Positions 1 to 4,410 of a stretch of DNA of 4,410 nt are shown here, one piece after another. This stretch comes from a virus. Its lineage: Duplodnaviria; Heunggongvirae; Uroviricota; Caudoviricetes. Each line of letters opens with the position of its first letter. Position 1 is the first letter of the stretch. The translations under genes were made by a program, and so were the position numbers. The notes under the pieces are model-generated. The model had not been told where the DNA came from. It ran no database searches and saw nothing but the letters and a program-made list of their open reading frames with translations. The stretch is taken from the IMG/VR virus record IMGVR_UViG_2724679236_000009, positions 1-4,410 of that record. One strand, written 5' to 3'.

Positions 1-423
1 ACTGGCTACCTGCATGAGGCTATTTTTTGTTTCGTCCGCTTCCCGGATCCGAAACAGTTTTTCTGCTTCTGCATCTTTCACCCAGGCTGTGCCGTTCCAC
101 TTCTGATATTCCCCTTCCGGGGATAACCAGGTGACATTTTCCGGTAACGGACCAAGTTCAGAAATAAATAACGCGCTCCCTGATTCCACGTTATAAACCG
201 TTTTACCCCGATGATCTTCAACGAGATGCCATGACTCCTCTTCACTGTTGAAAACAGCCACGAAACCAGCCGGAGTATCCGGTGGAGCAATATCCGTAGA
301 ATTAGCTGGCAGACCTGTATGCGGTGGAATATATGCATCACCTTCACCAATAAATTCATTAGTTCCGGCCAGCAGGTTATAGATTTTTATAGTCCGTGAT
401 TGTTCACTCATTCTGAATGCCAT
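1..423 (-). CDS. tfa: Tail fibre assembly protein Tfa (chaperone for side tail fibre), truncated by the window edge: 141 N-terminal codons present, remainder lies beyond position 1
   Basis: Minus-strand ATG at 423..421 opens a frame that runs without stop to position 1. My own translation begins [141 protein letters not shown], which is near-identical over its length to phage lambda Tfa as I recall it. The supplied ORF track misses this gene because it has no stop in the window. SD-like GTGAGG (complement of 432..437) sits 8 nt upstream of the ATG. Position immediately downstream of stf matches lambda gene order. Confidence 0.9.
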
Positions 424-3400
424 TATGCAAGCCTCACAATATAGTTAAATGCGATGTTTTTGACGGTGTTTTCCGCGTTACCCGCAGCGTTAACGGTGAT
501 GGTATGTCCATGCGCACCCAATGCCACTGTGTGTGCATGGGCACCAATGCCTACGGTATGGTTATGCTGACCAATATTGACGGTATGAGCGTGAGCCCCG
601 GCAGAGCTTGACACCTGGTTGGTTCCTGATACCTGTACGCGTTGTTTACCACCAACAGAGTCACCACCATAGCGCCCACCGACAGTGTGTGTATGCGCTC
701 CCGTATTGTTTGTCGTTTTTGTGCCGTGGTTAAACGTGCTGACCGTTTTTGTCCCGTAATCAAACGAACTGGTTGTTTTCGTCCCCAAATCCGTACTGGA
801 TGCACTGGCACTGTGGGTGTGAGATTTAATGCCGTCCTGTTCCTGTGACAGAATTTCACGACCACTGACGGGCTTGCCCTTAATCATCCAGCCACGCATA
901 TCAGGGATCACGCCTGACGGATAAGCGACTGCAAGTTTCGGGTATGCAGATTTGTCAAAAGTCTGCCCCTGCATCAGGGCATAACCAGACGGAACGGTAT
1001 CTGATGGCCACGGGATTGGTGCGCCGACTGGGTAGCTTTCTGGTGGAAGATTTTTCGAGGTATAAACTTCTGCCCAGCCTTCCTCAAAACCATAACCGTC
1101 TCTTGAAGAACGGTAGAACAGACCACCATTTCTGTAATGCGCCTTCATCTGCAAGGTCCGGCAACTTCCGACTCCGGTATAGAAGTTAACCAGAATATAG
1201 CTGTCGCCAGAGCGGGTGACATTGTAAGCGCCTGATTCGGCATTCCAGGGAACGCCACCATCCGCATCGGCATATGTATCCGTTGCCCTTCTGGCAAAAG
1301 CAGCCACATGCGCGGCGGTTAAAGTAATATCTTTTGAACCATCAAACTCAACCCCAGAAACCAGTCTTGGCGTTTGCAGCTTTGTTGCTGTCAATGCGTT
1401 ACCGTTCAGACTTGCGGACAGTTTGGTTCCAATAACCAGTTCGCCGGTTGCGTTATCAATAGCAAACGGTCTTAATGCATTCCAGCCACCATAAACATCA
1501 CCTTGATTGGTAAGCAGCAGATAAGTTTTAGCGCCGTCATTTCTCCATAATGCACCATATTCCCCACCTATCATTCGAATCTGATTACCACCACGCGCTA
1601 CAATTTCGTCTGTTGCGAAAAGTTTTTTGCACGACAAGTTATCGTTAACAATTAACGAATGAGATTCGTAAAAACCGCGCCCACTTTTAAAATCAAGGAT
1701 AACGTCAGCTGCGACACATTCTGTCGCCGGATTTATTGCCCCAAACTTATAGGTCGTATCATTAACAACGAGATCAGCACCCGGTGTGGATATTGACAGG
1801 CCATCTTCGATAAACGCAAAAACAGGGAAAGCAGCACCATCAACATAGAACACAGAGCGCAAATCATCGCCCTTATTACTCATCATTATTGAGTGAATGG
1901 CTCGTTCATTGTTTTGATATTGCCAGAACATTCCATAGGCATAACGCCCCCTGTCAGTCCAGCCGCCAGGCATAACGAATCCATTAAACTCACAGTTATT
2001 TAGTGGATCGTTCGCAGTTCGTGTTGCGGTAGTAATAATTACTCTTGATGCCAGCTCGCTTACTGAGCCAGCAGAGCGCATAACAACAACAGGGTAATAT
2101 TTCCCCGGTGTTGCACCTGCCGGAGCATTAACGCGCACATAACGCATACCATGCTTAGCAGCAAAGTCGGTTTTGCTGACCGCATTAATGTTGTTCAGGA
2201 AAGCGCCCTTATCTGGAATATCTTTACCGTTCTGATCTTTCTGCAGACGTTTCTCAGCATTGTCATTGGCTGCTTTTACTGCCTTTGGCGTTGCCGCCAG
2301 TGACTCGGAAGTGCTGTTGGTCGCGTTACTAAGTTTCACAACACCTTTAGTTGTAAGACTTGCGTCTTCCATCGCAACCGCGCCAGCAATCTCTTCAGCA
2401 CGATCAGCGGCAGCTTCTGCACGAGTCGCAGCGGATTCAGCGGCAGTTTTGCTCTGAGATGCAGCCGTCGCACTGCCTGCTGCTTCTGTTGCCTTCGTGG
2501 ATGCCGTTGTGGCGCTGCCCTTTGCTGCTGACGCTTGTCTGGTCGCCTCATCTTTTGAAGCAGACGCCGATGATGCCGATGACGCCGCCGAACTGGCGGA
2601 CGATGCGGCTGCCGCCTTAGAGGAAGCAGCATTGTCTTCTGAAGTCTTTGCATTTGTTTCAGAGGTTTTTGCTGCCGATGCTGAATTTTTAGCAGCTGTA
2701 GCCTGACTCGTCGCCTCAGTCGCTTTTGCGGTAGCTGTTGTCGCTGATGACAATGCGTTTTCCGCAGATTTTCCAGCGGCGGTGGCACTGGCTGAGGCCT
2801 GCCCGGCACTTGTTGACGCGGCACTGGCTGACGACGCAGCCGCTGTTTTTGAGCCTGCCGCAGCTGAGGCACTCTGTTCCGCTGCCGTTTCAGAGGACTT
2901 AGCGTTTGTCTCAGACGTCTTTGCCGCCTTCGCAGAATTTCCTGCTGCCGTTGCCGAAGAAGCTGCACTACTGGCGCTCGAGGCTGCGTTCGTTTCTGAT
3001 GATTTTGCCGCCTCTTTTGAAGCCGCTGCATCCCTGGCTGACGTGGCAGCTTCTGACGCCTTCGTGGTTGCAGTAGATGCAGAAGTGGCCGCAGATTTTT
3101 GTGACGCTACAGCATTCGTTTCTGACGTTTTCGCATTCGTCTCAGACGCCTTTGCCGCCTTCGCAGAATTTCCTGCCGCCGTTGCCGAAGAAGCGGCACT
3201 ACTGGCGCTCAAGGCTGCGTTCGTTTCTGATGATTTTGCCGCCTCTTTTGAGGCTGCGGCATCCCTGGCTGACGTGCTGGCGGCACGTGCTGAATTTCCC
3301 GCATCAGCGGCATGACTCGCCGCCTGATTGGCTGATGCACTGGCATCGCTGGCTGATTTCTTCGCGGCTGCCGTATTCTGTGCAACCGCGGAGGCGTTAC

Positions 3401-3743
3401 GTGACACCTCTTCCACCATCTGCTCAAAGCGACGCAGTGCCTCCGGCCGGACATCATCCTCCGTCATTGCACCGAGGAAATCATTCAGTGTGCCCGGCTT
3501 TGAGTCCTCATACACGGTGATAATCCCGGCATGTGACGGTGGAAATCCCTCCACCAACAGAATGACGCTGTACTGGCCGAACTCAACGTCCATTGTGTAA
3601 CGCCCGGCTTCATCCGGGTTTTCTGAAGCCACCGTGTTCACCACCACCGTGGTGCTGTTACGTCTGGCTTTCAGCTGGATTGTGCAGTTCTGTACCGGTT
3701 TTCCTGTACCGTCTTTCAGTACACCTGAAATCTTTACTGCCAT
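423..3743 (-). CDS. stf: Side tail fibre protein Stf, lambdoid type, intact full-length (~1106 aa from ATG at 3743; the ORF track starts at an in-frame GTG at 3749, two codons upstream)
   Basis: Single 3.3-kb minus-strand ORF with stop TAA at 425..423. N-terminus (M)[35 protein letters not shown]...[33 protein letters not shown] matches the lambda Stf (orf-401) N-terminal domain as recalled. Contains the conserved fibre motif [33 protein letters not shown] (about 2282..2350), a long Ala/Ser/Thr-rich repetitive shaft, and a C-terminal HxH-rich tip ending ...[31 protein letters not shown] at 3743 is preferred over GTG at 3749 because GGGG (complement of 3749..3752) is 5 nt upstream of the ATG and the GTG lies inside that SD-like element. 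Confidence 0.92.
432..437 (-). promoter_or_regulatory. Shine-Dalgarno-like element for tfa, embedded in the last codons of stf
   Basis: Minus-strand sequence ...AUUGUGAGGCUUGCAUAAUG: GUGAGG is 8 nt upstream of the tfa ATG, and the stf stop overlaps the tfa start (TAATG). Confidence 0.5.
2902..3045. repeat. Copy A of an in-frame ~144-bp direct repeat inside the stf shaft-coding region
   Basis: 2902..3045 and 3133..3276 align without gaps at about 94% identity (roughly 9 substitutions), offset 231 bp = 77 codons. They encode the duplicated peptide [19 protein letters not shown](A/L)[21 protein letters not shown](A/T)SETNAK. Confidence 0.85.
3133..3276. repeat. Copy B of the in-frame ~144-bp direct repeat inside the stf shaft-coding region
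   Basis: See copy A. Shorter degenerate units encoding K(T/S)SETNA recur around 2620..2700 and 3105..3150. Confidence 0.85.
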
Positions 3744-3746
3744 ACT

Positions 3747-3752
3747 CACCCC
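3747..3752 (-). promoter_or_regulatory. Shine-Dalgarno-like element for stf
   Basis: Minus-strand sequence UUUUUUGUGGGGUGAGUAUG: the GGGGUG run is 3-5 nt upstream of ATG 3743..3741. Confidence 0.45.
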
Positions 3753-3754
3753 AC

Positions 3755-3781
3755 AAAAAAGCCCGCCTGAACCGGCGGGCT
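3755..3781 (-). terminator. Putative Rho-independent terminator downstream of lom, directly abutting the stf ribosome-binding site
   Basis: On the minus strand the RNA would read AGCCCGCC-GGUUCA-GGCGGGCU (8-bp GC-rich stem, 3760..3767 pairing with 3774..3781, 6-nt loop) followed at once by UUUUUU (complement of 3755..3760). On the plus strand the A-run precedes the hairpin, so this is a terminator for minus-strand transcription only. Confidence 0.6.
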
Positions 3782-3807
3782 GTCATAACACTGTGTTACC
3801 TGGCTAA

Positions 3808-4407
3808 TCAGAATTTATAACCGACACCCACGATGAAACCATCAGTGCGCCAGTCACCACTGCCGGAGCCTTCATAAGCAATATCAATGGCCACGGATTC
3901 GGTCGGGTTAAACTGCACGCCAGCCCCCCACGCCAGAGACGTGTTACTGTGGCGACCGTCATCACTTCCGGTCAGCACATCGTGCGTTTTCCCCTTGTTG
4001 TCAGTTACGCGGAGATAATCCCCGGAGAAAGTCGACACACGGCTGTAAGCCACACCCGCCATCGCATACGTGCTGAACCATTCATTCACGCGCACAGATG
4101 GCCCCGCCATCACGCTGAACCAGCGGTTACGCACAGAATCTTCATGCCAGCGGGTATCGCTGTAACGGGTAAGCTGGCGATTCCTGTCTCCTGCATAGCT
4201 GAATGACGTCACCATTCCCAGCGTGTCCGTAAACTCATAACGGTATTTCACGTTAATCCCGTTAAGCTCATCGCTGCCGGAAACGTTCGTCGGGGCATGA
4301 AGATAGCCCGCGCTCAGCGTGGACTGATGTTCAGACGCCCATGCAGGCGCACCGGATACGGCCAGACAGATGGCTGCGGACAAAATGGCTGCACAAACTT
4401 TACGCAT
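3808..4407 (-). CDS. lom: Lom outer membrane protein (Ail/Lom/OmpX-family 8-stranded beta-barrel; lysogenic-conversion type gene), 199 aa, intact
   Basis: ORF with ATG at 4407..4405 and stop TGA at 3810..3808. N-terminal signal peptide [25 protein letters not shown]-terminus ...[24 protein letters not shown] matches the lambda Lom C-terminus as recalled and ends in the terminal Phe typical of outer-membrane beta-barrels. Alternating aromatic/hydrophobic stretches ([31 protein letters not shown]) fit beta-strands. Sits immediately upstream of stf as in lambda (J-lom-stf-tfa). Confidence 0.9.
4336..4407 (-). other. Predicted Sec signal peptide of Lom (24 aa, predicted cleavage after AWA)
   Basis: N-terminal MRK (positive n-region), hydrophobic core [16 protein letters not shown], then A-x-A motif (AWA) before SEHQ. 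Called by eye only. Confidence 0.6.
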
Positions 4408-4410
4408 AAT

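Follow-up and report, generated by a model that had tools for sequence, protein, structure and literature searches.

A side tail fibre gene of the common StfR class, intact and very probably from a lambda-like prophage of E. albertii

Results

The stf locus

The window, by which we mean the whole 4,410-nucleotide stretch that was analysed, contains lom, an intact side tail fibre gene (stf) and the beginning of tfa. The features of the locus are collected in Table 1. The preliminary description reported an uninterrupted reading frame of about 1106 codons and an intact Stf, and both observations hold. The frame opens with an ATG, and a GTG lies two codons upstream at 3749. The stop codon of stf overlaps the ATG of tfa (TAATG). 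A hairpin between lom and stf is kept in lambda, K-12 Rac and phage Chlobot. PHROG matches are to tail fibre families, while an NCBIfam search returned no family for Stf or Tfa.

Table 1. Features of the stf locus and of the encoded fibre.
Feature	Position (nt)	Strand	Residues	Description
tfa, first 141 codons	1..423	-		Tail fibre assembly chaperone; runs off the window; PHROG 105 'tail fiber assembly', E 8e-70
stf	423..3743	-	1-1106	Intact side tail fibre gene, 1106 aa, StfR (Rac) class
Collar and T4 gp37-like receptor-binding needle/tip	426..1040	-	902-1106	PDB 2XGF, E 9e-77
Second Mu gpS-like module	1023..1307	-	813-907	PDB 8JU3 residues 322-415
T4 gp34-like trimerisation module	1413..1754	-	664-777	PF21446, E 7e-27 (aa 664-762); PDB 4UXE/5NXF/9X3R (aa 706-777)
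Middle segment	1629..2177	-	523-705	Overlaps the Pfam Gp34_trimer match (aa 664-762) in its C-terminal part
Post-coil neck/hinge	2178..2384	-	454-522	Sequence matches to tail fibre protein S of phage Mu (PDB 5YVQ/8JU3)
Proximal shaft	2373..3440	-	102-457	51 uninterrupted Ala/Ser heptads; putative parallel trimeric alpha-helical coiled coil
Segment without lambda counterpart	2520..2834	-	304-408	105 aa = 15 heptads (MAFFT alignment); placement ambiguous because the sequence is repetitive
Internal repeat copy B	2886..3045	-	~234-286	Likely donor of in-register conversion
Internal repeat copy A	3117..3276	-	~157-209	E. albertii-specific replacement of a segment present in K-12 StfR and lambda
N-terminal tail-attachment (collar) domain	3462..3743	-	1-94	PF08400, E 1e-71 (Pfam model to aa 134)
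Terminator-like GC hairpin and T-run	3754..3781	-		Between lom and stf; ends ~10 nt before the stf ATG
lom	3808..4407	-	199 aa	Ail/Lom outer-membrane beta-barrel; directly upstream of stf; Pfam PF06316, E 4e-119

The window Stf is identical to an E. albertii protein (P0001) that is already public and annotated and occurs on 11 contigs. The gene order is J-lom-stf-tfa, with lom and tfa inside the window and gpJ and the remaining tail module upstream in the E. albertii loci. Inspection of these loci covered the tail module, which runs without a break from the tape measure gene through M, L, K, I, J, lom and stf to tfa. In six of them (L006-L011) a 193-aa Caudo_TAP (PF02413) gene occupies the tfa position. 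The closest well-known counterpart is StfR of the E. coli K-12 Rac prophage (b1372, NP_415890.2, 1120 aa), which shares the lom-stf-tfa order and the order of domains. The two proteins are collinear, with 88% identity over aligned positions. Downstream, the E. albertii host carries NleG effector genes where K-12 Rac has pinR. Full-length alignments free of shaft gaps were also obtained with a StfR from bovine E. coli and with the fibre of Chlobot (XNS39588.1, 1107 aa), an isolated lambda-like phage whose fibre has the same gene order, architecture and length and is 88% identical to the window Stf. Fibres of equal size occur in further isolated phages, among them 2H10, mEp332 and ev099. At least 80% of the window is present in 1216 of 5426 complete E. 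coli genomes, and the 90% cluster P0011, whose representative is 98.8% identical to K-12 StfR, has 15,543 members. The StfR class is thus common in lambda-like prophages of E. coli and E. albertii, and the window gene is an ordinary example. Its collinearity with K-12 StfR, 390-residue shaft and 424-residue middle part that includes a Gp34_trimer module (PF21446) place it in the StfR architectural class, and we assign stf with high confidence as the side tail fibre gene of a lambda-like prophage of E. albertii.

A separate question is whether the fibre is still used. The gene could be a relic, intact yet without function in a defective prophage, like stfR in K-12 Rac, and serve mainly as a store of tail-fibre modules for incoming lambdoid phages to acquire by homologous recombination. 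This proposal is about activity rather than identity and does not conflict with the assignment as a StfR side fibre. K-12 Rac is cryptic yet retains an intact 1120-aa stfR, lambda recombines with Rac across stf-tfa (PMC3945230), and the E. albertii locus adjoins uspF/ompN-like genes, as does the right end of Rac. However, the whole tail module is present without interruption in the E. albertii loci, lom is intact in the window but split by IS5 in K-12, and isolated phages carry this class of fibre. We regard the relic proposal as possible but somewhat unlikely.

The proximal shaft is a continuous heptad repeat

Ala, Ser and Thr make up 37%, 22% and 10% of the shaft, and the Ala/Ser/Thr-rich segment first described at 2430..3360 falls inside its boundaries. 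The heptad-like periodicity noted there is in fact exact: the repeat measures 3.50 residues, with a Fourier power of 33.2 for Ala, whereas 2000 shuffles averaged 1.0 and never exceeded 8.5. A single register extends across about 51 heptads, with Ala at 33/51 of the a positions and 47/51 of the d positions, and Ser at 38/51 of the g positions. The shaft therefore shows two features that characterise coiled coils, unbroken heptads and core positions (a and d) filled by small or hydrophobic residues. Trimeric coiled coils do not usually have alanine at both of these positions. The homologous region of lambda Stf (residues 102-393) is its proximal trimeric coiled-coil domain, as described by cryo-EM and cryo-ET with AlphaFold3 modelling (PMC12617516). 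By this homology, the window shaft probably also forms a parallel trimeric alpha-helical coiled coil. An AlphaFold2 monomer of the whole protein has a mean pLDDT of 34.4 and offers at most a hint of secondary structure; it places helices at residues 100-246, 257-390 and 397-462 (pLDDT 40-65), with the chain folded back on itself.

The same region might instead be a flexible, intrinsically disordered linker rather than a rigid fibrous shaft. Its complexity is low, about 31% of the protein is masked by BLAST, StfR is known to stand out for its low-complexity regions (PMC12695832), and AlphaFold2 confidence across the region is only 40-65. Against this stand the 3.50-residue periodicity and the single register held over 51 heptads with Ala at 47/51 of one core position, because a disordered linker has no reason to hold register. 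In addition, many length differences across the family amount to whole heptads, the homologous region of lambda is visible as a straight rod at the proximal end, for which a coiled coil was modelled (PMC12617516), and AlphaFold2 predicts helix throughout, albeit at low confidence. We consider a disordered linker very unlikely and retain the coiled-coil shaft. The heptad repeat is visible at the protein level and not as a DNA tandem array: Tandem Repeats Finder detected no arrays beyond four short ones (period 9-21 nt, ~2-3 copies), of which three lie in the shaft. Long alternative-frame ORFs across the shaft were rejected as genes and are a by-product of its low-complexity, GC-rich repeats.

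Modules flanking the shaft

The N-terminal domain matches the full PF08400 model (1-134). Residues 1-94 are nearly identical to the collar domain of Ur-lambda Stf and can be aligned over their whole length with the lambda chain named 'Tail fiber protein' in PDB 9E7M/9MGH (E 1.6e-50); the role of this domain on the lambda virion has been described (PMC12617516). Distal to the shaft, the preliminary description saw one large globular-looking domain at 700..2280 (aa 489-1015), rich in Gly, Tyr, Asn and Trp. The composition (G 10%, A 10%, T 8%, S 8%) is not notably Tyr- or Trp-rich, and the sequence resolves into several separate fibre modules. Judged by sequence matches, the region after the shaft is a mosaic of known modules: Mu gpS-like, T4 gp34-like, collar and a gp37-like HxH tip. 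The modules shared with Mu S (PDB 5YVQ, 8JU3) correspond to residues 454-522 and 813-907, and that shared with T4 gp34 (PDB 4UXE, 5NXF) to residues 706-777. These likenesses are local; the proteins differ overall, as do their N-termini and tips.

The neck is partly conserved in lambda, where it retains an ATPKAVK motif. Residues 523-705, which follow it, are widespread among E. coli tail fibre proteins. They gave no PDB match in single-sequence or middle-part profile searches; an AlphaFold2 monomer of the middle part has a mean pLDDT of 34.7 and is unusable. At the distal end, PF07484 (Collar) matches residues 907-954 and six HxH motifs lie between residues 975 and 1080. The tip of T4 gp37 (PDB 2XGF) matches the window Stf over collar, needle and head, shares the HxH motifs and has an identical C-terminal stretch of 15 residues. 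T4 gp37 nevertheless has seven HxH motifs and other loop inserts, and belongs to a myovirus long tail fibre of four proteins rather than to a single-chain side fibre. The variable loops of the window tip (aa ~997-1050) differ from those of K-12 StfR, lambda and T4. The tip is also shorter than that of K-12 StfR, which has seven HxH motifs, whereas the Chlobot tip has the same layout with six motifs and different loop sequences.

Length relative to lambda and to nearest homologues

In laboratory lambda PaPa, stf is frameshifted into orf-401 and orf-314, as stated at the outset, and a 1-nt repair yields a protein of 774 aa (put at about 770 in the preliminary description). Ur-lambda Stf (774 aa) shares with the window Stf an Ala/Ser heptad coiled coil, the neck motif, a collar and a gp37-like HxH tip, and lambda likewise has tfa downstream and the conserved hairpin upstream of stf. 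The window protein is 332 residues longer. We used landmark-to-landmark distances to locate this net excess, because a family-wide length survey of 50%-identity representatives was blurred by many truncated metagenomic fragments. The shaft measures 390 residues against 285 in lambda (+105), the middle part 424 against 155 (+269) and the tip 200 against 242 (-42). The lambda middle part is unrelated in sequence, and its tip carries eight HxH motifs against six. The extra length is thus not concentrated in the shaft, as had been suggested; judged from these landmarks, most of it is a different and larger set of middle and distal modules.

Compared with its own relatives the fibre is not unusually long, and this description applies only against lambda. 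The 120 nearest homologues range from 1093 to 1328 aa (median 1160), only seven are 1106 aa or shorter, and the window Stf lies at the short end of its class. Landmark distances give the same shaft length in 88 of 115 close homologues, and K-12 StfR equals the window in both its 390-residue shaft and its 424-residue middle part. The total length is therefore typical of this group and the shaft shows no expansion within it, which is the outcome that the preliminary description had named as a refutation. There is next to no chance that this gene alone has undergone a real and recent lengthening of its shaft, conferring unusual reach: the shaft is 105 aa longer than that of lambda, and its class of ~348-355 aa by a crude composition measure (390 aa between landmarks) is the longest among 75 family representatives, but an identical length in K-12 StfR, Chlobot and those 88 homologues, a longer class of 495 in P0008 and the short total length refute a novel expansion. 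The earlier expectation that a longer shaft changes the reach of the tip survives in part. The 15 heptads beyond lambda would add about 15.5 nm if alpha-helical and should extend the reach of the tip relative to lambda, while there is no excess over the nearest homologues.

In-register conversion within the shaft

A repeat search identified two 160-nt copies in the shaft (A and B) that are 91% identical and offset by 231 nt, or 77 aa, which is exactly 11 heptads. In the window the copies agree at 51/56 residues, compared with 27/56 in K-12 StfR and 26/56 in lambda. Relative to K-12 StfR, residues 159-205 are replaced by a copy of residues 236-282. This replacement is restricted to five E. albertii proteins (P0001-P0005) among the 120 nearest homologues and is absent from Chlobot. 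The pattern is that of an E. albertii-specific, in-register gene conversion within the shaft.

Within the family, shaft lengths are often separated by whole numbers of heptads. Lambda (285), StfR (390) and P0008 (495) form the clearest series, in which each step is exactly 15 heptads. From these classes and the fresh conversion in this E. albertii lineage one could speculate, although we rate the idea as improbable, that the Ala/Ser coiled coil acts as a spacer whose length is adjusted in evolution by in-register recombination among its heptad blocks.

Discussion

Stf trimers at the junction of tail tube and tip are known for the Ur-lambda virion only (PMC12617516). By homology, three chains of the window Stf would assemble into one fibre, docked at this junction through the N-terminal domains of ~94 aa. 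A short linker would lead into a parallel trimeric 'alanine-zipper' of 51 heptads, roughly 53 nm long, acting as a stiff spacer. The neck would then serve as a hinge before a distal rod built from modules common to Mu gpS and T4 gp34, and the fibre would end in the collar and a putatively metal-binding, gp37-like needle. Lambda Stf binds OmpC and has a gp37-like tip, and Tfa assists its trimer assembly (review, PMC7291167). The variable loops of the window needle may likewise bind a host surface receptor reversibly and so speed adsorption, with the downstream Tfa as a probable folding chaperone.

The gene carries little weight as a discovery: the exact protein is deposited and annotated, the coiled-coil shaft was described earlier for lambda, and about one in five complete E. 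coli genomes carries the StfR class. It has value as a calibration. Because lambda Stf is short for its family, a prophage fibre of ordinary size seems expanded if lambda is the sole reference. Should the length classes be adaptive, for instance by matching how deep an O-antigen or capsule layer the tip has to cross, shaft length would join the tip as a second determinant of host range. The length classes and the conversion suggest that whole-heptad insertions and deletions in the shaft are tolerated, and heptad-quantised shafts with in-register conversion may be of use for engineering lambda-type fibres and retargeting their host range.

An intact side tail fibre gene

Three genes lie on the - strand of the window: lom, which encodes an outer-membrane beta-barrel; stf, the side tail fibre gene; and the start of tfa, the gene for the tail fibre assembly chaperone. 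Their coordinates, and those of the modules of the stf product, are collected in the table below. The long open reading frame is identified from its sequence as stf with an unbroken frame. The preliminary description had called this gene an intact stf, correctly so, since the product starts with the same 12 residues as lambda Stf and carries three Pfam modules (PF08400, PF21446 and PF07484). The mechanical start of the frame is a GTG two codons 5' of the ATG.

Genes of the window and modules of the Stf protein
Feature	Protein residues	Window position (nt)	Strand	Description
lom		3808-4407	-	199 aa; Pfam Ail_Lom, E 4e-119
stf (long ORF)	1-1106	423-3743	-	1106 aa counted from ATG; uninterrupted frame
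tfa, first 141 codons		1-423	-	ATG overlaps stf stop as TAATG
Prophage tail fibre N-terminal domain				PF08400, E 1e-71 (Pfam)
Shaft	102-457	2373-3440	-	Ala/Ser/Thr-rich
Neck	454-522			shared with phage Mu tail fibre protein S; PDB 5YVQ/8JU3
Gp34_trimer	664-762			PF21446 (Pfam)
T4 gp34-like trimerisation module	664-777			PF21446; PDB 4UXE, 5NXF, 9X3R
Second Mu S-like module	813-907			sequence match
Collar	907-954			PF07484 (Pfam)
T4 gp37-like tip	902-1106			PDB 2XGF, E 9e-77

A strong terminator-like hairpin (3754-3781, - strand) separates lom from stf and lies about 10 nt ahead of the stf ATG. It has an 8-bp stem with 7 GC pairs followed by TTTTTT, and is conserved in lambda, the K-12 Rac prophage and the isolated lambda-like Escherichia phage Chlobot. 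The hairpin might stop lom transcription in lysogens, with Q-antiterminated late transcripts reading through. Two further long frames overlap the shaft, one antisense (2782-3315, +, 177 aa) and one in another frame (2336-3031, -, 231 aa); we regard both as side effects of the shaft's GC-rich, low-complexity repeat. A comparable antisense frame, orf206b, is annotated within stf in the lambda record.

Length relative to lambda and other relatives

In lambda PaPa, stf is split into orf-401 and orf-314, and one inserted base restores a 774-aa Stf, close to the length given in the preliminary description. The same description considered the 1106-aa protein unusually long, which is true against lambda only. 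StfR, the Stf of the E. coli K-12 Rac prophage, has 1120 aa, a bovine E. coli StfR 1132 aa and the Chlobot fibre 1107 aa. The best 120 database homologues span 1093-1328 aa with a median of 1160, and only 7 of them are as short as 1106 aa. Among the full-range matches listed (query 1-1106), lambda has the shortest span, 2.3 kb; those of phages 2H10, Kati, mEp332, PhiR34_1 and ev099 cover 3.35-3.40 kb. The protein is thus of typical size for its nearest relatives and its shaft is not expanded, the outcome that the preliminary description had named as refuting its reading. This stf is a very common and already known kind of gene, and its exact sequence has already been deposited. The homologue P0011, 98.8% identical to K-12 StfR, represents a 90%-identity cluster of 15,543 sequences, and at the DNA level a single place matching at least 80% of the window, at ~90% identity, is found in 1216 of the 5426 complete genomes of E. 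coli.

Nor is the extra length over lambda concentrated in the shaft, as had been proposed. Measured between three conserved landmarks (MTEDD, AATPKAV and GAPIPWP), the shaft is 390 aa here and 285 aa in lambda (+105), the middle part 424 and 155 aa (+269), and the collar plus tip 200 and 242 aa (-42), a net difference of +332 aa. The shaft makes up ~28% of the gross gain; the greater part stems from a different, larger set of middle and distal modules. An identical 390-aa shaft is found in 88 of 115 close homologues, and alignments to K-12 StfR, bovine StfR and Chlobot contain zero shaft gaps. A few close homologues have shafts that are off by -3 or -1 residues.

A heptad-based shaft

The shaft consists of 37% Ala, 22% Ser and 10% Thr. 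Its heptad-like periodicity, suggested earlier, is pronounced: a single register is kept through 51 heptads, with Ser at position g in 38, Ala at a in 33 and Ala at d in 47. The Fourier maximum of the Ala indicator falls at exactly 3.50 residues with a power of 33.2; 2000 shuffles averaged 1.0 and never exceeded 8.5. From about aa 109 to 445 the best register is constant, likewise in K-12 StfR, and all 12 of the strongest self-similarity lags are multiples of 7. With Ala in both core positions, the shaft is reminiscent of "alanine-zipper" trimers, Braun's lipoprotein being one example.

An AF2 monomer model, weak support by itself, predicts helix over aa 100-462 (pLDDT 40-65) with the chain folded back. 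The stronger argument is homology to lambda Stf, whose domains were derived from cryo-EM, cryo-ET and segment-wise AlphaFold3 modelling (Yu et al. [quoted passage not shown] The flanking and internal blocks of the shaft are near-identical to lambda Stf, and the chain in PDB 9E7M/9MGH (lambda Stf 1-94) aligns with aa 1-94. By homology with the lambda proximal coiled coil we therefore accept the earlier reading of this region as a fibrous coiled-coil shaft. An alpha-helical coiled coil rises 0.148 nm per residue, at which the 105 residues gained over lambda, exactly 15 heptads, would correspond to ~15.5 nm.

Family-wide, the landmark shaft lengths fall into classes of 137, 166, 173, 182, 187, 278, 285, 329, 390 and 495 residues, represented by homologues including P0008 and P0242-P0299. 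Many differences between classes are multiples of 7, and several classes are whole heptads apart. The clearest series runs from lambda (285) through StfR (390) to P0008 (495) in steps of 105, exactly 15 heptads. By a cruder composition measure, applied to 75 representatives with the N-terminal domain, the Ala/Ser/Thr shaft ranges from none detected (or as little as ~21 aa) to ~355 aa, the longest being that of the StfR class. These patterns, together with the segment described next, are consistent with shaft evolution by in-register recombination.

One shaft segment is specific to E. albertii. Residues 159-205 are a near-copy of aa 236-282 and are unlike every non-albertii homologue; the feature is common only to five homologues (P0001-P0005), all from E. 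albertii. The underlying direct repeat (3117-3276 and 2886-3045) is 91% identical over 160 nt, at an offset of 231 nt, or 11 heptads. At the protein level 51/56 residues agree between copies, against 27/56 at the paralogous positions in K-12 StfR and 26/56 in lambda. The upstream copy, that at aa 159-205, stands in place of the K-12 StfR/lambda sequence, and looks like the product of length-preserving, in-register intragenic gene conversion.

Distal modules and a likely lambda-like adsorption mechanism

The region at nt 700-2280 (aa 489-1015), previously described as one large globular-looking domain, resolves by sequence into several fibre modules. Within it, aa 523-705 (window 1629-2177) returned no solved-structure relative by single-sequence or profile search, and the AF2 monomer of the middle part was unusable (pLDDT 34.7). 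Thousands of E. coli tail fibre proteins contain the aa 523-705 region; the missing relative points to incomplete structural knowledge, not to anything anomalous. Proteins of 660-720 aa named "tail fiber proteins", without PF08400 among their listed domains, also contain the middle module, an example of the mosaicism for which tail fibre genes are well known (PMC3945230).

The tip needle contains six HxH motifs (window 504-821, aa 975-1080); K-12 StfR has seven and lambda eight, so this needle is probably shorter than theirs. Such motifs in T4 gp37 are reported to coordinate iron in the needle (Bartual et al. 2010, cited in PMC7291167). The loops between the motifs (aa ~997-1050) are unlike those of lambda, K-12 StfR and T4. 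Their sequence is common to one metagenomic protein (P0006), and their layout to Chlobot.

By analogy with lambda, the fibre likely follows a similar adsorption mechanism. Trimeric fibres would attach by their N-terminal domains where tail tube and tip meet, with the coiled coil keeping the distal rod off the tail and the distal part swinging on the hinge. The gp37-like tip, its folding helped by Tfa, would bind an outer-membrane receptor reversibly and speed adsorption before J meets its own receptor. The lambda Stf receptor is OmpC (PMC12617516, PMC7291167), an assignment that cannot be carried over to this fibre because the loops between its HxH motifs are not those of lambda, K-12 StfR or T4.

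Genomic setting

Assemblies of Escherichia albertii contain the exact 1106-aa protein on 11 contigs, where it is annotated as "prophage tail fiber N-terminal domain-containing protein". At these loci stf is preceded by an entire tail module of the lambda type (tape measure, M, L, K, I, J and lom). Downstream of stf-tfa in the E. albertii genomes (L006-L011) come two or three NleG type III effector genes, an alpha/beta hydrolase (abhydrolase) and an omptin (for example L006:14057-20608), which are effector cargo at the prophage end. Beyond this block lie uspF/ompN-like genes, which places the prophage in the chromosomal surroundings that the right end of Rac has in K-12. In many public records (P0016, P0018, P0021, P0025 and others) StfR-type tail fibre proteins carry the name "short-chain fatty acid transporter", which looks like a propagated misannotation of these tail fibres.

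Follow-up and report, generated by a model that had tools for sequence, protein, structure and literature searches.

Two near-identical repeats in the side tail fibre gene of an Escherichia albertii lambdoid prophage: a probable footprint of in-phase gene conversion

Introduction

Does a pair of near-identical, in-frame repeats inside a side tail fibre gene allow the fibre to change its length, or does it record a different kind of recombination? The question is raised by a lambdoid prophage of Escherichia albertii, of which a whole contig of 4,410 nt (the window) was analysed; it holds lom and stf together with the beginning of tfa. An earlier note on this DNA had described within stf two segments of 144 bp, about 94% identical and 231 bp apart in one reading frame, and had proposed that recombination or slippage between them would delete or duplicate 77 codons. 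Sequence analysis bore out the description of the repeats, and comparison with related prophages pointed to a probable origin that leaves the length of the fibre unchanged.

The stf locus

The window contains the following genes.

423 to 3743, minus strand: stf, side tail fibre gene (open reading frame; Pfam PF08400, PF21446 and PF07484; PHROG tail-fibre families)
3808 to 4407, minus strand: lom (Ail/Lom outer-membrane protein; PF06316, E 4e-119), the upstream neighbour of stf
1 to 423, minus strand: 5′ portion of tfa, the gene of the tail fibre assembly protein, truncated by the contig end (PF02413, PHROG, E. albertii loci)

The assignment of the central gene to stf, already made in the earlier note, was confirmed by the prophage tail-fibre N-terminal domain of its product (PF08400, aa 3-136, E 1e-71) and by its location between lom and tfa. 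These two genes flank stf in the order J - lom - stf - tfa, with gpJ found upstream both at E. albertii loci and in the phages 2H10 and PhiR34_1. The product comprises 1106 aa from an ATG at 3743; the listing of open reading frames gives a GTG start at 3749, from which the amino acid positions of the repeat copies are counted below. Residues 1-94 match the 'Tail fiber protein' of PDB 9e7m (E 1.6e-50) and residues 902-1106 match PDB 2xgf (T4 gp37; E 9.4e-77), which indicates that a distal gp37-like receptor-binding tip is present. An identical protein is annotated in E. albertii as prophage tail fibre protein. On the opposite strand, a plus-strand open reading frame (2782-3315, 177 aa) overlaps stf; it is probably an antisense shadow that stems from the GCN-rich character of the coding strand.

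The repeat pair within the heptad rod

Both repeats lie in the rod that follows the N-terminal domain. The features of this region are:

2364 to 3413, minus strand: Ala/Ser-rich rod of 50 unbroken heptads, aa 113-462, register xxAxxSA (periodicity analysis)
3133 to 3276, minus strand: copy A, the copy nearer the N-terminus, aa 158-206, at the putative recipient site (alignment to relatives)
3046 to 3132, minus strand: spacer of 87 nt that separates the copies (aa 207-234) and is conserved in relatives (alignment)
2902 to 3045, minus strand: copy B, aa 235-283, the donor-type unit (found here once in 191 of 204 homologues)
2628 to 3236, minus strand: eight heptads K-x-S-E-[T/D]-[N/A]-A at aa 172, 200, 207, 249, 277, 284, 361 and 368, all in one heptad phase (motif scan)
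2563 to 2587, minus strand: 9-nt tandem repeat of 2.8 copies, encoding SSA units (repeat scan)

The rod is periodic, in that the only significant lags are multiples of 7 (z 6.7-14.9), and its three fixed heptad positions are occupied by Ala in 47, Ser in 38 and Ala in 33 of the 50 heptads. It is homologous to the proximal coiled coil of Ur-lambda gpStf, where residues 102-393 were modelled as trimeric on the basis of cryo-EM and cryo-ET (PMC12617516), and by analogy it is presumed to form a trimeric alpha-helical coiled coil. An AF2 monomer model was helical over aa 103-473, with a mean pLDDT of 69.5 and an artefactual fold-back.

Alignment of the two segments (2902-3045 and 3133-3276) gave 135 identical nucleotides out of 144 (93.8%), and the match widens to 160 nt at 91% (2886-3045 and 3117-3276). 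They include perfect runs of 40 and 27 nt and constitute the longest internal homology in the rod; at all other offsets, the best in-phase self-match over 144 nt reaches 86/144, and in three close relatives the best self-match of the rod is only 82-85/144; the match stands far above this background. Both copies occupy one codon phase of the minus-strand stf frame at an offset of 77 aa, the distance from start to start being 231 nt, that is, 77 codons or 11 heptads. The shorter K(T/S)SETNA-type units reported around them correspond to the eight in-phase heptads listed above, and a 17-nt repeat family (7 copies) is likewise spaced in multiples of 21 nt. Copies A and B differ at 9 positions. Seven of these are third positions of codons, and it is in some cases A and in others B that shows the ancestral state. 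This pattern argues for common descent followed by drift in both copies rather than for convergence.

Comparison with relatives

The history of the pair was read from the rods of related prophages. The homologue set comprised 204 sequences; a protein search with 500 aa, of which the best 120 hits were considered, was not exhaustive, for these hits do not include the window's own protein, although that protein is present in the collection searched. In phages 2H10 and PhiR34_1, E. coli D6, E. albertii NBRC 107761 and five IMG/VR prophages, the rod aligns to that of the window without a single indel, and identity falls to 10-15/30 only in four 30-nt blocks, which cover copy A. The patch that sets the window apart from all relatives spans 3135-3266 (132 nt, 44 codons) inside copy A; relatives are 33-50% identical there, and the patch is bordered by blocks of 27 nt and 23 nt identical to E. 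albertii NBRC 107761. The close relatives carry the downstream copy only, with unrelated heptads at the upstream site. The copy-B unit occurs singly, at the position of copy B, in 191 of the 204 homologues, and twice in the window only. Further, 52 of 63 anchored Stf sequences have a rod of 362 aa between the RRFE and KG[IV]V anchors, as does the window, where the heptad register continues through the patch. A simple tandem or otherwise length-adding duplication was ruled out by these comparisons, the rod having the same length as that of the relatives (362 aa) and the alignments showing no indel. The pair did not originate in a duplication that altered the length, for the colinear relatives of equal rod length lack the upstream copy only.

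Origin of the repeat pair

The reading that accounts best for these observations, and that we consider probable, is that an ectopic, in-phase gene conversion in the coiled-coil rod of a lambdoid Stf left the pair behind as its footprint. Because the relatives are colinear, have rods of equal length and carry the downstream copy only, a patch of 132 nt appears to have been overwritten in phase. The relatives show what marks such a conversion: colinear flanks, a different sequence at the recipient site and the donor sequence at its own site. The stretch 3135-3266 would have been replaced by sequence whose usual place is 231 nt (11 heptads) further downstream, donated by the gene itself or by a co-resident stf. 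The mechanism that we infer is a conversion or template switch, and a double template switch or a double crossover would give the same end product. The switches may have taken place at short motifs common to both sites, CACGTCAGCC (encoding TSA) on the 5′ side and a K-x-SETNA heptad on the 3′ side, after which each copy would have drifted to produce the 9 differences. Since the offset consists of complete heptads and the replacement is of equal length, fibre length and register remain unchanged and the overwriting event was probably near-neutral.

Two aspects of this reading are less sharply defined. First, the divergence between A and B of about 6% is similar to that among the B copies of different alleles (138-151/160 identical to one another), so the donor could be the stf of another prophage or the event could be old. 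Second, the homology between the A site and the B site at the patch borders is short and imperfect, about 10-15 nt. Rad52-like recombinases tolerate divergence and frequently swap segments of about 100 bp inside phage genes, the minimal exact pairing being 23-27 bp for Red-beta and 31-34 bp for RecA (PMC3945230). The border homology falls below the minimal lengths cited for either, which leaves the enzymology uncertain. Only a near-clonal E. albertii lineage and a single metagenome contig are known to carry the two-copy allele, and no intermediate allele was found.

An alternative origin is that the upstream segment was imported in register from an unsampled stf lineage that natively carries the unit at that place. 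The rods of stf are mosaic; the window itself has two further blocks divergent from all relatives, at about gene nt 970-1120 and 1290-1410, and A and B differ as much as alleles do. However, such an allele was found neither among the best 120 protein hits nor in 83 IMG/VR loci, 35 genome loci or the complete E. coli genomes, and the resident copy B (135/144) matches copy A more closely than does the best copy B of any other allele (133/144). An import of this kind seems unlikely.

A segmental duplication of 231 nt followed by a compensating 231-nt deletion of the original upstream segment, through two unequal crossovers separated in time, would arrive at the same end product as a conversion patch, and unequal recombination between in-phase motifs clearly occurs in the family. 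This route is unlikely, as it requires two independent events of exactly equal size, no intermediate rod of 439 aa or 285 aa was seen, and the flanks and the spacer are perfectly colinear with those of the relatives.

Length variation of the fibre

The interpretation put forward in the earlier note supposes an active, contingency-like substrate, with recombination or slippage between A and B regularly deleting or duplicating 77 codons and yielding mixed fibre lengths. Its arithmetic is correct: 231 nt are 77 codons, and because the spacing amounts to 11 whole heptads, a deletion or duplication between A and B would keep both the frame and the coiled-coil register. Such recombination could in principle remove or add 77 codons (about 11 nm of rod), and the two stretches that match perfectly, of 40 and 27 nt, attain the minimal lengths cited for pairing (PMC3945230). 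Nevertheless, the expected products were not encountered. There was no 77-aa indel and no rod of 285 or 439 aa among the 204 homologues. The contiguous junction of N-flank and unit, CAGCACGTCAGCCAGGGATGC, which served as the diagnostic sign of one-copy or three-copy derivatives, was absent from 5,426 complete E. coli genomes; the junction 21-mer was absent from species-representative genomes and its degenerate form from IMG/VR. Metagenome contigs held 4 exact matches, of which 3 had no BLAST similarity to the window and are attributed to chance, and the fourth, the sole other carrier of the junction, is again a two-copy allele. A 95-aa peptide spanning the junction had no protein match at E <= 1e-10, a cut-off too strict for a query of such low complexity. 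The six E. albertii assemblies, which sample one near-clonal lineage, and the metagenome contig all have two copies, with no one- or three-copy variant of the allele among them, and the six assemblies are 0-2 nt apart in the gene. The 9 differences between A and B have built up without homogenisation or loss, and the 87-nt spacer means that the copies are not in tandem. Taken together, these results make regular length switching through this pair very unlikely.

The broader expectation that fibre length changes in steps was borne out in part. The rod lengths of the Stf family are quantised in heptads, with classes of 138, 250, 257, 264 and 362 aa that are all 5 mod 7, and distal to the rod, between 0 and 5 copies of a 44-aa unit are present across the family, observations that speak for the interpretation of the earlier note. 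The K-x-S-E-[T/D]-[N/A]-A heptads match the deletion junctions and the module-switch junctions of relatives. The observed steps, however, are of 98, 105, 112 and 224 aa (14, 15, 16 and 32 heptads) rather than 77 aa, and they lie between other pairs of degenerate motifs.

Assembly support

Repeats of this kind may also be artefacts of a short-read draft, through repeat collapse or a mis-join, and the earlier note had advised scepticism about the copy number in any assembled genome. The window is an entire contig of a draft assembly, the assembly of the source strain being GCA_001514845.1, and many public Stf homologues are 'partial' at contig ends. This doubt could be set aside and an artefact is scarcely credible: the 3,321-nt stf gene shows 0-2 nt differences across six E. 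albertii assemblies, the other five including a single-contig chromosome of 4.78 Mb (CP117678.1), so that nothing points to a collapse in assembly, and an independent metagenome contig likewise contains the two copies. In the 9-nt tandem repeat, the metagenome contig OLIF01000883.1 has one unit less, a deletion of 3 aa.

Relation to known systems

Template and variable repeats of diversity-generating retroelements (DGRs) occur in phage tail fibres, as in BPP-1 Mtd, and two repeats of about 140 nt at about 94% identity in a tail-fibre gene look superficially alike. This identification was effectively refuted: the mismatches are not limited to template adenines (at best 5/9, P = 0.11), both copies lie in the structural rod rather than the C-terminal receptor-binding domain, the genes called within 3 kb to either side of stf at E. 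albertii loci include no reverse transcriptase, and what would be the variable repeat shows no variation in six assemblies and the metagenome contig.

The closest known counterparts are the Stf proteins of lambda and Ur-lambda. They share with the window Stf the N-terminal collar domain (PDB 9e7m, PF08400), the order lom-stf-tfa and the Ala/Ser-rich heptad rod in the same phase (5 mod 7 in both). Between the anchors, the rod of lambda measures 257 aa and that of the window 362 aa, a surplus of 15 heptads that would correspond to about 15 nm at 0.148 nm per residue. The window Stf differs further in its converted patch of 44 codons and, in its middle part, in a gp34-like trimerisation domain (PF21446) that is not needed in the architecture of the 774-aa lambda protein. 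StfR of the Rac prophage of E. coli K-12 and other proteins annotated as 'prophage tail fiber N-terminal domain-containing' belong to the same family, sharing the N-domain and the rod motifs (about 82-87% identity in megablast to stfR-annotated genes); StfR-type proteins have one copy of the unit, and no allele with copy A plus its flanks occurred in the 5,426 complete E. coli genomes.

As cited in PMC3945230, tail-fibre genes evolve as mosaics by exchange of short motifs (Sandmeier, 1994; Haggard-Ljungquist et al., 1992), and Rad52-like recombinases carry out a relaxed form of homologous recombination (PMC3945230). In relatives of the window, modules switch directly behind an AAKTSETNA heptad. 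The window has in common with such exchange the segment size of about 100 bp within genes and the short, diverged homologies; it differs in that the swap is 231 nt out of register, within the same gene or with a paralogous stf, and for this reason an internal direct repeat resulted instead of an allele swap. By this account, recombination in mosaic tail-fibre genes produced the pair as an ordinary by-product. Streptococcal M proteins are coiled-coil surface fibres whose length is altered by recombination between in-phase repeat blocks. They resemble Stf in that whole-heptad repeats preserve the register, and the rods of the Stf family differ by whole heptads. In contrast to M-protein repeats, the copies in the window are only two, non-tandem and 6% diverged, with no copy-number polymorphism.

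Implications

Nothing biologically new beyond the known mosaicism of tail-fibre genes follows from this locus. A more far-reaching idea, which we put forward tentatively and think unlikely to hold, is that the heptad array may serve as a 'recombination ruler', in-phase motifs letting recombinases delete, duplicate or overwrite whole heptads. If this were true, the reach of the fibre would be tuned to the thickness of O-antigen or capsule at about 1 nm per heptad, the length classes being 14-32 heptads apart (about 15-33 nm), and the two-copy allele of E. albertii would be a freshly primed substrate for a step of 11 heptads. Natural junctions fall at a small number of in-phase motifs, which may guide the design of chimeric or length-altered Stf proteins in phage-derived delivery particles (compare PMC11338833). 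In conclusion, a near-identical in-frame repeat in a tail-fibre gene need not mean a duplication or a fault of assembly; here, it probably reflects a conversion that was neutral to length and preserved the register of the fibre.

Gene content of the window

The window is the reverse complement of a complete draft contig (BBVS01000060.1) of Escherichia albertii assembly GCA_001514845.1, and all three of its genes are carried on the minus strand:

3808-4407, minus strand: lom (PF06316, E 4e-119)
423-3743, minus strand: stf, side tail fibre gene, 1,106 aa (PF08400 N-terminal domain, E 1e-71)
1-423, minus strand: tfa, first 141 codons (PF02413)

Stf combines the PF08400 N-terminal domain with a gp34-like trimerisation domain, a Collar domain and a T4 gp37-like tip that matches PDB 2xgf (E 9.4e-77). 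HxH-rich repeats in the tip (GAHAHTV, GAHGHTI; window ~430-700) match the needle domain of that structure. A 30-nt tandem pair at 714-773 encodes TKTT..F.YG units, and PF03335 (Phage_fiber repeat) gives a weak match at Stf aa 1014-1025. Among the protein matches listed, the nearest NCBI Stf homologues are mostly 'partial' and on short contigs, so that short-read assemblies often break at stf; a few homologues carry the wrong label 'short-chain fatty acid transporter'.

Gene order is identical in lambdoid phages, 2H10, ev099 and PhiR34_1 among them (~90% identity by megablast). The E. albertii loci have gpJ upstream. Directly after tfa, the E. albertii prophage (homologous stf loci L088-L092) carries a type III secretion effector gene of the nleG family (PF06416), at the typical cargo site of lambdoid prophages. 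The gap from the lom stop codon to the start of stf holds a strong terminator-like hairpin (window 3760-3781, minus strand), whose 8-bp stem includes 7 G-C pairs and leads into a T-run; a terminator is annotated around this gap in some related phage records.

A repeat pair within an unbroken heptad rod

The near-identical 144-bp direct repeats described in an earlier note are borne out by alignment: copy B (window 2902-3045) and copy A (3133-3276, nearer the N-terminus) share 135 of 144 bases (93.8%) at a spacing of 231 nt, and the match continues to 160 nt at 91%. Copies A and B encode Stf aa 158-206 and 235-283, respectively, in equal codon phase, and the shorter degenerate units are present as eight K-x-S-E-[T/D]-[N/A]-A heptads in a single heptad phase. 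The pair is a strong outlier: no other 144-nt self-match in the rod exceeds 86/144, and the best in three close relatives is 82-85/144 at most.

Both copies sit in an Ala/Ser-rich stretch (aa 113-462) of 50 heptads without interruption, in the register xxAxxSA, whose three fixed positions are Ala in 47, Ser in 38 and Ala in 33 of the 50. Identity autocorrelation of this rod gave significant lags only at multiples of 7 (z 6.7-14.9), with lag 77 at the top. An AlphaFold2 monomer model places a helix at aa 103-473 with moderate confidence (pLDDT 69.5) and one fold-back, which is regarded here as a single-chain modelling artefact. In Ur-lambda gpStf, a model based on cryo-EM, cryo-ET and AlphaFold3 assigns the homologous residues 102-393 to the trimeric proximal coiled coil of the side fibre (PMC12617516). 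The 77-aa spacing thus amounts to 11 whole heptads. A plus-strand ORF (2782-3315, 177 aa) runs antisense to the Ala-rich rod, and the window has several more long antisense ORFs; all are interpreted as shadows cast by the GCN periodicity of the coding strand and not as genes.

Origin of the pair

The first 1,400-1,500 nt of stf align to the window without indels in every close relative examined (phages 2H10 and PhiR34_1, E. coli D6, E. albertii NBRC 107761 and several IMG/VR prophages), and the four 30-nt blocks spanning copy A are the only ones in which identity falls as low as 10-15 matches per 30 nt. The borders are sharp against NBRC 107761, where a 27-nt identical block ending ...CACGTCAGCC is followed by 132 divergent nt (window 3266-3135, 44 codons) and then by a 23-nt identical block, GCGAAAACGTCAGAAACGAATGC. 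The copy-A site in relatives encodes GQAASSAQSASSSAGTAS..., which resembles the patch in its heptad pattern only. The RRFE and KG[IV]V anchors are 362 aa apart in the window, as they are in 52 of the 63 anchored Stf sequences, and the 48-aa unit occurs once, at the copy-B position, in 191 of 204 homologues and twice in the window only. The pair can thus not be read as a length-adding duplication. Colinear relatives, 362-aa rods and a unit found once at position B argue for an overwrite of equal length, that is, for conversion or template switching.

A B-type unit would have overwritten the same length of sequence 11 heptads further upstream, by ectopic, in-phase conversion or by a double template switch. 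Copy A matches the resident copy B at 135/144, better than it does the B of any other allele (<=133/144). Of the 9 differences, 7 affect third codon positions, and A retains the ancestral state in some cases and B in others, which indicates that the copies share a common origin and have each drifted since. The donor may equally have been the stf of a co-resident prophage. In E. coli genomes, the median number of places matching this region is 2 and the maximum 14. Divergence-tolerant Rad52-like recombinases have been documented to swap ~100-bp segments inside phage genes (PMC3945230).

An in-register import of the upstream unit from an unsampled stf allele is conceivable, but an allele of the required kind was not found; likewise, a duplication followed by a deletion could have restored the rod, but no intermediate rod lengths were found. 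The mismatch spectrum and the invariance rule out a diversity-generating retroelement (DGR) pair, as does the lack of a reverse transcriptase among the called genes within 3 kb on either side of stf at the E. albertii loci; an assembly artefact is ruled out because six assemblies agree with one another and with a metagenome contig. Two more rod blocks (window ~2620-2770 and 2330-2450; gene nt ~970-1120 and 1290-1410) are diverged from all relatives, with 14-21 matches per 30 nt, well below their surroundings, which suggests further mosaic exchanges inside the heptad array.

Length variation in stf

The earlier note saw the pair as a substrate for length change and doubted its assembled copy number. 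Its arithmetic holds, as recombination between A and B would delete or add 77 codons (11 heptads) with frame and register kept, or ~11.4 nm of rod at 0.148 nm per residue. Minimal pairing lengths are 23-27 bp for Red-beta and 31-34 bp for RecA (PMC3945230); the perfect runs shared by A and B (40 and 27 nt) both reach the former and the 40-nt run also the latter. No rods of 285 or 439 aa occur among the homologues measured, no N-flank joined to the unit was seen in complete E. coli genomes, and the diagnostic N-flank/unit junction was not found in IMG/VR or species-representative genomes. The sole true metagenome match to the junction, OLIF01000883.1, holds both copies, identical to those of the window. 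An active contingency locus, with the copies driving ongoing length change, lacks support, although sampling of the two-copy allele is confined to a single near-clonal lineage. The exact Stf protein is found on 11 contigs, and the gene differs by 0-2 nt over six E. albertii assemblies, including a 4.78-Mb single-contig chromosome (CP117678.1), which removes the worry of assembly collapse. The frame-preserving potential and stepwise length variation in the family thus stand, while the supposed origin of the pair and the copy-number doubt do not.

Stf rods fall into classes of 138, 250, 257 (lambda), 264 and 362 aa, each 5 mod 7, and their differences (98, 105, 112 and 224 aa) are 14, 15, 16 and 32 heptads. 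These length differences have their junctions at degenerate motifs that are in phase, for example TSAR[E/D]AA and K-x-SETNA, and some alleles change to unrelated distal modules immediately past AAKTSETNA. The real copy-number-variable module of stf is not the 77-aa pair but a 44-aa unit (KGIVQLSS...LAATPKAVK) just distal to the rod, whose copies number 0, 1, 2, 3 or 5 and are spaced by exactly 44 aa:

gene nt ~1130-1700: 44-aa unit copies, in relatives L005, L022, L058, L065 and others (homologous stf loci)

Its copies are 98-100% identical over 96 nt in some alleles, the window holds a single one near aa 468-511, and PF03406, precomputed for some homologues, may be this unit. A 9-nt tandem repeat (window 2563-2587, 2.8 copies) encodes SSA units and is one unit shorter in OLIF01000883.1; this 3-aa deletion, the sole length difference seen that is no multiple of 7, breaks the heptad phase and would bring a local coiled-coil discontinuity, or could instead be an assembly error.

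Low-coverage contigs with the N-terminal part of stf, some ~48.4 kb long, are present in ~20 species-representative genomes of unrelated taxa (Leeuwenhoekiella, Pseudomonas, Shewanella, Oceanobacillus, Desulfosporosinus, Kitasatospora, Bradyrhizobium and others; lambda-like stf loci L096-L102, L104-L111, L113-L114, L119-L120 and similar). Their stf is cut like orf-401 of frameshifted laboratory lambda, with a 257-aa rod in both, and they look like phage-lambda DNA contamination of the assemblies.

In conclusion, the repeat pair adds a case to the mosaic evolution by recombination already known for tail-fibre genes, and the form it takes here is probably an internal conversion that preserved the register of a coiled-coil rod.

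Follow-up and report, generated by a model that had tools for sequence, protein, structure and literature searches.

The last part of the side tail fibre (Stf) of a lambdoid prophage, encoded at positions 426-1040 on the minus strand of the window (the whole 4,410-nt stretch of Caudoviricetes DNA analysed here), is very probably a receptor-binding tip module of the phage T4 gp37 type. Homology to the T4 tip, conservation of its His-x-His (H-x-H) motifs, hypervariability of a short head segment, boundaries of DNA mosaicism and linkage to the chaperone gene were observed directly, and a domain-level annotation of the fibre end is now possible, comprising a collar, a needle, a head and six predicted metal sites. 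The Stf of the window represents a hitherto uncharacterised allele of a familiar module: the tip needle of the T4 and lambda fibres is already described, and publications exist both on how lambda Stf is related to the gp37 tip and on the H-x-H motifs of lambda (PMC7291167, PMC11705849). The mechanism of the tip is covered by the 2XGF structure, by T4 mutagenesis and by the earlier lambda Stf comparisons, and our results add nothing new to it.

Organization of the lom-stf-tfa locus

Three genes were recognised in the window, all of them on the minus strand:

4407..3808, minus: lom, 199 aa; Pfam Ail_Lom, E = 4e-119
423..3743, minus: stf, side tail fibre, 1106 aa from the probable ATG start at 3743; stop codon at 423-425
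1..423, minus: tfa, tail fibre assembly chaperone, 141 of 193 codons in the window; Pfam Caudo_TAP; phrog_105

The listed stf open reading frame begins at a GTG (3749) and comprises 1108 codons, with Pfam phage_tail_N matching from residue 3. The start is probably the ATG at 3743, giving 1106 aa; this choice is backed by the phage_tail_N alignment and by public gene calls, GGGGTGAG precedes the ATG, and the exact 1106-aa product has been called on 11 public contigs. Residue numbers given here follow the 1108-aa reading frame, and two must be subtracted to obtain those of the real protein. The ATG of tfa and the TAA of stf overlap by one base; full-length Tfa has 193 aa in public contigs, and the 141 residues present in the window are 91% identical to lambda Tfa. 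In public contigs the genes are ordered L-K-I-J-lom-stf-tfa, followed by NleG effector genes. The fibre thus displays the features of a lambdoid Stf/Tfa pair, namely an N-terminal phage_tail_N domain (E = 1e-71), a location after J and lom (Ail_Lom), and a tfa gene directly downstream.

A strong terminator-like hairpin, with 7 G-C pairs out of 8 and a trailing TTTTTT, was observed on the minus strand between lom and stf (3760-3781), just upstream of the Shine-Dalgarno sequence and ATG of stf; it may partly shield stf-tfa from transcription coming from lom. An Rfam search of the window returned no matches. Small overlapping open reading frames in other frames on both strands (417-865) were considered and discarded as unsupported, being located inside a strongly conserved coding frame.

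Homology of the Stf C-terminus to the T4 gp37 tip

A phmmer search with the last 325 residues of Stf against all PDB chains yielded 2XGF, a crystal structure of the receptor-binding tip of T4 gp37 (E = 4.7e-78, with the last 205 aa aligned). The match spans query residues 121-325 and chain residues 27-242, includes both collar segments, and displays 65.7% identity over 204 aligned positions. Every H-x-H motif of Stf aligns to one of T4, and the T4 numbering so obtained yields the published iron ligands H929 and H931 (PMC6957217), by which the register of the alignment was checked. Matches to PDB chains were confined to 2XGF, 8JU3 and the collar of a short tail fibre (9CUY); no solved lambda-type Stf tip was among them, nor was any significant match to single-site fibres of the gp12 type other than that collar region. 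The original prediction proposed a T4-type, His-rich tip dependent on Tfa, and suggested its alignment with T4 gp37 and lambda Stf as a check; the 2XGF match, the aligned motifs and the adjoining, lambda-like tfa all bear out this central idea.

Pfam domains on Stf are phage_tail_N (3-136), Gp34_trimer (666-764) and Collar (909-956). According to PMC6957217, the T4 gp37 collar comprises residues 811-881 and 1010-1026 and the needle residues 882-1009, with seven coordinated Fe ions along its length. These limits were transferred to Stf through the 2XGF alignment, giving the following domains:

825..1040, minus: collar, first part, aa 904-975; equivalent to T4 811-881, from the 2XGF alignment and Pfam Collar
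681..824, minus: descending needle strand, aa 976-1023; H-x-H 1 and 2, two FDYGTK-type repeats
600..680, minus: head, putative distal receptor-binding tip, aa 1024-1050; equivalent to T4 934-963; hypervariable
477..599, minus: ascending needle strand, aa 1051-1091; H-x-H 3-6, 9-residue period
426..476, minus: C-terminal collar return, aa 1092-1108; equivalent to T4 1010-1026 (D10 limits); nearly invariant

One claim of the original prediction requires correction at this point, since it placed the distal tip of the fibre at the C-terminus of the chain. In the T4 fold the chain is returned to the collar, so that in Stf residues 1092-1108 would rejoin the collar, the C-terminus would not be the distal end of the fibre, and this end would correspond to the head.

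An AlphaFold2 monomer computed from a 51-sequence alignment was a poor model (mean pLDDT 54.5, pTM 0.20), as expected for an obligate interdigitated trimer; the axis-facing geometry of the Stf histidines is accordingly assigned by homology.

Number, enrichment and conservation of the H-x-H motifs

The 92 C-terminal residues of Stf (GAHTHTV...IVRLA) are encoded at window 426-701, minus strand. Stf carries six H-x-H motifs, five of which are located within this stretch, while the SHTHSAS motif lies 40 residues upstream, where the needle begins just after the collar (T4 H883/H885; D11 begins at T4 882):

813..821, minus: H-x-H 1, His977/His979 (SHTHSAS), equivalent to T4 His883/885; outside 426-701; 100% conserved
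687..695, minus: H-x-H 2, His1019/His1021, equivalent to T4 His929/931; 100% and 99% conserved
585..593, minus: H-x-H 3, His1053/1055, equivalent to T4 His966/968
558..566, minus: H-x-H 4, His1062/1064, equivalent to T4 His980/982
531..539, minus: H-x-H 5, His1071/1073, equivalent to T4 His989/991
504..512, minus: H-x-H 6, His1080/1082, equivalent to T4 His998/1000

Motifs 3-6 follow each other at an exact spacing of 9 residues, in a unit that reads [I/L]-G-x-H-x-H-T-[V/I]-x. The name 'His boxes' was reportedly given to motifs of this kind by Tetart, Krisch and co-workers in the 1990s. The six motifs and their distribution, with SHTHSAS upstream of the others, had been correctly described in the original prediction, and they greatly exceed the number expected from composition: 0.35 motifs are expected in whole Stf and 0.97 in its last 160 aa, and in neither case did any of 20,000 shuffles reach six; in the last 92 aa, five motifs were found against 0.97 expected, a number reached by 12 of 20,000 shuffles.

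Conservation was assessed in an alignment of 104 tips, consisting of the tip from the window, T4 gp37 residues 811-1026 and 102 non-identical homologue tails. All 12 motif histidines are 99-100% conserved, T4 included. In five of the six motifs, the glycine at position -2 of the first His is invariant, which fits the report that any side chain at T4 G964 would clash with H929 (PMC6957217). A compositionally simple and repetitive region with a 9-residue period might be suspected of accumulating H-x-H motifs by chance or low complexity, as a by-product of a Gly/Ala/Thr-rich repeat without specific role. The result of the shuffles and the conservation across the 104 sequences argue against such an origin, as does the lack of any DNA tandem repeat beneath the His boxes in a TRF search, and we consider its probability negligible.

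A further histidine, His1008, is found outside any motif, in the second FDYGTK repeat, which reads FNHGTK (aa 1006-1011, window 717-734). It was considered as a remnant of the second metal site of T4, and this candidate was rejected: in the 104-tip alignment, 35% of the homologues have His and 59% have Tyr at this site, which is a variable position of the FDYGTK repeat and therefore not a metal ligand.

A hypervariable head within conserved flanks

In the 104-tip alignment, the columns corresponding to aa 1022-1050 display an entropy of 2-3 bits and insertions of up to ~40 columns, while the flanks are almost invariant. The variable segment thus separates the last motif of the descending strand from the first of the ascending strand, as in a gp37-type tip. 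The same pattern was found in DNA comparisons of window 1-1100. The identity to lambda is 81-87% throughout, and only positions 604-685 are unalignable; the identity to two further loci, assigned through subject coordinates to phage ev099 and to a prophage of E. coli AH62, is 90-93% throughout, with positions 561-746 unalignable. A head that cannot be aligned amid alignable flanks indicates an exchangeable cassette. Furthermore, the tip is not confined to long fibres, as at 87-94% identity it also ends proteins of only 276-327 aa, compared with the 1106 aa of Stf. The head sequence itself was found exactly in one E. coli and one Escherichia albertii genome (E. albertii NBRC 107761).

The boundaries between alignable and unalignable DNA (560/561, 603/604, 685/686 and 746/747) are located within or next to the His-box and FDYGTK repeats. 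Together with the occurrence of the same tip on fibres with differing shafts (276-358 aa or 1106 aa), this could suggest that the His boxes persist chiefly as DNA linkers for homologous recombination of head cassettes, with metal binding secondary or absent. However, among the window, lambda and ev099 the His codons vary between CAT and CAC without any change of the residue, so that conservation acts on the protein, and alanine substitution of homologous T4 histidines (H929A, H931A) abolishes plaque formation (PMC6957217). A linker role and a metal role are, moreover, not mutually exclusive, and an explanation in which the former replaces the latter appears very unlikely. We therefore retain the reading of the His boxes as predicted metal sites that also border an exchangeable head.

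In T4, alanine substitutions within N937-Y949 abolish plaque formation, and several of them lose OmpC binding (PMC6957217). These plaque-essential positions lie in the stretch equivalent to the Stf head, where only two of the critical T4 positions are kept, both of them glycines. Lambda Stf residues 578-774 have been modelled on 2XGF, and lambda Stf binds OmpC (PMC7291167); as the head cassette of the window is replaced with respect to lambda, the OmpC specificity of lambda Stf is not to be assumed for the window Stf. The original prediction had assigned host range to the His-rich tip. The specificity segment does lie inside 426-701, at the head (aa 1024-1050, window 600-680) and not at the His repeats, which make up the conserved scaffold; in addition, side fibres of the lambda type serve adsorption in an accessory capacity (PMC7291167), and host range would thus be shared with the J tip fibre.

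The cassette with the 27-residue head occurs in prophages of E. coli and E. albertii and on short fibres of 276-327 aa. As a tentative proposal, which we consider possible and on balance doubtful, a short needle of six sites that bears a minimal head of 27 residues might constitute a distinct specificity cassette directed at a receptor other than the OmpC/LPS used by T4 and lambda. In that case, needle length would be matched to the depth of the target on the cell surface through the number of H-x-H 'rungs'. For the re-targeting of lambdoid particles, window 600-680 would be the segment to swap or mutate, leaving the flanking His boxes intact.

Apparent co-inheritance of tfa with the needle

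One continuous DNA block, ~90% identical to lambda and to the locus assigned to ev099, spans tfa together with the final ~46 codons of stf (window 1-560). This block is shared although the heads differ, and the fibre-binding N-terminal part of Tfa is nearly identical to that of lambda. Hence, the chaperone seems to be inherited together with the ascending needle and the collar return, both conserved, and not with the head. From the near identity of N-terminal Tfa despite differing heads, and from the shared block, we suspect by inference that the target of Tfa on the fibre is the conserved needle or the C-terminal part, and not the head. Functional replacement of T4 gp38 by lambda Tfa is mentioned in PMC7291167, which cites Montag 1989.

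Proposed architecture of the Stf tip

Following the homologous T4 structure, three Stf chains would form a collar, from which each chain would descend a thin six-stranded beta needle to a small intertwined head at its far end, and then climb back to the collar. In each H-x-H motif, the two imidazoles would be exposed on the same face of the strand, so that three chains would offer six His ligands to one octahedral metal ion on the trimer axis, which is Fe(II) in T4. Six metal sites are predicted from the Stf needle sequence, two coordinated via the descending and four via the ascending strand; the identity of the metal and the axial and octahedral geometry are those suggested by the homologues. 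Together with the invariant -2 glycines, the ions would hold the register of the three chains and make the needle stiffer, and folding would require the Tfa chaperone encoded directly downstream. Receptor specificity would reside in the 27 hypervariable residues that form the head and separate motif 2 from motif 3; conserved His-box sequences border this head, and the breakpoints of cassette exchange lie within them or next to them.

For T4 gp37, PMC6957217 and PMC6116203 describe the motifs as seven iron sites that are octahedral and lie on the trimer axis, and the original prediction was right in this respect. Octahedral Fe bound by H-x-H motifs has also been reported in P2 gpV, the phi92 spike and the fibres of R-type pyocins, and registration points for trimer folding and stiffness have been suggested as roles of such sites (PMC6116203). 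The original prediction extended iron to gp12, which does not agree with the crystal of that protein: one zinc is present, after refolding in zinc salt (PMC6116203). The metal of Stf could likewise be other than iron, the motif being of the same kind. In a variant of the proposed architecture, the fold and the axial His sites would be right and the ion in vivo would be zinc, nickel or another divalent metal; the Stf sequence specifies no metal, and the natural ligand of gp12 is uncertain (PMC6116203). Against this, the closest homologue, T4 gp37, has iron, as do the H-x-H sites of gpV, phi92 and the R-pyocins, and another metal is therefore improbable. We favour iron, as in gp37, in the description above.

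Comparison with known fibres

The T4 gp37 tip (2XGF, 785-1026) and the Stf tip are alike in the collar, the H-x-H needle, the C-terminal return and the chaperone-dependent assembly. Six of the seven T4 H-x-H motifs align exactly with those of Stf, whereas the second T4 motif (H915/H917) and residues 975-979 of the returning strand are absent from the window; in the 104-tip alignment, both are insertions found only in T4. As judged from these absences, the Stf needle is not a one-to-one copy of that of T4: six metal sites (2 + 4) are predicted, compared with the seven (3 + 4) of T4, and the needle would be slightly shorter. The number of H-x-H motifs in the family ranges from 5 to 9; seven is thus a property of T4 that does not define the family, and the six motifs of the window fall within this range. 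The head sequences of the two fibres are unrelated save for two glycines, and the module is carried by a lambdoid siphophage side fibre in the window and by a myophage long fibre in T4.

With Ur-lambda Stf (C-terminal part orf-314) and its Tfa, the window shares the lom-stf-tfa order and an N-terminal phage_tail_N domain. The two tips are 63% identical and their flanks are near-identical, whereas the head is replaced. Lambda has eight H-x-H motifs (3 descending and 5 ascending) compared with six (2 + 4) in the window, its largest gap between motifs is of 45 residues and not 31, and the window shaft is ~330 aa longer.

T4 gp12, P2 gpV, phi92 gp138 and the R1/R2 pyocin fibres have in common the H-x-H motif, with six His around one axial ion (PMC6116203), and a Pfam Collar domain is common to gp12 and the window Stf. 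These fibres differ from Stf in their surrounding folds and in having one site, compared with the predicted stack of six. Among 94 distinct homologues of the window tip, 81 display the 2 + 4 layout, and the gap containing the head measures 30-50 residues, 31 being the most frequent length; the window tip is the commonest form of the family.

Shaft mosaicism and downstream genes

The shaft of Stf is itself mosaic. Residues 666-764 (window ~1455-1752) match the trimerisation domain of T4 gp34 (Pfam Gp34_trimer, E = 7e-27), and residues 815-909 (window ~1023-1305) match tail fibre S of phage Mu (8JU3, E = 1.7e-20). In the Ala/Ser-rich part of the shaft, on the minus strand, a direct repeat of 160 nt was found at window 2886-3045 and 3117-3276, with 91% identity and a spacing of 231 nt. 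This repeat represents an in-frame duplication of 77 codons in an AAKxSETNA-type shaft, and the fibre may vary in length at the duplicated segment (2886-3276).

Downstream of tfa (locus positions ~10057-15321), public contigs encoding the identical Stf carry, at the prophage end, two genes for NleG-type T3SS effectors together with one omptin and one hydrolase gene. A prophage end of this NleG/omptin kind points to a host that is probably an attaching-effacing Escherichia, either E. albertii or EPEC-like.

Follow-up and report, generated by a model that had tools for sequence, protein, structure and literature searches.

A Probable Rho-Independent Terminator Closing the lom Cassette, Ahead of the Side Tail Fibre Gene of a Lambdoid Prophage

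A G+C-rich hairpin followed by six U's is located between lom and stf in a 4,410-nt stretch of a lambdoid prophage (hereafter the window). The element very probably is a Rho-independent terminator that closes the lom cassette on its 3′ side; it would bound the lom transcripts of the lysogen, leave stf and tfa silent and be read through under Q. As such, it would mark where this lysogenic-conversion cassette ends and would explain how a prophage expresses an outer-membrane, virulence-associated protein with the neighbouring tail-fibre genes off. Its importance lies mainly in correct annotation.

The genes lom, stf and tfa of the window are all on the minus strand. In the list of open reading frames, lom (3808..4407, with its TGA stop at 3810..3808) encodes an Ail/Lom outer-membrane beta-barrel protein of 199 aa, which is matched over its full length by Pfam Ail_Lom (E = 4e-119); its DNA is 96-97% identical to lom of 434-type and Stx phages. 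The StfR-like side tail fibre gene stf (423..3743) encodes 1106 aa from the ATG at 3743 and has the Pfam domain phage_tail_N at its N-terminus (E = 1e-72). The list begins this gene at the in-frame GTG 3749, upstream of the ATG at 3743, and it is the latter that is homologous to the annotated start of K-12 stfR. The 5′ part of tfa (1..423, translation MAFRMSEQ...), encoding the tail fibre assembly protein (Pfam Caudo_TAP, E = 1.5e-12), runs off the left end of the window. The stop of stf and the start of tfa share one base (TAATG, 421..425, minus strand), an overlap which suggests that translation of the fibre is coupled to that of its assembly chaperone.

The gap between the two same-strand genes lom and stf is 64 nt long. 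On the coding strand, from 5′ to 3′, it consists of the UGA, 26 nt, A-GCCCGCC-GGUUCA-GGCGGGC-U, UUUUU, GU, GGGG and UGAGU, and then the AUG (3743..3741). In detail, the 26-nt spacer UUAGCCAGGUAACACAGUGUUAUGAC (3782..3807, minus strand) leads from the lom stop to the stem-loop (3760..3781, minus strand), which comprises the 5′ arm AGCCCGCC (3781..3774), the loop GGUUCA (3773..3768) and the 3′ arm GGCGGGCU (3767..3760). Eight pairs are formed, seven G-C and a closing A-U, around the 6-nt loop. Immediately 3′ of the stem, on the same strand, is UUUUUUGU; the U6 tract (3755..3760, minus strand) has a first U that is able to pair with A3781. The Shine-Dalgarno sequence of stf, GGGGUGA (3746..3752, minus strand), has its GGGG (3752..3749) 5 nt before the AUG.

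An earlier sequence-only reading had placed a GC hairpin with U6 on the transcribed strand, 27 nt past the lom stop, and this is exact: the hairpin starts at that distance on the minus strand. The same reading let the U tract end 5-6 nt before the Shine-Dalgarno sequence, which holds if that sequence is taken as GGUGAG or GUGAG, but not for the G run, since the last U lies 2 nt ahead of GGGG and 11 nt ahead of the ATG.

The hairpin was the best match of the terminator scan (8 pairs, 7 G-C, loop of 6, tail TTTTTGTGGG). Its folding energy is -18.2 kcal/mol, compared with -8.5 +/- 2.5 kcal/mol in shuffled sequences (z = -3.9; 0/200 shuffles as good). When both strands of the window were scanned with a strict definition (7 or more perfect pairs, including 6 or more G-C, a loop of 3-8, and 5 or more T among the 6 positions that follow), the lom-stf hairpin was the sole match, and 300 dinucleotide shuffles of the window, likewise scanned on both strands, contained 0 such sites. 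A d'Aubenton-Carafa-type score, calculated with current energies and terminator-like when positive, amounted to +34 to +43, with a T-tract score of 4.0-4.5. RNA folding and terminator prediction on the minus strand, both named in advance as checks, therefore came out in favor of the terminator, the second one ranking this hairpin first. On the plus strand no T run follows the hairpin, so the site is unidirectional.

The element consequently has what is looked for in an intrinsic terminator, i.e., a G+C-rich stem of some 5-14 pairs with a short loop, a U-rich tract, and a sense, non-coding position 3′ of a gene. Judging from how intrinsic terminators work, the terminated RNA is predicted to end at about 3756..3752, and the 26-nt spacer would be long enough for the hairpin to fold clear of a ribosome halted at the lom stop. 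The literature search found no published RNA 3′-end mapping or termination-efficiency data for the lom-stf site, nor experimental mapping of its annotated counterparts in other phages, and the supplements of Adams 2021 gave no match to stfR, lomR or the coordinates.

The variation of the element was followed in 152 lom-stf junctions, which were taken from Stf-start pattern matches in IMG/VR, from contig loci of one genome per species and from annotated records, and which reduce to 32 distinct variants. A further 80 IMG/VR loci, found by the Stf N-terminus, were tabulated apart. In the 32 variants, 97% of the stem cells are paired. The stem changes that recur in several loci all replace C by U, at positions 2, 7, 16 and 20. 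In the lom-sense RNA the pair survives as G.U, at a cost of only 2-3 kcal/mol, whereas the complementary strand would have an A.C mismatch there. Three changes break a pair (C4 to A, G19 to A and G1 to C), and each of them is limited to a single contig. This wobble-compatible pattern suggests selection on the sense-strand RNA, although it is statistically not strong.

No pair is changed on both sides among the 32 aligned variants, and the covariation score equals that of shuffled controls in this shallow family; the evolutionary support of the hairpin therefore comes from conservation and wobble-compatible changes only. The 26-nt spacer is nearly invariant among the 32 variants. Because the intergenic flanks are as conserved as the hairpin, conservation alone does not single it out. 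The start region of stf, GTGG(G/A)G(T/G)GA(A/G)TATG, is conserved behind every hairpin type seen.

The lack of both-sided pair changes within the family and the equal conservation of the flanking intergenic sequence would suit a chance palindrome, or a site acting at the DNA level, with no role in transcription. However, a comparable site arose in 0/300 shuffles, the U tract is found on the coding strand only, and diverged loci have other, non-identical hairpins with U tracts at this position. The probability left for a chance or DNA-level origin is almost negligible.

A small open reading frame of 42 aa (3658..3786, minus strand, MTARRF...) begins in the lom 3′ spacer, crosses the hairpin and is in a different frame from stf. 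It was rejected as spurious: it has no Shine-Dalgarno sequence and its ATG is not kept, the start codon being ATA in locus L150 and ACG in locus L107. In records of BP-4795, lom and the tail fibre gene are separated by a "hypothetical protein", which may be this same frame. The terminator reading argues against annotating such a hairpin-spanning small frame as a gene.

It had also been proposed from the sequence that a hairpin so near to the Shine-Dalgarno sequence could modulate the translation of stf, and this part is not supported. Accessibility was calculated by folding a 131-nt read-through RNA and an RNA which begins just after the hairpin. The mean unpaired probability of the Shine-Dalgarno sequence was 0.63 with and 0.63 without the hairpin, and that of the AUG was 0.53 and 0.58, respectively. 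The hairpin is self-contained, its arms pairing with each other only. Regulation of stf translation by a hairpin folding beside, or pairing with, the Shine-Dalgarno sequence or the start codon has in its favor the short distances from the stem base (8 nt to GGGG and 17 nt to AUG) and one 78-nt minimum-energy fold that joins an upstream GCCA to the UGGC of AUGGC. This extended fold, however, is not better than shuffles (z = -1.7; 8/200 as good), and together with the barely altered accessibility it makes such regulation very unlikely; the features of a sequestered ribosome-binding site or of a translational operator were not found. A steric effect of the hairpin on the ribosome standby site is possible.

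Another role for the element would be the release of the lom 3′ UTR with its terminator as a small regulatory RNA, either Hfq-binding and derived from the 3′ UTR or resembling 24B_1. According to the literature, the module usually bound by Hfq is a terminator hairpin ending in a U6 tail, and a small RNA of Phi24B has been reported between lom and the next gene (PMC4426718). In its specific form, an RNA of about 55 nt (26-nt lom 3′ UTR, hairpin and U tail) would be made in the lysogen, bind Hfq and have its own targets; if true, it would account for a spacer no more variable than the hairpin among lom alleles with only ~44% protein identity. The general form is nevertheless extremely unlikely, and the ~55-nt RNA is so to the same degree. 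No Rfam family scores at or above its gathering score over the element, the literature search yielded no paper linking lom with an sRNA, and lom is not mentioned in the EHEC sRNA papers examined. The 24B_1 RNA itself, located "between lom and vb_24B_43", was rejected as unrelated: its authors describe the region in Phi24B as another sequence, of 428 nt, which the analogous region of lambda lacks and in which no intrinsic terminator is predicted (PMC4426718).

When the whole window was searched against Rfam with a cut-off of E <= 1, nothing credible came up at the site; the best match there, to Trp_leader, reached 21.7 bits (E = 0.47), below the gathering score of 41. Inside tfa, a partial match to IS009 (RF02111; 63 bits, E = 4e-13) was found at 1..80 on the minus strand; it covers model positions 1-80 of 199, is cut by the window edge and stays below the gathering score of 117. 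Three weak isrG matches (17.8-26.5 bits, gathering score 100) are located at 2402..3226 on the plus strand, antisense to stf. They fall in an Ala/Ser-rich part of stf with repeated protein segments (...SETNA...) and most likely reflect these coding repeats rather than an RNA gene.

The phages without lom are informative for the origin of the element. Loci L080 and L194 read J, the J terminator, TTTTTTATTT, and then GTGGAGTGAGT or GTGGAACGAAT before the ATG of stf. At the RNA level this is GGGCGCC-AGAAAU-GGCGCC or GGGUGCC-AGAAAU-GGCACC, followed by UUUUUUAUUU, by GUGGAGUGAGU or GUGGAACGAAU, and by the stf AUG. In phage 434 the order is the J terminator (GGGCACC...GGUGCC, UUUUUUAUU), the lom ribosome-binding site, lom, the lom-stf terminator and the common stf start region. 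Since the lom-less loci proceed from J and its terminator to the same stf ribosome-binding site, lom and its terminator form an inserted cassette (a "moron"), and the comparison of L080 and L194 with 434 places the insertion point immediately 3′ of the T run that belongs to the J terminator.

The stretches compared for the J terminator are ~2330..2420 of L080 (stf orientation), ~1125..1203 of L194 and 1043..1072 of L001. Two pairs of the J terminator are changed on both sides, as 434 has GGGCACC/GGTGCC, L080 has GGGCGCC/GGCGCC and L194 has GGGTGCC/GGCACC. Judged by these aligned sequences, the J terminator has better evolutionary support than the lom-stf hairpin.

Besides the J terminator of L080 and L194, only the E. 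albertii-type and the Citrobacter-type hairpins were counted as alternatives. The E. albertii-type spacer (7 IMG/VR loci) has a 12-pair stem of -20.5 kcal/mol and U7, and then GGUGGAAAAGU and the AUG. The Citrobacter locus carries a diverged copy, TGCCCGCU-UCCC-GGCGGGCA, in which the closing pair A-U has become U-A and the U run is weaker, directly ahead of GGAGGG and a stf-like start. In Proteus and Xenorhabdus, too, the lom homologue has a hairpin with U6 of its own.

In the loci of the L009, L031 and L185 type (E. albertii and 7 IMG/VR contigs), the alternative spacer from the lom-like gene to stf is longer, and it contains two serial hairpins, ACGCAGGUUCA...UGAACUGCGU and then the 12-pair stem with U7.

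Two further hairpins ahead of stf were rejected as functional evidence. In L116 and L178, which come from the same IMG/VR contig, the terminal hairpin of a transposase (CCTCCGG-CTAT-GCCGGAGG) replaces the lom terminator before the stf Shine-Dalgarno sequence, and the cause is the insertion of a transposase gene of the IS200 type (Pfam Y1_Tnp, E = 5.5e-38). L072, in the 160 nt upstream of the stf start, shows a prophage deletion with its joint inside the loop of the hairpin; what remains of the element ahead of stf is the 3′ arm with the U tract. The sequence fused to the 3′ arm is presumably a fragment of a phage endolysin gene.

The diversity of hairpins at this place can also be read in another way, namely that stf is preceded by a general barrier which is not specific to lom and which shields stf-tfa from non-Q transcription, lom having brought a second copy. 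Four hairpin sequences (those of the window, E. albertii, the J terminator of L080/L194, and Citrobacter) end 8-15 nt before the stf start region, and the J terminator has been changed on both sides of two pairs (434, L080 and L194). On the other hand, the terminators of the Proteus and Xenorhabdus lom homologues stand before genes whose starts are unlike stf, which fits a terminator that travels with lom. A barrier of this kind is quite possible, if held tentatively, and as it would work by the same mechanism, the lom-cassette terminator is not really excluded by it.

As a terminator of the lom cassette, the element would function as follows. Polymerase unmodified by Q would enter from the lom promoter in the lysogen, or from stray initiation upstream; once the G+C-rich hairpin and U6 are transcribed, the RNA would be released a few nucleotides short of the ribosome-binding site of stf, and stf-tfa would therefore be silent in the lysogen. 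The lom mRNA would in this way acquire a protective 3′ hairpin. After induction, Q-modified polymerase coming from the late promoter would ignore the terminator and produce a single late J-lom-stf-tfa message. We infer each of these three elements, i.e., termination at the site, expression of the lom allele of the window in the lysogen and read-through under Q, from the lambda literature.

A role in the late mRNA itself is unlikely. The hairpin could serve there as a 3′ stabiliser, as a processing barrier, or as a partial terminator of Q-modified polymerase that sets the ratio of J/Lom to Stf/Tfa. The hairpin is strong, stable 3′ hairpins are generally known to shield mRNA from exonucleases, an effect also cited for lambda tI, and a site between the essential J and the dispensable stf-tfa is compatible with such functions. 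Nevertheless, Q-modified polymerase, as known from lambda, passes intrinsic terminators efficiently, and the sequence offers nothing that separates these functions from plain termination.

Concerning the promoter side of the cassette, the sigma-70 consensus scan of the J-lom region of phage 434 gave no plus-strand promoter; the window excludes the lom promoter region, and no consensus promoter was matched near lom or stf. The lom gene of lambda is reported to be transcribed in lysogens (PMC7067206, PMC1151598), while an array study, which notes how little is known of the lom promoter, detected no lom mRNA in a lambda lysogen (PMC2147009). As Lom of the window is ~44% identical to Lom of lambda, these expression data apply by analogy only. 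Chen et al. relay Juhala's idea that terminators within the late operon help to silence stray prophage transcription.

A 401-nt segment around the site has matches in 204 records of lambda-like, 434-like and Stx-converting phages, most of them at 95-99% identity. At the lom-stf junction the element is present in lambda, 434, Ayreon, Stx phages and K-12 Rac. The same hairpin with U6 is found without change in phage 434 (OL657226.1, 19615..19642), in phage Ayreon (MF807953.1, 19128..19173) and between lomR and stfR of K-12 Rac. In lambda (lom / orf-401, between 19585 and 19650), the loop is changed and one G-C pair is G.U, resulting in a 9-pair stem of -17.7 kcal/mol. The spacer from the Shine-Dalgarno sequence to the start differs, being GAGTATG in the window and GAATATG in most relatives, and the downstream stf of the window is a long StfR-like allele.

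The lom of the window is of the 434 type, with a protein identity of ~44% to Lom of lambda, while from ~45 nt before the end of lom, through the gap and into the 5′ end of stf, the DNA is nearly identical to that of lambda (3808..3855 of the window; ~740..786 of L003). A mosaic joint therefore lies inside the 3′ end of lom. Over the whole window, no complete E. coli genome exceeds ~91% identity, although related pieces are present in 5156 of 5426 genomes. The lom-stf junction alone is ~97% identical to phage records, so the differences across the window appear mainly in stf.

The records of 434 and Ayreon annotate a "terminator" exactly at the lom-stf hairpin, by computation, and both contain a second such annotation between J and lom; the lambda reference records have no terminator feature at the lom-stf junction. 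The element has thus already been recognised as a computational annotation. The principal claim of the sequence-only reading, a terminator on the transcribed strand between lom and stf, agrees with the canonical motif, its conservation at the junction and its annotation in two phage records. By its sequence, the lom-stf hairpin is an ordinary, strong terminator of textbook type, already known.

A close counterpart is the J-lom terminator of lambda, 434 and the lom-less relatives, which lies outside the window. This is likewise a G+C-rich hairpin with a T run, on the same strand and just before the next ribosome-binding site, and in lom-less phages it occupies the exact place of the lom-stf terminator. 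However, its stem is unrelated to that of the lom-stf hairpin, and its loop has 4 nt (GGAA in lambda; GAAA in 434, L080 and L194).

In PMC3594210, which summarises Juhala et al. 2000, a moron is an added gene of the late operon that is equipped with a promoter and a terminator of its own and is expressed from the prophage. The G+C content of lom is not deviant (0.55-0.58, compared with 0.52-0.61 in the adjacent 5′ region of stf). Most loci have the gene, whereas the otherwise collinear L080 and L194 lack it, and its own predicted terminator is placed at the downstream end of the cassette. The lom cassette is in these respects a clean example of moron architecture, for which the empty site (J, terminator, stf) is available for comparison.
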